Positions 1 to 64,000 of a DNA stretch of 64,000 bases are shown here, piece after piece. A program made the translations under genes and the position numbers. Source of the stretch: an uncultured bacterium (GTDB lineage Bacteria; UBA8481); NCBI GenBank assembly GCA_964499705.1, contig CAZCME010000024.1:1-64000 (forward strand), read 5' to 3'. The notes under the pieces are model-generated. The model was not told where the DNA came from, searched no databases, and saw only the letters and a program-made list of their open reading frames with translations. Positions within the stretch are counted from its first letter, which is position 1, and each line of letters starts with the position of its first letter.

Positions 1-1
1 A

Positions 2-118
2 TGGCAAGGCGCAACGACGACGGAACCCTTGCAGCAGCCGGGTGCCGAGGAGTTGCAACGCTGCCAGCCGCCGTTGCAGCCGGCCGAATACGGGAAGTTA
101 TTCTTTCGCGAGCCCTAA
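2..118 (+). CDS. Possible 3' end of a gene entering from the left (WQGATTTEPLQQ...YGKLFFREP*)
   Basis: Frame 2 is open from the window edge to TAA 116-118 and is followed by a GC hairpin; no recognisable motif. Confidence 0.3.
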   Translation, partial: WQGATTTEPLQQPGAEELQRCQPPLQPAEYGKLFFREP

Positions 119-120
119 AG

Positions 121-167
121 GCCCCGTCCTCCGAAGATCCATCATGTCTTCGATGGACCCCCGGGGC
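121..167. terminator. Imperfect GC-rich hairpin downstream of the 181-393 gene
   Basis: GCCCCG...CGAAGA-loop-TCTTCG...CGGGGC; no U-tract. Confidence 0.35.
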
Positions 168-180
168 GGGCCTGCCGACA

Positions 181-393
181 CTACTCCTTCGTCACGCCAT
201 AACCGATCGCGGCTCCGGCCGCTCCACCGATGACCGCTCCTTCCACCGCATGACCCGATCCGGCTCCAATCACCGCTCCGGCCGCCGTTCCGAGCCCGGC
301 TCCGATGGCCGTGTTGCGTTTCTGCGCCGACGAGCAAGCCGAGGTAATGACCAGCATGAGAATCGCTGTCGCACCAAGAATCTTCCTCCGCAT
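181..393 (-). CDS. Small glycine-zipper lipoprotein (OsmB/YMGG-like)
   Basis: MRRKILGATAILMLVITSAC lipobox; GxxxG repeats (GAGLGTAAGAVIG, GAVIGGAAGAAIG); GGAGGT upstream of ATG 393. Confidence 0.85.
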   Translation of the reverse strand: MRRKILGATAILMLVITSACSSAQKRNTAIGAGLGTAAGAVIGAGSGHAVEGAVIGGAAGAAIGYGVTKE

Positions 394-457
394 TCCAACC
401 ACCTCCCCCCACATCCTGGATCCCTTAATTGTATTTTCTCCACACGGATATTTTAAC

Positions 458-472
458 GCATAATGAGTGCCA
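458..472 (-). promoter_or_regulatory. Candidate sigma-54 (-24/-12) promoter for the glycine-zipper gene
   Basis: Minus strand reads TGGCACTCATTATGC, GG-N10-GC spacing. Confidence 0.5.
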
Positions 473-561
473 GCGTGAAAATGCAGGACCTGCAGCGCGG
501 CCCCGCCTCGATCGTGTGCCGAGTCAGAATGTCCGCGCAGAAACAGGGCAGGCCTTGCGGG

Positions 562-629
562 AAATCCTAAATCCGAAATTCATTCTGCGGAGTTTAAAGT
601 TGGGACTTGGGATTTGGGATTTGGGATTT
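562..629. repeat. Inverted pair of heptamer tracts (AAATCCN)n / (TTGGGAY)4
   Basis: AAATCCT AAATCCG AAATT at 562-580; TTGGGAC TTGGGAT TTGGGAT TTGGGAT TT at 600-629. Confidence 0.8.
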
Positions 630-657
630 CAAAGCTTTTCCGTGTAGTCTTTCCCGC

Positions 658-2154
658 ATGCGCCGCATCTTGCTCGGATTCCTGGTCTTCCTGTCTGCCT
701 GCGGGGCGGACACGGACTCCGATCCCCGGTACGTCCGGATCGCCATCTCGTCGAATCCGAAATCGCTCGATCCGGCCTTGACGACGGATGTCAACGGCGG
801 GGATATCGCGGCTAAGATCTTCAACGGCCTCGTGAAGTTCGACGGCGCGGGGATCGCGCCGGACCTGGCGGATACCTGGACCGTTTCGCCGGACGGCCTC
901 GAATACCGCTTCCACATCCGGGAGAGCGTCCGATTTCAAAATGGCCGGGAGCTGGTTCCGGAGGACGTCGTCCGGAGTTTCGACCGCCTGATGGACACGG
1001 CGACGCAATCGCAGAGGCGTTGGGTTTTCGACTCGGTGGACCGGTATTATGCGGAAGGCACGAACGTCGTCATCCGCCTGAAACGGCCCTGCGCACCCTT
1101 CCTGACGCTCCTGGCGATGCCATCCGGCTACATCGTTCCCGTGGAGGAATCCGCGAAACACGGGCAGGATTTCTCTCATCACGTCATCGGGACCGGCCCG
1201 TTCAAGCTGGTCCGCTGGGAGGATGACCGGTCCGTCGTGCTGGAACGCAACACCGATTACTTCGAAGGCGCTCCTGCCGTCCATGGAATCATCTACCGCA
1301 TCCTGACGGAACCGCTGACGCAGCTCGCGCTCCTCAAGAGCGGATCCCTCGACATCTGCGAAATACCCGACGCGCAGATGCCCGCGTTCCTGGCCGATGA
1401 AAACTGGCGCGACAGGATCCAGTCGGTCGATCAGATCGTCGTCGGATATGTCGCCATCAACACGGAACGGTACACGGATTCGAGGGTACGTGCGGCGTTC
1501 AACATGGCCGTGGACCGAGGCCGCATCATCGAGAAAGTCCGGAACGGCCTCGGCACGCCGGCTAACGGCCCGGTTCCGCCGGCCCTGGCCTCGCGCCGCG
1601 CGGTCGGGTATGAATACAATCCCGCGGCCGCCCGAAAACTTCTCGAGGAAGCCGGATTCGATTTTTCGCGCCGCTTGACGATCCTCCGGAATGCTCCCAG
1701 AGGCACGCTGGAGCCTGCCGAAGCAGTCGCCGGATACCTGAGGGATATCGGCGTGCGCGTGATCGTCGAGCCGATGGAATTTTCATCGCTCATCGCGCGC
1801 CTGAACCGGGCCGACTACGATCTCTGTCTCTGGAACTGGTTCGCGGATTATTCCGATCCGGAAAATTTCCTGCTGCCTCTCTTTCATTCCCGGAATGTCG
1901 GTTCTTCCGGAAACCGCTCCCGCATCGTCGACACCGGAATCGATGCTTCCATCGAACGGGTCATGTCGCTGGCGGCGGGACCGGAACGCGACAGCGCCGT
2001 CGAGGCCGCCGACCGGCTGATCGTCGCGCATGCGCCGTGGATTTTTCTCTGGTATCCGCGAACGGCGATGGCCGTCAGTCCCCGGGTTTCCGGGTATACT
2101 CTGCCGATGATCTACAACGGGTTCAAAGGCAACTCGCTCGTGCTGGCCCGCTAG
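658..2154 (+). CDS. ABC transporter substrate-binding lipoprotein, family 5 (DppA/OppA/NikA-like)
   Basis: LSAC lipobox; SLDPA, IFNGLV, PDLA..W..S.DGLEY.F, IGTGPFKL motifs. Confidence 0.92.
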   Translation: MRRILLGFLVFLSACGADTDSDPRYVRIAISSNPKSLDPALTTDVNGGDIAAKIFNGLVKFDGAGIAPDLADTWTVSPDGLEYRFHIRESVRFQNGRELVPEDVVRSFDRLMDTATQSQRRWVFDSVDRYYAEGTNVVIRLKRPCAPFLTLLAMPSGYIVPVEESAKHGQDFSHHVIGTGPFKLVRWEDDRSVVLERNTDYFEGAPAVHGIIYRILTEPLTQLALLKSGSLDICEIPDAQMPAFLADENWRDRIQSVDQIVVGYVAINTERYTDSRVRAAFNMAVDRGRIIEKVRNGLGTPANGPVPPALASRRAVGYEYNPAAARKLLEEAGFDFSRRLTILRNAPRGTLEPAEAVAGYLRDIGVRVIVEPMEFSSLIARLNRADYDLCLWNWFADYSDPENFLLPLFHSRNVGSSGNRSRIVDTGIDASIERVMSLAAGPERDSAVEAADRLIVAHAPWIFLWYPRTAMAVSPRVSGYTLPMIYNGFKGNSLVLAR

Positions 2155-3069
2155 ATGGTGCGCGTCGTGGCCGGCCGCATCGGCGGCATTCTCATTGTCC
2201 TCGTGGGCGTCACCTTCATCGTGCAACTCCTGATTCATCTCGTGCCCGGCGATCCCATCGATACGATCGCCGGGCAGAGCATTTCCGACAAGGATCGCGC
2301 TGTCCTGCGGCAGGAGCTCGGACTGGATGAAGGGCTCCTGAAGCAGTACATCCGATTCGTGAACCGGACGCTCCACTTCGACCTCGGTCGATCGTTCATC
2401 ACCAGGAAGCCCATCGCGGACTCGATCATCGAACTTTTCCCCCGCACGCTTTTCCTGGCGACCGCCGCGCTGGCCTTCGCGATCGCGACGGGGCTGACGG
2501 CGGGAGCGTTCACGGCCGCATTCCCTCGAACGAAGCTCGACAGGGGCGTCATGCTGCTTTCGGTCGCCGGCGTCTCCGCGCCGGTCTTCGTCACGGCGCT
2601 CGGGCTGCGGTACATCTTCGCCGAGAGACTTCCCCTGCTGCCGCCCGCCGGTTACGGCCCGGCGCTCTTCGTCATTCTTCCGGCCGTCACGCTCGGCTCG
2701 CGTTCCGCCGCCTATCTCGCACGCATCACCCGGACGACGCTGCTGGATGTGCTCTCCGAGGACTATATCCGCACGGCCCGCGCCAAAGGGCTCTCGCGCA
2801 TGCAGACGCTCCTCCGGCACGCGTTCAAGAACGCCGCGGGTCCGATCATCTCGACGATCGTCCTGGACTTCGCGATGTACCTGAACGGATCCGTCATCAC
2901 CGAGAGCATCTTCGCCTGGCCAGGCCTGGGACGCTTCGCCATAACCGCGATCATGCAGCGCGACCTGCCGAAGATCCAGGCGGTCCTTCTCGTCATGGCG
3001 GTCATCTACGTCATGGCCATCGCGACTTCCGATCTGTTGCGCGTGCGGATCGATCCGAGGCTTCGATGA
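2155..3069 (+). CDS. ABC transporter permease (DppB/OppB-like)
   Basis: PGDP, DLGRS, EDYIRTARAKGL EAA loop, ITESIFAWPGLG. Confidence 0.92.
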   Translation: MVRVVAGRIGGILIVLVGVTFIVQLLIHLVPGDPIDTIAGQSISDKDRAVLRQELGLDEGLLKQYIRFVNRTLHFDLGRSFITRKPIADSIIELFPRTLFLATAALAFAIATGLTAGAFTAAFPRTKLDRGVMLLSVAGVSAPVFVTALGLRYIFAERLPLLPPAGYGPALFVILPAVTLGSRSAAYLARITRTTLLDVLSEDYIRTARAKGLSRMQTLLRHAFKNAAGPIISTIVLDFAMYLNGSVITESIFAWPGLGRFAITAIMQRDLPKIQAVLLVMAVIYVMAIATSDLLRVRIDPRLR

Positions 3070-3923
3070 AACCCTTCGCCTCACCGCTCGACGCTTCCAT
3101 GCAACTTGCGCTCGCCCTCCTGGCCATCATCTTTCTCCTGGCGCTCTTTGCTCCTGTCCTCACCCCCTACCCTGCCTCCGGCGAAACCGCTCCGACCATG
3201 AGCGCCGCCCTGGAGATGCGCCATCTTCCTCCGTCCCTCGCACACCCGTTCGGAACGGACGAACTGGGGCGCGACGTCTTCGCCCGTTCGCTGTACGGCA
3301 CCCGCATTTCCCTGGCGGTCGGTCTCGCCGCGCGGCTCTCCGCCATCATCATCGGCGGGCTCGTCGGAGCGGCGGCCGGATACTACAGCGGCAGGGTGGA
3401 CGCCATTCTTTCGCGCATCATGGAGATTATGCTGGCGTTTCCATCGCTCCTGCTGGCGATCGCCATCGGCGTCGCGCTCGGCCCCGGCCTGAGAACGATC
3501 GTCATCGCCATCGTCTTCGTCTCCTGGGTCGACGTCGCGGTTCTCATTCGCGCGGTCGCTGCAAGCGTCGCGAAACGCGATTTCGTCGCGGCGGCACGGG
3601 CCATCGGCGACACCGACCTGCGCATCCTCTTTCGCCAGATTCTCCCTAACTGCGCCTCCGCGCTTATCGTCTCGTTCTCCTTCGGAATCGCCTCCTCGGT
3701 CATGTATGAAGCGAGCCTTTCGTTCCTGGGCCTCGGAGCGTCGGCGGGATCTCCTGATCTTCCGACATGGGGATGGATGATCTACACGGCGGAGTATCAC
3801 CTCGCGGCCGCGCCATGGGCCGCCTTCGGACCGTGCCTGCTGCTCGTCATGACCGTGCTGGGATGGAACCTGCTGGGCGATTGCCTGCGGGACTGGTTCG
3901 ACGTGAAAGCGGAGCTGACATGA
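3066..3923 (+). CDS. ABC transporter permease (DppC/OppC-like)
   Basis: HPFGTDELGRD, EASLSFLGLG, NLLGD.LRD; ATGA overlap. Confidence 0.92.
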   Translation: MKPFASPLDASMQLALALLAIIFLLALFAPVLTPYPASGETAPTMSAALEMRHLPPSLAHPFGTDELGRDVFARSLYGTRISLAVGLAARLSAIIIGGLVGAAAGYYSGRVDAILSRIMEIMLAFPSLLLAIAIGVALGPGLRTIVIAIVFVSWVDVAVLIRAVAASVAKRDFVAAARAIGDTDLRILFRQILPNCASALIVSFSFGIASSVMYEASLSFLGLGASAGSPDLPTWGWMIYTAEYHLAAAPWAAFGPCLLLVMTVLGWNLLGDCLRDWFDVKAELT

Positions 3924-4651
3924 GCGCGTTCCTCCTCGCGATCGCGCTCCTGGCGCAGTCATCCGAATCGGCGCCACCCTCTCCCCTCGTGGATACCGTA
4001 TCCGTTCCCGCGTCCGCGACGAGGCTGGCCGCGGAGATCGCCATCAAGAGCGCGGAGGAAGAACTGGCCGGCCTGTCAACGCGAAGTCCCCTGCTGGAAA
4101 AAGTTCTCGATCAGGCCAGGTCCGCTTTCAGCGAAGGGCGATACGACGATGCGATCGGATACGCCAGGCGCGCGCGTGTCTCCGCCGGCCGGCGAGGCCG
4201 CGAAGCCGCAAAGACGACGGCTCCCGCCTCCCCGGTGACCGCGATCATGTACGAAGCGATCGAGCGCCTGCTGGCCGCGGAGAATCACCGCATGAGCGAT
4301 GCCCGTGTCGTGACGGCGAGGGAACTCGTGACCGCGGCGGAAGCATCCCTGGCCGCGAATAACGTCACCCAGGCCGACCAGCTCTCCCGCCGCGCGATCA
4401 TGATTCTCTCCACGCTGCCTCTTGCCGATGTCCGCGCCGAGACGACCGTCCTTCTCATCGACCCGAATGAAGCCACGGCCCTGGAGCTTTTAAAAGTTCC
4501 GGGCATGACGACGGACATGACCCGAAATCTCATCTGGTTCCGCCGCCATATCGGACCGCTCCGGACGATCGAGGAGCTGCGCTACGTTCCGGGCTTCTCG
4601 CGTGAATACCTGCCGACCGCACGAGCGTATATGCGGATCCGCAATTCATGA
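3920..4651 (+). CDS. Secreted protein with a helical N-region and a C-terminal ComEA-like helix-hairpin-helix domain
   Basis: Signal peptide; IDPNEATALELLKVPGM...GPLRTIEELRYVPGF; ATGA overlap. Confidence 0.7.
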   Translation: MSAFLLAIALLAQSSESAPPSPLVDTVSVPASATRLAAEIAIKSAEEELAGLSTRSPLLEKVLDQARSAFSEGRYDDAIGYARRARVSAGRRGREAAKTTAPASPVTAIMYEAIERLLAAENHRMSDARVVTARELVTAAEASLAANNVTQADQLSRRAIMILSTLPLADVRAETTVLLIDPNEATALELLKVPGMTTDMTRNLIWFRRHIGPLRTIEELRYVPGFSREYLPTARAYMRIRNS

Positions 4652-4663
4652 CATAATCCGGCC

Positions 4664-5440
4664 ATGACCATGAAGAACACGATGGCGGTGCGCGTCATTC
4701 CCTGCCTGGACGTCGACCGGGGTCGCGTCGTCAAGGGCGTGAATTTCGTCTCGCTCGTCGATGCCGGGGATCCCGTCGAACAGGCTTCCGTCTACAACAA
4801 GGAAGGCGCCGATGAACTTGTCTTCCTCGACATCACCGCCTCCTCGGATGATCGTTCGACCGTCAGGGATGTCGTCCGGCGTACTGCTGAAACGGTCTTC
4901 ATCCCTCTGACGGTGGGAGGCGGAATCCGCACCGTCGACGATTTCCGCGCCACGCTCCGCGCCGGCGCGGACAAGGTCTCCGTCAACACGGCCGCGATCC
5001 AGGATCCGACTCTAATCAATCGAGCCGCCGACGCTTGCGGCGTTCAGTGCGTCGTTGTCGCGATCGACGCGCGCCGATCCGCGGCGCGCCCCTCCGGCTT
5101 CGGCGTCTTCACGCACGGAGGCCGTCGCGAGACGGACCTGGACGCCATCGCGTGGGCCGTCGAGGCCGAACAGCGCGGCGCCGGGGAGATTCTTCTCACA
5201 TCGATGGACACCGACGGAACGAGAAACGGCTTCGACCTCGAACTGCTGCGGGCCGTGACGAGCTCCGTCGCCATCCCCGTCATCGCGTCCGGAGGCGCGG
5301 GCGCACCGGAGCATTTCGCCGCGGCGATCGAGGCCGGCGCGTCCGCCGTGCTTGCGGCGTCCGTCTTCCATTTCCGGCAGTTCTCCATTCACGACGTCAA
5401 GGCGAGCATGTCGAGGGCCGGAATCCGGGTGAGAGGGTAA
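4664..5440 (+). CDS. hisF: Imidazole glycerol phosphate synthase cyclase subunit
   Basis: [53 protein letters not shown]. Confidence 0.97.
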
Positions 5441-5525
5441 TCAACTCCCGATCCCGGCGACGCCGGAACCGGGGATTTGGATGTTGGGATCTCCGTTTTT
5501 CCTGTATCCTATGCGTAGTTTTGAA

Positions 5526-7289
5526 ATGGAAAGCAAACCACGGAAAACGAGATGCCGGTCATGGACACGCGCGGCAATTCTGGCCATGATGGGTTTCGTG
5601 TCCGTGGGTTTCTCAACGCCGCTCGTCACCCCGAGACGCGCGCTCTCCGCGTCGTTCGGGGAATATCGCCCGGGTCACCTCCATGCGGGAATCGACTTCG
5701 CCACCTTCTTCAAGACGGGTATTCCTGTCCGCGCCGTCGCCGCGGGCCACGTGTACCGGATACGATCCAGCACCACCGGATACGGAAATGTCGTATATAT
5801 CCGGCACGGCGACGGTCGACGCAGCGTGTATGCGCACCTCTCGGGATTTTCCACGCGCCTCGAAAAACTCCTCCCCCGCCGGCCGCACAACCTGGGAGGA
5901 GACGCGGCGGGCGAGGCCATGGAAGTCTATCCCACGCATCCCGGAGTGCGCGTGGACGAGAAGGAAGTCATCGGGCGGACCGGGGAATCAGGAGCAGGCC
6001 TTCCGCACTTTCATTTTGAATTTCGCGACAGCGAAGACAGGCCGGTCAACGCCGTGAAGGCCGGAGTCCTCTCGATGGACGACGTCATTCCGCCCTTTCT
6101 TTCCTCCATCATCATCGAGCCCGCCGATGAGAATTCCATGGTGATGGGCGGAGGCGCTCCCGTCATCCTCGACACCACGATTAAAAATCCCGTGATACAG
6201 GCGTTGGGCTCGCTGCGCATCCTCGTCAAGGGCCACGACGAAGACGGGCAGCTCGGAGGATTGCTCGGGCTGTCGGGAGCGAAGCTCTTCATCGACGGCA
6301 GGCTCTGGTCGGAAATATCCATGACCGACTTCACGTACGGACGCGACAAGGAGGTCGGGCTCGTGTACGACCTCTTCCGCACCGGCTTCGGCCCCACGAC
6401 CTACACCTACGACCTGACGGGGCCCGATGGCGCGGGAGAAGTAATCCGGGGACGCGGCATCATCCGGATGGATTCGCCGGCGCTCCGGATGCGGGTGGAG
6501 ATCACGGATCTCGCGGGAAACAGGTCGACCTTCTCCTGGCGATTCACGCGCTACGCTCCGACGCGTTCCGCGGCGCGCCTGGAGATGACCGGAGACGGGG
6601 AGTTCATATCGCGGGGCGGACTCGTCCTGAAGCGCGGATCGAGAACAATGCGCATCACCGCGGCGGGCTCGGGAAACGACGGAGCGGAACGATGGCGGGT
6701 GACGCAGGTGGGCCGCGAAAAAATCGTCAGCATTTCCGACGAAGCGCGCATCACCGAGCCTCCGGCCGGAAGCCGGCTGTATGCACTCGTGGGCGGAAGC
6801 CTTCCCCGCCATCCGGCGTCGGTCGGGCCCGCGATTCTCCTGGGCCCCTACGGATTGCCGCTCCAGGCCAGATCCGCGATCATCCTCGATAACGACGGGA
6901 GCGCCAACGGCATCGCCTGGTGGAAGAACGGATCATGGAGCTGGCTTGGCGGATCGAAAACGCCGGGCGGGATCACAGCGCTGATGCCCTTCCTGGCTCC
7001 TATCATGCCGGTGCGGGATACGGCTCCGCCGATCGTTCGCCTTGATTCGTCATCCGCATCCTTTACGCTCTCGATCATGGATGACTTCAGCGGAGTCGAC
7101 GGCTCATCGTTGCAGGTTGTGGACGCCACGGATCGAACGCTCCGGACCATCGAAGGCCGTTATGATCCCGATCGAAACTGGTTCCTGCCGGATACTCCTA
7201 TTCAACCCGGACGCCGCCTTCGCATATCTTCCTCGGACCGCGCCGGGAATTCCAACGTCTGCGAACTGACCTGGGCGGGGATGCCGTGA
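5526..7289 (+). CDS. M23 family metallopeptidase with C-terminal beta-rich domains (start uncertain, 5481-5586)
   Basis: FGEYR..HLHAGID (HxxxD), GYGN, YAHL, PHFHFEFR. Confidence 0.85.
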   Translation: MESKPRKTRCRSWTRAAILAMMGFVSVGFSTPLVTPRRALSASFGEYRPGHLHAGIDFATFFKTGIPVRAVAAGHVYRIRSSTTGYGNVVYIRHGDGRRSVYAHLSGFSTRLEKLLPRRPHNLGGDAAGEAMEVYPTHPGVRVDEKEVIGRTGESGAGLPHFHFEFRDSEDRPVNAVKAGVLSMDDVIPPFLSSIIIEPADENSMVMGGGAPVILDTTIKNPVIQALGSLRILVKGHDEDGQLGGLLGLSGAKLFIDGRLWSEISMTDFTYGRDKEVGLVYDLFRTGFGPTTYTYDLTGPDGAGEVIRGRGIIRMDSPALRMRVEITDLAGNRSTFSWRFTRYAPTRSAARLEMTGDGEFISRGGLVLKRGSRTMRITAAGSGNDGAERWRVTQVGREKIVSISDEARITEPPAGSRLYALVGGSLPRHPASVGPAILLGPYGLPLQARSAIILDNDGSANGIAWWKNGSWSWLGGSKTPGGITALMPFLAPIMPVRDTAPPIVRLDSSSASFTLSIMDDFSGVDGSSLQVVDATDRTLRTIEGRYDPDRNWFLPDTPIQPGRRLRISSSDRAGNSNVCELTWAGMP

Positions 7290-8875
7290 GAATCTTTTTC
7301 CATTCGGCTGCGACTCTCATACTCCTGGTTTCATCGCTGGTGGCGGCCCAGAACACGGATCCGTCTCTCACGAGCAACACGATCACATCGATCTTCCTCG
7401 CTTCGGACGGGACGCTCTTCGGCACATCGCGCGGCCTCTACGCCCGGCGCGACACGGGCCCGGCCAGCATGATCGCGGACGGAACGGGCGCGATGTTCGA
7501 CCGGTTCATCACGAGCATGGCCGCAGGACCGGGAGGAAGAATTCTCGTCGGCACCGCCACCGGGCTCTGCATATTCGACAACGGCCGCGTGCATTCGATA
7601 CCGTCCCTGCCCTCGTGGCCGGAAGCCATGGTCATGGCCGTTGCCACGGCCGAGAGCAGGTCCTATATCGGCGGCGGCTTTGGGCTTGCGGAAGTTCGAT
7701 CCAAGGGAGCGACTCCCTCCGCCGTGACGCTGACTCCCGTGGCATTGCCGTCCGGACCTGCCACGGTTTCCGCCATGGCCGCTCGAGGGCCCGATCTGCT
7801 CGTGGCGCTCGATCGGGAACTCTACCTATACCGCACAACAGGACAGGAATGGGTCCGAATTTCCGTAGGCACTTCCTATTCCGCGCTTCTTCTCCTTCCC
7901 AAGCAGAAATGGGTCGGCCTGCGGATGGATGGAGGCATTGACGCCGGGGACGTGTCCGTCCCGAGCAGTTTCACGAGCTTCACGCTCCCCATCGCCTACG
8001 ACGCGGTCGCGTCCATCGCTGTGGTCGAGCGACCTGCCGCCGAGCCCTTCCTGCTCGCCGGAACGGTGCAGGGTCGGATTCTCGGGGGTCCGGTTTCTCT
8101 GGATGAAATCCCGCGCGCCGAGGTGCGTGTGCTCCGCAGCGCTCAGACGATCACTCATCCTATCCGCGCGATCGCCTCACGGGATGCTCGCATGGTCATC
8201 GCGGGCCTGGATAAGGGAGGCATACTCGATGTGGCGCTCTTCGATGAAAACGCGCCCGCGGAAACCCTGACTGTCTCCCCTGATGAACCGGTCCAGCCCG
8301 TCACGGCGAACGAGGACAACCAGGAAATAGTTTCCACGAAAAAAAGCTGGCGGGACTATCTCTCCCAGTTGAAACAATCCACGTCGTTGCGAACGGTCGT
8401 CATTGGATTTTCGGCGACAGCGGCCCTGATATTTCTCTCATGGCGCCTGGCTCAGCTGATGGCAACCCGCAAGGATATCCGGATCAAGGAACGAAGACGC
8501 GAGCCGACCGGCAAATCCGAAATTCCGGAACTCGACGAATTATCGGGCGACCTGGCCGATAAGGCCCGAACCATGAAGGCGGTCACCGACAGGATCAATG
8601 AGCTTTCACGCGACGCCGCCAAGGGGCGAGCCGCCGAAATCGCGGGGCAGATGGCGGAGGTGCGCAAGACGTTCGATGAGCTCGATGCGTGGATGCGGGA
8701 TCGGCTCGCCACGATCCGCGACGAGCGCGAGGAGAAGCTCGCCCGCCTCAACCAAATGCGGAAAACCGACGCTGTTTCGTCACCCGAAATCGAAGCGGAG
8801 CTTGCCGGGATCGAAAGATGGCTGGCTTCGTCCAGCGTTGATGAGCAGTATCTGAAGTATGTCCTGGAGGAATAA
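7286..8875 (+). CDS. Secreted beta-propeller-like domain, single TM helix, cytoplasmic coiled coil
   Basis: Signal peptide; SNTITSI...LFGTSRGL and ILVGTATGL propeller-type repeats; TM VVIGFSATAALIFLSW; charged heptad-rich tail. Confidence 0.6.
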   Translation: MRIFFHSAATLILLVSSLVAAQNTDPSLTSNTITSIFLASDGTLFGTSRGLYARRDTGPASMIADGTGAMFDRFITSMAAGPGGRILVGTATGLCIFDNGRVHSIPSLPSWPEAMVMAVATAESRSYIGGGFGLAEVRSKGATPSAVTLTPVALPSGPATVSAMAARGPDLLVALDRELYLYRTTGQEWVRISVGTSYSALLLLPKQKWVGLRMDGGIDAGDVSVPSSFTSFTLPIAYDAVASIAVVERPAAEPFLLAGTVQGRILGGPVSLDEIPRAEVRVLRSAQTITHPIRAIASRDARMVIAGLDKGGILDVALFDENAPAETLTVSPDEPVQPVTANEDNQEIVSTKKSWRDYLSQLKQSTSLRTVVIGFSATAALIFLSWRLAQLMATRKDIRIKERRREPTGKSEIPELDELSGDLADKARTMKAVTDRINELSRDAAKGRAAEIAGQMAEVRKTFDELDAWMRDRLATIRDEREEKLARLNQMRKTDAVSSPEIEAELAGIERWLASSSVDEQYLKYVLEE

Positions 8876-11800
8876 TCGCGCGGTCACCATCGCGCTGATC
8901 TGCGGTTTTGCGGCGTGTTACGGAGGCACCCCGGATCGTGAGATCGCGTCCGGCGCGACTGACCCTGACCATCACGAGACTTCGGAGTCCGTGCCGACGA
9001 GCGAGCGGAACCGGATTTCGGCGGGACTCGAATATCAATCGAGACTGAATCCCGGCGACAGGCAATTGAGGGTAAGACTCGCCGAAGCATATCTGGAAGA
9101 GGGCAACTTCATCCGGGCGGTCGAGATCTCGCGAAAACTCTCTGCCGGATCGCCGGCCGCGGGCAGGGCGCGCTTCATCCTTGCCCAGGCGCTGTATCGT
9201 TCCGCGGAAAACGACGCCCCGGAAACGACTGCGTTCCTGGCGCTGATCAGCGAGGCGGATTCGATCGCGGCGACCGCGGGCATTTCCAGCGCCATGGATA
9301 CGTTTCGGCGGCAAACGGCGGAGCGGCGCGCCGATGGATGGAAAAGCCGGAGTCCGAATACCGCAATCCGCTACTATGACCTGGCCGCCACGGAATCCGC
9401 CCGGTGGAAAGCCATCGCTCTCTTGGTCGAACAGCGACGATTCACGGAAGTCATGACGCGCGCGCGGTCCATCATGCGCACGCAACCGTCGAATCACGAC
9501 GCGATGGAAGCCATACGGATCGCCCGAAAGCTCAATCCGGAACAGGCGGGCTGCTGGGCGGCCCTCTATCATCCGGACCTTCTCCGCACGGACCAGGTTT
9601 CCCTGACATCCGGAGCGGTTGAATCCAGTTCCGTCCGACTGGCGTTCCTTCGCGGAGCCGCGCGCGCGGACTCCAGTTTCACACGCGTGCTTCTGGAGAC
9701 CTTGCTCCACGAAAAACGCATCACGGAGGCGGTCGCTCTGCTGGATCGCGCGAGTCCCGCGCTGACGGGAATCCGGGAAGAAGCGAGCTTCAACAAGTTG
9801 CTCCTCGATGCCGCCATCGATTCCGGACGCAAGGAAAAAGCCCTGTCGATTCTCCTGTCCCTCGACGACGCGTCCCGGGAAATGTACCGCAGCCGCGCGG
9901 AATCCGTCGCAATCCTGCTGCTGCGCGCCGGGAACATGGAGGCGATCCTGGCCCTGGCGAATCGATTCGCCTTCAATCGTGCGCTCCATGAGACCATCGC
10001 GGCGCAACTTTACCGGCGCGGCAGAGCGGCGGACGCGATGCGATTCGACGACTCTCGCGAAGAAATCCGTGCGATGGCGGCGTTTCAGCGCGGCGACACA
10101 CCGCAGGCGATCAGGGAACTTGACGTCCTCCGGCGCGCCGGCCGCATCACATCGGACCTCCTCGCGGTCCTCCGGCAACTGGAGTCGGATCCGAACAGAA
10201 AGCGGCTCCTGACGCTCGCGCTTCATCTCCGTGGGCGTGTTCCCGCGGATGCCCGTGACCTGCGAAGCTTTCATTCTCCGCTGTCGCGAGTCATCCTGGC
10301 CGGTTCTGGAAGATCGACGCCCGCGGCAGGACTGTCCAACAGGGTGATCGCCGAGGCTTATATGAACAGGGAAGTTCCGGGGCGGGCGCGACGATATCTG
10401 CTGGCGGAACTTCGCCACGCCCCATCGGCCCGTTCCATTCTGCCGCTTCTGGTGCGCGCGTGCCGACTTGCCGGCGACACGGCCACGGCATTTATCCATG
10501 TACAGGAAGCGCTCCGTTACGAACCTTATGCGGCCGACTTGAACGTCATCGCCTATGAGCGCGACAAGCTGGGAGGCGATCGCGGACTGATAATCGCCCG
10601 GCTGGAAAGGCTGGGCTCACTGCCGGGAGTCGCAGCCAGGCAGGACATCAAGTTGCTGATCAACAAGGAACTGCCGCGCGCCTACACGGCGGAGGCGGCC
10701 GCTCAATTCAAGAATCGGGGATACGCCCTGGCGTACCTGCGGAAAGCGCGGGCCCTGGATGAGGAAGATCCGACCATACCGTTCAACATCGCCATGATCC
10801 ATTCCCTGAACGGAGAAGTGGATTCGGCCATCGCCGCGATCGATGACTGTTTCCGGATCAGCGACAACGATATAGATGCGCTGATCCTGGCCGCAAGTCT
10901 CTTCAAGCGCAGGGGGAGAAATGACGATGCGGCGGCCGCCTATCAGAAAGCGCTCCAGTGCGGCGCCTCCGTGCAGGTTCGGCACGACCTGGCCTTGCTG
11001 ATGCAGAATCAAGGCGAGACGGCCGGCGCGTTCGTGGCGGCGGCGGAAGCGCGCAGGCTCGATCCATCAAGTGTTCGCATCGCTCGAACCTTCGGCGTGC
11101 TCGCGGCCCACCTCGGCAAATGGTCGGAAGCCATGGAACCTCTGAAGCAAAGCCAGGCAGCATTTCCTCATGATCGCGAGGCGCAATTTCTTCTGGCGCG
11201 CACGTCCATCGAATGTGGAGAGATCGGCGCCGGACGGAAGCTGGTCGCCGCACTTCCACAACCCGCTGATCGAGTGGAATTGTTCGCGCGCGCGGACATG
11301 AAGGACGGTCGTCCCTTCCTGGCGGTGACCGCGTTGAGACCTCACGCGAAGGCTCCGCGTGTCCGCGAACTCTTTATTCGCGCGCTTGCGGAAGCCGCGG
11401 ACCAGATGCTGACGAACGGCAGGATGGCCGAAGCAAGGAGTCTCTGGCGCGAGTGGATCGCACTCGATTCCTCGGCCGCTATTCCGCAAACGCTCCTGGC
11501 CGCTGCGGCTCCCGCTCTCACACCGCCGGCGCCGGCAAGCCAGGCGACGGTTCTGTCCGGCGGCGGAGCAGCCGGAGTGAAAACCGGCGCGGGAACGCCG
11601 CCTGCTCCACGCATCTTGCCGGCGACGAGACCCGCTTCCGCTCGTCCTGATACTCATCAGGCCGTCATGGCGGCTGTGCCACGCCACGCGGACTCGTCGA
11701 TCCCGATATTACGAGTGCCGGTCTCATCCTTGAAGATCGCCGCGGAAGCCATGAAAGCCGGAAAATTCGCCACAGCCGAATCGCTGGCTCGAAAGATTAT

Positions 11801-11966
11801 CGAAGATAATCATTCCAATGCGACCGCATGGAACCTTCTCGGTTTAGCCCTGTCCCGGCAGGGCCGTCAGGCTGATGCCGTGAACGCGTTCCGAGAGTCG
11901 CTCAGGATCCGCCCGGACCAACCCGAGGTTCGCGCCGTCCTGGACGAGATGGAAAGCACGGGATGA
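8859..11966 (+). CDS. Large TPR lipoprotein
   Basis: FAAC lipobox; TPR motifs (LAEAYLEEGNF..A, AWNLLGLALSRQGRQADAVNAFRESLRIRP); Pro/Ala linker before the last TPR pair. Confidence 0.8.
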   Translation: MSWRNNRAVTIALICGFAACYGGTPDREIASGATDPDHHETSESVPTSERNRISAGLEYQSRLNPGDRQLRVRLAEAYLEEGNFIRAVEISRKLSAGSPAAGRARFILAQALYRSAENDAPETTAFLALISEADSIAATAGISSAMDTFRRQTAERRADGWKSRSPNTAIRYYDLAATESARWKAIALLVEQRRFTEVMTRARSIMRTQPSNHDAMEAIRIARKLNPEQAGCWAALYHPDLLRTDQVSLTSGAVESSSVRLAFLRGAARADSSFTRVLLETLLHEKRITEAVALLDRASPALTGIREEASFNKLLLDAAIDSGRKEKALSILLSLDDASREMYRSRAESVAILLLRAGNMEAILALANRFAFNRALHETIAAQLYRRGRAADAMRFDDSREEIRAMAAFQRGDTPQAIRELDVLRRAGRITSDLLAVLRQLESDPNRKRLLTLALHLRGRVPADARDLRSFHSPLSRVILAGSGRSTPAAGLSNRVIAEAYMNREVPGRARRYLLAELRHAPSARSILPLLVRACRLAGDTATAFIHVQEALRYEPYAADLNVIAYERDKLGGDRGLIIARLERLGSLPGVAARQDIKLLINKELPRAYTAEAAAQFKNRGYALAYLRKARALDEEDPTIPFNIAMIHSLNGEVDSAIAAIDDCFRISDNDIDALILAASLFKRRGRNDDAAAAYQKALQCGASVQVRHDLALLMQNQGETAGAFVAAAEARRLDPSSVRIARTFGVLAAHLGKWSEAMEPLKQSQAAFPHDREAQFLLARTSIECGEIGAGRKLVAALPQPADRVELFARADMKDGRPFLAVTALRPHAKAPRVRELFIRALAEAADQMLTNGRMAEARSLWREWIALDSSAAIPQTLLAAAAPALTPPAPASQATVLSGGGAAGVKTGAGTPPAPRILPATRPASARPDTHQAVMAAVPRHADSSIPILRVPVSSLKIAAEAMKAGKFATAESLARKIIEDNHSNATAWNLLGLALSRQGRQADAVNAFRESLRIRPDQPEVRAVLDEMESTG

Positions 11967-13321
11967 GACTGCATTCAGGTTGCCGATGGACTGTCAGGAT
12001 CGCGATGATCAAGGCCGCGCTGCTCTGTTCCGCCTGCGGTCAGGACGTGACGGTTGCGCCGGTCTCTCTGGAAGATGCCAGGCGTCAGGAAGGCGTCGAG
12101 TTGGCAGCCGCGGCCACACGGGGGGACACGGCGCTGATGAGTTCCATCCGGGGAATCGTGACCGATTCGCCGGCAGGATTCCTTAAAACGGGCGACCTGG
12201 TGTGGCGTGTCGCCTCCGTCGAGGATGTGACACGCGGAGTCGCACGAAGCTGGTCGAGCGTGGATGCGCGGTGGATCGCGATTCGACTCGTTATGACTTA
12301 CGATGCGGCCGAGACCGCGACCATCGATACGCAATCCGTGACTCTTCGAGAACAGCTCGTCCTCCTGGACGATGAAGGAGGACGCCACTTTCCGCTCGCC
12401 GTGCATGACCGCATCAATCCCCGGATCGATCTCCCGTGGGCCATCCCTCGGGGCGGCGAATCCGCTACGATCCTCTTCCCCATCCCGAGGGATCTGAAAC
12501 CCGCATCTCTGGAAATTAGCGCGCCCCTGGGGGCCGGCCGGATCGAATGGAACTGGCCGGAAACCCCATCCGATTGGATCGTTCTGAATCGCAAGTTGAT
12601 ACTCCAGGACAAATCCCAGCGAACGCTCTGGGATGTCACACTGCAACGCGTTCGCCGGATTCCCGGCGGCACGGAATCCCGGAGAAATCGGGGCACTGAA
12701 CCCACGGGAGGCGATTCCTCCGATTCGGAGAGCGGGGAAGCCGGAACATTTCAAGCCGACCTGACGCTCCGTAATGTCACTTCGTCTCCGGCTCTTTCGC
12801 CCGATCCCGCCGAGGCTCGTCTCTATACCGGAGGCGGCCGGACCATCGCATCGGTCTCGCTCCCGGTTCAACGCATGGTGGAACCGGGAAAGACCATATC
12901 CTTCACGGTGCGATATACAGGCGTGCCGCAACGGGAATCCCTGGAGGTTGTTCTGCCGTATCGCGACGAGTTTGCCCGGATCGACGCCATGCCTGGACTT
13001 CGGCCCGAGGAAACGATCTCCATGATGAAACCGGTTCTCTCGGGCGGCTTGCGAGTCGCCGTCTACGCCGTGAATGTCCAGGGAGGTTTCGGCGTGCGGC
13101 TTGGACTTCTTAATAACGGGTCACGGCCGCTCACGGCTTCTCTCGCGAAAATTTCCGGAGCGACGGACGCATCCTCTCCTTCGCTGGAGGGAGTCATGGA
13201 AGACGCTCCGGATACGCTCTATCCCGGATTCGAGGAACGGCGCTGGGTCATCTTCCCCCGGCGAGTTCATGCTCTCAGGATTGAATTCGCGGGAAAGAAT
13301 CCGATCAATGTGAAATTGTGA
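11963..13321 (+). CDS. Hypothetical lipoprotein with about three DUF4352-like beta-sandwich domains
   Basis: CSAC lipobox; LVLLDDEGG, LTLRNVT, LYPG.EERRWVIF patterns; ATGA overlap. Confidence 0.5.
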   Translation: MRLHSGCRWTVRIAMIKAALLCSACGQDVTVAPVSLEDARRQEGVELAAAATRGDTALMSSIRGIVTDSPAGFLKTGDLVWRVASVEDVTRGVARSWSSVDARWIAIRLVMTYDAAETATIDTQSVTLREQLVLLDDEGGRHFPLAVHDRINPRIDLPWAIPRGGESATILFPIPRDLKPASLEISAPLGAGRIEWNWPETPSDWIVLNRKLILQDKSQRTLWDVTLQRVRRIPGGTESRRNRGTEPTGGDSSDSESGEAGTFQADLTLRNVTSSPALSPDPAEARLYTGGGRTIASVSLPVQRMVEPGKTISFTVRYTGVPQRESLEVVLPYRDEFARIDAMPGLRPEETISMMKPVLSGGLRVAVYAVNVQGGFGVRLGLLNNGSRPLTASLAKISGATDASSPSLEGVMEDAPDTLYPGFEERRWVIFPRRVHALRIEFAGKNPINVKL

Positions 13322-13342
13322 TGAGCTCGATTGCCGCGCCTG

Positions 13343-16300
13343 CTACAGGGAGTAGTACAAACCTGTAAGGAATCGTCCGATCGAGGACGAGAGAAGTCCG
13401 TCGCGAAAAGCGCGGAGGATCGAGAAGAATCCATCGGCGGCAACATTCCGTGAAAGAATGCAGGCTTTCGCTCCGCCGGGGGGCGGAGGAACGGCGGCGG
13501 CACCGCCGGCGTTGGGATCGGGGCTCGTGGTTGCCGTCGTGCCGGGCGCGTCGTTGAAATTGGGCGTGCCGCTGGTGATGTCGACGGGAGCCAGGGCCGG
13601 AACGATGGGCCGGCCCGCCAGATCTCTCAAGCCGGATGAGGCGCTGAGGAGATTAATACCCGAGGGGCTCGATTCGGTTGTGACGGCGGCTGAGAAGACA
13701 CCGCTTACACGGAATCTGTTCGTCGTGCCCAGAAGAGTGATTCTGACCTTGTTTCCGTCGACCCTCGACACAACAGAATTGAAATCGATGATGTCTCCAA
13801 CAACGGGCATGAAGATCGTGTTGATGGGCAGGGCGTCGGAGACGTCAAAATGGCCGTGGGTGACATTGGCGGAGAAGGAGAGATCGAGCACGTCGCCCGC
13901 ATTGACGGAAGCGGACGAATCCACATCCTGGTAGATGGCGCCCGTCAGCATGGGAGCCAGGTTCTGGCTTCCCGTATCGGAGCCGCCGATATCAATCGCG
14001 GTCGCGGAAGGCCGCGCGGCGCGACCTGCCGTATCGACGATCGACGCGGTGGTCGTCAGCAGATTGATACCCGATGGGCTGCCGCTCGCGTGCGTCCCGG
14101 CAACGTAAGGTCCGGTGATTTTCAATATGGGAACAGTTGTAAAGGTCATGGTGAGCTGGTTGCCGGAGGTCTGGGAGATCGCAGGCGCGACGGAACCGAA
14201 GAAATCTCCCGTGACGGGCAGGAAAAAGGCGGTCGATGGCACGGCATTCGCGACGATATTATCGGAGAAGGTGAGAATGAGCTGATCTCCGATGTTGAGG
14301 GTGAACGAACTGTCGGCGTCGGAATAGATCGCCGAGATCATCGTCGGACCGACGGTGCTGCTCGTATCGCCGACAGTGCCGCCGACGTCAACGGCTGTCG
14401 CGGCAGGATTGGCGACGACGTTATAGGTGCTGAAGATGGTGGAGAGCGTATCCTTGAGGTTGATACCGGAGGGACTTCCGGACACGTGCGTGCCAGTAGC
14501 GTAGGCGCCCGGGACGGTAACGACCGGAGAAGCGCCCATCCTGATTCTCATCTTGTTGCCGCCGACGAACGTGATCGTGGGATTGATTCCGAGATCGTCT
14601 CCGATAACCGGCATCGTGAACCTGTCCTTGGTGGCCGATGACGTCGACAACAGGTTCGTGTCGAACGCCAGGATGATATCGTCGCCCTGTGTGGCCGTGC
14701 CGGATGTATCGTTATCGGCGATGGTGGCGCTGATGGGGAAGGGCCCGTTGCCGATGCCTCCCGAGGTCGCGGCCGGCGCGGTCGTGATATTGACGGTTCT
14801 CCCCTTGATGACCTGGAGCGTCACGAAACTGATGCTCTCGCCCGCATTATAAACCTTGGCGAATACATCGTTGGTGCTAAGGAGTTTCGCTGAAAAGGAT
14901 ATGCTGTCAGGAATGACAACCGGCGCATTTCCGTTCAACGAGTACACGAGCAGAAGTTTGAGCGAGTTCGAATCGGAGCCGGTGCCGTTCGGGGTGCGGA
15001 TGATCTCCGGAATGGAGAGCGTCAGGATGATGGTGTCGTTATCCGCCGCGTAAGTTCCTGATGCAAGCGTGACGTCACCGGAGGTGAACGTGCCCGTGTT
15101 ATCGCGATCCTTGACGAGCGAGACTGACGTCACGTCGAAGCGATCGTCCAGGTTGCCGCTCGCCGTGAACCGCAGCGCGTTCAAGCTTATCGCGTGACCC
15201 GAGTCCGCGAAGAACCGGCCGCCCCAGACGACGACTCTCGTATCGTTATTGGCGACGCTGATCGTCGAATCGGGGTGATACTGGAGGAATGCTCCCGTGT
15301 CGACCGTCAGGGTGGAAAGCGTGCCGGCGACGACCGAGAATACATTGCCGCTCAGCGCGACGCCTCCGATGGCAACAGGTGTTCCCGCGACGTTTTCCTG
15401 GGCGTTGATGCCTGACGAAGGATTGAATCGGGGCTCGAACGTCAACGGTGGATTTAATACAGGAATATTTGTCGAGAACGAATAGGTCACGAGGAGATTG
15501 ACGGCGCTCGCGTCCGTCGGCAGACCGGAAGGCGTGCGCACGAGGAGATTCAAATTCGAGAAGGTAACCCGGTCCTGGACAAATGAACCCGATCGAAGGA
15601 GCAGATCGTTGGCGGAAAATGTGCCGGACGCGTCCAGGTCATAGAAGAGCTTGGCTTCGGTCAGATGCGAATCGGCGATGCCCGTGCCCGAGTCATCCAG
15701 AGAAATCGAATTCACGATGATCGTATGATAGCTGTCCGTCCAGAACCTGATGCCCATGGCGGCTTGCGTAACGGCGCCGGCGGATACATTGACAAGCGCG
15801 GGGGCGAAAGTCCCGGCCGAGACATTCAGTGTCGCCTGGGTCGGAGTCGGACCCTTGATGGTGATGATCGCGCTCTTGAAAGGCAGTCCGAGGGACAACG
15901 AGGGAGGACCGGACGCGGGATAAATGCGATTTTGACTCCAACCGGTCTGCACGGATCTGCCCTGGGAATTCAAATCGCCACCGGACAGGGTGCTGCCGTT
16001 CGTAACGTTCGTGCCTATGGTCGTCCAACTGATGTCGCCCGATCCTTCCATGGCCAGACGGAACGTTCGTCCGGCCTCTACTGTGGATTTGAAATCATAG
16101 GAGACGAGAAATGTTTCGGTTCCATTATCGAGGTGGCTGTCGAGGATGTACCCGATATTGGTGAAAGTAACCGTCGGATTGAATCCCGTTGTCTTTACGA
16201 AAGCCTGCGCTGTGGGGAGGAAAACGTCGGGGCTGTCCACCTGCCCGTTGCTGTTGACATCCACGAAAAGTTCCGCGCGCTCGATATCGAACGTGTCGCT

Positions 16301-16879
16301 GCCTTGTCCGAGGCCATAGAAAGTCAACTGGTTCAGGCGGATGTCCTCGCCGTTCGCACGCAAGACAAACTGCCAGACCGCGACGTTATTCGCCCCCGAA
16401 TCGATCGCCTGACCTACGTCTGTCTGACCCACAAAGCCGGGCTTAAGGATTCCCGAGTCCATGTCGAGCCGACCGACCAGGCGCATCGAAAATCCTTTAA
16501 ACGCGAAGTGATCTGTGAGCGCCGGAGTGATACTCAGTGTCACCCCGACCGCGTATGTGCCCGGCGGGCCGGTTGGCGTACCCGAGATGACACCGGTCGT
16601 GGCGTTGATCGACAGACCCGTTGGCAATCCCGTGGCAGACCAGGTTCGCTCAGTGATGGCATGTGTGTCGTTGGTTGTCATCACAAAGGAATACGGAATC
16701 TGGTATTGGCAATCGTCGATATCCGTGGTTGTAATGAGGATGTGCACGGCGTCCGACCTGGAAAGCCATGCGGAGAGGCATGCGAAACTCACAAGCAGCG
16801 CGAGGAAAAGCGAGTTTTTCCACAGCCGGTTTCGCCGACGTTTCACATCGCACTTGTCCGATTTCTGCTCGTCCGTCAT
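13343..16879 (-). CDS. Large secreted surface protein: putative Ig (He_PIG-like) domain, two sets of three internal repeats, CFI-box-CTERM-like tail
   Basis: AAGGA RBS before ATG 16879; WSATGLPTGLSINATTGVISGTPT; three SPSGINL-ending repeats; tail GGAKACILSR...LRAFRDGLL...GRFLTGLYY. Confidence 0.75.
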   Translation of the reverse strand: MTDEQKSDKCDVKRRRNRLWKNSLFLALLVSFACLSAWLSRSDAVHILITTTDIDDCQYQIPYSFVMTTNDTHAITERTWSATGLPTGLSINATTGVISGTPTGPPGTYAVGVTLSITPALTDHFAFKGFSMRLVGRLDMDSGILKPGFVGQTDVGQAIDSGANNVAVWQFVLRANGEDIRLNQLTFYGLGQGSDTFDIERAELFVDVNSNGQVDSPDVFLPTAQAFVKTTGFNPTVTFTNIGYILDSHLDNGTETFLVSYDFKSTVEAGRTFRLAMEGSGDISWTTIGTNVTNGSTLSGGDLNSQGRSVQTGWSQNRIYPASGPPSLSLGLPFKSAIITIKGPTPTQATLNVSAGTFAPALVNVSAGAVTQAAMGIRFWTDSYHTIIVNSISLDDSGTGIADSHLTEAKLFYDLDASGTFSANDLLLRSGSFVQDRVTFSNLNLLVRTPSGLPTDASAVNLLVTYSFSTNIPVLNPPLTFEPRFNPSSGINAQENVAGTPVAIGGVALSGNVFSVVAGTLSTLTVDTGAFLQYHPDSTISVANNDTRVVVWGGRFFADSGHAISLNALRFTASGNLDDRFDVTSVSLVKDRDNTGTFTSGDVTLASGTYAADNDTIILTLSIPEIIRTPNGTGSDSNSLKLLLVYSLNGNAPVVIPDSISFSAKLLSTNDVFAKVYNAGESISFVTLQVIKGRTVNITTAPAATSGGIGNGPFPISATIADNDTSGTATQGDDIILAFDTNLLSTSSATKDRFTMPVIGDDLGINPTITFVGGNKMRIRMGASPVVTVPGAYATGTHVSGSPSGINLKDTLSTIFSTYNVVANPAATAVDVGGTVGDTSSTVGPTMISAIYSDADSSFTLNIGDQLILTFSDNIVANAVPSTAFFLPVTGDFFGSVAPAISQTSGNQLTMTFTTVPILKITGPYVAGTHASGSPSGINLLTTTASIVDTAGRAARPSATAIDIGGSDTGSQNLAPMLTGAIYQDVDSSASVNAGDVLDLSFSANVTHGHFDVSDALPINTIFMPVVGDIIDFNSVVSRVDGNKVRITLLGTTNRFRVSGVFSAAVTTESSPSGINLLSASSGLRDLAGRPIVPALAPVDITSGTPNFNDAPGTTATTSPDPNAGGAAAVPPPPGGAKACILSRNVAADGFFSILRAFRDGLLSSSIGRFLTGLYYSL

Positions 16880-17084
16880 CGCATTCCTTTGCGTATCAAG
16901 TTCGTCTGAACAGGGGATTTCCCCAATCACAGAGATTATCGCCAAAAGATAAATTAAAATGAGCGGGAAGTCCACTGCGATCTTTGGTGAATTTTTTACG
17001 CAAATCTATACAAAGCAGATATTCGCACTGAAATCAGGCAGGCATCGCACACAAATTATCCACAGGTCGGCTTTCTCTCCCTCG

Positions 17085-17158
17085 TCGGGCTGGCGGGATT
17101 TGAACCCACGACCCCTTCCACCCCAAGGAAGTGCGCTACCGGGCTGCGCTACAGCCCG
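17085..17158 (-). tRNA. tRNA-Pro(GGG), CCA not encoded
   Basis: CGGGCTG acceptor stem, CTTCC-TTGGGGT-GGAAG anticodon arm, GGTTCAAATCC T arm; followed by CGA. Confidence 0.95.
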
Positions 17159-17193
17159 ACGTGAAAGAGAAAGCTTCGCCCCGATCGATCATG

Positions 17194-17565
17194 TTACCGC
17201 GACTCGCGGAGCAAGGACAGAACAAGTTTCAATTCGCTCCGGATCGCCTCCAGCGTGGCCGGTTCCGCAGGCTCCGGTTCTTCGCCCACCAGAGCCCGCC
17301 GAGCGCCCGCTATCGTGAATTTCTCGTCATACAGGAGATGCTTGATCTTCATCACCAGTTCCACATCGCGGCGTCGATATATCCTGCGGCCCGAATCGTC
17401 CTTCCGCGGAGACAGGCTCGGAAATTCCTGCTCCCAGAACCGCAGTACATGAGGTTTGACGCCTGTGATGCGACCGATTTCGCCGATCGTGAAGTAGAGC
17501 TTGTCCGGAACATCCGCGGTCGCGCGGCCGCCGGGATTCGTTTCGGCAGGAGCAGGGGATGACAC
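17194..17565 (-). CDS. MerR-family transcriptional regulator (type found next to ihfA)
   Basis: PDKLYFTIGE...VKPHVLRFWEQEFP.L.P.K...GRR.Y; synteny with HU/IHF and tRNA-Pro. Confidence 0.9.
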   Translation of the reverse strand: MSSPAPAETNPGGRATADVPDKLYFTIGEIGRITGVKPHVLRFWEQEFPSLSPRKDDSGRRIYRRRDVELVMKIKHLLYDEKFTIAGARRALVGEEPEPAEPATLEAIRSELKLVLSLLRESR

Positions 17566-17575
17566 AATGTTACCG

Positions 17576-17863
17576 CTAATTCGCTTTAGCGGCCGCTATT
17601 CGTTCCTTGAAGTCCTTGCCCGGAGAAAATTTCACGGCTTTCTTGGCGGGCACGCTGATGAGTTCGCCCGTGCGGGGATTCCGGCCGCGGCGCGGGCCGC
17701 GCGAGAGCACCTTGAAGGTGCCGAAACCGACGATGTGCACGTCCTTGCCCGACTTCAGGCTCCGCTTCACCGCTTCCACGAAGGATTCGACAGCCTGGCG
17801 GGCCAGCCGTCTCGGCATGCCCGTCTTCTCCCGCACTCGATCGATCAATTCCGCTTTGTTCAT
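17576..17863 (-). CDS. hup: HU/IHF family DNA-binding protein
   Basis: MNKAELI, GFGTF, GRNPRTGE; upstream TTGACA-17-TAAAAA on the minus strand. Confidence 0.9.
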   Translation of the reverse strand: MNKAELIDRVREKTGMPRRLARQAVESFVEAVKRSLKSGKDVHIVGFGTFKVLSRGPRRGRNPRTGELISVPAKKAVKFSPGKDFKERIAAAKAN

Positions 17864-17920
17864 GTAATCCCTGTGTTTTTACTCCTCGACAGCAGAGGTG
17901 TCAACAGGAAAAGGTGGAAT

Positions 17921-19200
17921 CAGAACTTCCCCATCCACAAAACCTGAAACCACGAACCACACGAAAAACACGAAAATCATGGGAAGAGGCGTCGCTTTAT
18001 GGATGCGTTTGAGGAGAACACCGGTTGATGGGGAGAATCCATGGCCCGTTGACCAGATCTGTGAGCACGTGCCTTGAACGGTTTCAACAGGCTGGGCGGC
18101 GTGCCGAAGAGGGGTGTTTCCCGACTTTCAGACTTGTGCTTTAATCATCCGTGAAGAACGCAGGAGTTGTTCGAGCAAGTGCCTTGCGAGGTGGCGAAGC
18201 GTTATCTTCGCTTTCCTCCAGCGCTTTTCAAGCTCGTTCCACTTCTCGTGCAAGAAGAGAAGCAGCGAGTTGAAGCCGATGGCCAGGAGAAAGACCAGGC
18301 GGAGGCTCGCTGCTTCATCTTTTACATAGCCGTGTTTGGAACTGCAAAGCGAATTGAAGAGCTTGAAGCCGTTGTTCTCGATCGACCACCGAAGGTGTCC
18401 AAGTTCCCGAAGTTCCAACGCCGTCAAATCATCCCGTGAGGTCACGACAAAAAAAGGTTTCCGTTTCTCCTGTGGCGATGGATGTTTCCGTGATCATGGC
18501 GACTCGCAGTAATCGTTCGACTCCTACAAAGGAGAATCCCTTTTGCACAACGCGCTCAATCAAGGTGGCTGATGTTTTCAGCTCGTGCCCTGCGCCGGGT
18601 GACGGTTCGAAATCCACCAGTGTCCTGTTCGCATCGTTCCGGACCGCCTGAAACGCGCTCATGAGCTGCTTGTTGAGCGACGTTCCATCCACGAGACCCA
18701 CGCGCAACGGGACGCCCGCTTTCAAGGCGATACGTTGACGGATCCTTCTCAAAGACACGGCGATTGATTCCGCGAAGTTCGTCCAGGGATAATTCCTTGA
18801 TGACTCGGATCAGATGCGTATCCGATACGGACTCGTCGAAATATCGTCCCGCGTCGCCTCGGAGTCGAAGATCGATATTCAAAAAACTGCGCGCGCCCGC
18901 CAAAGGCAGAAGCATCACACTGCCGACGATGGTCTCCAGTCGAATTCGAGGTTTCCTACGCGGATCCGTGAGACCATTGGTCGGATCAATTTAGTTCCAC
19001 AAAAAGCCATTAAAGGCTGCCGTATAAGTTGCCACGTTCGCTCCTCCGTAGATGCTGCGTAAGTGATGTAAAAAGAAAAGAGAGAAGAGAGAAAAGAAAA
19101 CCCTCCGCGACCGCGGACTCTATTTTATCCCATCGAAAGGCATATTTTCGTGTGGTTCGTGTGGTTCGTGGTTAAAGGTTCTTCAGTTGGGGAACTTCTG
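17921..19200 (-). mobile_element. Decayed insertion sequence, 1280 bp, with terminal IRs and an 8-bp target-site duplication
   Basis: Ends CAGAACTTCCCCA / TGGGGAACTTCTG (12/13 inverted match); GGTGGAAT at 17913-17920 and 19201-19208; imperfect IR extends about 57 bp; encloses a transposase remnant. Confidence 0.88.
18128..19035 (-). pseudogene. DDE transposase pseudogene (IS4/ISAs1-like)
   Basis: GGAGGAG RBS + GTG 19035; in-frame TAA 18991-18993; frameshifts near 18752 and at A7 18449-18455; LTDPR, VGLVDGT, LRWSIENNGFK motifs; middle catalytic Asp region apparently missing. Confidence 0.8.
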
Positions 19201-19233
19201 GGTGGAATTACTCAGGCTGAAGGATGCCGCGCT

Positions 19234-20241
19234 TCAGCCCCGGAACTCATCCTTCAAAGCCCGCGCCATCAGTCCCTCCAGCTCCCGCCTCGGATCCGCT
19301 CCCTCGAAGAGAACGCGCACGACGGCGGACGTGATGGGCGTTTCGATTCCCACCGACTTCGCCCATCGATCGACGATGCGCGATGTCTCCACACCCTCGG
19401 CCACCATCCCCAGCTCCGCGAGGATCTCCTCGATCTTCCTCCCGCGCGCCAGCTCGCAGCCGACGCGGACATTCCTGGAATGAGCACTCACGCACGTCGT
19501 GATGAGATCTCCGATCCCCGACAATCCCGCGAACGTCTTCTCGTCCGCGCCCGCCGCCACGCCGAATCGCGTGATCTCCGCGACGCCGCGCGTGATGAGC
19601 GCGCCGAGCGCGTTGTCGCCGGCTCCCAGTCCCTTCGCGATTCCGGCCGCGATGGCGATGGGATTTTTCAGCGTGCCGCCGAGCTCGACGCCGACGAGGT
19701 CATCGGAAGTGTAGAGGCGGAGCGTCCTCGTGGAGAGAACATCCCGGAGCAATCCGCGGGAGGCGCCGGCGACGACGAGCGTCGTCGGGAGCCCGCGCCC
19801 CACTTCTTCCGCGTGGCTCGGGCCGGAGATCGTCGCCACGCGGTCCGCGCCGGTGTCTCCCAGTTCCGAGGCCATGACCTGCGTCATGCGATACGGCTTT
19901 CCCTCCCGGAATTCCAGGCCTTTGGCGGCGGAGATGACGACGGCGTTTCGCGCGATGAATGGAGCGAGCGTACGAATCGTCCCGCGCATGTGCTTCGACG
20001 GCACCGCGCATACAACCGCGGACGCGTTGTCGAGCGCCGCTCCCGGATCCGACTCGATGCGGAGATCATCCGGAATGCCGACACCGGGAAGGAGCCTGCG
20101 ATTTTCGCGCGCGGAGCGCAATTCCGCGGCGCGTTCCGGAGTGCGCGCCCAGAGCATCACGTTCTTCTCCGCGCGATGCCATGCGATCGCCAGGGCCGTT
20201 CCCCAGCCGCCCGTTCCGAGAATCACGATCTTCTCGTTCAC
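19234..20241 (-). CDS. gpsA: NAD(P)H-dependent glycerol-3-phosphate dehydrogenase
   Basis: GTGGWGTALA, SGPSHAEEV, GVELGGTLKN, GLSGIGDLITTC, SRN. Confidence 0.96.
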   Translation of the reverse strand: MNEKIVILGTGGWGTALAIAWHRAEKNVMLWARTPERAAELRSARENRRLLPGVGIPDDLRIESDPGAALDNASAVVCAVPSKHMRGTIRTLAPFIARNAVVISAAKGLEFREGKPYRMTQVMASELGDTGADRVATISGPSHAEEVGRGLPTTLVVAGASRGLLRDVLSTRTLRLYTSDDLVGVELGGTLKNPIAIAAGIAKGLGAGDNALGALITRGVAEITRFGVAAGADEKTFAGLSGIGDLITTCVSAHSRNVRVGCELARGRKIEEILAELGMVAEGVETSRIVDRWAKSVGIETPITSAVVRVLFEGADPRRELEGLMARALKDEFRG

Positions 20242-20912
20242 CGTTTTTCCTCCGCAAGGACGGGCGCGCTCTCGGCGGTAATGCCAGGCTCCCGATTCGG
20301 ACTCGAACTCTCCCATCCGTTCCAGATGCGCGCTTCCGTTCCGTTATACAGCCGGGAAAGATTACCGCGATGTTTGTATACGACAAGCGTTCCGAGGAGA
20401 ATGGAAAGCCAGGCGACCGGACGGGATGCGGTGGACCATGCGACATAGGGGAGAATGACGGCGCCGGCGACGGAGCCCGCGGAAACGGTTCGGGTGGCCA
20501 GGGGCCCGACCACGAGGAACGTCGTGAAGGCATAGAGGAACGGGACCGGCGCGATCGCCAGGAAGGCGCCCGCCGCGGTGGCGACGCCCTTGCCGCCGGA
20601 TCCCTTCAGCCAGATCGGGAAGACATGACCGACGATCGCGCAGGTGCCCGAAAGCATCGCGGCGGTTTCGCCTCCGAACCGAAAAGCCAGCGCGGCGGGG
20701 ACATAGCCCTTCGCGATATCCAGGACGAAGCAGAGGAACCCCAGCCGCGCTCCGCCCACGCGCCACATGTTCGTCGCGCCGACGTTTCCGGAGCCGTGTT
20801 CGCGAATATCGAGCCCCAGCTTTTTCCGCGCGATCACGTAGGCGAAGGGAATGCTTCCCGACAGGTATCCTCCGACGGCGGCTCCGAGGTGCGTCAGGAT
20901 CGAACCGATCAC
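20238..20912 (-). CDS. plsY: Glycerol-3-phosphate acyltransferase
   Basis: GYLSGSIP, GSGNVGATN, LDIAKG, GGKGVAT, HRGNLSRL..GTE. Confidence 0.95.
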   Translation of the reverse strand: MIGSILTHLGAAVGGYLSGSIPFAYVIARKKLGLDIREHGSGNVGATNMWRVGGARLGFLCFVLDIAKGYVPAALAFRFGGETAAMLSGTCAIVGHVFPIWLKGSGGKGVATAAGAFLAIAPVPFLYAFTTFLVVGPLATRTVSAGSVAGAVILPYVAWSTASRPVAWLSILLGTLVVYKHRGNLSRLYNGTEARIWNGWESSSPNREPGITAESAPVLAEEKR

Positions 20913-22189
20913 CTGCGGAATTCCAGGAGAATCGGAACGCCCTCGAATCCTCCGCACTTGCGGATCGAATTCCGGATGAATCCCATGATCGCGTGGGACG
21001 GCCGGCCCGAACCGAAGATGAGAAACGAGGGCGGGAGGATCGAGCGCTGGATGCCGTACTTGATCCGGAGGCCTCCAGGAGCCCTCTGGGCGACATCCGC
21101 GAGGATCCGGTTCAGATCCGAAGTGCGGATGCGCGTGTGGCCGTGCTTGGCGGTCTCCAGCGCCATGTCGAGGAGCCGCGCGATGCGGAGATGCTTCAGG
21201 GCGGAGATGGATATGATCGGGACGTGCGCCTCGGATTTCAACCGGCGCCGGATCTCCAGAACGGTCCGGTCGAACTCCTTGCCGGGATCTCCCGTCGACG
21301 GCGCGATATCCCACTTGTTGATCGCGAGGACGCAGGCCTTCCCGAGCGCCATGACACCCGCCACGATCTTCACATCCTGGTCGGTCACTCCATCTACGGC
21401 GTCCGTCATGACGACCACCACGTCGGATCGCTCCACCGCCTGCCGCGTCCTCCCGACCATGATGTTCTCCAGGAGCGAAAACGTCGAACGCTTCTTCCGA
21501 ATCCCCGCCGTGTCGACGATCGCCACCCGGCCCTGGGGCCGCTGGATCGCTTCCTCCACGGCATCGCGCGTCGTGCCGGGGATCTCGGAAACGATGGAGC
21601 GTTGCGTCTTCAGGATGGCGTTCAGGAGCGAAGACTTGCCTACATTCGGGCGGCCTACGATCGAGATCCGCGTCACGAACGGTTCCTCCTCGTCTTCCTC
21701 CCCGGCGGGTCCGCAGAGCGCGAGCGCTTTCTCGATCAGTTCGCTCACGCCCCGACCGTGTTCCGCGGAGACGCCGACAACCTCCCCGAGCCCCAGCGCG
21801 GAAAATTCCGCGGCTCCCGATTCCGCGCCGGGATGATCCGCCTTGTTCGCGGCCACCATGATCGGTTTCCGGCCGCGCAGCTTGCCGGCGACCAGCTTGT
21901 CGAGCGGCACGATGCCGTCGCGGATATCGACGACCAGAACCACGGCATCGGCGGACGCGATGGCGACTTCAGCCTGGAGCTCGATCATCGCCGCGAAATC
22001 GTCCGACAGACCAATGCCGCCCGTATCGATCCAGCGGATCCGCTCGTCGCCGTACTTCGCGATCTCCTCCACCCGGTCGCGCGTGATGCCGGCCTGGTCG
22101 TCCACGATGGAACGGCGATGGCCGACGATCCGGTTGAAGAGCCGCGACTTGCCTACGTTGGGACGCCCGACGATCGCGATCGTTCTCAT
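20909..22189 (-). CDS. der: Ribosome biogenesis GTPase Der/EngA
   Basis: Two GRPNVGKS P-loops, DTGG/DTAG, NKAD/NKWD. Confidence 0.96.
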   Translation of the reverse strand: MRTIAIVGRPNVGKSRLFNRIVGHRRSIVDDQAGITRDRVEEIAKYGDERIRWIDTGGIGLSDDFAAMIELQAEVAIASADAVVLVVDIRDGIVPLDKLVAGKLRGRKPIMVAANKADHPGAESGAAEFSALGLGEVVGVSAEHGRGVSELIEKALALCGPAGEEDEEEPFVTRISIVGRPNVGKSSLLNAILKTQRSIVSEIPGTTRDAVEEAIQRPQGRVAIVDTAGIRKKRSTFSLLENIMVGRTRQAVERSDVVVVMTDAVDGVTDQDVKIVAGVMALGKACVLAINKWDIAPSTGDPGKEFDRTVLEIRRRLKSEAHVPIISISALKHLRIARLLDMALETAKHGHTRIRTSDLNRILADVAQRAPGGLRIKYGIQRSILPPSFLIFGSGRPSHAIMGFIRNSIRKCGGFEGVPILLEFRR

Positions 22190-22719
22190 GAGGCGTTCTC
22201 CTCGCTCCCGGGAGTTCGACCGCTCAACCGGCGGCCCGCGAAAAACTCCTTCAGCATGCGGCTCGAATCTTCCTGCAGCAATCCGAACTCCACGATCGGC
22301 CTGTGATTCAAGCGCGCATGGGGAATGACCGTCAGCACCGATCCGGCGGCGCCCGCCTTCGGATCTTTCGCCGCGATGACGACGCGCGCGATGCGCGCAT
22401 GAACGATGGCGCCCGCGCACATCGCGCACGGTTCGAGCGTCGTGTACAGGACGGCCTCGGTCAACCGGTAGTTCCGCTCCGCCTCGCACGCGGCGCGAAT
22501 GGCGTTCAACTCCGCATGCGCCGTCGGGTCGAACGCGCCGATGGAACGATTCCGTCCTTCGCCCGCGATGCGCCCATTCACGACGACGACGGCGCCGACG
22601 GGCACTTCATCAGCGAGCGCCGACGCGCGCGCCAGTTCGAGCGCTCTCCGCATGCACGCGCAGTCCCCCTCTTCGTCGCGGCTCCGGGCCGCGGAGGTTA
22701 TTCCCGTTGTTTCAATCAC
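22186..22719 (-). CDS. tadA: tRNA adenosine(34) deaminase
   Basis: EVPVGAV, PTAHAE, TLEPCAMCAGA, DPKAGA, LNH; GTG start inferred. Confidence 0.93.
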   Translation of the reverse strand: MIETTGITSAARSRDEEGDCACMRRALELARASALADEVPVGAVVVVNGRIAGEGRNRSIGAFDPTAHAELNAIRAACEAERNYRLTEAVLYTTLEPCAMCAGAIVHARIARVVIAAKDPKAGAAGSVLTVIPHARLNHRPIVEFGLLQEDSSRMLKEFFAGRRLSGRTPGSEENAS

Positions 22720-22760
22720 CGAAGTATCATATTCTATATTGCGATGGAGAACAGCAGGGC

Positions 22761-23054
22761 ATGACACAAGCGCTTGATCTGAATGGAATCCTCATTTCCG
22801 TGGATGGGGAGAAAATACCCTGCAAGCTCGTGAACATGACGGAAGACAAGCTGGAGATCTACTCCATCGACCCCGTCAACACGGGAGCGCGGCTCCAGCT
22901 CATCATTCCCAATCCCCGCCTGCAGTGCACGCTGATCGTCGATACCGTCGAGGTGTCCGGCGACTCCCATATCCTGATCGCGACTCCCCTGGAGGGAACG
23001 GCCCACATCCGCGCGAAGATCCTTGAACAGAAGGTGCGCGGCCTGATCCGCTGA
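22761..23054 (+). CDS. Small beta-rich protein, PilZ-like pattern without c-di-GMP motifs
   Basis: GGAGA RBS; GEKIPCKLVNMTEDKLEI...VNTGARLQL resembles PilZ strands but lacks RxxxR and DxSxxG. Confidence 0.45.
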   Translation: MTQALDLNGILISVDGEKIPCKLVNMTEDKLEIYSIDPVNTGARLQLIIPNPRLQCTLIVDTVEVSGDSHILIATPLEGTAHIRAKILEQKVRGLIR

Positions 23055-23059
23055 AGCAG

Positions 23060-23108
23060 ATCCGAAATATCGCTGTGCTGGGATTTCGGATTCAGGATTC
23101 AGGATTTC
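23060..23108. repeat. Heptamer tract (GGATTYM)4 with a short inverted partner
   Basis: GGATTTC GGATTCA GGATTCA GGATTTC at 23081-23108; ATCCGAAAT at 23060-23068; between convergent genes. Confidence 0.75.
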
Positions 23109-23114
23109 CGAAGG

Positions 23115-25664
23115 CTATCCCCACTTGATGATTCCGGAATGGAGCGAGTTCGCCAGAAGCCCGTGCCTCGGGAGCACGCGGATGGCGGCTCCGAAGCGGC
23201 CCGTGTCGACGCAGGGCAGCTCCCCTTCGAATATCGTTCCCTTTCCGTGATGCCCGGTGGCGGCAAGCGGAGCCACGGTGTTGCCGATGATCTTTCCTTC
23301 GGCATCGAGCCGGCCGTAGTACGCTTCCACGCTGATCTCGTCAGGCTTGACGCTTCCGAGTTCGAGAACTGTCCTCAAGCCCAGCTTGCCTTTCACCGCG
23401 ACTTCCGAATCGCCGATGGTGGACAGGTCCGCGACGCGGATATCGTTCCACGCCGCGAGCAATTTCCCTTTCCAAGCGGCCAGTTCCTTCGCCTGCGCGT
23501 ACTCGTGCGCCTTCAGCCGCAGCGCGATCTGCGCGGCGTTGTAATAGAACCGGTCCATGTAGTCCTCGACCATCCGGTGCGTGTTGAAGACGGGGCAGAT
23601 GGTCTTCAAGCAGGACTTCATCTTCTCCAGCCAGCCCCGGGGCAGGCCGTCGGCGCCGCGTGTGTAGAAGAGGGGAACAATTTCTTTTTCGAGGAGGCTA
23701 TAGACGGAGTTGCTGTCGACTTCATCCTGGTAGGTTTCATCCTCATATTCGTCGCCGGATCCGATCGCCCAGCCGTTCGTCGGCTGATACGCCTCGCACC
23801 ACCATCCGTCCAGGACGGAGAGATTCAAGGCGCCGTTCGCGGCAGCTTTCATGCCGCTCGTTCCGCACGCTTCCAGAGGTCTCCGCGGATTGTTGAGCCA
23901 GATGTCGACGCCCTGCACGAGATACCTCGCGACATGGATGTCGTAATCCTCGATGAAGACGATCCTCTGGCGGAACTCGGGCATGCGTTCGAGCTGGATG
24001 ATGCGCTTGATGAACTCCTTGCCCTGGTTGTCCGCGGGATGCGCCTTGCCGGCGAAGATCACCTGGACGGGGAAGTCCGTGGAATTCAAGATCTTGTTGA
24101 CACGCTCGAGATCCCGGAACAGCAGGACGCCGCGCTTGTACGTCGCGAACCTCCGGGCGAATCCGATCGTCAGGGCGCGCGGATTCAGGATGCCTCGCGC
24201 GAGATCGATCTCCGTTCGCGGAGCGCCCGTGCGCTGCAGCTGGGCGACCAGCCGGTTCCGGGCGAAAGCGACGAGTCGCTCGCGGCGGCGCTCGTGCGTC
24301 CGCCACAGCTCGGTGTCGGGAATATGAAGGGCCCGCTCCCAGACTTTTTCGTTGTCCGGATCCTCGCTCCAGCGCGGCCCGAGATACCGGTTGTAGAGCC
24401 CGGCCATTTCCATGGAGATCCAGCTCGGGATGTGCACTCCGTTCGTCAGTCCGCTGATCGGGATGTCGTCGACGGAGAGCTCCGGCCAGACGCTCGTCCA
24501 CATCGCGCGCGAGACATGCGAATGCAGCTCGGAGACGCCGTTGCACCACGCGGCGAAGCGGAGCGCGAGGATCGTCATGCAGAAAGGTTCTTCGCGATTG
24601 GAGGAATTGGATCTCCCGAGTCCCAGCAGGTGCGTGAAGGGAATGCCGATTTCATCCGCGAAGCCGGAAAAATATTTCTGCATCAGCTCGTTGGAGAACG
24701 TGTCGTTGCCCGCGGGAACGGGAGTGTGCGTCGTGAAGACGCTCGATGCCGTGACGAATTCCGTCGCCGCCTCGAAGGTCAGGTTCCGGTCCTTCATGAG
24801 CTTTCGGATCCGCTCGAAGACCGCGAAGGCGCTGTGCCCCTCGTTCATGTGAAATACGGCCGGACGCAGCCCCAGGCGGCCCAGCGCGCGGACTCCGCCG
24901 ATGCCCAGGACGATCTCCTGGCGGATCCGCATCTGGCGGTCCCCGCCGTACAGCTTGCCCGTGATCTCGCGGTCCTCCTGCGAGTTCTCCGGGCAGTTCG
25001 TATCGAGCAGATAGAGCGGAACGCGGCCGACCTGGATCTTCCAGATGTTGACGAGCACATTGCGGTTTTCGAGCGTGACGTGGACTCCGATCGGTTGCCC
25101 CTTCTCGTCCCGACATTGCTCGATGGGCATCGTGTGAAAATCGTTGTCAGGATAGCGTTCCTGCTGCCAGCCGTCCGGCGAGAGATACTGCCGGAAATAG
25201 CCTTCCTTATACAGGAGCCCCACGGCGATGAGCGGAACGCGAATGTCGGAAGCGGACTTCAGGTGGTCGCCGGAGAGAATGCCGAGGCCGCCCGAGTAGA
25301 GCGGGAGGCATTCCGTCAGACCATACTCGGCGGAAAAGTAGGCGACCTTGAAATCGGCCGGTTTCTCCAGGTGATAGGAGTATCCCGCCGTGTTGCTCAT
25401 GTACCGATCGAACTGCCGGTAGACCCGGTCCATCAGGTCGAGAAATCCTTCGTCCGCCAGGAGTTCTTCCACGCGCTCCTGGGAGAGAAGCCCGAGCATC
25501 TTGACGGGATTGTGGCCGGTCGAATCCCACAGGTCCCGGCTCATCTGCTGAAAGAGGGAAAGCGCCTCCGGATTCCAGGAAAACCAGACATTCTGCGCGA
25601 GCTTTTCAAGAGGCTTCAGGCGGTCGGGCAGCATCGGCTTGACCGTAAATGGAAGAATTCTCAT
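23115..25664 (-). CDS. glgP: Alpha-glucan (glycogen/starch) phosphorylase
   Basis: AYFSAEYG, YSGGLGILSGDHLKSASD, HMNEGH, GFARRFATYKR, EACGTSGMK PLP motif. Confidence 0.96.
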   Translation of the reverse strand: MRILPFTVKPMLPDRLKPLEKLAQNVWFSWNPEALSLFQQMSRDLWDSTGHNPVKMLGLLSQERVEELLADEGFLDLMDRVYRQFDRYMSNTAGYSYHLEKPADFKVAYFSAEYGLTECLPLYSGGLGILSGDHLKSASDIRVPLIAVGLLYKEGYFRQYLSPDGWQQERYPDNDFHTMPIEQCRDEKGQPIGVHVTLENRNVLVNIWKIQVGRVPLYLLDTNCPENSQEDREITGKLYGGDRQMRIRQEIVLGIGGVRALGRLGLRPAVFHMNEGHSAFAVFERIRKLMKDRNLTFEAATEFVTASSVFTTHTPVPAGNDTFSNELMQKYFSGFADEIGIPFTHLLGLGRSNSSNREEPFCMTILALRFAAWCNGVSELHSHVSRAMWTSVWPELSVDDIPISGLTNGVHIPSWISMEMAGLYNRYLGPRWSEDPDNEKVWERALHIPDTELWRTHERRRERLVAFARNRLVAQLQRTGAPRTEIDLARGILNPRALTIGFARRFATYKRGVLLFRDLERVNKILNSTDFPVQVIFAGKAHPADNQGKEFIKRIIQLERMPEFRQRIVFIEDYDIHVARYLVQGVDIWLNNPRRPLEACGTSGMKAAANGALNLSVLDGWWCEAYQPTNGWAIGSGDEYEDETYQDEVDSNSVYSLLEKEIVPLFYTRGADGLPRGWLEKMKSCLKTICPVFNTHRMVEDYMDRFYYNAAQIALRLKAHEYAQAKELAAWKGKLLAAWNDIRVADLSTIGDSEVAVKGKLGLRTVLELGSVKPDEISVEAYYGRLDAEGKIIGNTVAPLAATGHHGKGTIFEGELPCVDTGRFGAAIRVLPRHGLLANSLHSGIIKWG

Positions 25665-25765
25665 CGTCGTCTCACTCTCTCATTATGCAAGGGATAGATC
25701 CGGTTAAAGCGTTCCGAGTCCGTGGAGTCATAATATGAAAGCGCACCGCAAGCAAGAAAAAAGAA

Positions 25766-25890
25766 GGGGGACATTCTCCCACATTCCAACATTGGCATCG
25801 CAAGAGTTACAAGTTTTACTAAATGGAGTGAACGCGCATGGGTCACCAACTCCATTATTCTGAATGTTGGAATGTTGGAGAATGTCCCCC
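25766..25890. repeat. 125-bp element bounded by a 28-bp inverted repeat (MITE/REP-like)
   Basis: GGGGGACATTCTCCCACATTCCAACATT (25766-25793) vs 25863-25890, one mismatch; inner AATGGAGT/ACTCCATT pair. Confidence 0.8.
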
Positions 25891-25902
25891 TAATATCCGA
25901 GG

Positions 25903-27360
25903 ATGCAGCGTCTTCCTCATCAGGGCCGTCTCTTTCTTTCGCTATGGCTCGTCCTCGTCTTCTTCGGAGATCCGCTGCTGGAGATCAACACGGTCCGCTA
26001 CCTCTTTCTCTCCCGCGCGGTGGCGGAAGACAGGTCCTTCATGGTTGACCGCTTCGCGCACTCTTCGAAAGGCGATCTCGCGGTTTCCGACGGGCATTAT
26101 TATTCCGGCTCATTGCCGGGAATCGGGTTGATGCTCTCGCCGGTCGCGGCCCTGGCGCATGGCTCCCGGGATACCGCTCCCTTCCGGCCCAATCTCTGGC
26201 TTCAGATCCTCTCGCTCATCCTCTTCAACGCGCCCGCGGCCGCGCTTTCGGCCGTCCTCCTCGGACAGGTTCTCGTCGCCTTCGGAAATACCCCGTCACG
26301 ATCCTTCCTGCTGGCCGTCACGGCCGTATTGGGAACCCACCTTTTCTTCTTCACATCGAAGCTGTCGGATTACCCGATCGTGACGCTCCTGGAACTCATC
26401 ATCATCCGCGCCGTGATGAGCGCGCGGGTCCTCGAAAGGAAATCGCTTCTTCTTCTCATCGGAGGCTCCCTCGGCATCATCGCCACCGTCAATAATCTCC
26501 CTGCGGCTCTCATGGTGCTTCTGCTGCTGTTCATGTTCCCGCTCCGGCCCGGCACGGAATTCATCCGCCGCTGGTTTTTCATTATTCTCGGAGCAGCCCC
26601 CTGCGTGATCGCGCGGTCGCTCTATCTGAAGCAATGCTTCGGGTCCGCGCTCATCGATCCGCTGGCCTACTCCGCCGCGAAAATATCCGTCGTCGACATG
26701 GCGCGCGAGGGATCCGTTCTGGCGCGGATCATCGCGGAAGCTCCGCGCGCGCTCTTCGACATCACGTTCGGACCGGTCGGGCTCTTCCTCTTCGCTCCCG
26801 TCTTCCTGCTTCTCCTGCTGCCGATCATCGATCGTTCGCAAGGCCAGAGCGCGCTCCACGTCAGCTGGCGCAAGTGCATTCTCCTCCTCGCGCTTCTCAA
26901 TGCGCTCGCGCATTGCCTCCTCATCGGAGGCATCTGGCGGGGCGGCGCTTCATGGGGACCGCGCTACATGCTCTACAGTTCCACGCTCCTCTTCATTCCC
27001 ATGGCGTATTTCGCCCGCGGCATCCGCGACCGATCGCTCGCCCTCCTCGCGGCCGTCTCGGTCTTCATCAATTGGATCGGAGTCCAGTACGGATATAACG
27101 ACAGCCTGTTGGACGAGCTGGGACTTTTTCTCCTCGGCGGTCCCACGACTCCGGCCTTCAAGCTCATGTGGCTCCACTGGGCCATCGTACCTTCGCCGGA
27201 ACGGATCGCGCTCGTGATGGAGGAGACTCCGCGCATCGGGCACTATTACGCCTTCACGCATCCGACTCCGGTGGTCCTGTATGCGACTCTCGCATTGCTG
27301 CTGATCCTCGTCTGGCTGCCGATCTGTTCGCGATTTCTCAGACGCGACCGCCCGCTGTAA
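25903..27360 (+). CDS. Polytopic membrane protein, probable GT-C fold glycosyltransferase
   Basis: About 11-12 hydrophobic segments; loop DLAVSDGHYYSGSLPG; late WRGGASWGPRY motif. Confidence 0.6.
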   Translation: MQRLPHQGRLFLSLWLVLVFFGDPLLEINTVRYLFLSRAVAEDRSFMVDRFAHSSKGDLAVSDGHYYSGSLPGIGLMLSPVAALAHGSRDTAPFRPNLWLQILSLILFNAPAAALSAVLLGQVLVAFGNTPSRSFLLAVTAVLGTHLFFFTSKLSDYPIVTLLELIIIRAVMSARVLERKSLLLLIGGSLGIIATVNNLPAALMVLLLLFMFPLRPGTEFIRRWFFIILGAAPCVIARSLYLKQCFGSALIDPLAYSAAKISVVDMAREGSVLARIIAEAPRALFDITFGPVGLFLFAPVFLLLLLPIIDRSQGQSALHVSWRKCILLLALLNALAHCLLIGGIWRGGASWGPRYMLYSSTLLFIPMAYFARGIRDRSLALLAAVSVFINWIGVQYGYNDSLLDELGLFLLGGPTTPAFKLMWLHWAIVPSPERIALVMEETPRIGHYYAFTHPTPVVLYATLALLLILVWLPICSRFLRRDRPL

Positions 27361-27448
27361 GGCCCACCACTTTTCCACAGCTTATCCATCCGCACGTTTC
27401 TCGGGTTGACCTGGACCCCACTCCGCATTTACGGTCAACGTTCCTAGG

Positions 27449-28216
27449 ATGCGTAGGATCACCCAGCATAAGCGCATCTGGATCGGTACCAGTCGGAATG
27501 GGTCCCGGCGTTCCACGACGAGCCATCGTCGCAGGCGCTCGGGTTATCCGGATTGGTCGCTCTGGATCGTTCTCATTGGAGCAGGGCTCCTGGCAACTCC
27601 CCTGCTCGGATCGGCCGTCGCGTCGTCGTTTCCCCAGGTGGGTCCATCCCCTCTGACGGTGCGAGATGCCTTCGCCGCGGTCACACCTCTTCCCTTCCAG
27701 CTCGACGCCATCGAATCCCGCGAAATGCTCACCAACGAGGACCTCGAAGAAGCCGTCGCCCCCGATGATTCCGAGGAACCCGTGACACCCCGTCGCACGA
27801 CCTATCATCTCTCGGATGACCGCGCGCCCGCTCCGCTTCTCAACGAAGCTCCCCCGGGATGGCGCACGCACGTCCTCTATAACGCCTACACGAAGCTCGG
27901 CACGGCCTATCGATGGGGCGGAGAAGAACCCGGCGGATTCGATTGCTCGGGATTCGTCAAGTATGTGATGGAAGCCAGCGGCATCTTCCTGCCGCGCACG
28001 GCGAGGGAGATGCAGGCGTCGACGCTTCCGATCGACTACAACGAGCTGAAGCCGGGAGATCTCGTCTTCTTCCGCAATCCGGATCACGTCGGCATCTACG
28101 CGGGAAGCGGCCAGTTTGTGCACGCATCGAGCGGACAGAAGCGCGTCACAATCTCCTCGCTCGATGGAAATTTCTACCGTCGGCGCTATACCGGCGGCGG
28201 CCGCGTCGCGGAGTAA
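27449..28216 (+). CDS. NlpC/P60 (C40) peptidoglycan peptidase with N-terminal TM anchor
   Basis: LGTAYRWGG...GFDCSGFV, LPRTA, PGDLVFF, HVGIY, FVHAS. Confidence 0.9.
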   Translation: MRRITQHKRIWIGTSRNGSRRSTTSHRRRRSGYPDWSLWIVLIGAGLLATPLLGSAVASSFPQVGPSPLTVRDAFAAVTPLPFQLDAIESREMLTNEDLEEAVAPDDSEEPVTPRRTTYHLSDDRAPAPLLNEAPPGWRTHVLYNAYTKLGTAYRWGGEEPGGFDCSGFVKYVMEASGIFLPRTAREMQASTLPIDYNELKPGDLVFFRNPDHVGIYAGSGQFVHASSGQKRVTISSLDGNFYRRRYTGGGRVAE

Positions 28217-28252
28217 TCTCCCGGGAAATTCTTCGGGGGATTCCAGAAACAG

Positions 28253-29608
28253 ATGACAATCCGAGCGCTCATTCTTCTGACAGTGATTTTCGCTATCCCT
28301 CTCCCCTCCCATGCCGAACTCGAGCCGAGCACGGGCACGCGTATCGCGGATTTCGCGACGATCGGCGGGGAGATCCGCCCACGCTTCGAATACTCGTCGA
28401 ATTTCGGAGGCGATCGCGCGGCGCGCGAGGAGAACGAGATGGTCTTCATGCGGACGCGCGCGAACGTCGACATCGACGTGTCCGACCAGGTCTTCGCCCG
28501 GATCGAGATCCAGGATTTCCGGAGATGGGGCGATCCGCTGTCCAACGCGTCCGGCACGACGGACGCGGCCGACCTCGTGCTGCGCGAGGGCTACCTGGAG
28601 CTGACCGATCTCTGGAGCGGCAGGATCAGCACGAAGCTGGGGAGACAGGCGATCGTCCGCGGCGAGGAACGGCTCCTCGGAGACCTCGACTGGCACCGGA
28701 TCGGCAGAACGCATGACGCGGCCGTGGTCTCCCTGAGGCCGGGCGAAAGCCACAGGATGGATTTTCTTTTCATAAGCGTCACGGAGAACGACAACATCGG
28801 TTCGACCGCCGCGGCGAAATCCGGAGTCGACGGCGATGCTTTTCTCTGGGGAATGTACGGCGATATAAAGTGGAAGCCGTTCACGAAGTTCCAACCCTTC
28901 TGGATATACCAGGATTACGATTCGTCGACGCTTCCGGCGCTTGTTCCCCAGGTCGCCGGCTCGGGATCCTCGGGATCCGATTTCCGCGTCCACACATTCG
29001 GGCTCCTGGCGGGCGGCGAATTCCTGGAGCGATGGTCATGGAATGCGGAGGGGCATTATCAGGCCGGTGATTTCGGCGTTCGAAAACTGAGCGCGTATCT
29101 CGCGCACGGCAGGTTGAGCTATGCTCCGGGCCTGACCCATCTTTCCCGGATATCCACTTCGTACGACATATATTCCGGCGATAGGAATGCGGCTGACAAT
29201 ACGATACAGACATACCAGCCGGTCTTTCCGTCGTATTATGAACATACGGGCAGGATCGGAAGGCTGGGGATGAAGAATCTTGACCGGTTCCGGCTCGCCC
29301 TATCAGGCGCCTTCCTCGCCGGCTGGCAGTGGAGATTGGACTGGCACAATTTCCGGTCCAACAGCCGCGCCGATCATCTCTATGCGACGACCGGCGGCGT
29401 CTTCCTCGCGACCGGCGGTGCGGCATCTCGCTCCGTCGGGAACGAATACGACGCGAGTCTCTCCTTTCCGTGGAAACCCAACGTGACGTTCACGACGACC
29501 GCGTCCGTGTTCCATCCCGGAGAAGCATCCAGGCAGGCCGTGCGGAACGCAGGCGGAGCTCCGGGAAGAACGATCGACGCGACAGCCCAGGTGGAGGTGA
29601 AATTCTGA
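28253..29608 (+). CDS. Alginate-export (AlgE-like) outer-membrane beta-barrel
   Basis: Signal peptide; GEIRPRFE, RIEIQD.R.WG, LGRQ....GEERLLG...W...GRTHD, SGD; terminal Phe. Confidence 0.8.
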   Translation: MTIRALILLTVIFAIPLPSHAELEPSTGTRIADFATIGGEIRPRFEYSSNFGGDRAAREENEMVFMRTRANVDIDVSDQVFARIEIQDFRRWGDPLSNASGTTDAADLVLREGYLELTDLWSGRISTKLGRQAIVRGEERLLGDLDWHRIGRTHDAAVVSLRPGESHRMDFLFISVTENDNIGSTAAAKSGVDGDAFLWGMYGDIKWKPFTKFQPFWIYQDYDSSTLPALVPQVAGSGSSGSDFRVHTFGLLAGGEFLERWSWNAEGHYQAGDFGVRKLSAYLAHGRLSYAPGLTHLSRISTSYDIYSGDRNAADNTIQTYQPVFPSYYEHTGRIGRLGMKNLDRFRLALSGAFLAGWQWRLDWHNFRSNSRADHLYATTGGVFLATGGAASRSVGNEYDASLSFPWKPNVTFTTTASVFHPGEASRQAVRNAGGAPGRTIDATAQVEVKF

Positions 29609-30312
29609 TGAAAATTTTTTCTGCAACGGCTCCGGTATTCCTTCGACATCGGCGATCCTTGCTCGTGATCGCCGTTCTGTGCTTGCTGCTGATCCCGCCC
29701 GAACCGGGCGCCTCTTCATCCGGCGCCGTCCGTTCGGGCAGCGTCCATCAGATCAGGCGCGGTACGCTCCAGCGCCTTACGGGAAATCAATGGGTGTTTC
29801 TCCGCGCGGGAGAGAGCGTGAAATACGGCGAGCGGGTGCGGTCATCGCACGACGGCGTCGCGGTCATCGCGATGCCGGACCAGGGCGAGATCGTGATCGG
29901 CCCCGGTTCCGACATGACCCTGGCTCGGGATGAAGCCGGGGGTGAAATGAAGCTGGAGCGGGGCGCAGTCTGGATGCAGGCGAAGCTGCCCGCGGGAAGA
30001 ACCATGACCGTCCGGTCGCCCGTCCTCGTCGCGGGAATCCGCGGCACGAAATTCTCCGTCCTCTCCGATTCCGACGGAGCAGCCGTCTGCACGTGCGAGG
30101 GGCTCGTGGACGTGGTCCTGCCGGACAGCCGCGTCCTCGCGTCGAAGACGGCGCAGTTCGTGCCCGTGGAATCGGATGGTCGCGCGCCGCGCGGAGCGAT
30201 GTCCGACCGGAAGCTGTTGCGGCGCGTGACCGGAGGCCGTTACGACTGGTGTTTCACATGCCATGAAGTCGGAGGCCGCGGGCGGTTGAAGCGGGACTGG
30301 ATGGAGGATTAG
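29608..30312 (+). CDS. Exported FecR-domain protein with a C-terminal CxxCH motif
   Basis: N-terminal hydrophobic segment; GERVRS, LERGAVW, VAGIRGTKF, EGLVDV; WCFTCH near the C-terminus. Confidence 0.7.
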   Translation: MKIFSATAPVFLRHRRSLLVIAVLCLLLIPPEPGASSSGAVRSGSVHQIRRGTLQRLTGNQWVFLRAGESVKYGERVRSSHDGVAVIAMPDQGEIVIGPGSDMTLARDEAGGEMKLERGAVWMQAKLPAGRTMTVRSPVLVAGIRGTKFSVLSDSDGAAVCTCEGLVDVVLPDSRVLASKTAQFVPVESDGRAPRGAMSDRKLLRRVTGGRYDWCFTCHEVGGRGRLKRDWMED

Positions 30313-30320
30313 ATCGAGGT

Positions 30321-31796
30321 TTATTTCCGCGCCGAATCCAGAAACCATGACGTGACATGCTGAGCGAGATCATCCGTGGACCGGCCTGGAGAAGGTACGA
30401 CGAGCATGGCGATCATGGTGCCGGATGGATCCTGCAACATCACAGGGCCTATCCAGTTCCCCTCCGCGGTCTTCATCAGAGCGGACAGATCCAACTCATA
30501 TAGAGCTTCCCGTTTCGAAACGAGACGGACCATCGAAGACGCGTTCAAGGCGACGAATATGGCTTTCCAGGATTCTCTCTGATCCGGACGAGTGGGCGGC
30601 AGATACAGCGAAATCTCGGAGCTGGAAACAAGACGCAGAGTGGCCGTCGCGGTCGACGCCTCCGAGGGCGGCGCAGATGCCCAATACGGTGCCGGCGTCC
30701 ACGCCGGTTCCGGTGAGGTCACGGTTGGCGGCAGCTCAGGCATGGCTACTGCTGTAACGGATCGATCCGGTTCAGGCTGCGGAACCATCACAACCGGCCG
30801 GAATGTCTCTGCAGGAGCCACCCTTGCCGCGGCCGCGACCGCCGGCTTTGGTTCCGCGCGTGGAGTTCCGAAGATGTAGTGCAGCGAAAACCGATTGCTG
30901 CTTCCCGCCTCTCCGAAGGGAAGGTAGACATAATCCAGGCGAAGATCATCCCACATCAGCCCCAGGCCCGCCGACGGAGCGCGGTCGAGTTCCTTCGCCC
31001 CATCGTAACCCGCGCGAAGAACGACGTGATCGAGAATCGTCAGGCCTCCGCCGACGCTGATATGCGGTTCTTCGGCTTTTCCGGTGATCACATCGAAGGC
31101 AAGCTCGAAAGGAGCTCCGACGATGCGACCGTTATACGCCAGCCCCGCTCTTCCGGTCAGAGGCAGCGGATTCTGTGACGTGATAAAGACTGCATCGGCG
31201 CCGAAATTCTGAAGGCTCGCTCCGAAGCGAATCGGCCATCGGCTCGGCGTCACGAGCACGCCGATATCGCCCGCGACACCATCAGCCCGGTAACCGGCCA
31301 CATCCAGCCGGAAAAATTTCACGGCGCCACCGATCTTGAGCTGATTCTCCGAGCCGAGATTGAGACCCAATCCGATCGAACCCATCCGGTCGCCGCCTTC
31401 GATGACCGAGCCCGCGCTCCCGGTGGGATCGGTGACCGTCGTCAATCGAAGTTGTCCATAATCCAGGTCGGCGTAAGAAACGGCCCACGAGAGCCTCCTG
31501 AGAATATCCGCGCGAAACGTTCCACCCAGCGAGGCGAAATTGGACGAGAGATCGAGCGGCAGGCTGTTCCGCTCGAATCCGATCTCGTAACGATCCAGTT
31601 CGGCGAGTCCGGCCGGATTGGATTGAGCCGTGAAGATATCGGCGTGGACGCCAACACCGGCCCCGCCGTACGCGGGCATGCGGCCGCCGCGATCCTCGCG
31701 CAGAAAAGGCGCGACCGCCTCTCCGGCGCGTGTTGCATGTAGCGGCGCGGGAAAAACGAGTGCAAGAGCGAGCAAGAGGATGAAGCAATATTTCAT
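30321..31796 (-). CDS. PorV/PorQ-like (FadL-type) beta-barrel with a Pro-rich linker and extra C-terminal domain
   Basis: AYGGAGVG..AD......NPAGLA, FGASLQNFG, LRAGY, LDYVYLPFG, NRFSLHYIF. Confidence 0.8.
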   Translation of the reverse strand: MKYCFILLLALALVFPAPLHATRAGEAVAPFLREDRGGRMPAYGGAGVGVHADIFTAQSNPAGLAELDRYEIGFERNSLPLDLSSNFASLGGTFRADILRRLSWAVSYADLDYGQLRLTTVTDPTGSAGSVIEGGDRMGSIGLGLNLGSENQLKIGGAVKFFRLDVAGYRADGVAGDIGVLVTPSRWPIRFGASLQNFGADAVFITSQNPLPLTGRAGLAYNGRIVGAPFELAFDVITGKAEEPHISVGGGLTILDHVVLRAGYDGAKELDRAPSAGLGLMWDDLRLDYVYLPFGEAGSSNRFSLHYIFGTPRAEPKPAVAAAARVAPAETFRPVVMVPQPEPDRSVTAVAMPELPPTVTSPEPAWTPAPYWASAPPSEASTATATLRLVSSSEISLYLPPTRPDQRESWKAIFVALNASSMVRLVSKREALYELDLSALMKTAEGNWIGPVMLQDPSGTMIAMLVVPSPGRSTDDLAQHVTSWFLDSARK

Positions 31797-34700
31797 CGGA
31801 CGATCGCCACTTTCCCGGTCGTCCTGGATCCGGACGGGTTGCGCGTGATGAAGAGATAGTAACCTGTCACGAGATCCGCGTTGGAGCTGTTCTTGACGTC
31901 CCAGTGGATGTAGCGGTTCCCGCCGGCCGAGAGGCGACGGATCAGGTTGCCGCGAAGATCATGGATCTCCAACGTCGCGCCCGGCTCGACCGGTTGAAAG
32001 ACGATGCCGGTGGAAAGATCGCCGGCGACAAAGGGAACGCCGTTGTTGGGATTGGCGTCCGTGGGAATGAAAACGCTGGGCGACGGAACCGCGTCTCCGT
32101 GATTCCGGAGCGTCAAGGCGGCGTACATCACGACGGAATTGCCCGCCGAATCGACAACGGTGACCGGAATCGCGTAGGGCCCGTCGAGCCGATTGTTGAA
32201 CTGGCTAAGCCGATAGCGGATCTGGTATCTCCCCGCCGATGTCACGACGTACGGTTGTTCATCGCCGGGCAGGTATTCCGAATCGATGGGCGAAAAGTCG
32301 GCGGAGACCGTGTCTCCCGATTCATTCGTGCGTATGACAAGGACGATCGTGTCTCCCGTCGCGTAGTGTTGCGACTGCCGGCCGTCCACGCCCTGTGTGA
32401 TGATGAAGCTGTCCATGATGGGTTTCGCATGATCGACCTGGAGAATCGCGACGAGGGTCGACTCCGATGATCTGCCGCGGTCGTATGCGATGGCGAAGAT
32501 CCGGTAGATGCCGTCCGTCTCCTGCCGTACATCCCAGGTGTAGTCGGAGAGCACATCCGTTTCGCCCGCCAGAGCGGTCTGGCCGATCTTCACGGTCGAT
32601 CCGCTCGCCTCGATGCGCCAGTATTCGATGCGCCCAAGGCCGATCGTGTCGGCGGCGTAGACGCGGATCCGCACATTTTCGTTCACGGAAAGAATCGGGA
32701 CGGGTTCGACGAGCGTCACGCGCCAGGGACGCGTGTTGTCGACGACGACCGTGACGGTATCGGACTGGAATACGTGGCCGACCGAGTCCTCTACGAGGAT
32801 CGAGAGACGATGGAGTCCGTCCGCAAAAGCAAGAGTGTTCCAGGTGCCGATCCACGCCGCTGAAAAATCAGTATCGATCAGGATGCCGTCGACGAGGAAT
32901 CGGACGTGTCGGATCCCGACGATATCGGTCAGGACCGCCTCGATACGCACCGTGTCGAAGACGACCGCTCCGCTTTCAGGGTAGACGATCTGACCTGACT
33001 GCGGCGGAGTGTTGTCGACGAGAATATTCCGCATCCCGGTGATCGAGACGTTGCCGGCGGTGTCGGTCGCTCGGATCGCCAGCACATGCGGGCCGTCACC
33101 CAGGCGGCGGGTTTCGAGAAGGAACGTGTCGAAAGGCGCCATGTTGTCCGTGGAATCGGAGACTCCGTCGACGAGCAGTTCGGCCTTCAGGATCGGGCTC
33201 GAGTCGGAAACGGTGTATCCGATGAAGATGATGCCGCCGAGCGGAGCTCCTTCAACGGGCGTGTCGATGCGCGACGTCGCAGGCGTATTGTCGAGGATCA
33301 CGTTGAAGATGCCTCGGGTCTCGTTGCCGCCCGAATCGCGCGCGAGAATGTTGACCGTCGCGAGGTTGGAATCCGGGCGGAGGTTCGACGTGCTGATCAC
33401 GTAGTTGATGATGTAGCGCCCGAGGCCCTGCGAGGCGACCAGCTCGCCGTTCGTCAAGTACGTGCTGTCCACGAACGAGAAATCTCCGGTCACGACGAGC
33501 GTACTGTCGCCGTCGAGAGCGGTGACGAGAATCCGGATCATCTGGCCGTTGGCGTAGATCGTGTCGAGATCCAGAGACGTTGCGACGAAACTGGGGCCGG
33601 TATCCTGGAGCCTGATGGTCAGGGCGACGGTGTCGGAGTTCCGGACCAGATCGCTGGCATAGATACGGACAATCGTATCGATTTCGACGGGAAGATCGAC
33701 GCGCACGACGAACTGGCCGCTGAAGATCCCGTCACCCGCGAAGAGGTCGGGGGCGAATCCCGTGTCATTCAACAGAACCGTGTCACCGCTGACCTCCATG
33801 GCGTCTATGTAGATCCTCGTGGTGTCGAGACCGGCGCCGAAATCGGAAATCTGCAGGCGAAGAATGACCGTATCGCCGCGTTTGGCCCGCGTCTGCCCGT
33901 TGGGATAGATGATCTGCGGATTGACCATGAGCGGCTTGATCCGGTCGATGCGAACGGTATCGGTGATCGGATTGCTCCAGTTCCCCGCCGTGTCCTGCGC
34001 ATGGAAGTAGAGCGTGTGGATCCCATCCGGCAGATTGCTGATCACAAGCGTCGCCGTGGCCGACTCGCTGAACTCATCGAAGGCCCCGTCGACGGCGGTC
34101 ATGGGGAAGCCCGAGCCATTCGGCCCGATGACATCGACGAAGAATTCCGCGGCGCGGATCGGAACCGAGGTGTCATCGATACGGACGAGAATCACGTCGG
34201 TGTCGTTGATGTTCTTGTCCTGAGCGCGGTCCCCCGTATCGGCGTAGGCGATCGTGTCGTAACGGACGGATGGCGCGGTGTTATCAAGCTGGACGAAGAA
34301 GAGGCCTTCCGTTTCCGAGCCGGAAACATCGCGGGCCCTGATGACGAGGGCGGCCAAGTTCGAATCCGGCCTGGTGTTGGAGAGACTAATCACGTATGTG
34401 ATCTGGTACGTCGCATTCGCCGTATCGACCGCGACATTCTCCTGGCCGCGAAGATAGCTCGAATCCGGATTGTAGAAGTTGGCGTTGATCGTGAGCGTGG
34501 AATCGGGAGGCGTATCGATCGGCATCACCAGCAGACGTATCGTCTGGCCGTTGGCGTAGATCGTGTCGGGATCCAGAGAGGTCACGCGGAACCTTGGGCC
34601 GGTGTCGCCCAGATTGATGACTACAGTACGACTCTCCGAGTTCGAGACCCGATCGCGCGCGATGATGAGGATCGACGAGTCAGTCTGGATCGGCACATCG

Positions 34701-37700
34701 ACGCGGACGATGAACTGACCGGAGAAAATGCCGTCGCCCGCCGCCAGGTCCACGCCGAAACCCGTGTCATTCAGAAGAACCGTGTCGCCACTTAATACAA
34801 ATGAGTTGATGAAGACCTGCGTCGTGTCGAGGCCGGAGCCGAAATCGGTGATCTGCGCGCGGATGATGACCGTGTCGCCGCGCTTCACCCGCGACTGTCC
34901 GGCCGGATAAAGGACCGTCACGTTCGAGATGACCGGCGATTCCCGGTCCACGCGGAATGAGTCGCTCCGGAAATTCCCCCATGTTCCTGCCGAGTCCTGC
35001 GCGTGGATGAAGAGCATGTGAATACCGTCCGCCAGCGCAAAAAGCGAGAGCGGGGCCGTCACCGATTCGGCGGTCGAATTGAAGAATCCATCCACGGCGT
35101 TAAGGGGGAAGCCTGTGCCGTTCGGGCCGATTGCATCGATGAAGAATTCGGCCGCCCGGATCGGGGTATTGCTGTCCTCGACATGAACGAGCACAACATC
35201 GGAGTCATTGAGATTGCGATCGGCCGCGCGGTCACCGGTGTCGGAGTAGGGCAGCGTGTCATAGCGCACGAAAGGCAGAGTGTTATCGAGCTGGACGAAG
35301 AAGATCCCTTCGGTCTCCGAGCCCGCGACGTCGCGAGCCCTGATGACAATGGCGGCCGAGTTCGAATCCGGCCTTGTGTTGGAGAGACTGATCACGTATG
35401 TGATCTGGTACGTCGCATTCGCCGTATCGACCGCGACATTCTCCTGGCCGCGAAGATAGCTCGAATCCGGATTGTAGAAGTTGGCGTTGATCGTGAGCGT
35501 GGAATCGGGAGGCGTATCGATCGGCGTCACCAGCAGACGGATCGTCTGGCCGTTGGCGTAGATCGTGTCGGGATCGAGCGAAGTCACGCGGAACCTGGGG
35601 CCGCTGTCGCCGAGATTGATAACCACCGTCCGGCTCTCCGTGTTCGAAACCCTGTCCCGCGCGATGATGAGAATTGAAGTGTCCATCTGATTCGGCACGT
35701 CGACGCGGACGATGAACTGACCGGAGAAAATCCCATCGCCCGCCGCCAGGTCCACGCCGAAGCCCGTGTCATTCAGAAGAACCGTATCGCCGCTTAATAA
35801 GATCGAGTTGATGAAGACCTGCGTCGTGTCGAGGCCGGAACCGAAGTCGATGATCTGCGCCCGGACGATGACGGTATCGCCGCGCTTCACGCGCGACTGG
35901 CCAGCCGGATAGATGACCGTCACGTTCGAGATGACCGGCGATTCCCGGTCCACACGGAACGTGTCACTCCGGAAGTTCCCCCATGTCCCAGCCGAGTCCT
36001 GCGCGTGGATGAAGAGGATGTGAATTCCGTCCGCCAACGCGAGGAGAGAGAGCGGTGCCGTCACCGATTCGGCGGTAGAGTTGAAGAAACCGTCCACGGC
36101 GTTGAGACGGAAGCCGGTGCCGTTCGGGCCGATTGCATCGATGAAGAATTCGGCCGCCCGGATCGGGGTATTGCTGTCCTCGACATGAACGAGCACAACA
36201 TCGGAGTCATTGAGATTGCGATCGGCCGCGCGGTCACCGGTGTCGGAGTAGGGCAGCGTGTCATACCGGACGAACGGGAGGCTGTTGTCGAGTTGAACGA
36301 GGAAAACGCCTTCCGATTCGCCGCCTGAAATATTTCTGACGCGAATCACGATCGCCGCCGCGTTCGAGTCGGGCCGCGTGTTGGAGAGGCTGATCGTGTA
36401 GGTGATCTGGTAGGTTCCGTTGGTCGTGTCGACCGCGATATTTTCCTGGCCCGTCAGGTAGCTCGAGTCCGGGTTGTAGAAGTTGGCCCTGACAGTGAGC
36501 GTGGAATCTCCCGCTACCACGATCGATGTCAACAGGAGGCGAATTGTCTGGCCGTTCGAATAGATCGTGTCGGGATCCAGTGACGTCACGCGGAACTTGG
36601 GAGCCGAGTCGCCCAGGTTGATGAGAATAGTCCGGCTTTCCGTGTTGGAAACACGATCGCGCGCGATGATGAGAATCGGAGTATCGATGTTGCCGGAATC
36701 CGCCCGCACCGCGAATTGAGCACTGAAGATTCCGTCGCCGGCGGTAAGATCGGGAGCAAAGCCTGTGTCGTTCATCAGGACCGTGTCGCCGTTGATAAGG
36801 AGCGTGTGCACGAAGACTTGCGTCGTATCAAGACCGGAGCCGAATTCGGAGATCTGCGCGCGGATGATGACCGTGTCGCCGCGCTTCACACGCGACTGTC
36901 CGGCAGGATAGATGACCGTCACGTTCGAGATGACCGGCGATTCCCGGTCCACGCGGAATGTGTCGGTCGCGAAGAGACCCCAGTTCCCCGCGGTATCCTC
37001 CGCGTGGATATATAGCGTATGGACGCCGTCCGTGAGGTTATAGAGGGAGATGGCAGCGGAAACGGACTCACTAAGAAAGTTGAAGGCTCCATCCATGGCC
37101 AGCAGCGGAATTCCCGCTCCGTTCACGCTGACGGCGTCGATGAAATATTCCGCGCGGCGGATGGCGCTCACCGTGTCCTCCGCGTGAACGCGAATCACTT
37201 CCGTATCATTGATATTTCTGTCCGTGCCCCGGTCGCCCGTATCGGCGTAGGCGAAGGTCTCGAACCGGATGAAGGGCTTCGTGTTATCCAGCGTCACCAA
37301 CCAGAGGCGGACGCTGTCGGAGTGGCCGGCCTTATCCGTCACGGTGATCAGGACAGCGCTATCGCTGCGGGAGATAAAAGGATTGTCCGCGCTGATACGA
37401 TAGCTCACGAGATACGTCCCGACCGACTCGCTGACATTTTCCGCGCCGGTCACATAGTGCGAATCGACGTTCAAGAAATTCGCGGAGAGGGACATCCCCG
37501 AAACCGGGGCGCCGCGTTCCACGACCTGCACGTAGATGTTGATCGTCTGTCCGTTGGCGTAGATCGTGTCCTGATCGTACGTGGAGTAACCCAGGATGTA
37601 CGGAGTATCGTTATCCAGCGTGATCGTATCGTACCCTATGCGAACATTCTGGGTGTCGAACCAGGGCGATGAATCGACCGCGCGCACGAAGATCGTGGTG

Positions 37701-38374
37701 TCGTGGCTGTTTCCGAGGAACTGCCGGATGACGACGAACGCTGTATAAATGCTGTCGCCGGGAAAATGGTCTCCGTACTGCCCCGTATCGCCCATGGGTA
37801 CGCTCTCGCCGGCGAGATGGACCATGACGGTATCGACGCGCGCTCCCGTGGAAATGACCTTGGCTTCAACAAGAATCGTGTCTCCGATCCGGAATCGGAC
37901 GGACGTATCCGGAGAAACCGCGCGGTTGTAAGGGCCTGTCACGGTGATTGAAACGATATCGGGCGGCGAGTTGTCGACGATCACCACAGGGCCGTCCGTG
38001 TCGCCGTCCCAATCGAGCCCGGCGTCGTCCTCCTTGATAAAGACATTGGGGAGCCACGTCCCGTCAGGAATCCGACGCGTGTTCCAGAGATGAAATGTGG
38101 CGGCGGTCGTCGAGTCGGTCGACGGCGGAGCGGGAAGATTGCGCACCGAACCGTGGACAAGCGAATCGCTGAAGACGCGGCCCAGGGGGAGCGACGCTCC
38201 GGAAACCAGTTCCGTCCACTCGACGCGCACGATCCCATTGACGATCGAGCCCGCCGGAGGGCGCGTGATATTAGGGACGATCTCCGCAAAGGCGGGAAGG
38301 CTCGCCTGGCCGAGGGCGACGGTCAAAACCGCCATGAATGCGAGACGGCATCGTGATCGCGAAACTCTGCTCAA
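31793..38374 (-). CDS. 2193-aa secreted Ig-repeat protein with choice-of-anchor-X-like motifs and a FlgD/T9SS-like C-terminal domain (start may be ATG 38335)
   Basis: Signal peptide; about 1-kb tandem repeats; LNDTG..DL.AGDGIFS motif; C-terminal LEIHDLRGNLIRRL...WDVKN......TGYYL...GKVAIVR. Confidence 0.85.
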   Translation of the reverse strand: MSRVSRSRCRLAFMAVLTVALGQASLPAFAEIVPNITRPPAGSIVNGIVRVEWTELVSGASLPLGRVFSDSLVHGSVRNLPAPPSTDSTTAATFHLWNTRRIPDGTWLPNVFIKEDDAGLDWDGDTDGPVVIVDNSPPDIVSITVTGPYNRAVSPDTSVRFRIGDTILVEAKVISTGARVDTVMVHLAGESVPMGDTGQYGDHFPGDSIYTAFVVIRQFLGNSHDTTIFVRAVDSSPWFDTQNVRIGYDTITLDNDTPYILGYSTYDQDTIYANGQTINIYVQVVERGAPVSGMSLSANFLNVDSHYVTGAENVSESVGTYLVSYRISADNPFISRSDSAVLITVTDKAGHSDSVRLWLVTLDNTKPFIRFETFAYADTGDRGTDRNINDTEVIRVHAEDTVSAIRRAEYFIDAVSVNGAGIPLLAMDGAFNFLSESVSAAISLYNLTDGVHTLYIHAEDTAGNWGLFATDTFRVDRESPVISNVTVIYPAGQSRVKRGDTVIIRAQISEFGSGLDTTQVFVHTLLINGDTVLMNDTGFAPDLTAGDGIFSAQFAVRADSGNIDTPILIIARDRVSNTESRTILINLGDSAPKFRVTSLDPDTIYSNGQTIRLLLTSIVVAGDSTLTVRANFYNPDSSYLTGQENIAVDTTNGTYQITYTISLSNTRPDSNAAAIVIRVRNISGGESEGVFLVQLDNSLPFVRYDTLPYSDTGDRAADRNLNDSDVVLVHVEDSNTPIRAAEFFIDAIGPNGTGFRLNAVDGFFNSTAESVTAPLSLLALADGIHILFIHAQDSAGTWGNFRSDTFRVDRESPVISNVTVIYPAGQSRVKRGDTVIVRAQIIDFGSGLDTTQVFINSILLSGDTVLLNDTGFGVDLAAGDGIFSGQFIVRVDVPNQMDTSILIIARDRVSNTESRTVVINLGDSGPRFRVTSLDPDTIYANGQTIRLLVTPIDTPPDSTLTINANFYNPDSSYLRGQENVAVDTANATYQITYVISLSNTRPDSNSAAIVIRARDVAGSETEGIFFVQLDNTLPFVRYDTLPYSDTGDRAADRNLNDSDVVLVHVEDSNTPIRAAEFFIDAIGPNGTGFPLNAVDGFFNSTAESVTAPLSLFALADGIHMLFIHAQDSAGTWGNFRSDSFRVDRESPVISNVTVLYPAGQSRVKRGDTVIIRAQITDFGSGLDTTQVFINSFVLSGDTVLLNDTGFGVDLAAGDGIFSGQFIVRVDVPIQTDSSILIIARDRVSNSESRTVVINLGDTGPRFRVTSLDPDTIYANGQTIRLLVMPIDTPPDSTLTINANFYNPDSSYLRGQENVAVDTANATYQITYVISLSNTRPDSNLAALVIRARDVSGSETEGLFFVQLDNTAPSVRYDTIAYADTGDRAQDKNINDTDVILVRIDDTSVPIRAAEFFVDVIGPNGSGFPMTAVDGAFDEFSESATATLVISNLPDGIHTLYFHAQDTAGNWSNPITDTVRIDRIKPLMVNPQIIYPNGQTRAKRGDTVILRLQISDFGAGLDTTRIYIDAMEVSGDTVLLNDTGFAPDLFAGDGIFSGQFVVRVDLPVEIDTIVRIYASDLVRNSDTVALTIRLQDTGPSFVATSLDLDTIYANGQMIRILVTALDGDSTLVVTGDFSFVDSTYLTNGELVASQGLGRYIINYVISTSNLRPDSNLATVNILARDSGGNETRGIFNVILDNTPATSRIDTPVEGAPLGGIIFIGYTVSDSSPILKAELLVDGVSDSTDNMAPFDTFLLETRRLGDGPHVLAIRATDTAGNVSITGMRNILVDNTPPQSGQIVYPESGAVVFDTVRIEAVLTDIVGIRHVRFLVDGILIDTDFSAAWIGTWNTLAFADGLHRLSILVEDSVGHVFQSDTVTVVVDNTRPWRVTLVEPVPILSVNENVRIRVYAADTIGLGRIEYWRIEASGSTVKIGQTALAGETDVLSDYTWDVRQETDGIYRIFAIAYDRGRSSESTLVAILQVDHAKPIMDSFIITQGVDGRQSQHYATGDTIVLVIRTNESGDTVSADFSPIDSEYLPGDEQPYVVTSAGRYQIRYRLSQFNNRLDGPYAIPVTVVDSAGNSVVMYAALTLRNHGDAVPSPSVFIPTDANPNNGVPFVAGDLSTGIVFQPVEPGATLEIHDLRGNLIRRLSAGGNRYIHWDVKNSSNADLVTGYYLFITRNPSGSRTTGKVAIVR
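33300..37570 (-). repeat. Intragenic tandem repeat, about 1000 bp (333-334 aa) x 4 plus a partial copy; boundaries approximate
   Basis: GAGATGACCGGCGATTCCCGGTCCAC at 34926, 35928 and 36927 (periods 1002 and 999). Confidence 0.9.
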
Positions 38375-38483
38375 GTATAACTCGTCCGGTTTTGCATGGT
38401 CTGACGATGTTCATCGACACCTAGCAGCCGGCTCCAAAGCGATTCGATTATGGAAAATGCAAACTCGGGCAAGCCAGGACGCA

Positions 38484-38509
38484 GGACTTGCGCATTATTG
38501 CGCAAGTCC
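38484..38509. repeat. Perfect 11-bp hairpin just past the MFS stop codon
   Basis: GGACTTGCGCA-TTAT-TGCGCAAGTCC; no U-tract. Confidence 0.6.
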
Positions 38510-38518
38510 ACCGCGACT

Positions 38519-39754
38519 TCAGGGAATTCGCCTCATCCTCATACCCACGTAGACCGTGAAGCTGACGACGCAGGCCGTCGCGTAAAAGGGAAGCGACGGT
38601 GAAAACCCGAAGAGAAATCCGCCCCATGTCGGACCGATGGCGCGTCCGAGACCGGAGAGTCCCTGGACCATTCCCATCGTGGCTCCGAGATGATCCTCGT
38701 CGGACTCCTTGGACACGAGGCTGTTCAAGGTCGGACCGTTGAAGCTCGATCCGACCGCGAGGAAGGAAAGAAAGATGGTGAGCGTGCGCGGCGAGACGGA
38801 GCAGGGGACCAGTAGAAGCCCCGCCGCCATCAGGATGCATCCGGCCAGGAATATCGACTCCTCCCTGAATCGTCGTGCGAGCGCCCGGATCAGTCCTCCC
38901 TGGATCATGACCGCGATGAAACCCATGATCACGTACTGGGTGCCGACCTGGGAGGGCGACATGCCGAGACGATCGCGGCTGAAGAGCGGGAACGCGCTGT
39001 AGAGACTGGAGTGCGCGAGGGAGAGGAGGAGCGCCGAGCCCGCCAACATCAGGAAATATTTCGAGCGGCCGGTCGAGAAGAGATTTCTCCAGAAGCGCGC
39101 GGAAAAAACTCCCGCTCTTTCGGACCCGGCCCCGGAAGTTCCCGGAACGCGCGATTCCGGGAGCCAGAAGAGGACGAGGAGAAAACTGACGAGCGACAGG
39201 AGCATCGCGAAGAGGCCGAGGATCGCGAAGCTGTGGGCGGCCAGCGCGGCGGAGGCGGCCGGAAAACCGGCGCTCCCGATGACCCGGTGAAATCCGGGAT
39301 GAATGAAGAGCGTGGCCAGCGACGGGCCGATGACGAACCCGATGCCGAACGCGGCGCCGAGGATCCCCATGCCCCGCGTTCTCTCCGCCGGACTCGTCAC
39401 ATCCGCGATGTAAGCCTGCGCCGTCGCGATATTGCCGCCCATGACTCCGGCGAGCATCCGGGAGAAGAAGAGAAGAGGGAGCGAGGACGAGAGCGCGAAG
39501 ATCAGGTAGCTGAAGGACGAGCCGAACGTGGAGACGAGCATGACGGGGCGGCGGCCTATCCGATCGGAGAGCGCGCCCCACAGGGGGGAGAAGAAGAGTT
39601 GTGAAAGGGAGTAGATGCTGTATAGAAAACCGATCATGATGGAGGACGCGTTGAACTTGTCCGCATAGAACGGCAGGAGCGGGAGGACGATTCCAAACCC
39701 CATCAAATCCATGAGTACGACGAAGAAAACAGCCATGAGCGATCTATTTTTCAT
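38519..39754 (-). CDS. MFS transporter, TetA/DHA1-like
   Basis: DLMGFGIVLPLLP, GALSDRIGRRPV motif A, AYIADVT, GFVIGP motif C. Confidence 0.92.
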   Translation of the reverse strand: MKNRSLMAVFFVVLMDLMGFGIVLPLLPFYADKFNASSIMIGFLYSIYSLSQLFFSPLWGALSDRIGRRPVMLVSTFGSSFSYLIFALSSSLPLLFFSRMLAGVMGGNIATAQAYIADVTSPAERTRGMGILGAAFGIGFVIGPSLATLFIHPGFHRVIGSAGFPAASAALAAHSFAILGLFAMLLSLVSFLLVLFWLPESRVPGTSGAGSERAGVFSARFWRNLFSTGRSKYFLMLAGSALLLSLAHSSLYSAFPLFSRDRLGMSPSQVGTQYVIMGFIAVMIQGGLIRALARRFREESIFLAGCILMAAGLLLVPCSVSPRTLTIFLSFLAVGSSFNGPTLNSLVSKESDEDHLGATMGMVQGLSGLGRAIGPTWGGFLFGFSPSLPFYATACVVSFTVYVGMRMRRIP

Positions 39755-39823
39755 GAGGGCGAGAGGATACAGGGAAACGCAGGGCCATGACTACAACGGC
39801 GGCCTGAATCCCAGGGGAAATGC

Positions 39824-40906
39824 ATGTCCTTGTTACCGTCAACTCGAAGGGCTAGCCTACCGGGCGGAGGCTTTCAGGTGGCTTGGAAATGGAAACTGAT
39901 TTTGATAGCAGGCGTGTTGCTCATTGTTGCCATACTCACTTCGTGGCCATTTCCTGATGAGCAGCCTCCCCCTCTAAGCTCGGTCGGAATTGTTGTCGCG
40001 GGACCGCGCACGTTCAGCGGCGATTGGGAACGGACTGTATATCCGGAGTTTCGCCGTTCCGATTTGAGAGTAGATGGGGCCAAGTATCAGTTGGGTTATG
40101 TTGAGTATGTTGTGGGGGAGGGTGCATTCGTTCGTAAAGACGACGTTGTAGCCCGCGTACGAATGGCCAGGCCGGGTTCTTCGGCTCTGGAATTGCTCGT
40201 TGATCTGCGCGAGTCCCGCTATACCGTGAAATCGACTCGCAGAACGATTGAACAGGAGACAAAAAAAGGCAGGGACACGAGGTCAATTGCGTTATGGGAA
40301 AAATCTCTGAGGCGCAGCGAAATATATCTTGCGGAGACTCAGTCGGCCATCAAAACGCGGCAAAGTGCGTTCGATCTCGTGATCCTGAGGGCGCCTTTCT
40401 CGGGGATCGTCAGCCGCGCCATCCGTAGCGACGAAGAAGTTGAGCCGAAGTATCCGGTTGTATTGCTGGAGGATTCGTCGACGATAATCTTGAGTGATTT
40501 TTTTCGTGATTCGGAATTGAAATTCATCGACACCACACTACCCGCGACCATAACGATTTCAGATATGCCGTCGGAGACCACCGTCGGCACGATTGTCGGC
40601 GTTGATCATAAAGGGGGACGCTTGACCGTGATTCCGAATCATCCCCTGCGAGGCCTGATCGGGGGATCTACTTTCAAAGTCAAATATAGAGCCGGTGATC
40701 GCCGGATTGCAGTTGCGATCCCGACGAATTCAGTTCAAGTCGAATTCATCTTTCCTGACGCCATGCTTCAGCGGGTTTGGATCGAACGCAATGGATCCGC
40801 TCAGAGTCAATTGGTCAAGGTCGGCATGCAGCACGAGGGCTGGAGCGAGATTCTATCGGGCGTTCAGGCAGGAGATCGGGTGATTATTCCGAACGGTCCG
40901 GAATAG
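39824..40906 (+). CDS. Efflux periplasmic adaptor (MacA/HlyD-like membrane fusion protein)
   Basis: N-terminal TM; VGEGAFVRKDDVVAR, LRAPFSGIV, AIPTNSV, VKVG......EILSGVQAGDRVI. Confidence 0.8.
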   Translation: MSLLPSTRRASLPGGGFQVAWKWKLILIAGVLLIVAILTSWPFPDEQPPPLSSVGIVVAGPRTFSGDWERTVYPEFRRSDLRVDGAKYQLGYVEYVVGEGAFVRKDDVVARVRMARPGSSALELLVDLRESRYTVKSTRRTIEQETKKGRDTRSIALWEKSLRRSEIYLAETQSAIKTRQSAFDLVILRAPFSGIVSRAIRSDEEVEPKYPVVLLEDSSTIILSDFFRDSELKFIDTTLPATITISDMPSETTVGTIVGVDHKGGRLTVIPNHPLRGLIGGSTFKVKYRAGDRRIAVAIPTNSVQVEFIFPDAMLQRVWIERNGSAQSQLVKVGMQHEGWSEILSGVQAGDRVIIPNGPE

Positions 40907-41220
40907 GATTTCCCACATGATATCGGCGGTCGACAGCCTTCGCCGACAAGGACATCGAGCCTCCCGAATATCAAGGATATCCGGAAATCAACCTGTGATC
41001 CCCCGCAGAAAAGATGCCCACATTTCCGCGGATTGGAAGCCACTGAGTTTCCAAGAAGGGAGAAGTGCCTATTCGTGGATCTTTCATCGGAGATGGATCT
41101 GCGCATATTTTTCCGCAGGGCGATGCGTGATATTTCATCCGATCACTGATAGCTCTGTGTCTCCCTGCTGGCTGCCGTCTTTGTTCGGCAACATTCGGCA
41201 ACACGGCCTGAATCCCACTA

Positions 41221-41248
41221 TTGACTTGTCTATGACGATTGCTACACT
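41221..41248 (+). promoter_or_regulatory. Candidate sigma-70 promoter of the nuo operon
   Basis: TTGACT-16-TACACT about 40 nt upstream of nuoA. Confidence 0.55.
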
Positions 41249-41289
41249 TCCTCGGTAATTTTTTCACGAACACATGAAGGAGTAGGATT

Positions 41290-41694
41290 TTGAGTCCTGA
41301 TGTCATTGCCTCGATCGTCTTTGGCGCGGTTGGATTTCTCTTCGTGCTCGCGAACCTGGGACTCTTCGGAAAAATTCTGCGTGGTTCCAATCCGAGCTAC
41401 GCCGCCAAGGAAATTCCGTACGAGTGCGGCGAGATCCCGGTGGGCGACGCGTGGAGCCGTTTCAATCCCCGCTTCTTCCTGCTGGCCATCGTCTTCGTCA
41501 TCTTCGACGTGGAAATCGCGTTTCTCTTTCCGTGGGGCGTCGCGTTCAAGGAGAGCGGTTCGTTCGCCTTCTTCGAGATGCTCGTCTTCCTCTTCATCCT
41601 GCTCGTCGGATATGTCTGGTTCTGGAAGATCGGCGAACTGCGCTGGATCCTGCCGAGGGAAACCGCGACGGAGCCGGTCGTGGGAGAGAAATAA
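41290..41694 (+). CDS. nuoA: Complex I subunit A
   Basis: PYECG, FVIFDVEIAFLFPW; AAGGAG + TTG start. Confidence 0.95.
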   Translation: MSPDVIASIVFGAVGFLFVLANLGLFGKILRGSNPSYAAKEIPYECGEIPVGDAWSRFNPRFFLLAIVFVIFDVEIAFLFPWGVAFKESGSFAFFEMLVFLFILLVGYVWFWKIGELRWILPRETATEPVVGEK

Positions 41695-42378
41695 GTGGCC
41701 GAGCTCTTGAAACCTGTGCCTGGTAAAGGTTCCATCGAGGAATACAACGACCTCGTCCGCACGCTCCGCGATTCCGCCGCCTGCTATAGCGACCAGGTCG
41801 CCACGATGAATCTCGGTTCGATGCTGAGGCTCGCCGACTGGTGCATCTCCACGTCGCGCCTCAATTCCATCTGGCCCTTCTCCTTCGGTCTCGCCTGCTG
41901 CGCCATCGAGATGATGGCGACGGCCGCCTCGCGCTTCGACCTGGACCGTTTCGGAGCCGGCGTCTTTCGCGGTTCTCCGAGGCAGTCCGATCTCATGATC
42001 GTCGCGGGAACGGTGACGTACAAGATGGGCGAATGCATCCGGAGGCTCTGGCACCAGATGCCGGAGCCGAAATGGGTGATCGCGATGGGCGCCTGCGCGA
42101 CGAACGGCGGCCCGTACGATCCTCATGGATATCACGTGATGAAGGGCGTCGATCTCATCATCCCCGTCGACGTCTACACGCCGGGATGCCCCCCGCGGCC
42201 CGAATCGCTCATCGAGTCGCTCCTCGTTCTCCAGGACATGATCCGGTCCGGACGCGACCGGGAATGCCGCGCGGCCTGGGAAAAGGCCCATGCGAAGCAG
42301 ATCGCCGAATACCTCGAGAATGTCGAGCTTTCCGGCGTCGCCAACACGAAGACCATTACCGTGGGACGGGGCGCATGA
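41695..42378 (+). CDS. nuoB: Complex I subunit B
   Basis: [30 protein letters not shown]. Confidence 0.96.
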
Positions 42379-42998
42379 GCGCGGCCCTCTTCGATTCGCT
42401 GAAGGAAAAATTCGGCGACGCCACGATCGAATACGTCGAGACGGCGTCTCCGTACATCGCCGTCCAGGCCGATGCGATTCACAAGGTGGCGGCCTTTCTT
42501 CTCAAGGAGGGATTCGATCAGCTCATGTGTCTCTCCGGAGTCGACACGAAGACGATGAAGGCCGTCACGAAGCCGCTTCCGAAGGATGCTCCGAAGAGCA
42601 CGAAGCCCGACGTGCCGCCCGAGCAGATTCTCGTCGTCTATCATCTCTGCAGAACCTCGACCGGGGAAAAGATCGCGCTTCGCGTTTCGCTCGACCGCGA
42701 AGCGCCGTCAGTCCGCACGGTCTCCGACGTCTGGAAAGCGGCGAACTGGCATGAGCGCGAGGCATTCGACATGTACGGAATCGTCTTCGAGGGGCATCCG
42801 GACCTGACGCGAATCCTCTGTCCCGACGACTGGATCGGATACCCCCTTCGTAAGGACTACGTTTTTCCGACGATGTATCACGACGTCCCGCACGCGCGGA
42901 TGCCTTCGGGCGGCGAGCTTGCGGATCATCCCGAAGCGGCGATGAATCGCGACAACAAGCCGGAGGCCGCTCCGGCCGGGAAACCTCATGCCCATTAA
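42375..42998 (+). CDS. nuoC: Complex I subunit C
   Basis: [31 protein letters not shown]. Confidence 0.95.
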
Positions 42999-44100
42999 AG
43001 CCGACGAACTCGTCATCAACATGGGGCCGCAGCACCCCTCCACGCACGGCGTCCTTCGGCTTCTCTTGAAGACCGACGGCGAGATCGTGCGCGAGGCCAA
43101 ACCCGTCATCGGCTATCTCCATCGCTGCTTCGAGAAGAGCGCGGAGGGCGTGGCGTGGCAGGGTGTCGTTCCCTACGCGGACCGGATGGACTACGTCGGC
43201 GCGATCGCGAACGAGTGGCCCTTCTGCCTCGCCGTGGAGAAGCTCGCGAATCTGCCGGTCTCGGAGCGATCCGAGTACTGCCGCGTCATCTCCGCGGAAC
43301 TGCAGCGGATCGCCTCGCATTTCCTCGCCTTCGGCACGTACGGCATCGACCTCGGAGCCTTCACGCCGTTTCTGCACGCGATCCGCGACCGCGAGAAGGT
43401 GCTCGATATTCTCGAGCACATCACGGGCGCGCGGCTTCTCTACAACTACATCCGGCCCGGCGGAGTCATGGCCGACATCGACAAGCATGCGATCGAGATG
43501 ATCAAGCGCTTCATCGCCGACGTGCGGAAACGCCTCCCGGATTACCACCAGCTCCTGACGTTCAACAAGATCTTCATCGACCGCACCGCGGAAGTCGGCA
43601 TCATCTCCCGCGAGGTCGCGATGACCTACCACATCACCGGCCCGAATCTCCGCGCGACCGGCCTCGCGTGGGATCTCCGCAGGAACGACCCCTACGGCAT
43701 CTACGACCGGTTCGATTTCAAGGTCGCCGTGGGCACAGGGGAGCGCGGCGTTCTCGGCGATTGCTGGAACCGCTACATCGTCCGCCTCATCGAGATCGAG
43801 GAATCCCTGAGGATTCTCGACCAGGCGATCAGCAAGCTGCCCGCGGGCCCGATCTCCATGACACCGAAGAACCTGAAGGCGCCTCCCGGCGAGATCTACT
43901 CCCGCTGCGAAGGACCGCGCGGCGAGATCGGCTATTATGTCATCGCCGACGGCCTGATGCAGCCCTTCCGCGTCAAGGCGAAGTCGCCCTCGTTCTGCAA
44001 TCTCTCCGGCTTCGAGGAATACACGCGCGATATGCTCATCTCCGACATCATCGCCACGCTCGGTTCCATCGATATCGTCCTCGGAGAAATCGACCGATGA
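42988..44100 (+). CDS. nuoD: Complex I subunit D
   Basis: NMGPQHPSTHGVLR, GYLHR, RMDY, EGPRGE, DIVLGEIDR; no NiFe CxxC motifs. Confidence 0.96.
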   Translation: MPIKADELVINMGPQHPSTHGVLRLLLKTDGEIVREAKPVIGYLHRCFEKSAEGVAWQGVVPYADRMDYVGAIANEWPFCLAVEKLANLPVSERSEYCRVISAELQRIASHFLAFGTYGIDLGAFTPFLHAIRDREKVLDILEHITGARLLYNYIRPGGVMADIDKHAIEMIKRFIADVRKRLPDYHQLLTFNKIFIDRTAEVGIISREVAMTYHITGPNLRATGLAWDLRRNDPYGIYDRFDFKVAVGTGERGVLGDCWNRYIVRLIEIEESLRILDQAISKLPAGPISMTPKNLKAPPGEIYSRCEGPRGEIGYYVIADGLMQPFRVKAKSPSFCNLSGFEEYTRDMLISDIIATLGSIDIVLGEIDR

Positions 44101-45373
44101 ACACGATCGATTTCGAACCGCTCATCTACGCCCTCCTGAACCCGTACGTCGGCTCCGGACTCGCCATCGTCATCTATGCGCTCGCCATGGCGGGAGTCGT
44201 GATCGGCATCGTCTCCGGCTACGCCGCGATCGCGGTCTACGCGGAGAGAAAGCTTTCCGCCGTCATCCAGTGCCGGCTCGGGCCCATGGAAGTCGGACCG
44301 GAGATCGAGATCAAGATCGGCGGACGGACGATCCTTCCGAAGGGCTGGTACGGGCTCGGCACCCTGATCAGCGACGCCGTCAAGCTCCTCGCGAAGGAAG
44401 ACATCATCCCGCGCCAGGCCGATCAGCTCCTCTTCCGCCTCGCTCCCTACGTGGTCTTCGCCTCGACGATGGCCGCGTTCTCCATCATCCCCTTCGGCGC
44501 GTTCCTCGCGCCCTCCTCCATCGACGGCGGCATCCTCTTTCTCCTGGCCGCTTCCTCCGTCGGCGTCCTCGGCCTCGTCATGGGCGGTTACGCCTCCAAC
44601 AACAAGTGGTCCTTGTACGGCGCGATGCGTTCCGTCGCGCAGGTCGTCAGCTACGAGGTTCCGATGGGCCTGGCGCTCCTCTCCGTCGTCATCACCGTCG
44701 GTTCCCTGGACATGCGCGAAATCTCCGATGCCCAGTCGGGTTGGATCTGGCACTGGCATGTCCTGAAGAACCCGTTTCTCCTCATCGCCTTCGTCGCCTA
44801 CTACATCTCCGCGCTCGCCGAAACAAACCGCGCTCCGTTCGACATCCCGGAGGCCGAATCCGAGCTCGTCTCTGGATACCACACGGAATATTCCGGCATG
44901 CGCTTCTCGATGTTCTTCCTCGCGGAGTATGCCAACATGCTGCTCGTTTCCCTCGTCGCATCGCTCTTCTTCCTCGGCGGCTACAACACGGGATTCGCGT
45001 TTCTCGATCGCGTCTTCATCCTGGGCCCCGTCGTCCTCATATCCAAGGCGACCGTTCTCGTGCTGGGCATGGTCTGGCTCCGCTGGACGCTCCCGCGCTA
45101 CCGCGTCGACCAGCTGATGAAGCTCTGCTGGAAGGGCCTTCTGCCCATCACGCTCTTCGCCTTTCTCGGCGCCGGCGTCGCCGTCTTCCAGGACAGTCTC
45201 GTGTACCGTTTGTTCTGGCGGGTCTGCATCGTCGTCCTGATCGGATTCTTCTANNNNNNNNNNNNNNNNNNNNNNNNNNNNNNNNNNNNNNNNNNNNNNN
45301 NNNNNNNNNNNNNNNNNNNNNNNNNNNNNNNNNNNNNNNNNNNNNNNNNNNNNGCGCAGGAGCGACCTCATGA
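44097..45373 (+). CDS. nuoH: Complex I subunit H (interrupted by an assembly gap; 3' end inferred)
   Basis: ERK, RLGP, SNNKWSLYGAMR, SYE, AETNRAPFDIPEAESELVSGY, TLPRYRVDQL. Confidence 0.93.
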
Positions 45374-46005
45374 CGCTCCGGTACGCCGCGGAGAAGAATC
45401 CTTCGGTCGTCTCCGAATGCATCACCGCCGTCGGCGAGCTCTGCACCGCTCTCCTGACCGCCGCGCAGGGCATGATGGTGACGGGGCGATATCTCGTCAA
45501 ACCCGACGAGATCGTGACGCTCCGGTATCCCCGGGAAAAGTTCGCGATCCTGAAGAACTACCGCGGCCGCCTCGTGAACGCCATGCCGCGCTGCATCATG
45601 TGCCGCCTCTGCGAAAAGGCCTGTCCGACGAACTGCATATCGATGGACGGCGAGACCGGAGCGGACAAGAAGAACATCATCCACTATTTCAACATCGACA
45701 TGACGATCTGCCTCTACTGCGGCCTCTGCACGGAAGCCTGCCCCGACACGACGAAGGATAAGGTGACGGGCGACAAGTGCCTGACGATGCAGGGCGGATA
45801 CGAATATTCGAGCGACCGCAAGGAAGCGCTCGGATTCTTCTTCAAGGCCTCAGATCAGGAACTGGCGCAGGGCCGGAAGATCGCCGAGGAACGCGCCGCG
45901 AAAGCCGCCGCCGAAAAAGCCGCCGCGGCCGCGGCCGCAGCAGCTGCGAAAGCCAAAGCTGCTGTTGCCTCATCGGCCCCGGTCATCGAAGTGCAGAAGC
46001 CATGA
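45370..46005 (+). CDS. nuoI: Complex I subunit I
   Basis: VTLRYP, CIMCRLCEKACP, CLYCGLCTEACP; Ala/Lys-rich tail. Confidence 0.9.
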   Translation: MTLRYAAEKNPSVVSECITAVGELCTALLTAAQGMMVTGRYLVKPDEIVTLRYPREKFAILKNYRGRLVNAMPRCIMCRLCEKACPTNCISMDGETGADKKNIIHYFNIDMTICLYCGLCTEACPDTTKDKVTGDKCLTMQGGYEYSSDRKEALGFFFKASDQELAQGRKIAEERAAKAAAEKAAAAAAAAAAKAKAAVASSAPVIEVQKP

Positions 46006-46006
46006 T

Positions 46007-46089
46007 TAACCACGAAGGCACGAAGACACAAAAAAAGGATTTTAAAAATATTTTTTGTATTTCTTCGTGTCTTAGTGTCTTCGTGGTTA
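46007..46089. repeat. Intergenic inverted repeat of 8-mer units (CACGAAGR) around an AT-rich spacer
   Basis: TAACCACGAAGGCACGAAGACACAAA ... TTCGTGTCTTAGTGTCTTCGTGGTTA. Confidence 0.85.
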
Positions 46090-46099
46090 GTAGGCCCGC

Positions 46100-46594
46100 A
46101 TGATCCTCTCCTTCGCTTTCTTCTCCTTCTTCGCGGCCGTCACGATCGGGTTCGGGATCGTGGTAGCCGTCGCGCGCGAGATCTTTCGAGCGGCGTTCGC
46201 GCTCCTTGGAACGCTCTGCGGGGTCGCGGGGATGATCGCGGTGATGGGAGCGCCGGCGGTCGCGGCGCTGCAGGTGCTCATCTACGTCGGCGGCGTCTTC
46301 GTGCTCTTTCTCTTCGCGATCCTCGTGACGGAACGGCCGAAGGAAACGATCTTCCGCCGAAGCACGGCGCTCACCATGTTCGCGGGCGTCGGCGCCTGCA
46401 TCATCGCCGCCGTCCTGGTCGTGGCCATGGCCTCCTCCTTTGAAACGCTGACGTACGCGGGCCAGATCACCGCGCGTGCGATGGGAACTTCGCTCATCTT
46501 CGACAATCTCCTCGTCTTCGAGGCGGTTTCGATCCTTCTCCTGGCGGGACTCGCGGCGGCCGTCATGGTGATCCGCAAGGAGCTTTCCGCGTGA
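46100..46594 (+). CDS. nuoJ: Complex I subunit J
   Basis: QVLIYVGGV.VLFLF, FEAVSILLL. Confidence 0.9.
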   Translation: MILSFAFFSFFAAVTIGFGIVVAVAREIFRAAFALLGTLCGVAGMIAVMGAPAVAALQVLIYVGGVFVLFLFAILVTERPKETIFRRSTALTMFAGVGACIIAAVLVVAMASSFETLTYAGQITARAMGTSLIFDNLLVFEAVSILLLAGLAAAVMVIRKELSA

Positions 46595-46893
46595 TCCCGA
46601 TGATCTATCCGCTCACCGTCGGCGCGATCCTTTTCGCGCTCGGGCTCTTCTGTCTCGCGGCGCATCGCTCCGCTGTCAGGATTCTCCTCGGTATCGAATT
46701 GATGCTGAATGCGTCGATCCTCAACTTCGTGGCCTTCGGCGCGCAGTATAACGATGTGGGCGGAGCGGTCTTCTCGATCGCGATCATGGCGGGAGCCGCC
46801 TCCGAGGCGGCGGTCGGGCTGGCCCTCGTGTTCGCGCTCTTCGCCATCAAGCGCCGGTCCGATGTCGAACTCTCCGACGAGCTGGCGCGATGA
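46591..46893 (+). CDS. nuoK: Complex I subunit K
   Basis: IELMLNA, AASEAAVGLA. Confidence 0.93.
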   Translation: MIPMIYPLTVGAILFALGLFCLAAHRSAVRILLGIELMLNASILNFVAFGAQYNDVGGAVFSIAIMAGAASEAAVGLALVFALFAIKRRSDVELSDELAR

Positions 46894-49019
46894 TCCTCGC
46901 CGCGATCATTCTCATTCCGCTCATCGCCAGCGTCCTGCAACTCTTCATCGCGAAGAGATTCCCGGCATGGACATGGATCACGGTCGGGGCCATCGGCGTC
47001 TCGTGGATTCTCTCCATGGCGCTCTTCGTTCCCGCTTTCTTCCTGGGCCGGCCGATCGCGGACCAGACCCTCACCATGACATGGGCGGAAACGGCGACTT
47101 CGCTGTGGCGGCTCGGGATCCGCGCCGACGGCCTGACGCTCTCCATGCTCTTCGTCGTCTCAACCTGCTCCTTGCTCATCCACATATTCTCGACCGGCTA
47201 CATGCACGGCAATCCGCTCTACACCCGGTTCTTCGCGTACATCAGCTTCTTCACATTCGCGATGCTGGGGCTCGTCGGTTCGGACAACTTCGTCTTCCTC
47301 TTCATCTGCTGGGAATTGATGGGGCTCTGCTCGTATCTGCTGATCGGTTTCTATTCCTGGTGCCCGGAATGCGGCTATGACCGCATCACGCCCTACAAGG
47401 CCGCGATCAAGGCGTTCCTGACGACGCGCGTCGGAGACGTCGGGCTCTTCATCGGCATCGGCATCTTCTACCATGGAACGGGCTCCCTGACGTTCCACGG
47501 CATCCAGACCGCGATCCACAATGGTGTCATGAGCCATTCCGCGATGCTCGTGGGCGCTCTCTTCATCCTCTCCGGCGCCATCGGCAAGTCCGCCCAGTTT
47601 CCGCTCCATGTCTGGCTTCCCGACGCCATGGAAGGTCCGTCGCCGGTTTCCGCGCTGATCCACGCCGCGACGATGGTCGCGGCCGGTATCTATCTCGTCG
47701 GCAGATCCATCATGTTCGATCTCTTCCCTCCCGGCGCGCTCTTCGTGACCGCGATGGTCGGCAGCTTCACCGCTTTCTTCGCGGCGACGATGGCGCTGCC
47801 GGCCTACGACTTCAAGAAGATCCTCGCCTACTCCACGATCTCCCAGCTCGGCTTCATGCTCGCCTCGCTCGGAGTCGGCGGCTGGACGCCCGGCTTCTTC
47901 CACCTGACGACGCACGCTTTCTTCAAGGCGCTTCTCTTCCTCGGTTCGGGCGCGGTTCTTCACGCCGTCCACACGCGCGACATGCGCGAAATGGGAGGCC
48001 TGAAGGCGATGCTCCCGATCACGTACTGGACCATGCTGATCGGCTCGCTCTCCCTGTCGGGCTTTCCCCTGCTCGCGGGATTCTTCTCCAAGGATGAAAT
48101 TCTCGCGTCGGCGCTCGTGTGGGGCATGAGTCATCACGACAAGCTGCATTACGTTCCCTTCGTCTTCCTGATCTGCGCGGCGGCCATGACGGCCTTCTAC
48201 ACGTTCCGGATGATGTTTCTCGTTTTCCACGGCGAGCCCGCGCATAAGGCGCACGGGCATCACGATGCGCATCATGATGCTCACGCGCAGGATCACGGCG
48301 ATCACGGGCATCACAACCACGAGCCCTTCTCCATGATGATGCCCCTCGTGGTGCTCGCCATCCTCGCGATCTTCGCGGGATACGGCTGGCTCGCCACGCC
48401 CTTCCATGATCTCGTGAAGCTCGAACCGCGAGAGACCCGCGTCGCCGCGGCGGATCACGCGGCAGCCGCGCCGCAGGAAAAGCCGGAGGTGGAGCACGCC
48501 CCCGCGGAACCCGCCGCGGGCGAAAGTGCACATGGCGACGATCATGAAGCGATGCATCACAAGGCTCACAACATCGCGATGGCCGCCTCGATCGTCGCGG
48601 GCCTCGGAGGCATCGGCCTCGCGATGATCCTCTATCTCTTCCGCATCCTGAGCCCCGAGCTCTTCCTCATCGGCCCCGGAAGGTGGATCCACGCGGTCCT
48701 TGTGAACCTCTACTGGATCGACGCTCTGTATCTCTCCCTGGTCGAAGTGATCCGCGACTGGGTGACGAAGATCCTGTATGCCTTCGACGACCTGGTGATC
48801 GACGGCATGGTGAACGCAACCGCGCCCGCGCTCATCGCGGCCACCCGCACCGCGGACTTCTTCGACATGCAGGGAGTCGACGGAGTCGTCAACGCGGTCG
48901 CGGATATCACCGCCGACAGCGGCAATAACCTGCGCCGCCTGCAGACGGGAAAGATCCAGGATTACGCGCTCGGAGCGATGGCGGCGATCTTGTTCTTCGT
49001 GTTGTGGGCGGCGATGTGA
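46890..49019 (+). CDS. nuoL: Complex I subunit L
   Basis: WELMGLCSYLLIGF, GKSAQFPLHVWLPDAMEGP, THAFFKALLF, LQTGKIQDY. Confidence 0.95.
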   Translation: MILAAIILIPLIASVLQLFIAKRFPAWTWITVGAIGVSWILSMALFVPAFFLGRPIADQTLTMTWAETATSLWRLGIRADGLTLSMLFVVSTCSLLIHIFSTGYMHGNPLYTRFFAYISFFTFAMLGLVGSDNFVFLFICWELMGLCSYLLIGFYSWCPECGYDRITPYKAAIKAFLTTRVGDVGLFIGIGIFYHGTGSLTFHGIQTAIHNGVMSHSAMLVGALFILSGAIGKSAQFPLHVWLPDAMEGPSPVSALIHAATMVAAGIYLVGRSIMFDLFPPGALFVTAMVGSFTAFFAATMALPAYDFKKILAYSTISQLGFMLASLGVGGWTPGFFHLTTHAFFKALLFLGSGAVLHAVHTRDMREMGGLKAMLPITYWTMLIGSLSLSGFPLLAGFFSKDEILASALVWGMSHHDKLHYVPFVFLICAAAMTAFYTFRMMFLVFHGEPAHKAHGHHDAHHDAHAQDHGDHGHHNHEPFSMMMPLVVLAILAIFAGYGWLATPFHDLVKLEPRETRVAAADHAAAAPQEKPEVEHAPAEPAAGESAHGDDHEAMHHKAHNIAMAASIVAGLGGIGLAMILYLFRILSPELFLIGPGRWIHAVLVNLYWIDALYLSLVEVIRDWVTKILYAFDDLVIDGMVNATAPALIAATRTADFFDMQGVDGVVNAVADITADSGNNLRRLQTGKIQDYALGAMAAILFFVLWAAM

Positions 49020-49063
49020 TGAAAAGCGATGTGAATATTCCAATCAAAAAGGTGGTGAGATAA

Positions 49064-50575
49064 ATGCTTCTCTCGTTAATGATCTTCATTCCTCTCGTGG
49101 CCGGGGCCGTCATCCTGATGGCGCCAGAGCGCCTGACTCGCATCATTGCGCTCGCCTCGACTGCGATCACCCTGGTCGTCGCCGTCCTCGTCATCATGAG
49201 CTATGACGGATCGAGCCACGAAATCCAGCTCCTGACCGATGTCCCCTGGATCCCGGCCTTCGAGATCCACTACATCATCGGCATCGACGGGCTCTCGTTC
49301 CCGATGGTCGTCCTGACGGCATTGCTCTCCTTCATCTGCATCATCGCCTCCTGGACGATCGAGAAGCAGATCCGCGGATACTTTGCGCTCTTCCTTCTCC
49401 TGCAGTCCTCCATGACCGGCGTCTTCGTCGCGCTCGATCTCTTCCTCTTCTATGTCTTCTGGGAACTGATGCTTCTCCCGATGTACTTCCTCATCGGAAT
49501 CTGGGGCGCCCCGTCGCGCGTCGATCCGTTCGGCCGGACGCGCGGAGGCCCGTATGCCGCGATCAAGTTCTTCCTCTACACGCTCGTCGGCTCGCTCCTG
49601 ATGCTCGTCGCGATCCTCTGGCTCTGGAACGAGCGCGGCTCGTTCGACCTCCGCGTCCTCCAGGATCCGTCCCGGGCCCTCCGGACTCAGCTCATCCTCT
49701 GGTGCCTCTTCTTCGTCGCCTTCGCGGTGAAGATTCCGATGTTTCCGTTCCACACCTGGCTGCCCGACGCGCACGTGGAAGCGCCCACCGCCGTCTCCGT
49801 CATCCTCGCCGGCGTTCTTCTGAAGATGGGGACCTACGGCATCCTGCGGATCAACTATCCGCTCTTTCCCGACGCGACCGTCGCCATGGCGTCGGCCGTC
49901 GCTCTCTTCGGCGTCATCAACATACTCTACGGAGCGCTCTGCGCGATGGCGCAGACCGACATGAAGCGGCTGGTCGCGTATTCCTCCATCAGCCACATGG
50001 GTTACGTCATGCTCGGCATGGGAAGCTTCTTCATGCTCGGTTCGAGCCGGCAGGTCGATGAAGCTCTCCTCGGCGGCGTCCTGCAGATGTGGAATCACGG
50101 CACCATCACCGCCATGCTCTTCCTCCTCGTAGGCGTCATCTACGATCGCGCTCATCACCGCGACATCGACCGGTTCGGCGGCCTGGCCGTCACGATGCCT
50201 CAGTACACCGGCTGGGTCGCGCTCGCCTTCTTCGCTTCTCTCGGCCTTCCGGGTCTCTCCGGTTTCGTCGGCGAAGCGCTCGTCCTTCTCGGGACATGGC
50301 GGATCGGCGGCTATTACCGTTTCTTCGTTCTCCTGGCCGCTTTCGGCATCATCATCACCGCGGCATACCATCTCTGGCTCATCCAGCGCGCTTTCCTCGG
50401 GAAGGAAAATCCGAAATGCGCGCAGTATCCCGACCTGTCTCTCCGGGAGAAATTCATGCTGGCGCCCCTCGGCGCCATCGTCATCTGGATCGGCGTCTAT
50501 CCCGCTCCGATGCTGCGGGTCCTGAACGCCACCCTCAGGCATCTCTCCGAAACCGTGATCCAGGGCGGCATGTAA
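49064..50575 (+). CDS. nuoM: Complex I subunit M
   Basis: FWELML.PMY, PFHTWLPDAHVEAP, LLKMGTYG, GLPGLSGFVGE. Confidence 0.95.
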   Translation: MLLSLMIFIPLVAGAVILMAPERLTRIIALASTAITLVVAVLVIMSYDGSSHEIQLLTDVPWIPAFEIHYIIGIDGLSFPMVVLTALLSFICIIASWTIEKQIRGYFALFLLLQSSMTGVFVALDLFLFYVFWELMLLPMYFLIGIWGAPSRVDPFGRTRGGPYAAIKFFLYTLVGSLLMLVAILWLWNERGSFDLRVLQDPSRALRTQLILWCLFFVAFAVKIPMFPFHTWLPDAHVEAPTAVSVILAGVLLKMGTYGILRINYPLFPDATVAMASAVALFGVINILYGALCAMAQTDMKRLVAYSSISHMGYVMLGMGSFFMLGSSRQVDEALLGGVLQMWNHGTITAMLFLLVGVIYDRAHHRDIDRFGGLAVTMPQYTGWVALAFFASLGLPGLSGFVGEALVLLGTWRIGGYYRFFVLLAAFGIIITAAYHLWLIQRAFLGKENPKCAQYPDLSLREKFMLAPLGAIVIWIGVYPAPMLRVLNATLRHLSETVIQGGM

Positions 50576-51964
50576 GTGATCGAGCTTTCCCAACTCCGGT
50601 CGCTGTACCCCGAGATCATCCTGACGGGCGCGGCGTGTCTTCTTTTTCTCGGACGTCCCAGCCGCGCCCTGACGAGCTGGATCGCGTTCATCGCGATTCT
50701 CCTGACGATGCCGTTCGTCCTGGAGCAATGGGAATCGGCCGTCATCATCCTGAACCGGACCTACGAAATCGGCCACCTCGTCACGTTTCTGAAGCTCGTC
50801 ATGCTGACGGCCGGAGCCCTGGCCATTGCCATCGTCCATTCGGACCCGGAAGTGACGGACCATTACGCGGAAATCGTGGCGCTCGCCCTGACAACGCTCG
50901 TCGGCGGCATGCTGCTCATCTCCTCGCGCCATCTCGCCGTCACGTATCTCGCCTTCGAGATGCTGAGCGTACCGTCATACGCCCTCGTCGGTTCCATCGC
51001 GAACAGGTCGAAAAGCACGGAGGGCGGGCTCAAGTATGCCGTATTCGGCGGAGCCGCCTCCGGATTTCTCCTGTACGGTTTTTCGATCCTCTATGGGCTG
51101 ACCGGAAGCCTTTACTACGTCGACATCTTCTACAGCGGCGTCTCCCCATCCTTCGCGACGATCATCGCGGTCGTCTTCATCTTCGCGGGCGCGATGTACA
51201 AGCTGGCCGTCGCGCCGTTCCACTACTGGTGCCCGGACGCTTTCGAAGCGGCGCCCGCGTCGATCGCCGGACTTCTCTCGATCGCGCCGAAGGCCGCCGG
51301 TTTCGGCCTGCTGATCGCCCTGACGGAAGTCTTCCACGCGACTCCCATCTGGACGTCCCTGCTGGGCGCCGCCGCCGTCATCTCCATGACCTTCGGAAAT
51401 CTCGCCGCGATTCCTCAGCAGAACGTCAAGAGGCTCCTTGCGTATTCTTCCATCGCTCACGCCGGCTACATGCTCGTCGCGGCCGCCTGCGCCTCCCGCG
51501 GCGGGAAATTCGCCATCCTCTTCTACCTGACGACGTATCTCTTCATGAACCTCGGAGCCTTCTACATCACGGGCCTCGTGTCTCCCGACGGATCGATCCG
51601 GCACTTCCGGGGACTGGCGAAACGCTCGTCCTTCACCGCGTGCTGCATGGCAATCTTCCTCTTCTCGCTGACGGGGCTCCCGCCTTTCGGCGGCTTCATC
51701 GGCAAGCTCCTCATCATATCCGCGGCCCTCGAAGTGAAAGCGCACTTCCTGATCATCGTCCTCGTCGCCAATTCCGTCGTCTCGCTCTACTACTACGCCC
51801 GCATCCTCCGGACGATGTACTTCGACGAGTCCGAGGATCTCCTGCCGATCCGCCTCGGCACGCTCGCGGAGACCGCGATCTCCGTCGCCGCCGCGATGAT
51901 CCTCGTGCTGGGCCTCTGGTGGGGCCCCATCGGCACGCTCGCGCAGGCCGCGGCACGGTACTGA
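50576..51964 (+). CDS. nuoN: Complex I subunit N
   Basis: EGGLKY, KLAVAPFHYWCPD, KRLLAYSSIAHAGY, GLPPFGGFIGK. Confidence 0.94.
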   Translation: MIELSQLRSLYPEIILTGAACLLFLGRPSRALTSWIAFIAILLTMPFVLEQWESAVIILNRTYEIGHLVTFLKLVMLTAGALAIAIVHSDPEVTDHYAEIVALALTTLVGGMLLISSRHLAVTYLAFEMLSVPSYALVGSIANRSKSTEGGLKYAVFGGAASGFLLYGFSILYGLTGSLYYVDIFYSGVSPSFATIIAVVFIFAGAMYKLAVAPFHYWCPDAFEAAPASIAGLLSIAPKAAGFGLLIALTEVFHATPIWTSLLGAAAVISMTFGNLAAIPQQNVKRLLAYSSIAHAGYMLVAAACASRGGKFAILFYLTTYLFMNLGAFYITGLVSPDGSIRHFRGLAKRSSFTACCMAIFLFSLTGLPPFGGFIGKLLIISAALEVKAHFLIIVLVANSVVSLYYYARILRTMYFDESEDLLPIRLGTLAETAISVAAAMILVLGLWWGPIGTLAQAAARY

Positions 51965-51979
51965 CAGGCCATATTTGTG

Positions 51980-52007
51980 CTTCATTCTTCACGCTTCATA
52001 CTTCATA
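51980..52007 (+). repeat. Heptamer tract (CTTCANN)4
   Basis: CTTCATT CTTCACG CTTCATA CTTCATA. Confidence 0.75.
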
Positions 52008-52015
52008 ATTAACCC

Positions 52016-52351
52016 ATGGCCACCGCGACAAAACAATACGACCACTGGAAGATCGTCCCGGACCCGGCGGACAAGATCTCGGCGAAGAAGAAAAAGCCCA
52101 AGCTCATGGCCGTTGTCGACGAGGACAACTGCACGGGCTGCCAGGTCTGCGTGCCCTTCTGTCCCGTCAACTGCATCGAGGCGGTGCCAAAGGAGAAATA
52201 CAACATCCCCATCCCGCCCGTCCAGATCCGGTTCAACGAATGCATCGGCTGCCAGATCTGCGCCCGCGTCTGCACCAAGCTCACCTGGGACGCGATCCGG
52301 ATGATCCCGACCGAGGATTTCGAGGCGACGTACGGGATCAAGATTGATTAA
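52016..52351 (+). CDS. 2x[4Fe-4S] ferredoxin with a basic N-terminal extension
   Basis: CTGCQVCVPFCP and CIGCQICARVC. Confidence 0.9.
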   Translation: MATATKQYDHWKIVPDPADKISAKKKKPKLMAVVDEDNCTGCQVCVPFCPVNCIEAVPKEKYNIPIPPVQIRFNECIGCQICARVCTKLTWDAIRMIPTEDFEATYGIKID

Positions 52352-52358
52352 AGCAACT

Positions 52359-52388
52359 TTCATCCTTCATCCTTCATCCCTCATCCTT
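52359..52388 (+). repeat. Heptamer tract (TTCATCC)4
   Basis: TTCATCC x3 + CTCATCC. Confidence 0.8.
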
Positions 52389-52393
52389 CTCTA

Positions 52394-52882
52394 ATGTGGT
52401 TCTTCATGTATCTCTGCTACGGCCTCGCGCTGGCTTCGTTTGTCCTTCTCGGAGCCACGGGCCTTTCCGGCTACTTCCACGTACCCGTCCTGCATCTCCC
52501 TCATTCCTCGTTCGCGCTGCTGGCCATGATCATCTACCTCTTCACGCAGACGCTCATCATGTTCTTCTTCGTCGGCACGGGCGTCTCGGTGAAGGAATAC
52601 ATCCAGGAGCACGGCAAGGATCCGGCGTTCTACAGGAAATGCGTCCTCATCAAGAACTACCTCTATCCGCCCATGATCTGGAACATCATCCTGATGTCGA
52701 CGGTCTTCATCATCGGCGGCGGAGTCGACACGGGGAAGATCCCGGGCTGGATTCACGGGTGGCTGTTTCTCCTCTCGTACGCGCAGCTCGGCTGGGCCAT
52801 GCTCGTGGAACATCGGGCGTTCCGGGAGAACACGGAAAACATGCTGGAGCTGTTCGAAGTGAGCCGTAAGATCGAGGCCTGA
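52394..52882 (+). CDS. Hypothetical 4-TM membrane protein
   Basis: Four hydrophobic segments, His at helix starts; genome-like GC3 bias. Confidence 0.7.
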   Translation: MWFFMYLCYGLALASFVLLGATGLSGYFHVPVLHLPHSSFALLAMIIYLFTQTLIMFFFVGTGVSVKEYIQEHGKDPAFYRKCVLIKNYLYPPMIWNIILMSTVFIIGGGVDTGKIPGWIHGWLFLLSYAQLGWAMLVEHRAFRENTENMLELFEVSRKIEA

Positions 52883-52893
52883 TCGCGCGTTCC

Positions 52894-52911
52894 GCTTCAC
52901 GTGATCTTCAT
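52894..52911 (+). promoter_or_regulatory. Candidate response-regulator box (autoregulation)
   Basis: GCTTCACGTGATCTTCAT, 11-bp tandem CTTCAY; 15/18 match to 54972-54989. Confidence 0.6.
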
Positions 52912-52935
52912 CTTCTTCCGGTATATCTTCCGTTC

Positions 52936-53613
52936 ATGCGCATACTGGTCGTGGAGGACGAGGCGAAGACGGCGCGGGCCATCATCCAGGGCCTGGCGGA
53001 GGAAGGCTACGCGGCCGACCATGCCGGCGACGGGGAAGAAGGTCTGTATCTTGCGACGGAAAATCCCTACGACGTCATTCTTCTGGATGTGCGGCTGCCG
53101 AGGATGGAAGGCACCGAGCTCTGCAGGCGCTATCGCGCCGCCGGAGGTTCATCGCCGATCCTGATGCTGACGGCAAATACGATGACCGAGCAGAAAGTCG
53201 GGGGACTCGACGCCGGCGCGGACGATTACCTCACGAAACCTTTTGAATTCGACGAGCTTCTCGCCCGCATTCGAGCGCTCGCGCGACGCGGCAGGACTCC
53301 GTCGCGCGGACCGGTCCTCAAGTTTCGCGACCTCGCCCTGGATCCCGCGGGACGCGTGGTGCGAAGGGCGAACCGGACGATCGACGTGACCGCCAAGGAA
53401 TTTGCGATCCTGGAAATTCTTCTTCGCAAGCCGGGGGAGGTCGTGACGCGCGCGGAGATCATGGACGGGTGCTGGGACATGAACTTCGAGAGCGATTCGA
53501 ATCCGGTCGACGTGCATGTCGCGTCGCTCCGCAGGAAACTGGAGGAGAACCGCCGGCCGCGGATCATCCAGACGGTTCGCGGCGCCGGATATGTTCTCCG
53601 GGAGGATGGATGA
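52936..53613 (+). CDS. OmpR/PhoB-family response regulator (CusR/CzcR-like)
   Basis: ILVVEDE, LLDVRLP, GADDYLTKPF, VDVHVASLRRKL, TVRGAGY. Confidence 0.95.
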   Translation: MRILVVEDEAKTARAIIQGLAEEGYAADHAGDGEEGLYLATENPYDVILLDVRLPRMEGTELCRRYRAAGGSSPILMLTANTMTEQKVGGLDAGADDYLTKPFEFDELLARIRALARRGRTPSRGPVLKFRDLALDPAGRVVRRANRTIDVTAKEFAILEILLRKPGEVVTRAEIMDGCWDMNFESDSNPVDVHVASLRRKLEENRRPRIIQTVRGAGYVLREDG

Positions 53614-54980
53614 AACTCGGTGTCCGTCATCGCGTCGGGATCGCGGCCGCATTCGGAGTGATCGTCGCGGGCGCACTGCTCGCAACGGGATTCTGGTGGC
53701 TCTTCCGCGCGCAGCTTCTTCAAACCGCGCGCGAGGATCTGCTGCGACAGGCGTGGAGAATCGGGGAATCCGCCGATGAAGGGCTCGAGTTCGCGCCGGA
53801 CGACGAGAGAAGGCTGGTCCACGCCGCGATTCTCGATACAGCGGGACGGACCATCGAAGCGGATGGAATACCGATGGAAGGCCTTTCCACGTGGCCCATC
53901 GTGCTGGAAGCCCTGGCGGGTCGATCCGCGTACGGCGGGCCGGATGAGTACGACAGGATTTTCGTGGCGGTGCCGGTCGAGGAAGAACGAGAATGGTTGC
54001 CACCCGGGCAGGCGATGCCGGCGGCCGTCGTCCTCGTCGCCTCCGTCAGCGAGCGCCTCGCCGCCGCGCGGACTCTGGCTCTCTATCTCGCCGGCTTCGT
54101 GCCGATTGCCGCTCTCCTGGCCGGGCTCGGCGGAGCATGGCTGGCGGGGCGCGCGCTGGCGCCGGTGGATTCCATGGTGCGCACCGCGTCGTCCATCGAA
54201 GGCTCCGGGCTTTCGACGCGCCTCGACGTTTCGTCATCCTCCGACGAGATCGCGCATCTGGCGACAACGCTGAACGCCATGCTCGACCGCATCGAATCGG
54301 CCTTCCAGCACAATATCCGCTTCATCGCGGACGCGTCGCACGAGATCCGTAATCCGCTCACGAACCTCTCCAGCGAAATCCAGGTGCTCCTTCGGCAGGA
54401 TCGCCGGCCGGACGAATACCGCGCGGCGCTGGAATCAGCCCTGGAGGAAGTCCGCAGGCTCTCCCGCATCGCCGACGAGCTCCTCTTCCTCGCGCGCGCG
54501 GACGCCGGCCAGCGAAACGGCGAAGCCTGCGAGATCGACATGGCCGCGATCATCCGTCGCGCGGCGCAGCACCTGGTGGAGCCGGCGCGATCGGCGGATG
54601 TCACGATCACTGTCGCGGCGGGGGAACGGGTCCTGACGCGCGGCGATGCGGGCGCGATCGCGCGCCTCGTGCGCAATCTCCTCGATAACGCGGTCCGCTA
54701 CACTCCTCGCGGAGGCCGCGTGGAGATATCGGCTTCGATAGCCGATGGGAAGGCCCATATCAGGGTGGATGATTCCGGCCCCGGCATCCGGGAAGAGAAT
54801 CGTGAACAGGTGTTCGAGAGGTTCTGGAGAGGAGACCATGGCCGGACATCGTCACCCGAGGGAGCAGGACTGGGACTGGCGATCTGCCGGGAAGTGGTCG
54901 AGGCGCACAAGGGAAGCCTGTCGGTCGGACAAGCGGCGATCGGCGGAGCGAGGTTTGAAATATTTCTGCCTGCTTCATGA
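53610..54980 (+). CDS. Sensor histidine kinase (2 TM, HAMP)
   Basis: DEIAHLATTLNAML, ADASHEIRNPL, NLLDNAVRY, DDSGPG, GAGLGLAI. Confidence 0.95.
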   Translation: MKLGVRHRVGIAAAFGVIVAGALLATGFWWLFRAQLLQTAREDLLRQAWRIGESADEGLEFAPDDERRLVHAAILDTAGRTIEADGIPMEGLSTWPIVLEALAGRSAYGGPDEYDRIFVAVPVEEEREWLPPGQAMPAAVVLVASVSERLAAARTLALYLAGFVPIAALLAGLGGAWLAGRALAPVDSMVRTASSIEGSGLSTRLDVSSSSDEIAHLATTLNAMLDRIESAFQHNIRFIADASHEIRNPLTNLSSEIQVLLRQDRRPDEYRAALESALEEVRRLSRIADELLFLARADAGQRNGEACEIDMAAIIRRAAQHLVEPARSADVTITVAAGERVLTRGDAGAIARLVRNLLDNAVRYTPRGGRVEISASIADGKAHIRVDDSGPGIREENREQVFERFWRGDHGRTSSPEGAGLGLAICREVVEAHKGSLSVGQAAIGGARFEIFLPAS

Positions 54981-54989
54981 AATCTTCAT
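54972..54989 (+). promoter_or_regulatory. Candidate response-regulator box upstream of the PepSY gene
   Basis: GCTTCATGAAATCTTCAT, 10 nt before TAGATT. Confidence 0.6.
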
Positions 54990-55030
54990 GAGCGGGTTGT
55001 AGATTATGATAAATCAACAAGGAGGCGCGC

Positions 55031-55513
55031 ATGCGTAAAATGGTCATGGCAGTGGCGGTACTGGCATTGGTGGGAGGAATCGGGATTTTCGGAACGGGAC
55101 CGGCGGCGGCCGAACGCGGCTGGAGCGGCCACAAGGACGACGAGCCGACGATCAAATCATCGGTGCGAATTCCGTCGGAAGAGGAGCATCTCGTCTCGCT
55201 CGCCAAGCTGACGATCGAGGACGCGATCAAGAGAGTGCGTGAAACCGAGACCGGCGCCGTGATCGCCGCGGAGCTCGAGGCGGAGGACGGATATCTCTAC
55301 TGGAGCGTCGAGTTCGCGCGCGCGGACGGGATGTACGAAGCGACGATCGATCCGGGCAACGGAAAGATCCTCTCCGTCGAGCGAGATGACGACGAATGCG
55401 AATCCGAAGGTGAAGAAGAGGATGACGAGGACGAGGACGAAGAAGAGGGCGGCCGAGGCGGCTGGAATAACGGCGGACGCGGCGGCTGGAATCGCGGTCG
55501 AGGCGAGCGGTAA
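55031..55513 (+). CDS. Secreted PepSY-domain protein with an acidic stretch and GGRGGW tail
   Basis: AAGGAGG RBS; signal peptide; AKLTIEDAI...G.VIAAELE.EDG...IDPGNGKIL. Confidence 0.85.
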   Translation: MRKMVMAVAVLALVGGIGIFGTGPAAAERGWSGHKDDEPTIKSSVRIPSEEEHLVSLAKLTIEDAIKRVRETETGAVIAAELEAEDGYLYWSVEFARADGMYEATIDPGNGKILSVERDDDECESEGEEEDDEDEDEEEGGRGGWNNGGRGGWNRGRGER

Positions 55514-55549
55514 CTCTAGGTTCGTTTTTTCGGGTTTCATCCCAACGAT

Positions 55550-55588
55550 GATGCCAGGCTGCTTCGGCAGCCTGGCATCCTGTTTTTG
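55550..55588 (+). terminator. Intrinsic terminator
   Basis: GATGCCAGGCTGC-TTCG-GCAGCCTGGCATC then CTGTTTTT. Confidence 0.88.
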
Positions 55589-55610
55589 AATTGGATCGCG
55601 GACGCCCCGC

Positions 55611-57287
55611 TCAATAAACCCCGCCGCCCGCCGCGCCACGCGTGGCCGCGGGTATGATCGCCGCCTTCCGAACAAGCTCGAGAAATTCCGCGCGACATCC
55701 GTCTTCATCGCGGCCGAGAGACCCATTCGCCAGTTCCCCGGCGGATTCCCATGTCGCCGTGCCCTTCAGCTTCGATTCCCGCAGCAGCATACCGAATTCC
55801 GCGACGGCCGCGGCGAATCGAAAATCTTCCGAGAGCGCGGAATTCTCGCCGGTCATGACGGCCCGCTCCAGCAGCCTGCTCTTCTCTTCATCCGGCAGCT
55901 TGTACCGGAGTTGGAACGTGAACAGCTCTCTCTGCGCATTCTCATCGGCGCTTCGCGCCACCGTCTGATACCGCAGAGGTCGCGCCGATCGGACGCTCTC
56001 ATCGTTTCCCGCTGGAATCAGTTCGTACATCGCGGTCACGGTGTGTCCCTCGCCGAGCTCGCCCGCGTCCTTCTTGTCGTCCGAAAAATCCTCCGCGGCG
56101 AGCGCGCGGTTTTCGTATCCGATGAGCCTGTATGCCTTGACATGGGCCGGATTGAACTCGACCTGGATCTTGACGTCCTTGGCGATCGTGTGGAGCGTTC
56201 CTCCGAGTTCCTTGACGAGAACCTTGCGGGCTTCGTTCTCGCCGTCGATATAGGCATAATTGCCGTTGCCGTTGTCGGCAAGTTGCTCCATCTTCGCATC
56301 CTGGATATTGCCCGTGCCGAATCCCAGGACGGACAGGAAGACGCCCTCCTTTCTCTTCTCCTCGATCAGGCGGACGAGTTCGCCGTCGCTCGAAATCCCC
56401 ACGTTGAAATCGCCGTCGGTGGCGAGAATCACGCGGTTGTTGCCGCCCTTGACGAAGTTCTCCGCGGCGATCCTGTACGCCAGCACGATTCCCTCCGCGC
56501 CCGCGGTCGATCCGCCCGGCTGCAGTTGATCGATCGCCGCGAGGATCTTCGCGCGGTCGCTCCCCGGCGTCGACGGAAGTGCGAGCCCGCTCGCGCCCGC
56601 ATACACGACGATCGCGACGCGGTCGGTCGGAGCGAGATGGTCGACGAGCATCCTGAAAGAGGATTTCAGGAGAGGAAGCTTGTCGGGAGAATCCATGGAT
56701 CCCGACACATCGATGAGAAAGACGAAGTTGCTGGAGGGAAGTTTCTCGCGCGGAATCTCCTTCCCCTTCAGCCCGATCCGGACGAGAAGGTGGTCGGCGT
56801 TCCAGGGACACGCGGCCGCTTCCGCGTGGATCGCGAACGGGCCTGCTCCTCCCGAGGGGCCGTCGTAGTTGTACGGAAAATAATTGATCAGCTCCTCGAT
56901 GCGCACCGCGTCGTGGGGCGGCAGCGTGTTCGAGGTGAGAAAACGCCGGACGTTCGCATAGGAAGCTCGATCGACGTCGATGGAGAACGTGGAGAGCGGG
57001 TGGACGGTGGCGTCCTGGAAGTCGTTCTCCACGATGCGGGCGTACTGCTCCCTGTCGACTGGCGGCGGACAGACGGCGATCGTGGGCGCGCCTGTAATGT
57101 AACACTCCCCGCCGTAAATGCCGCCGGAAAGCGCGGCCTGGTTCTGTCCCATCGTCCCCGTGCCGACCGATGCGGAAAACATGTTTCTCATGGGACCTCC
57201 GAGCGCGATGCATCCGCCCACCCCCATCATCGCGGCGAAACAGATCGTGATCCCGATATAAACCGACTTTTTCGTTACAGAGCTCAT
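55611..57287 (-). CDS. YfbK-like VWA-domain protein (vWF_A, VWA, DUF3520-like)
   Basis: STFSIDVDRASY, VRIEELINYF, DVSGSM MIDAS, LATDGDFNVG, YRLIGYENR, DAGELG; GGAGG RBS. Confidence 0.92.
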   Translation of the reverse strand: MSSVTKKSVYIGITICFAAMMGVGGCIALGGPMRNMFSASVGTGTMGQNQAALSGGIYGGECYITGAPTIAVCPPPVDREQYARIVENDFQDATVHPLSTFSIDVDRASYANVRRFLTSNTLPPHDAVRIEELINYFPYNYDGPSGGAGPFAIHAEAAACPWNADHLLVRIGLKGKEIPREKLPSSNFVFLIDVSGSMDSPDKLPLLKSSFRMLVDHLAPTDRVAIVVYAGASGLALPSTPGSDRAKILAAIDQLQPGGSTAGAEGIVLAYRIAAENFVKGGNNRVILATDGDFNVGISSDGELVRLIEEKRKEGVFLSVLGFGTGNIQDAKMEQLADNGNGNYAYIDGENEARKVLVKELGGTLHTIAKDVKIQVEFNPAHVKAYRLIGYENRALAAEDFSDDKKDAGELGEGHTVTAMYELIPAGNDESVRSARPLRYQTVARSADENAQRELFTFQLRYKLPDEEKSRLLERAVMTGENSALSEDFRFAAAVAEFGMLLRESKLKGTATWESAGELANGSLGRDEDGCRAEFLELVRKAAIIPAATRGAAGGGVY

Positions 57288-57365
57288 TTTCGTCACCTCC
57301 TGCCGCTATGACGGGAACGCCGGAATGATTATTCGAAGATTCGCAGGCCGCTTCCGCCGCATCGC

Positions 57366-57394
57366 TTGACTGTATACAAACGTATACTTATAAT
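57366..57394 (+). promoter_or_regulatory. Sigma-70 promoter with a palindromic operator in the spacer
   Basis: TTGACT-GTATACAAACGTATACT-TATAAT (17-nt spacer), 6 nt before ATG. Confidence 0.85.
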
Positions 57395-57400
57395 TAACTC

Positions 57401-57705
57401 ATGAGAAATCGCCTTGTCACGCCGGAGCGGATCGCGCTCCTCAAGAAACATGTCCGCGCCCGAGGATCGCTCCCGTCGTTCCGGGAGCTCGTCCGCCTCC
57501 TGGACTGCTCCTCGCCCAACACGGCGACGCGCTTCTATAGCGCGCTGGAGAAGCTCGGCTACATCCGCCGGGAGCGGATCGGCGGAACGCGCACGGAACG
57601 CGAGACGCTTCTCCCGTCCGCGCTCCTCACCGGCCTCCCCTGCTACGAGAGCATCGCGGCGGGATGGCCGTCGCCGGCGGAGGATGAACTCTGCGACATC
57701 ATCAC
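57401..57705 (+). CDS. lexA: LexA-like repressor, N-terminal part (wHTH + UmuD-type cleavage region); truncated by the gap
   Basis: LPSFREL...S......LEKLGYIRR; IAAGWPSPAEDE. Confidence 0.8.
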
Positions 57706-57805
57706 NNNNNNNNNNNNNNNNNNNNNNNNNNNNNNNNNNNNNNNNNNNNNNNNNNNNNNNNNNNNNNNNNNNNNNNNNNNNNNNNNNNNNNNNNNNNNNN
57801 NNNNN

Positions 57806-59068
57806 GCGCACGTCGACGCCGACGCGTTCTTCGCGTCGGTGGAGCAGGCGATGCATCCGGAGTATCGCGGCAAGCCGGTCGTGACCGGCAAGGAACGGAA
57901 CATCGTCGCGGCCGCGTCGTACGAGGCGAAAGCCAAAGGCATCAAAAGGGGCGTCGCGCTCTGGGACGTCAAAAAGCTCTGCCCGGACTGCATCATCCTC
58001 CCGAGCGACTACGAAACCTACTCGATCTATTCGCTCCGGATGTTCTCGATCCTCCGGCGGTACTCCCCCCTCGTGGAGGAAGCCTCCATCGACGAAGCCT
58101 ATGTCGACCTGACAGGCGTCGCGCGGTATCACCGGAAGGGATACAAGCGGATCGCAATGGAGATGCAGCGGGCGGTCCGCGACGAGCTGGGGATCGGGAT
58201 CTCGATCGGCGTGGGTCTTTCCAAGAGCATCGCGAAACTGGCGTCGAAATACAGAAAGCCCGCCGGCATAACGGCGGTCTCCTCCGGAATGCGATCGCTC
58301 TTCCTGAAGACCCAGAAAGTCGGCAACGTCTGCGGGATCGGCCCGAGCGCGCAGGCGCTATTGGCCAAGCAGGGCATCGTGACGGCCGACGACTTCGCGC
58401 GCCTTCCGGAAGGACTCGTCAAGCGCATGCTCGGGAAGCTCGGCGTGGAGCTGTGGTTCGAGTTGAACGGCGCGGTCGTCCGGCCGGTGACGACGGAGGA
58501 GACTCCGCCGCGGCAATCGATCATGAAATCGAAGACGTTCGCGCCGCCGTCGCGGGACCGGAACTTCATCCGCGCGCAATGGATCCGCAACCTCGAATCG
58601 GCCTGCATCAAGGCCCGCCGTCACGGACTCCTGGCCTCGCGCGTCGCGCTCTTTCTCCGCAAGAACGATTTCGACCACGTCTCCGACGAAGTGAAGCTCA
58701 TCCAGAAATCCAGCCTCCCGAACCAGGTGATTCCCCTCCTGGACCCGCTCTTCGCGGAGCTCTTCGATCCCCGCATCGAGTATCGCGCCACGGGCGTCAT
58801 CCTCTCCGACCTCGCCTGCGATGCCGGAATCCAGTACAGCCTCTTCGACGACCCCTCTCTGACGGAAAAGAAACGCGATCTCTACGACGCCGTCGGCGAG
58901 CTCGGAGAACGCTACGGCAAGCACACGGTCTCCTCGGGCGCGTCGCTTTATCTGCGGCGGGATAAAAAAACATCGCGCGCGGACGCTCCGGCGCGGAAGA
59001 AGAATCTCCTGAAGGGCGAAACTTTCCGGAGAAGGCTCAACGTGCCCTTGTGGGATGTGAGGTTGTAA
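57806..59068 (+). CDS. dinB: Y-family DNA polymerase (DinB/UmuC-like); start lies in the gap
   Basis: HVDADAFFASVEQ, AASYEAK, SIDEAYVDL, AKLAS...KP.G, QYSLF clamp-binding motif. Confidence 0.9.
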   Translation, partial: AHVDADAFFASVEQAMHPEYRGKPVVTGKERNIVAAASYEAKAKGIKRGVALWDVKKLCPDCIILPSDYETYSIYSLRMFSILRRYSPLVEEASIDEAYVDLTGVARYHRKGYKRIAMEMQRAVRDELGIGISIGVGLSKSIAKLASKYRKPAGITAVSSGMRSLFLKTQKVGNVCGIGPSAQALLAKQGIVTADDFARLPEGLVKRMLGKLGVELWFELNGAVVRPVTTEETPPRQSIMKSKTFAPPSRDRNFIRAQWIRNLESACIKARRHGLLASRVALFLRKNDFDHVSDEVKLIQKSSLPNQVIPLLDPLFAELFDPRIEYRATGVILSDLACDAGIQYSLFDDPSLTEKKRDLYDAVGELGERYGKHTVSSGASLYLRRDKKTSRADAPARKKNLLKGETFRRRLNVPLWDVRL

Positions 59069-59096
59069 AACCGGGCGCATCCACTACCATCCCCGA

Positions 59097-59342
59097 ATGC
59101 CGCGCCCCGAACTCGTCCAAGGTCTCATGCGATTCAGCGGAGTCGGAATCGAGTTTGCCGTCTCGGTCGGATTCTTCACGTGGCTGGGCGTCAAGGGCGA
59201 CGAGCATTTCAAGAGCGATCCCCTGCTGACGCTGCTGGGTCTCGCGTTCGGTCTCGCGATGGGGTTTATAATGTTGTACAAGGCCGTGAAGGCGATCCCA
59301 CGGGAGGTTAAAATAAAAAAAATACATGATCCTCGTCAGTAA
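59097..59342 (+). CDS. AtpZ/AtpI-family (ATPase gene 1) protein
   Basis: GIEFAVSVG...LG..GD.HF...P.L.LLG...G; first gene of the atp cluster. Confidence 0.8.
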   Translation: MPRPELVQGLMRFSGVGIEFAVSVGFFTWLGVKGDEHFKSDPLLTLLGLAFGLAMGFIMLYKAVKAIPREVKIKKIHDPRQ

Positions 59343-59688
59343 ACTTCTCGGAGGCTTCCTCGCGATCGCGACGCTGCTCTCCATTCCCCTATGGTCGCAC
59401 GAATCGTCCACCACCATCATTTCGCTCATGCTTCTCGTCATGGCCGTGGGCGCCCTGGCGGCCGGGCTCATCTTCAAGGGCCGCGCCTTCGGCACGACCG
59501 GCGTCTTCGCGGCCTTCGGCCTGGGGATGCCCCTGAAGCTCCTGGCGCTCGTCGCCGTCTACTTTCACGCCGTCGGAATGGAAGGCAGCGTCAGCTCCGA
59601 AATCGTCTTTGCCATCGCAAGTTTCCTGCTTTTTCACCTCTGGACATCGTACCTCTTTCAGGTATCATCTCACGCGTTAAAAAAATGA
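59326..59688 (+). CDS. 4-TM membrane protein, probable ATP synthase I-like
   Basis: Hydrophobic, GMPLKLL; between atpZ and atpB. Confidence 0.6.
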   Translation: MILVSKLLGGFLAIATLLSIPLWSHESSTTIISLMLLVMAVGALAAGLIFKGRAFGTTGVFAAFGLGMPLKLLALVAVYFHAVGMEGSVSSEIVFAIASFLLFHLWTSYLFQVSSHALKK

Positions 59689-60476
59689 CGTCGGAAGAAC
59701 TGTTACATCACATCATCAACCAGCGATTCGGACCGATTGTCCCGGTCGGAGCGCTGCACTTCCAGCTCTCGCAGCACCTGCTGATGCTCTGGATCGCCGC
59801 GGCGTTCGCGATCCTCTTCGTCGCTCTCGCGGCACGGCAGCGCAGGGCGGGCGGAGGGCGGATAGCGGCGGCGGCGGAGCTCTTCATCCTGGCGGTCCGC
59901 GACGGCGTCGTCATGCCGGCCCTCGGACACCACTACGGCCCGAAATACCTGAAATTCTTCCTCTCGATCGCGCTTCTCATTCTCTTCTCGAATCTCCTCG
60001 GCCTCATCCCCGCCGTTCACATCGGTCACTTTGTCCTCGGCGGAACGGCCACGAGCAATTTCTGGATCAACCTCGGCCTGGCGACGCTGATGTATGTCTT
60101 CGGAATCTTCTGCGCGATCCGGGAACATGGCGTGGGTGGATACGTAAAATCGTTTCTGCCCCACGGGATCCCGATTCTCCTGGCCCCGTTGATCTGGATC
60201 ATCGAGTTCGCCGGGATCATCATCAAGCACGGAGTCCTCGCAATCCGCCTCACGGCGAACATGATCGCGGGCCACCTCGTCATCTTCGCGATTCTCGGGA
60301 TGATCATCATCCTCGGGGAGATGATGCCGTCGTTGAAATACGCGATCGCGGCCGGTCCCGTGCTCCTGGCTCTGGCGATCTTCATGCTGGAGCTGCTGGT
60401 GGCGTTCATCCAGACCGCGGTCTTCACGATTCTTTCGGCGATCTTCTTCGGCATGGCGGTGAATCCCCACCACTGA
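59685..60476 (+). CDS. atpB: ATP synthase Fo subunit a
   Basis: NLLGLIP, TATSN, LAIRLTANMIAGH, ELLVAFIQ. Confidence 0.95.
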   Translation: MTSEELLHHIINQRFGPIVPVGALHFQLSQHLLMLWIAAAFAILFVALAARQRRAGGGRIAAAAELFILAVRDGVVMPALGHHYGPKYLKFFLSIALLILFSNLLGLIPAVHIGHFVLGGTATSNFWINLGLATLMYVFGIFCAIREHGVGGYVKSFLPHGIPILLAPLIWIIEFAGIIIKHGVLAIRLTANMIAGHLVIFAILGMIIILGEMMPSLKYAIAAGPVLLALAIFMLELLVAFIQTAVFTILSAIFFGMAVNPHH

Positions 60477-60518
60477 TATTGACGATTTACGATTGACGAG
60501 GAACGAATTAAGATTGGA
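60477..60518 (+). repeat. Degenerate heptamer tract (GATTKAC)n between atpB and atpE
   Basis: TATTGAC GATTTAC GATTGAC GAGGAAC GAATTAA GATTGGA. Confidence 0.6.
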
Positions 60519-60561
60519 AATATGACCCCGCTTCCGCGGGGGAACACTATGGAGGATCAAC

Positions 60562-60813
60562 ATGGATCAGCTGATGGCAGGAAACGGAATGGCCCTCTTC
60601 GGGCTTGGAATCGGAGCGGGCATCACGGTGCTGGGCGCGGCGAAAGGCATCGGCCAGCTCGCGGCATCGGCTCTGGAAGCGACGGGCCGCCAGCCTGAAG
60701 CGGCGGGCAGCATCCAGACGCAGATGATCATCGCGGCCGGTCTCATCGAAGGCTTCACCTTCTTCGCGCTTGCGGCCATCTGGTTCGGCCTCGCCGCCAA
60801 AATCGGCGGTTGA
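60562..60813 (+). CDS. atpE: ATP synthase Fo subunit c, probably H+-type
   Basis: GAAKGIG, RQPE, LIEG (no Na+-type Q...ES/ET signature). Confidence 0.95.
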   Translation: MDQLMAGNGMALFGLGIGAGITVLGAAKGIGQLAASALEATGRQPEAAGSIQTQMIIAAGLIEGFTFFALAAIWFGLAAKIGG

Positions 60814-61391
60814 TGCACACGCTTTCCCTCATAGCGTCCGCTCTGACGGCCGCCGCCGAGGCGGCCGCGGAGGCGGCGGAGGGCGCCCACGGAGCCGACG
60901 CTCTGCTGGCTCCCGACCCGACGCTGACGATCGCGACGTGGGTCACCTTCTTTCTCTTCGTGATCCTCATCGGCAAGTTCGGCTGGGGTCCGCTTGTCGC
61001 GGCCCTGGATGCGCGCGAGAAGTCGATCTCCGATAATCTCCAGCGCGCCGAGTCGGGCCGCAGGGAAGCGGAGCAGCTTCTCGCCACCTATCAGAAAAAG
61101 CTCGAAGAGGCCAAGGGCGAAGCGGACGCCCTCATTGTCGCCGCCCGTACACGCTCCGAGGAGGTCGTGCAGAAGATGACGACCGAGGCGAAGCATCAGG
61201 CGACAGCGATCGCGCAGAAGGCTCAGGAGTCCATCGAAGCGGAACGGCTCCGCGCCGTCACGGAACTCCGCACGATCGTCGCGGAGGCCTCGGTCTCCCT
61301 GGCCGGCAAGATCCTGCAGGAAGAACTCACTCCCGCCCGCCATACCAGGCTCATCGATTCGGTGGTCGCGGGAATCGCCACGAAGCGATGA
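60813..61391 (+). CDS. atpF: ATP synthase Fo subunit b
   Basis: TM + KFGWGPL..ALDAREKSI, coiled coil. Confidence 0.93.
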   Translation: MHTLSLIASALTAAAEAAAEAAEGAHGADALLAPDPTLTIATWVTFFLFVILIGKFGWGPLVAALDAREKSISDNLQRAESGRREAEQLLATYQKKLEEAKGEADALIVAARTRSEEVVQKMTTEAKHQATAIAQKAQESIEAERLRAVTELRTIVAEASVSLAGKILQEELTPARHTRLIDSVVAGIATKR

Positions 61392-61885
61392 TCCGGAGCC
61401 CGCTCCTCGCGCGAAAATACGCCAAGGCCCTCTATGACGCGACGAACGGCAAGGCCGATTTGACGGGCCTGGCCACCGCCGCGAAGACAAACCCGGCGGA
61501 ACTGGCGAGACCCGGGATGTCGCGGGCGGACCTGAATGTGCTCGTGGGCGGAGAACCGAAGTCCCCCGAGATCCGGAATTTCCTCGGCATTCTGCTCCGG
61601 AGGAAACGTCTTCGGCTGCTGCCCGAAATCCTCGACATGTACGAATTGATCGCGGAGGAAGCCGTCGGCGTGAAGCGCGCGACGGTCACGTCCGCGACGC
61701 AGATCGACGCGGCGGGCCGCGCGAGACTGGAGACCACGCTGGCCGCTCTGCACAGCGCGAAGAGTATCAAGCTGGATGTCGATGTGAGGCCGGAGATGAT
61801 CGGCGGCATCATGATCCGTGTCGGAGATCAGCTGGTGGACGGAAGCGTAAAGTCGGTGCTGGAGGATTTCCGCAGCAGATTTTGA
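61388..61885 (+). CDS. atpH: ATP synthase F1 subunit delta
   Basis: ARKYAKAL, NFL..L....RL..LPEI, IGGIMIRVGDQLVDGSV. Confidence 0.92.
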   Translation: MIRSPLLARKYAKALYDATNGKADLTGLATAAKTNPAELARPGMSRADLNVLVGGEPKSPEIRNFLGILLRRKRLRLLPEILDMYELIAEEAVGVKRATVTSATQIDAAGRARLETTLAALHSAKSIKLDVDVRPEMIGGIMIRVGDQLVDGSVKSVLEDFRSRF

Positions 61886-61892
61886 CAATATT

Positions 61893-61952
61893 TTAACCAC
61901 GAACCACACGAACATCTTAAAATATTTGTTTTTTCGTGTGGTTCGTGGTTAA
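61893..61952. repeat. Perfect 20-bp inverted repeat of 9-mer units (MITE-like), matching the IS subterminal repeat
   Basis: TTAACCACGAACCACACGAA-20nt-TTCGTGTGGTTCGTGGTTAA. Confidence 0.9.
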
Positions 61953-61970
61953 TATTTTTAGGAGGCATGT

Positions 61971-62213
61971 ATGACAGAACCAGTATCAGCCGACACGAAA
62001 CCCGTAGTCCTGGAACTCGAACCCGGAAATTACGCCTGGTGCGCCTGCGGCAAATCGGCCAACCAGCCATTCTGCGACGGCTCACATCGAGGCTCGGGCA
62101 TCACGCCGATCGCCTTCACCGTCACGGAGAAAAAGAAGGCCGCCTACTGCCTCTGCAAGCACTCCGCCAACAAACCGTTCTGCGACGGAACGCATAAGAC
62201 GATCTCGAAATAG
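61971..62213 (+). CDS. CDGSH iron-sulfur protein with two CDGSH motifs (MiNT/CISD3-like)
   Basis: WCACGKSANQPFCDGSH and LCKHSANKPFCDGTH; AGGAGG RBS. Confidence 0.93.
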   Translation: MTEPVSADTKPVVLELEPGNYAWCACGKSANQPFCDGSHRGSGITPIAFTVTEKKKAAYCLCKHSANKPFCDGTHKTISK

Positions 62214-62296
62214 CTCCTCTCGGAGAAATGCGTCTTTCCTCAGTTTGAACTTTGAGCTTTTCCTTATCCTCAAGCCGGAAAGCGTTCACCTTGGCT

Positions 62297-62348
62297 AATG
62301 ATAAGGAGTTATCATTTTATTTGACGATAGGATGATCGCGTGTACAAT
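62297..62348 (+). promoter_or_regulatory. Fur-like palindrome followed by a sigma-70 promoter
   Basis: AATGATAA-GGAG-TTATCATT (62297-62316); TTGACG-16-TACAAT (62321-62348). Confidence 0.7.
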
Positions 62349-62354
62349 AGTCGC

Positions 62355-62648
62355 ATGCTCAGGCTCGGTCGATTCCTCCTTCTGCTCGCCATTTTCGTCG
62401 CGGCGATGCCGCTTATCCACACGCACGAGCTGGAGGCCGCACGCGGCGATCATGATGCGGAGCGCGACGCGCATGAGGGGAGCTGCCTTCTTACGGTTCT
62501 TCAAAAGTGCTGCGCTCAGCCTGACCTGCCCGCTCTTCTGGCGGACGATCCGGTCTTTCTCTCGTGGATGCCGGTTGCAGCATTCGCCGATGCCGAAGCC
62601 GCGGACATTCTCGATTTTTCCAGCCTCCGTTCTCCGCCTCTCGCCTGA
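62355..62648 (+). CDS. DUF2946-like His/Cys-rich leader protein ending in RSPP
   Basis: Signal-like N-terminus, IHTHE, H...H..SC, CC, C-terminal LRSPPLA. Confidence 0.7.
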   Translation: MLRLGRFLLLLAIFVAAMPLIHTHELEAARGDHDAERDAHEGSCLLTVLQKCCAQPDLPALLADDPVFLSWMPVAAFADAEAADILDFSSLRSPPLA

Positions 62649-62728
62649 TTCTCATCATCCACTCATTCCGCGTCTGATTGATCCGGCGCTCTTTCGCCGG
62701 TTCCGACTTACAGGAGAATCATGCAAAC

Positions 62729-64000
62729 ATGCGTATCATCATCTTTTCCGCGCTCAGCGTTCTGCTCTGCGCGAATCCGCTCCCGGTCCTCGCCTTGACG
62801 GACCAGGATGCGCGGGAACTCGTCGAAGAAGTGAGATCATTGAGGCGAGCGGTCGAGGACCAGAATCGCCGGATCGAAGAGCTGGAGGCGAAAGTCGCCG
62901 CAGGAGAACCGTCGGGAACGGAGGCGCCGACGCCCGAATCGCTCGGAGATGCCGGCCCGGCAGCCTCGACGCCATCCACGCCATCGGCGGGCAGCGTCGT
63001 CGGAGCGCGGCAGGCAGCTCAGCCGCAGATCGGTGTCGTCTTTGACGGCACTTACACGGCCGGAAAAAACGTCGCGGATGAAGCTCAGCTCCGCGCGATC
63101 GAGCTGAACGTCGGCGCTCCCATCGATCCCTATTTCGATCTCTTCGGCAAGCTCGTCTTCTCCGCGGATAACTCCGCCGCCTCCCCGCCGGAAGCGGCCG
63201 TCGAAAACGCCTACATCACCGCGCATCTTCCGCTCAATCTCGAGGCGCGCTTCGGGCTCGAATGGATTCCCTTCGGCGACGTCGGCACGCTCGACATCGA
63301 CGAGCATCCTCAGGTGGACCAGCCACATGCCATCGCGCAATTCCTCGGTGGCGAGGGATTGAAAGCGATCGGCGGCCACGTCGAGTGGCTCGCTCCGTTC
63401 GCCGCAAATCCGACGCTCTCGCTCACCATCGGCGCGTACAACCGCGCGACGGGCGACGCGAACACGACTGCATCCGACAAGGACGGCGACGGTGCGCCCG
63501 ACGCGCCCGACATGTTTCTCGACGAGGGAGCGTTCAACGTCCGCGACCGCGAGCGGGGTCCGCTCTGGTTCGGCCGCGCCGCTTCATACTACGAATGGGA
63601 CGCAGGCCACCATGCGATCCGCGTGGGCGGCTCGTATCTCTCGGACGAAAATGACGCAAGCGGAGCGACGCGAACGTCCGTCGCGGGGCTCGACGCGAAA
63701 TACCGATGGCGGCCCGACGCCACCGGCCGCGGGATCACTTTCGCAGGAGAATATCTCCATCATCGCCGCCAGGAATCGCCGACGACGCTCTTTCTCGCCA
63801 ATGGGGGCAATGACCTGTCCAACGGAGGCGGCTACGTCTATGGACAGTATGATTTCGACAAGCGCTGGGGGCTCGGTTACCGCTACGACAACACCAACAC
63901 GGCCTTCTCCGCCGCAAGCGAGATCGCGGCCCATTCCGTGTACGGCGAATATCGTCCGACGGAGTTTTCCCGCCTCCGCGCCCAGTATCGCCATGACGAT
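62729..64000 (+). CDS. Outer-membrane beta-barrel, metal-uptake porin-like; runs off the window and is absent from the ORF track
   Basis: Open frame of 424 codons from ATG 62729 (MRIIIFSALSVLL); coiled coil; IELNVGAPIDPYF, VENAY, FLGGEGL, GGYVYGQY, RPTEFSRLRAQY. Confidence 0.8.
   Translation, partial: MRIIIFSALSVLLCANPLPVLALTDQDARELVEEVRSLRRAVEDQNRRIEELEAKVAAGEPSGTEAPTPESLGDAGPAASTPSTPSAGSVVGARQAAQPQIGVVFDGTYTAGKNVADEAQLRAIELNVGAPIDPYFDLFGKLVFSADNSAASPPEAAVENAYITAHLPLNLEARFGLEWIPFGDVGTLDIDEHPQVDQPHAIAQFLGGEGLKAIGGHVEWLAPFAANPTLSLTIGAYNRATGDANTTASDKDGDGAPDAPDMFLDEGAFNVRDRERGPLWFGRAASYYEWDAGHHAIRVGGSYLSDENDASGATRTSVAGLDAKYRWRPDATGRGITFAGEYLHHRRQESPTTLFLANGGNDLSNGGGYVYGQYDFDKRWGLGYRYDNTNTAFSAASEIAAHSVYGEYRPTEFSRLRAQYRHDD

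Follow-up and report, generated by a model that had tools for sequence, protein, structure and literature searches.

A decayed insertion sequence with repeat arrays inside its ends, and two stand-alone palindromes that share the array core

The 64-kb stretch of DNA analyzed here, hereafter the window, contains a decayed insertion sequence (IS) of 1280 bp (positions 17921-19200, between gpsA and hup) that carries an inverted array of three short repeats inside each of its ends. The new observation is that the 18-mer core of these arrays also builds two stand-alone palindromes elsewhere in the window, designated M1 and M2. We propose that the element is a recently inactivated, non-autonomous IS with bipartite ends, that its arrays may serve as accessory binding sites, and that M1 and M2 may be miniature relatives of it; to this proposal as a whole we give an even chance of being correct.

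The element and its ends

The identity of the element as an IS and its decay are near certain. An exact 8-bp target-site duplication, GGTGGAAT, adjoins it on both sides (17913-17920 and 19201-19208), and these are the only two copies of this sequence in the window. A repeat search returned the terminal inverted repeats as one continuous pair of 57 nt with 82% identity, located at 17921-17977 on the plus strand and at 19144-19200 on the minus strand. Each repeat consists of three parts. The outermost part is a 13-bp tip, which reads CAGAACTTCCCCA at the left end (17921-17933) and CAGAAGTTCCCCA at the right end (the reverse complement of 19188-19200); the two tips match at 12 of 13 bp, and a search for the tip sequence returned only these two as matches with zero mismatches. 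Then comes a 14-bp spacer that is poorly matched between the ends, and innermost, starting 27 nt inside each end, is a 30-bp array (17948-17977 and 19144-19173). The two arrays are identical at 28 of 30 positions, the difference being AA versus CC. Combined with the lesions in the transposase gene (see below), the exact duplication and the 57-nt inverted ends bear out the preliminary description of this element as a fully delimited decayed IS, and all the statements on the sequence made there, concerning the duplication, the tips, the arrays and the lesions, were reproduced. The GC content of the IS is 52%, compared to 61% for the window.

Each array is composed of three CACGAA units with a spacing of 9 bp. 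The left array, on the plus strand, reads AACCACGAA CCACACGAA AAACACGAA AAT, with its CACGAA units at 17951, 17960 and 17969. These arrays are not a product of chance, since the 18-mer AACCACGAACCACACGAA has 5 matches with at most three mismatches where 0.01 would be expected, and CACGAA-N3-CACGAA has 7 matches where 0.38 would be expected. All six matches to (T/A)AACCACGAA fall within the IS ends, M1 or M2, and no clusters of CACGAA units were found in the 64 kb outside these three places. The tip (CAGAAC) and the repeat unit (CACGAAC) resemble each other only weakly.

Stand-alone palindromes and the nature of the arrays

M1, a palindrome of 56 bp (61895-61950), has an atpH-like gene on one side and a CDGSH-type gene on the other. 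Its 18-bp arms are perfect and agree at every position with units one and two of the IS array; the exact 18-mer thus occurs four times, twice in the IS and twice in M1. The sequence AATATTTT is present on both sides of M1 (61887-61894 and 61951-61958, 8/8 identical), but it can also be read as an extension of the palindrome matching at 6 of 8 positions. M2 is a palindrome of 81 bp (46008-46088) located between nuoI-like and nuoJ-like genes. Its arms start with TAACCACGAA and contain three CACGAA-like units that are 8 bp apart, as compared to 9 bp in the IS and M1, and its loop resembles that of M1. No 8-bp repeat flanks M2; the 6-bp sequence CATGAT was considered as a target duplication of M2 and rejected, as its right copy is displaced by 10 GC-rich nucleotides and a match with free offset is not significant. 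Hairpin folding yielded −34.6 kcal/mol (z = −8.3) for M1 and −38.7 kcal/mol (z = −7.0) for M2. An Rfam search over the whole window returned tRNA only, M1 and M2 matching no known RNA family.

The CAGAASTTCCCCA tips are absent from M1 and M2, and no further good copy of the tip was found. The terminal block of another palindrome (25765-25891) was examined by eye as a homologue of the IS tip and dismissed, because its 9/13 match has the opposite orientation relative to the end. Since they lack the IS tips, M1 and M2 did not arise from the window IS by simple deletion, and it is not obvious that the same active site would cut them. The presence of the array core in these tip-less palindromes implies that the arrays are not private to the IS but represent a portable module, which is probably protein-binding and reusable. 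M1 and M2 may be miniature relatives that have kept only this binding module. Like MITEs, REPs and BIMEs, they are short, AT-rich and palindromic and lie in the intergenic gaps of operons, and their arms share sequence with an IS. However, a classical MITE carries the tips of its parent IS, and what M1 and M2 have in common with the IS is the inner module alone; M1 has only an ambiguous target duplication and M2 has none. REPs differ in that they are usually GC-rich and linked to Y1 (RAYT) transposases.

The arrays might alternatively be sites for a host protein, in which case M1 and M2 would be intergenic palindromes of the host (REP/BIME-like elements or mRNA-stabilizing hairpins) and the IS ends would carry half-sites that recruit the host factor. 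There are precedents for such recruitment, as IS10 and IS1 use IHF and the outside end of IS50 uses DnaA. The tip-less module indeed occurs at two places (atpH/CDGSH and nuoI/nuoJ), at each of which it fills the space between two co-oriented genes of a highly expressed operon, both palindromes form strong hairpins, M2 has no target duplication, and two palindromes in 64 kb suggest a multi-copy family. On the other hand, the M1 arms and the IS arrays are identical at 18 of 18 positions, which points to common descent rather than to convergence on a loose site; M2 shows that the motif tolerates change. Moreover, the GC contents of M1 (37.5%) and M2 (33%) in a window of 61% GC are like those of imported DNA, the subterminal repeats of the Myxococcaceae elements described below copy the IS tip itself, and no Rfam family covers the palindromes. 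A host-factor or REP-like origin of the arrays is unlikely on balance, though by no means far-fetched.

It is quite improbable that the arrays are functionless. On this view, slippage would have produced the tandem repeats inside an inverted repeat of unusual length, and recombination or gene conversion with the IS ends would have left M1 and M2 as by-products. Tandem 9-mers are easily made by slippage, the third units differ (AA versus CC), and the number and spacing of units vary in M1 and M2. Nevertheless, the match between the two ends is 28/30 for the array and only 7/14 for the spacer between tip and array, which suggests a constraint on the array and not on the whole arm, and the arrays are equal in position and orientation at both ends.

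The transposase pseudogene and its relatives

The transposase pseudogene occupies positions 18128-19035 on the minus strand. It begins with a GTG start codon (19033-19035) that has AGGAG six nucleotides upstream and ends with the stop codon at 18128-18130; a promoter and terminator scan of the IS identified no minus-strand promoter in the right end. Compared to P0001, the intact relative against which the lesions were mapped, the pseudogene is 92% identical over 305 alignable residues. Four lesions were identified on the minus strand: a premature TAA at codon 15 (18991-18993), where P0001 and P0002 have Glu; a first +1 frameshift after RLESGR (about 18708-18714); the junction of a 240-bp in-frame deletion (about 18536-18537) that removed residues corresponding to about 167-246 of P0001; and another +1 frameshift within seven consecutive T (18449-18455; A on the plus strand), which may be a homopolymer sequencing error. 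The deletion includes the second catalytic Asp, D177, which like D116 and E299 is invariant in all 36 relatives. At the covered positions that are invariant in P0001-P0005, the pseudogene differs in only 2 of 134, and we conclude from this that this copy of the IS died recently.

This young age bears on the suggestion, made in the preliminary description, that the dead copy is still mobilized in trans by an intact copy and has therefore kept its ends and duplication intact. Both ends are present, the target duplication is exact, intact relatives occur in metagenomes, and cassettes with IS231-type ends that are mobilized in trans (MIC231) are listed among the references of PMC2266710. However, neither an intact nor any other second copy is present in the 64-kb window, and with 2/134 changes at conserved positions the 130 bp of ends and duplication are expected to be unchanged anyway. 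Intact ends are thus expected in so young a pseudogene without selection, and mobilization in trans need not be invoked. The exact duplication argues that this copy has been neither moved nor eroded since its insertion and is silent on later mobilization. The suggestion is not supported, and we regard it as distinctly improbable.

The intact relatives (379-403 aa, up to 92% identical) were all unnamed metagenome proteins, and the only label among 10 matches was 'hypothetical protein', attached to the most distant one, P0157. The clade comprises 281 clusters among 1.84 billion representatives. Against 72,556 plasmids, we obtained a single weak protein match with 24% identity and no match to the DNA of the IS. 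In GTDB species genomes, a query with six sequences led to three confirmed loci out of 25 candidate stretches, with 29-33% identity, while a 59-aa frame that crosses the left end, used as a query for the ends of other copies, gave no match. Removal of the two inserted nucleotides and restoration of the deletion (1280 − 2 + 240) predict that the intact IS would measure about 1518 bp, close to the 1522 bp of the contig carrying P0002, an agreement that concerns the size of this contig alone.

The ends of the relatives, CCAGGGATT or CATAGGGATT, start with CAG or CAT like the outer tip of the window IS. Two Myxococcaceae elements, L001 and L002, have CCAGGGATT ends and are flanked by degenerate repeats of about 8 bp, which by eye match at 6 of 8 positions (when the left boundary is shifted by 1 nt; the 7-bp core matches at 6/7) and at 5 of 8 positions. 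Both have, at nt 33-51 of the left end, three tandem CCAGGA(A) units that are near-copies of the tip CCAGGGA, and at nt 33-43 of the right end the tip motif recurs in inverted orientation. Members of the ISAs1 family have CAGGG ends and duplications of 8-10 bp, traits which the CAGGG ends and approximately 8-bp duplication of L001 and L002 may match. A third element, L003, has inverted repeats of 15 bp only and no symmetric arrays, which means that arrays do not characterize the family as a whole. Tip-like or repeated motifs at 30-55 nt from the end were present in two of the three IS types examined.

It is also highly improbable that the element is nested, with an inner transposase element ending in TTAACCACGAA, as M1 and M2 do, inserted into the middle of a small palindromic element with CAGAASTTCCCCA tips that alone made the GGTGGAAT duplication. 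In favor of nesting, the example of M1 and M2 demonstrates that a discrete boundary can be formed by (T)TAACCACGAA, and when 17950-19171 and one flank are taken out, the remaining sequence has a palindromic centre (AACCT-TTAA-AGGTT). Against it, the inner unit has different 4-bp sequences on its two sides (GAAA versus TTAA) and no 8-bp duplication, the ends of the relatives begin like the outer tip and are flanked by the degenerate repeats in the Myxococcaceae copies, and the size of the P0002 contig is closer to that predicted from the outer boundaries than to the roughly 1464 bp given by the inner ones.

Family placement and possible mode of action

The AlphaFold model of the transposase (pLDDT 91.5) was used for a fold search, in which the five best PDB matches were all Tn5 transposase (E-values from 2e-9 to 1.3e-8, TM-scores of 0.50-0.58); the fold matches include entry 4dm0, which is titled with a 20-mer outside end. 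A sequence search of the PDB with a profile gave no meaningful match, so that the relation to Tn5 is visible by fold only. The protein also shares with the IS4 family and IS50/Tn5 a DDE triad and a long second DDE spacer, 121-122 residues that are modelled as beta strands. It differs from Tn5 transposase in being about 100 aa shorter, and while the Tn5 end measures about 19 bp, the inverted repeat of the window IS extends over 57 bp and contains an inner repeat array.

When searched against Pfam and NCBIfam, the pseudogene pieces themselves gave nothing useful, the best matches being NF033592 (E = 0.0054) and DDE_Tnp_1 (E = 0.12). Among the 36 relatives, 26 matched the NCBIfam IS4 model NF033592 at E ≤ 1e-3, the best with an E-value of 3e-11 and 43 bits against a cut-off of 115, and 3 matched the second IS4 model, NF033591. 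None matched the ISAs1 model NF033564 at E ≤ 1e-3 (P0004 reached 16.3 bits against a cut-off of 70), and weak matches to IS701_3 (8/36) and IS1634 (5/36) were all far below the cut-offs; indeed, no relative reached the cut-off of any NCBIfam IS-family model. The YREK signature of the IS4 family, defined as Y-(2)-R-(3)-E-(6)-K (De Palmenaer, Siguier and Mahillon 2008, PMC2266710), is also not present: Arg at E−4 was found in 36/36 relatives, but Tyr at E−7 and Lys at E+7 in none, the clade having H-x-R-W-x-[IV]-E-N-xx-F-[KR]-x8-K instead. Profile comparisons by hhalign were weak but collinear, with a probability of 27.5% (E = 6.5e-4, 328 collinear columns) for E. coli YhhI, which is of the ISAs1 type, and of 9.2% (E = 3.5e-3) for the IS4 protein InsG. 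PF13808 is absent from P0001-P0005, and is present in 20-31% of the members of some neighbouring Atlas clusters.

As in the IS4 family, the intact relatives have a single ORF, the ends start with 5'-CA (CAGAA here), and the 8-bp duplication lies within the range of 7-13 bp of the IS4 subgroups (PMC2266710, Table 1). IS701, ISH3 and IS1634, the 'emerging families' that were split from IS4, have duplications of 4-6 bp (PMC2266710, Table 1); they are like the present clade in their incomplete YREK signature and unlike it in the length of the duplication. Like ISAs1, represented by YhhI of 378 aa, the clade has proteins of similar size, and the weak hhalign alignment includes the D, D and IEN motifs. 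Unlike ISAs1, the window IS ends in CAGAA and not CAGGG. A search of the surroundings of E. coli yhhI for ISAs1 ends identified no clear terminal repeat. Because the YREK signature is missing and all NCBIfam IS-family cut-offs are missed, the group looks like an uncurated IS4/ISAs1-related clade, and the earlier tentative assignment to an unclassified IS4/ISAs1-like group holds as far as it was tested. As the clade lies outside the tested IS-family models, annotation pipelines will describe its members only as 'transposase' or 'hypothetical'.

By analogy with Tn5 and Tn10, we propose that the intact transposase, a 381-aa DDE enzyme with a Tn5-like fold, would move the IS by cut-and-paste with staggered target cuts 8 bp apart, and that insertion between the terminator-like hairpin of gpsA and hup would have generated the GGTGGAAT duplication. 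The 13-bp tip, starting with 5'-CAG, would be the cleavage site and the primary transposase contact, whereas the inner module at 28-57 nt from the tip could provide accessory sites that additional transposase subunits, or the N-terminal helical domain of these, would occupy, and so help to pair both ends, as repeated sites may do in the ends of IS21, Mu and Tn7. M1 and M2 would then contain the module without tips. We put this reading of the arrays as putative accessory transposase-binding sites at about even odds. The subterminal copies that L001 and L002 have of their own tip motif speak for it. The 9-bp spacing counts against it, since neighbouring units do not lie on the same side of the DNA helix.

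The analogy rests on short repeated motifs that are located inside both ends in inverted orientation. According to PMC10122671, the ends of IS21 (L1/L2 and R1/R2) consist of repeated units of which IstA requires two complete ones, the ends of Mu and Tn7 each contain several copies of the transposase site, and the proposed role of such repeats is the assembly of a multi-subunit synaptic complex. The IS21 repeats are 23 bp apart, in contrast to 9 bp in the window IS. Furthermore, the transposases of IS21, Mu, Tn7 and Sleeping Beauty are of the Mu/retroviral-integrase or Tc1 type and not of the Tn5 type. Sleeping Beauty has ends of the IR/DR type. We know of no multi-repeat end architecture in an IS4-type element, and a limited full-text search found none.

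By itself, the element is one more dead IS of an uncultured bacterium and its value is modest. It does flag a rare IS4/ISAs1-related transposase clade that the tested IS-family models leave uncovered. Its ends, 57 bp long, bipartite and with triple repeats, are unusual for a Tn5-type enzyme and may offer a simple system for studying the use of accessory sites. A bolder reading, which we consider improbable, is that the transposase clade uses the CACGAA module in two ways, as accessory sites 28-57 nt inside the IS ends and as the ends of tip-less palindromes that are moved or at least bound. If this were true, a REP-like family of hairpins between the genes of core operons (atp and nuo) would go back to a Tn5-type transposase, and IS ends would have given rise to host-wide palindromic repeats by a route that has hitherto been linked mainly to Y1 (RAYT) transposases. 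The occurrence of the module in the tip-less atp and nuo palindromes is a lead on how short palindromes may arise from mobile elements or be borrowed by them.

Boundaries and decay of the element

The element between gpsA and hup (17921-19200, 1280 bp) is an ordinary kind of object, namely a decayed DDE insertion sequence, with a GC content of 52% against 61% for the window. It is directly abutted on both sides by the target duplication GGTGGAAT (17913-17920 and 19201-19208), which occurs in only two copies in the whole window, both at the edges of the element. A repeat search returned the ends as one 57-nt inverted repeat that matches at 82% (17921-17977 and 19144-19200), in which three zones can be distinguished. 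Zone 1 is a 13-bp tip, CAGAACTTCCCCA versus CAGAAGTTCCCCA, alike at 12 of 13 positions; as a degenerate pattern with zero mismatches, it matched the two IS tips only in the window. Zone 2 is a 14-bp spacer that matches at just 7 of 14 positions. Zone 3 is a 30-bp inner array, AACCACGAA-CCACACGAA-(AA/CC)ACACGAA-AAT, which agrees at 28 of 30 positions between the ends and carries three CACGAA units at a spacing of 9 bp. In the window, the 18-mer core of the array has 5 matches at up to three mismatches (0.01 expected) and a two-unit pattern has 7 (0.38 expected); the array repeats and the end anatomy are not due to chance.

The remains of the transposase gene run on the minus strand from a GTG (19033-19035), preceded by AGGAG at a distance of six nt, to the stop codon at 18128-18130. 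The 105-aa C-terminal piece used as a query retrieved five intact proteins of 379-383 aa, with a top identity of 93%. Relative to the best of these, the metagenomic protein P0001 (381 aa), the minus-strand gene shows four lesions. Codon 15 is a premature TAA (18991-18993), and one +1 frameshift falls at about 18708-18714. An in-frame deletion of 240 bp (junction at about 18536/18537) took away residues ~167-246, the second catalytic Asp among them. The other +1 frameshift, within seven consecutive T (18449-18455), could instead be a sequencing error. This comparison bears out the earlier tally, in which a stop, a pair of frameshifts and a central deletion were counted. Over the 305 residues that can be aligned, the copy in the window shares 92% identity with P0001. 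Among the positions invariant in P0001-P0005, 2 of the 134 covered are changed, one of them being the GTG start, which may be no lesion; so few changes indicate a recent inactivation of the gene. The intact IS is predicted to measure 1280 − 2 + 240 = 1518 bp, and the relative P0002 (91% identical) is encoded on a contig of 1522 bp, which, judged by its size alone, would fit the outer boundaries of the element. A second copy of the transposase gene is absent from the window, where the remaining tblastn matches all have E-values of at least 0.29.

About 150 bp of non-coding DNA (17978-18127), long for an IS, separates the left array from the transposase stop, and the Rfam scan of the window found no match in it. 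Between the transposase start and the right array, a 31-nt purine-only run on the plus strand (19070-19100), hence all pyrimidines in the sense strand of the transposase gene, is followed by a small palindrome, TCCGCGACCGCGGA (19104-19117). The insertion point lies 57 bp upstream of the hup start and 14 nt past a hairpin (19215-19239; 8-nt arms GGCTGAAG and CTTCAGCC) that spans the gpsA stop codon (19234-19236); placed between the two, the IS cuts hup off from gpsA read-through. A minus-strand tRNA gene (17085-17158), the sole Rfam match in the window, is located about 760 bp from the IS beside a MerR-family gene.

Affiliation of the transposase

When 1.84 billion representatives were searched exhaustively with HMMER, 281 clusters passed E≤1e-3, of which 166 passed E≤1e-10 and 43 passed E≤1e-30. 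A word-indexed search yielded 10 proteins at E≤1e-10, every one metagenomic. The close relatives are all unnamed; the sole label, 'hypothetical protein', belongs to P0157, the most distant of the 10 matches. Among 72,556 plasmids there was one weak protein match and no match to the IS DNA. Across the 36 full-length members that were aligned, D116, D177 and E299 never vary, and the catalytic Glu lies in the motif H-x-R-W-x-[IV]-E-N-xx-F-[KR]-x8-K. The defining signature of the IS4 family is given in PMC2266710 as Y-(2)-R-(3)-E-(6)-K; of its residues, the Arg is found in 36/36 members, but the Tyr and the Lys in 0/36. At E≤1e-3, NCBIfam IS4_1 matched 26 of the 36 members, scoring at most 43 bits where the cut-off is 115, followed by IS1380 (10), IS701_3 (8), IS1634 (5) and IS4_2 (3); ISAs1 matched none. 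In Pfam, DDE_Tnp_1 alone was recovered, at or close to threshold. The clade is outside all curated models tested.

A profile search of PDB sequences gave no match. The AlphaFold model built from the alignment is confident (pLDDT 91.5), and its top PDB fold matches are five Tn5 transposase entries (E 2e-9 to 1.3e-8, TM 0.50-0.58), with the Tn5 inhibitor protein ranking next; on this model, the protein is a predicted Tn5-fold DDE transposase. With hhalign, the family profile aligned to E. coli YhhI, an ISAs1-type H-repeat protein, at 27.5% probability (E 6.5e-4, 328 collinear columns) and to IS4 InsG at 9.2% (E 3.5e-3). In short, the transposase appears to be about equally far from IS4 proper and ISAs1.

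Array modules outside the element and ends of distant relatives

Scanning the window for short-range inverted repeats revealed two stand-alone palindromes made of the IS array module. M1 (61895-61950, 56 bp, 37.5% GC), in the gap between an atpH-like and a CDGSH-type gene, is AT-rich and has perfect 18-bp arms equal to the first two array units. M2 (46008-46088, 81 bp, 33% GC), between nuoI-like and nuoJ-like genes, has arms that start TAACCACGAA and contain three CACGAA-like units at a spacing of 8 bp; the AT-rich loop of M2 is similar to the M1 loop. Both fold strongly (z = −8.3 and −7.0). All six matches to (T/A)AACCACGAA in the window fall in the IS ends, M1 or M2, and the rest of the window is devoid of unit clusters; the CACGAA arrays are thus not private to the IS. 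As the IS tips are missing from both palindromes, M1 and M2 are not products of simple deletion within the IS. M1 is flanked by AATATTTT (61887-61894 and 61951-61958), 8 bp like the IS target duplication, although another reading is that the palindrome itself extends into these flanks at 6/8; M2 has no 8-bp flanking repeat and no clear target duplication. An unrelated 127-bp palindrome of similar build (25765-25891; 29-nt arms at 97%; RNA fold −60.7 kcal/mol, z = −7.8), with a terminal block AGGGGGACATTCT and then two tandem CC(C/A)ACATT units, lies just upstream of an ORF (25903-27360) and may represent another MITE-like family.

A genome scan identified three distant loci at 29-33% identity. 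Two of them, L001 and L002, are copies in one Myxococcaceae MAG that have ~1670 bp in common at 84%, with the ends CCAGGGATTGC and CCAGGAATTGC (left, L001 152-210 and L002 106-165; right, near L001 1775-1819 and near L002 1733-1777). Three CCAGGA(A) units in tandem, near-copies of the tip, occupy nt 33-51 of their left end, and at their right end the tip motif recurs in inverted form at nt 33-43, where it makes a hairpin with the tip. By eye, they are flanked by degenerate direct repeats of ~8 bp (6/8 and 5/8), the left boundary of the 6/8 repeat being offset by 1 nt and its 7-bp core agreeing at 6/7. In the third locus, L003 from Bipolaricaulota, the inverted repeats are 15 bp long (CATAGGGATTCCTAA and CATACGGATTCCTAA), and symmetric arrays were not found in its ends. 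The relative there directly adjoins a two-ORF element on the opposite strand (L003 3330-4507) whose translations resemble an IS3-type OrfA/OrfB pair, and the locus looks like an IS cluster. Tips begin with CAG or CAT in all three IS types, and repeated motifs lie ~30-55 nt inside the tips in two of the three.

Proposed mode of transposition

The best-supported account is that the element is a young dead copy of a ~1.5-kb IS which, to judge from the predicted fold, probably moved by Tn5-like cut-and-paste, with target cuts staggered by 8 bp, as the duplication shows. Its ends would be bipartite, the tip serving as putative cleavage and primary binding site and the inner triple repeat as a putative accessory protein-binding module, most likely for additional transposase subunits. 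By analogy, this predicted module can be likened to the ends of IS21, Mu and Tn7, which have several transposase-site copies per end, and IstA requires two complete repeats, both according to PMC10122671.

The main alternative is that the array module binds a host protein, M1 and M2 being host REP-like repeats. IHF and DnaA sites occur in the ends of other IS, and Sleeping Beauty ends have an IR/DR architecture. In the Myxococcaceae copies, the subterminal motifs reproduce the tip, which suggests that it is the transposase that reads them. Two lesser alternatives are a nested structure and arrays that are functionless slippage repeats.

Inspection and the repeat and pattern searches thus uphold the preliminary description of duplication, tips, inner arrays and lesions, whereas its interpretation stands in part. 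The mobilisation in trans that it proposed is not needed, because with few substitutions over 915 bp of pseudogene, the ~130 bp of ends and duplication are expected to be unchanged anyway. What distinguishes this otherwise ordinary element is its membership of an uncurated transposase clade, its unusual end architecture and its unexpected link to two tip-less intergenic palindromes.

Follow-up and report, generated by a model that had tools for sequence, protein, structure and literature searches.

The window analysed here, a 64,000-nt stretch of DNA from an uncultured bacterium, contains a small open reading frame of 97 amino acids (62355..62648, + strand) in front of a gene for an outer membrane porin. 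We propose, with a probability of about 0.7, that this ORF is a metal-sensing arrest leader of the CruR/CutF class, in which a ribosome stalled at an RSPP motif would open the porin ribosome-binding site, and that it is most likely tuned by zinc. This reading combines sequence features with analogy to characterized leaders. In the proposed mechanism, the exported or membrane-anchored nascent leader would halt the ribosome that makes it when RSPP is reached, a few codons from the stop. The stalled ribosome would cover pyrimidine-rich bases that otherwise pair with the porin Shine-Dalgarno sequence and, as we propose, would therefore open the porin ribosome-binding site; it would probably also keep Rho off a stretch rich in C and poor in G. 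Synthesis of the porin and of a ZnuA/Azt-like ABC importer would follow. Invariant HxH, His and Cys residues, at a fixed 48 residues before the arrest Arg, would bind the transported metal on the nascent chain, altering chain tension and hence the lifetime of the stall. With a control sign of the CruR type, the stall would persist and the operon would be on when metal is scarce, and bound metal would release the ribosome and switch the operon off. This would form a post-transcriptional layer beneath transcriptional control by a single Fur-family (Zur-type) regulator acting at an upstream palindrome.

The leader ORF runs from an ATG at 62355 to a TGA at 62646-62648, with a GC content by codon position of 0.75/0.44/0.67. 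A GTG at 62340 was rejected as the start since it sits within the promoter. The N-terminus reads MLRLGRF followed by 15 hydrophobic residues, the basic and hydrophobic region together spanning aa 1-21; by eye (R3, R6 and the hydrophobic run), this was judged a candidate export signal, as the first-pass annotation had also suggested. It is followed by HxH (aa 22-24), H40, C44-L-L-T, a poorly conserved spacer and RSPP-LA-stop, and the complete set of His and Cys residues is H22, H24, H33, H40, C44, C52 and C53. The candidate arrest motif RSPP had been described as terminal. It is indeed found at aa 92-95 (62628..62639, + strand; codons CGT TCT CCG CCT), in a near-terminal position with Leu-Ala-stop after it. 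By analogy with the CruR toeprint in the available part of PMC12992588, Pro94 would be expected in the P site of the stalled ribosome and Pro95 in its A site. The porin ATG is at 62729, which leaves an intergenic gap of exactly the 80 nt first noted.

Four close homologues of the window leader carry HxH, His, Cys and an R[A/G]PP tail (RAPP or RGPP). In this close family of five, identity is only 29-38%; F/L-rich N-termini, PL.H.HE, HE..C.L and R[S/A/G]PP are kept, and the remainder of the C-terminal half is not conserved. The candidate ligands had been listed as HTH/H/H/C/CC. All of these residues are present, and H22, H24, H40 and C44 (codons within 62418..62486, + strand) are the only His or Cys residues invariant in 5/5 close homologues; H33 and the C52-C53 pair are unconserved across the same five sequences. 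The idea of a non-canonical CLLT...CC site must be amended in the same way: CLLT is found in the window and corresponds to CVLT, CVLS and CPVA in the close homologues, but it derives from a CxxC that most relatives have kept, and the CC pair drops out.

A word-based protein search with the leader returned only the leader itself, and a search with an 8-sequence barrel alignment gave only one metagenome locus and three genome loci. The distant loci considered here (n=28) were found by a barrel query, not by a leader query. At all 26 of those with enough upstream DNA, the barrel is preceded on the same strand by a small His/Cys ORF with PP at its C-terminal end; 22 of these tails are R[AGS]PP, one is HSPP and three have no Arg. 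A spurious ORF was rejected on the basis of this conservation. R[A/G/S]PP sits 1-7 residues ahead of the stop codon throughout the close family of five and at 22/28 distant barrel loci, which bears out the conservation that the first-pass annotation had asked to be verified. In the wider barrel-linked set, the leading His of HxH never varies and both Cys of CxxC are at least 90% conserved, while R, P and P of RxPP are invariant in all aligned leaders; a candidate N-terminal export signal is universal. When the window leader family was compared with a profile of 20 barrel-linked leaders, the two matched with a probability of 95.7% (E 8.6e-9), and HxH, Cys and RxPP lined up between them. In 20/21 leaders, Cys and Arg are offset by 46-49 residues; in the window leader, the offset is 48. 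The module of porin and ZnuA/Azt-type importer occurs in at least 23 GTDB families, with a leader at every assessable locus. The two barrel homologues from deltaproteobacteria (34-35% identity) lack a leader immediately upstream, and at one distant locus (L022) the leader overlaps the stop codon of the preceding gene.

This conservation is essential to the argument. Within the window's own genome, 68 of 27,696 small ORFs, taken in all frames, have R[AGS]PP among the final 12 residues, and a hydrophobic N-terminus accompanies it in 3 of the 68. The leader taken singly thus does not reach significance: an isolated RSPP tail counts for little, and the case rests on conservation across the homologues and the barrel loci, which is significant. 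The pattern of conservation also bears on whether the leader could be a working periplasmic or membrane-anchored metal-binding protein, for instance one handing metal over from porin to binding protein, with the PP tail acting as a targeting pause. Its conservation as the first gene of a porin-ZnuA operon would suit such a role, as would His/Cys ligands facing the periplasm. However, conservation is confined to the signal, the ligands and RxPP, with a spacer of about 45 residues that varies freely, a pattern typical of leaders rather than folded proteins. Few tetrapeptides are avoided in proteomes as much as RxPP according to the available part of PMC12992588, and CruR went undetected as a protein according to that of PMC9426467. 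The CCUCC codon bias and the Shine-Dalgarno pairing described below are, moreover, features of the RNA. We thus consider a working protein very improbable.

Upstream of the leader, a sigma-70-like promoter (TTGACG, 16 nt, TACAAT; 62321..62348, + strand) matches the consensus at 10 of 12 positions; the region yielded two such sites, whereas shuffled sequences would give 0.4. Since only 6 nt separate the end of the -10 element (62348) from the leader ATG, the transcript is predicted to be leaderless or nearly so, in agreement with the first reading. A perfect palindrome, AATGATAA-GGAG-TTATCATT (62297..62316), lies 5 nt upstream of the -35 hexamer and is the only exact copy of AATGATAA-N4-TTATCATT in the 4.67-Mb genome. 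Its nearest matches, with one mismatch at C24:69879 and three at C24:69842, both sit between the sole Fur-family gene of the genome (PF01475, E 5.7e-21), which is 7.5 kb from the leader palindrome, and a NicO-like/ABC/FtsX/DUF3299 cluster. The box therefore occurs at three sites only, in the divergent promoter of the Fur-family gene and at the leader operon, and none adjoins iron genes. The Fur-like box recognized initially is thus probably the operator of a Fur-family (Zur-type) regulator, although comparison with NCBIfam did not type the protein as Zur rather than Fur. The box was absent from the other loci compared, including G003 and L022, and the palindrome was rejected as a feature of the family. 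The predicted leaderless start and the box are features of the window organism, not of the leader family.

The porin Shine-Dalgarno sequence, AGGAG (62712..62716, + strand), is located 12 nt before the ATG. Folding predicted that it pairs with a pyrimidine-rich stretch (62629..62653, + strand) offering two alternative partners, 62629-62635 and 62648-62653, with pairing probabilities of about 0.31-0.39 and 0.47-0.55, respectively. In the free mRNA the Shine-Dalgarno was predicted to be 92% paired, or 74% when another segment was folded. When the ribosome footprint on the arrest motif was forced open at the three closest loci, the predicted unpaired fraction of the Shine-Dalgarno went up from 0.08 to 0.23 (the values of the window), 0.08 to 0.41 and 0.00 to 0.50, respectively; upstream footprints changed it by at most 0.05. 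Over 23 loci, the mean predicted pairing of the porin Shine-Dalgarno was 0.90. At least 0.3 of this pairing involved the 27-nt RxPP ribosome footprint at 12/23 loci, versus 1/23 per control window (two controls), and at the other 11 the Shine-Dalgarno pairs elsewhere. In the window, its pairing amounts to 0.28 with the strict footprint and 0.44 with the rest of the intergenic region, including bases just 3' of the footprint. Folding, which the first-pass annotation had suggested as a check, thus predicts some pairing with the stall site, but the stability of the fold did not exceed that of shuffled sequences (z = -1.3 for the window; z = -0.4 for L022). Pairing of the Shine-Dalgarno purines with Pro, Leu and Ser codons is partly an effect of composition. 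Codon choice was also considered: the first Pro codon of RxPP is CCT in 12/23 leaders, versus 29/164 of the remaining Pro codons of these leaders (Fisher p = 0.0006), and CCT at this place yields CCUCC, a perfect anti-Shine-Dalgarno.

The same region is strongly biased toward C. Positions 62630-62669 have a C fraction of 0.45 and a G fraction of 0.07, and the C>G bias peaks within 62629-62653. At the window, G003 and L022 loci, the C>G bubble peaks at the leader stop codon, and C-minus-G at the leader tail is positive in 23/23 loci (mean +0.22, versus +0.04 in the 5' half of the leader and 0.00 in the body of the barrel gene). Rho is encoded in the genome. An intergenic hairpin, CCGGCG-CTCTTT-CGCCGG (62683..62700, + strand), has no T-run after it, and the G003 locus has a hairpin of different sequence at the matching place. 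An intrinsic terminator in the intergenic region was rejected, given the missing T-run and the fact that none was called on the + strand. Taken together with the encoded Rho and a possible pause hairpin at two loci, the C>G bubble could indicate an arrest leader that works mainly via Rho, with the Shine-Dalgarno pairing being secondary or compositional. CruR, the closest known leader in spacing and tail, works in this way according to the available part of PMC9426467. Nevertheless, intergenic regions as short as 38-52 nt (L022, L033, L035, L051) leave little room for termination by Rho, and the C-richness is largely due to Pro, Ser and Leu codons. Control of translation is favored by the CCT bias and by pairing of the Shine-Dalgarno specifically with the footprint, the two outputs being compatible. 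A mainly Rho-dependent switch is thus unlikely.

The porin gene (62729..64000, continuing to C24:64108, + strand) encodes 459 aa, arranged as a signal peptide, a coiled coil (aa 25-57), a Pro/Ala/Ser linker and a 16-strand barrel ending in Phe. An AlphaFold2 model built from 34 sequences (pLDDT 82.3, pTM 0.73) shows 16 strands and no plug; an earlier model from 8 sequences (pLDDT 42.9) was kept out of the fold searches. The top Foldseek matches of the model were OprP (2o4v, E 5.4e-14) and OprO (4rjw, 1.6e-13), followed by general porins; sequence identity to OprP/OprO is 12-14%. In the ESM Atlas, the porin reached a TM score of 0.67-0.72 to clusters labelled Porin_O_P. In Pfam, no family matched, including Porin_O_P (PF07396), and neither Plug nor TonB_dep_Rec was detected; sequence searches of Pfam, NCBIfam and the PDB gave only sub-threshold matches (LbtU, BBP2, the FapF N-terminus and designed coiled coils). 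The first view of the protein as a barrel not of the TonB type is thus upheld. The barrel is present in 85/401 diverse genomes. Two public records call relatives of the barrel 'zinc-regulated', and relatives bear the label 'Zinc-regulated TonB-dependent outer membrane receptor'. Because Plug and TonB_dep_Rec are not matched and the model has 16 strands without a plug, 'TonB-dependent receptor' is a misnomer for this fold. The single paper found with the phrase 'Zinc-regulated TonB-dependent outer membrane' reportedly deals with Vibrio ZrgA.

Beyond the porin, the contig carries ZnuA/Azt-like ABC genes, and a ZnuA-family binding protein follows the barrel at 19/24 loci. The best NCBIfam matches of the window's three ABC genes are AztC, AztA and AztB of a zinc system, all below the curated cut-offs, with MntC as the next-best match of the binding protein. 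A His-rich loop, considered as a marker of zinc specificity, was absent from all 20 binding proteins checked and was dropped as a criterion. Judged from these sequences, the sensed metal is most likely Zn(II). His2Cys2 and His3Cys are typical Zn(II) sites. Manganese, copper as in DUF2946 proteins, or nickel/cobalt is a less probable choice that nonetheless deserves serious attention. PF01297 spans Zn, Mn and Fe binding proteins, and both the MntC match and the missing His-rich loop leave room for another metal; so do the classical Cu(I) motif CxxC, the NicO-like protein in the neighboring box-controlled cluster, and the lone Fur-family gene, which could be Fur itself. Zinc is favored over these metals by the three best ABC matches, all to the Azt system, and by a further binding protein, a lipoprotein of TroA/MntC type, which is encoded elsewhere in the genome with its own operator-like palindrome. 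The restriction of the box to three sites, away from iron genes, and the 'zinc-regulated' name of the relatives, although only an annotation, point the same way.

How the metal might act on the stall can be pictured from the leader layout. One tentative version, which we regard as possible but doubtful, makes the leader a zinc sensor at the translocon. HxH would be placed at the periplasmic end of the signal anchor. Since the 47-49 residues between the Cys motif and the peptidyl-transferase center roughly span the tunnel of the ribosome and the channel of SecY, arrival of the ribosome at RxPP would coincide with the exit of the Cys motif next to HxH. A periplasmic Zn(II) ion bound by both motifs would then close a loop and pull on the chain; this would release the arrest, and CCUCC would re-pair with the porin Shine-Dalgarno. 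According to the available part of PMC4571824, Zn-dependent folding of the nascent Cys2His2 domain ADR1a releases SecM arrest; the distance of 47-49 residues between the window ligands and the peptidyl-transferase center is longer than the active 24-26 of ADR1a. The presence of a candidate export signal in all leaders could also mean that they monitor export or membrane insertion in the style of SecM, ApdA and ApdP, or merely couple translation, with the His/Cys residues serving the mature small protein. Classically, peptides of the RAPP class monitor Sec/YidC, and the force of translocation releases them, as stated in the available part of PMC12992588. Yet the genes downstream are for a porin and a metal importer, with no Sec/YidC component among them; apart from RxPP, the most conserved elements are HxH and CxxC, at a fixed distance, as a force-transmitting ligand site requires; and the CruR and CutF precedents link these motifs to metal sensing. 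An export monitor therefore appears quite improbable, and a metal-sensing arrest leader remains our preferred reading. Those parts of the first-pass annotation that can be checked from sequence support it.

Nascent-peptide metal sensing has so far been established only for copper (CruR, CutF), with bioinformatic hints for nickel and cobalt. The recurrence of the arrangement in many distant bacteria suggests that metal uptake is tuned there by the nascent peptide itself. If the proposal is true, ribosome-arrest sensing would extend to zinc, and a widespread unnamed porin family, now mislabelled as TonB receptors, would gain a function and a regulator. The leader would also be a compact natural design, its Pro-Pro codons providing both the arrest motif and the anti-Shine-Dalgarno. 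Should sensing take place at the translocon, the leader would be nature's own version of the ADR1a-SecM experiment and would represent a widespread undescribed layer reading periplasmic zinc, with Zur reading cytoplasmic zinc, in association with a dedicated OprP-like zinc porin family. To our knowledge, the passage of zinc across the outer membrane is poorly understood in most bacteria; the porin-importer module makes it a testable question.

The relationship of the leader to DUF2946 proteins was assayed at several levels. Neither the window leader nor its four close homologues matched DUF2946 (PF11162, gathering threshold 23.7 bits) at E <= 1, and a genome-wide scan at E <= 10 gave no match on the leader. 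Among 23 barrel-linked leaders, five gave sub-threshold matches (best 19.7 bits, E 0.0015) and none passed. In comparisons with one single DUF2946 protein, the window family aligned only at RxPP (probability 1%) and the 20-leader profile aligned from CxxC to RAPP (probability 21%, E 0.001). The ESM Atlas placed DUF2946 as the nearest named cluster of the leader, at 0.94. Elsewhere, DUF2946 gave two matches in 151 genomes, none among plasmids, and none in 88 genomes of the class of G075, a search with an over-strict threshold in an ill-suited taxon.

CruR (Bp2923), the DUF2946 leader of bfrG in Bordetella pertussis, is nevertheless a close parallel. As described in the available part of PMC9426467, its C90-to-R139 distance is 49 residues and regulation is impaired when this spacing is altered by five residues; a stalled ribosome keeps Rho from loading, and once the stall is relieved transcription terminates prematurely. 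CruR also stalls in vitro, and arrest at RxPP (x = G, A, S, P) despite EF-P is well established, RSPP being only partly permissive in ApdA/ApdP (available part of PMC12992588). Like CruR, the window leader is a small peptide, exported as judged by eye, that comes first in a metal-uptake operon before an outer membrane transporter. Both have a Cys motif 48-49 residues before R-x-P-P (48 in the window versus 49, which strengthens the analogy drawn at first), R-x-P-P 2-3 residues before the stop, and a C-rich, G-poor tail. By analogy, the expected logic is also the same, with the operon on during a stall and off with metal. The DUF2946 rule of 45 intervening residues after CXXC, within 1-2, fits the window spacing, but CXXC itself is missing; the C-terminal RAPP of these proteins, about three residues before the end, is replaced by RSPP two residues before the stop. 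Unlike CruR, with its CxxC, the window leader has Cxx[T/S] together with an invariant HxH and a further His. It is followed by a 16-strand porin and ZnuA/Azt-type ABC genes instead of a TonB-dependent receptor and a PepSY protein. The intergenic region measures 80 nt, compared with 162 nt for CruR, and includes a predicted helix masking the Shine-Dalgarno, and the metal is probably zinc instead of copper.

The window leader likewise has all four features used in the rule-based recognition of CutF of Rhodobacter capsulatus (PMC9973294): fewer than 150 aa, PP in the last 15 residues, an N-terminal signal (here by eye), and a same-strand gene within 1000 nt. The output model is similar too, with a stall melting a stem that shields the next ribosome-binding site (PMC9973294; available part of bioRxiv 10.1101/2025.02.05.636593). 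In contrast, CutF switches a detoxifying enzyme on with copper, the metal strengthening the stall (PMC9973294); because the window operon serves uptake, the opposite sign would be expected here. His-rich CutF-like clusters lie beside Ni/Co genes (PMC9973294). The words zinc, Znu and porin are absent from the main text of that paper, whose supplementary lists, like those of PMC12992588, may hold members of the present clade, and no description of a zinc or porin version of an arrest leader was found in the literature.

With ApdA, ApdP, ApcA and SecM, the leader shares an R-x-P-P core near the C-terminus, an N-terminal localization signal (a candidate one here) and control of the next gene (proposed here), as these are presented in the available part of PMC12992588. 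Those peptides are Sec/YidC monitors without conserved metal ligands, whereas metal-import genes lie downstream in the window. Finally, the phosphate-selective porins OprP and OprO of Pseudomonas aeruginosa are the best structural match of the modelled window porin, with the same 16-strand plug-less barrel. The window porin differs from them by its additional N-terminal coiled coil and Pro/Ala/Ser linker, and by its partner, which is a metal importer instead of phosphate genes.

The leader ORF runs on the forward strand from the ATG at 62355 to the TGA at 62646-62648 and encodes a 97-aa product without a match in Pfam or NCBIfam. Basic residues (R3, R6) precede 15 hydrophobic ones at its N-terminus, and its histidines and cysteines are ordered as H22-T-H24-E, H33, H40, C44-L-L-T and C52-C53, followed by a low-complexity spacer. 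The first-pass annotation had called its RSPP motif terminal; the motif is present, but lies two residues short of the end (L-R-S-P-P-L-A-stop). Across six frames of the window genome, R[AGS]PP was found within the last 12 residues of 68 out of 27,696 small ORFs, three of which also had a hydrophobic N-terminus. The RSPP tail by itself is not beyond chance, and the case rests on conservation. Two small ORFs on other contigs of this genome, both on the reverse strand and with a hydrophobic N-terminal stretch, end in RRAPPD-stop (C10:117709-118017) and PPRGPPPA-stop (C18:47663-47989); either could be a chance ORF or another arrest leader.

Searching 1.84 billion representative proteins exhaustively with HMMER returned, apart from the query, two relatives (E 6.5e-6 and 9.8e-6), and a profile search yielded two more. 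These five close proteins are 29-38% identical. Their tails read RSPP-LA in the window, RAPP-LA in a genome of the same GTDB family (G003), and RGPP-SYSI, RAPP-SFSI and RGPP-VPLV in the others. Invariant positions are L8, L10, A12, F14, A16, P19, H22, H24, H40, C44, L49, S90, R92, P94 and P95; H33 and C52-C53, previously counted among the ligands, are not conserved. In G003 and in a metagenome relative (L022), the leader directly precedes the orthologous barrel gene. The other two close leaders belong to clusters in which the longest contig is as long as that of a barrel homologue. Within the phylum, the barrel was present in two of the five species of the genome set.

Conservation was also assayed independently of the leader, with a barrel profile that matched 85 of 401 diverse genomes (E <= 1e-8). 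The best 28 new loci among these matches, one per genome, were inspected with 1.5 kb of flank. A script detected an upstream same-strand ORF of 89-169 aa with an R[AGS]PP end in 20 of the 28. Hand inspection of the loci missed by the script added L040 (RGPP) and L056 (RGPP, internal ATG), a leader ending in KHSPPLA at L052, and clearly related His/Cys peptides with a PP tail lacking Arg at L042, L049 and L050. Leaving out L036 and L054, with 228 nt or no upstream DNA, a His/Cys peptide lies upstream of the barrel in 26 of 26 assessable loci, with R[AGS]PP in 22. The first 20 leaders align into a common layout, in which a hydrophobic N-terminus runs straight into HxH, then CxxC, a variable spacer and R-x-P-P follow, and 1-7 residues separate motif and stop. 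The first His of HxH is invariant and both Cys of CxxC are at least 90% conserved. R, P and P are invariant, as in the close family, so that the conservation of RSPP, put forward for checking in the first-pass annotation, is borne out in the form R[A/G/S]PP. The window family matched the profile of these 20 leaders with a probability of 95.7% (E 8.6e-9), HxH, Cys and RxPP being in register. Among 23 leaders with DNA, the motif is RAPP in 13, RSPP in six and RGPP in four. Of the 21 leaders having C..[C/T/S/Y], all but L059 (53) show an offset of 46-49 from first Cys to Arg; in the window leader it is 48. The next ORF after the barrel, where there is one, encodes a ZnuA-family protein in 19 of 24 loci. 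Since the leader-porin-ZnuA module is widespread, the finding likely reaches well beyond the window genome.

No leader was found directly upstream of two deltaproteobacterial barrel homologues (34-35% identity). One of these loci, from a deltaproteobacterial MAG (L024), carries at 2400-2843 (reverse strand) a 148-aa His/Cys-rich exported ORF with the tail KHGPPYVS-stop; HGPP is a published arrest motif. This ORF precedes a 553-aa protein without a Pfam family, then ZnuA, in a unit divergent from the leaderless porin homologue. L024 is a second architecture joining PP-tailed leaders to ZnuA.

The barrel gene starts at 62729, 80 nt past the leader stop, and runs on the forward strand to C24:64108, beyond the window on the same contig. 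Its 459-aa product has no Pfam family. AlphaFold2 with 34 sequences (pLDDT 82.3, pTM 0.73) predicted a 16-strand barrel preceded by a signal peptide, a long helix at aa 25-57 and a disordered linker of Pro, Ala and Ser. In a Foldseek search of the PDB, OprP (2o4v, E 5.4e-14) and OprO (4rjw) came first, then general trimeric porins, and the ESM Atlas picture agreed with this ranking. The model has no plug and the protein no TonB-receptor signature, which upholds the earlier description of a non-TonB-type barrel. The name "zinc-regulated TonB-dependent outer membrane receptor" that barrel relatives carry in public records is wrong for the fold.

The 12.7 kb of contig analysed beyond the window show three genes directly after the barrel: one for a ZnuA-family binding protein (PF01297, E 3.6e-47), one for an ABC ATPase and one for an ABC-3 permease. 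The best NCBIfam models for these three genes are AztC, AztA and AztB, a zinc system, all below curated cut-offs. At 20 loci, the binding proteins after the barrel (e.g. L002 2118-3074, in the downstream stretch of the contig) all have in common a motif resembling DRSMGDVHPxGNPH and lack a His-rich loop; by sequence they look like a distinct ZnuA-family clade travelling with porin and leader. The genome has a second ZnuA-family protein, on contig C6. Because the latter is a lipoprotein whose gene follows a different palindrome, the window system appears the likelier zinc importer of the two.

A promoter-like site (TTGACG, 16 nt, TACAAT), matching 10 of 12 consensus positions, ends at 62348 on the forward strand, 6 nt before the leader ATG, a gap consistent with a leaderless transcript. 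The region has two such sites, versus 0.4 expected from shuffles. In the metagenome relative, the preceding gene's stop and the leader ATG overlap (TGATG, L022 247-253), and therefore a leaderless start and an own promoter are not family features. By eye, the product of that preceding gene looks like a Lon-type protease C-terminus. Further upstream in the window, a perfect 20-nt inverted repeat (TTAACCACGAACCACACGAA ... TTCGTGTGGTTCGTGGTTAA, 61893-61952) lies between atpH and a CDGSH gene. A close variant occurs upstream of the C6 ZnuA-family gene (near C6:219100-219300), and the repeat looks like a dispersed palindromic (REP-like) element. The CDGSH gene (61971-62213; 80 aa, two CDGSH iron-sulfur motifs, PF09360, E 1.9e-23) separates the atp operon from the leader operon, with no apparent link to the leader.

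The Fur-like box of the first-pass annotation is a perfect palindrome, AATGATAA-GGAG-TTATCATT (62297-62316), 5 nt upstream of the -35 hexamer. A genome scan allowing up to four mismatches gave 11 sites: this sole exact copy, one site with one mismatch and one with three, both in the 120-nt gap between a Fur-family gene and its divergent neighbour, and eight with four mismatches each. The genome has no other Fur-family gene than this one (PF01475, E 5.7e-21), which lies about 5 kb beyond the ABC genes, in a second cluster with the same palindrome (C24:69416-73940, outside the window; L002 7416-11938). Divergent from it are genes for a NicO/DsbD_2-like His-rich membrane protein, an ABC ATPase, an FtsX/MacB-type permease and DUF3299; an additional DUF3299 gene lies just ahead of the cluster (L002 6826-7386). 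This cluster resembles the Zur-regulated PA4063-PA4066 system of Pseudomonas. Because the near-copies are confined to the gap beside the Fur-family gene, the palindrome is read as the operator of this local regulator, with a very small putative regulon; the genome-wide site distribution thus supports the box. The regulator can be termed Zur-type from genomic context only, NCBIfam giving no subtype. The palindrome is absent at the G003 locus (L004), and the relative may therefore use a different operator. A 21-nt perfect inverted repeat with arms about 80 nt apart occurs there (L004 1342-1362 and 1441-1461), its second arm overlapping the -35 region presumed for the leader orthologue.

The ligands conserved in the window family form a His3Cys set and those in most relatives a His2Cys2 set, either of which is typical of Zn(II). 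These sets, the operon content and the restricted box point to zinc. Sensing of manganese, copper or nickel/cobalt is possible, and the NCBIfam runner-up for the window binding protein is MntC, a manganese protein. With zinc as the preferred metal, the stall would last without metal and metal would free the ribosome, as in CruR, the leader of bfrG in Bordetella, since this is the useful sign for an importer. In excerpts of PMC4571824, SecM arrest is abolished when a nascent Cys2His2 finger folds, in a Zn-dependent manner, 24-26 residues from the arrest point. The leader ligands are separated from the peptidyl-transferase centre by 47-49 residues, too long a stretch for folding within the tunnel. 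This distance approximates the length of tunnel plus translocon channel and suggests a periplasmic reading of the metal, as in CutF, the Rhodobacter copper leader.

In predicted folds of the free mRNA, the porin Shine-Dalgarno is 92-100% paired in the window, G003 and L022, with partners at or beside the arrest codons (window 62629-62635 or 62648-62653, G003 1744-1750, L022 511-517). When a stall footprint of 27 nt centred on the first Pro codon was forced open, the unpaired fraction of the Shine-Dalgarno rose from 0.08 to 0.23, 0.08 to 0.41 and 0.00 to 0.50, respectively, whereas control footprints 30 or 60 nt upstream changed it by at most 0.05. Over 23 loci, mean pairing probability of the Shine-Dalgarno was 0.90. 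At least 0.3 of its pairing fell within the stall footprint at 12 loci, versus one for each of two control windows; it pairs elsewhere at 11, and base composition accounts for part of the signal. The window's own fold is no better than shuffles (z = -1.3), and Shine-Dalgarno pairing with the strict footprint reaches only 0.28 there. The leaders use CCT for the first Pro in 12 of 23 cases, against 29 of 164 for their other Pro codons (p = 0.0006), and therefore the Pro-Pro codons often spell CCUCC, a perfect anti-Shine-Dalgarno. These features are consistent with a CutF type of output. The leader tail is C-rich and G-poor at all 23 loci and Rho is present in the window genome; thus a CruR-type contribution from Rho is possible. 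With 12 nt between them, the porin Shine-Dalgarno (AGGAG, in the 62712-62731 region) is unusually distant from its ATG. Another ATG, out of frame and 4 nt past the Shine-Dalgarno (62721), opens a 25-codon frame and could be a decoy start or meaningless.

Among the papers listed on zinc, znuA or Zur combined with arrest peptides, ribosome stalling, CruR, CutF or porin, none describes a zinc-linked or porin-linked arrest leader. Neither "zinc" nor "porin" occurs in the available main text of two surveys (PMC9973294, PMC12992588), whose supplements may list clade members. Altogether, the leader-porin finding is real, and the arrest-leader interpretation stands as far as sequence analysis reaches. 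The zinc- and porin-linked leader would be a variant of the known arrest-leader switch, apparently undescribed.

CruR is a DUF2946 protein with CXXC at residues 90-93 and, three residues short of the C-terminus, RAPP at 139-142; its stalling blocks Rho, so that bfrG stays on, copper relieves the stall, and a five-residue spacing change impairs regulation (excerpts of PMC9426467). In vitro, it arrests with Pro codons in the P and A sites (excerpts of PMC12992588). The same excerpts describe RxPP (x = G, A, S or P) as a general EF-P-resistant arrest core, and RSPP as partly permissive in ApdA/ApdP and as one of the most strongly avoided tetrapeptides. CutF is exported co-translationally (excerpts of PMC9973294), and the leader falls within the rule-based definition of CutF-like proteins. 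It has the tail and the Cys-to-arrest spacing of DUF2946, but the window leader lacks the second Cys of CxxC. Neither this leader nor its close homologues passed the DUF2946 model, and sub-threshold scores were seen in only five of 23 barrel-linked leaders. Because the model is not passed and the second Cys is missing, the leader is probably a distant relative of DUF2946 rather than a member, and it is described here, by analogy, as working like CruR and CutF.
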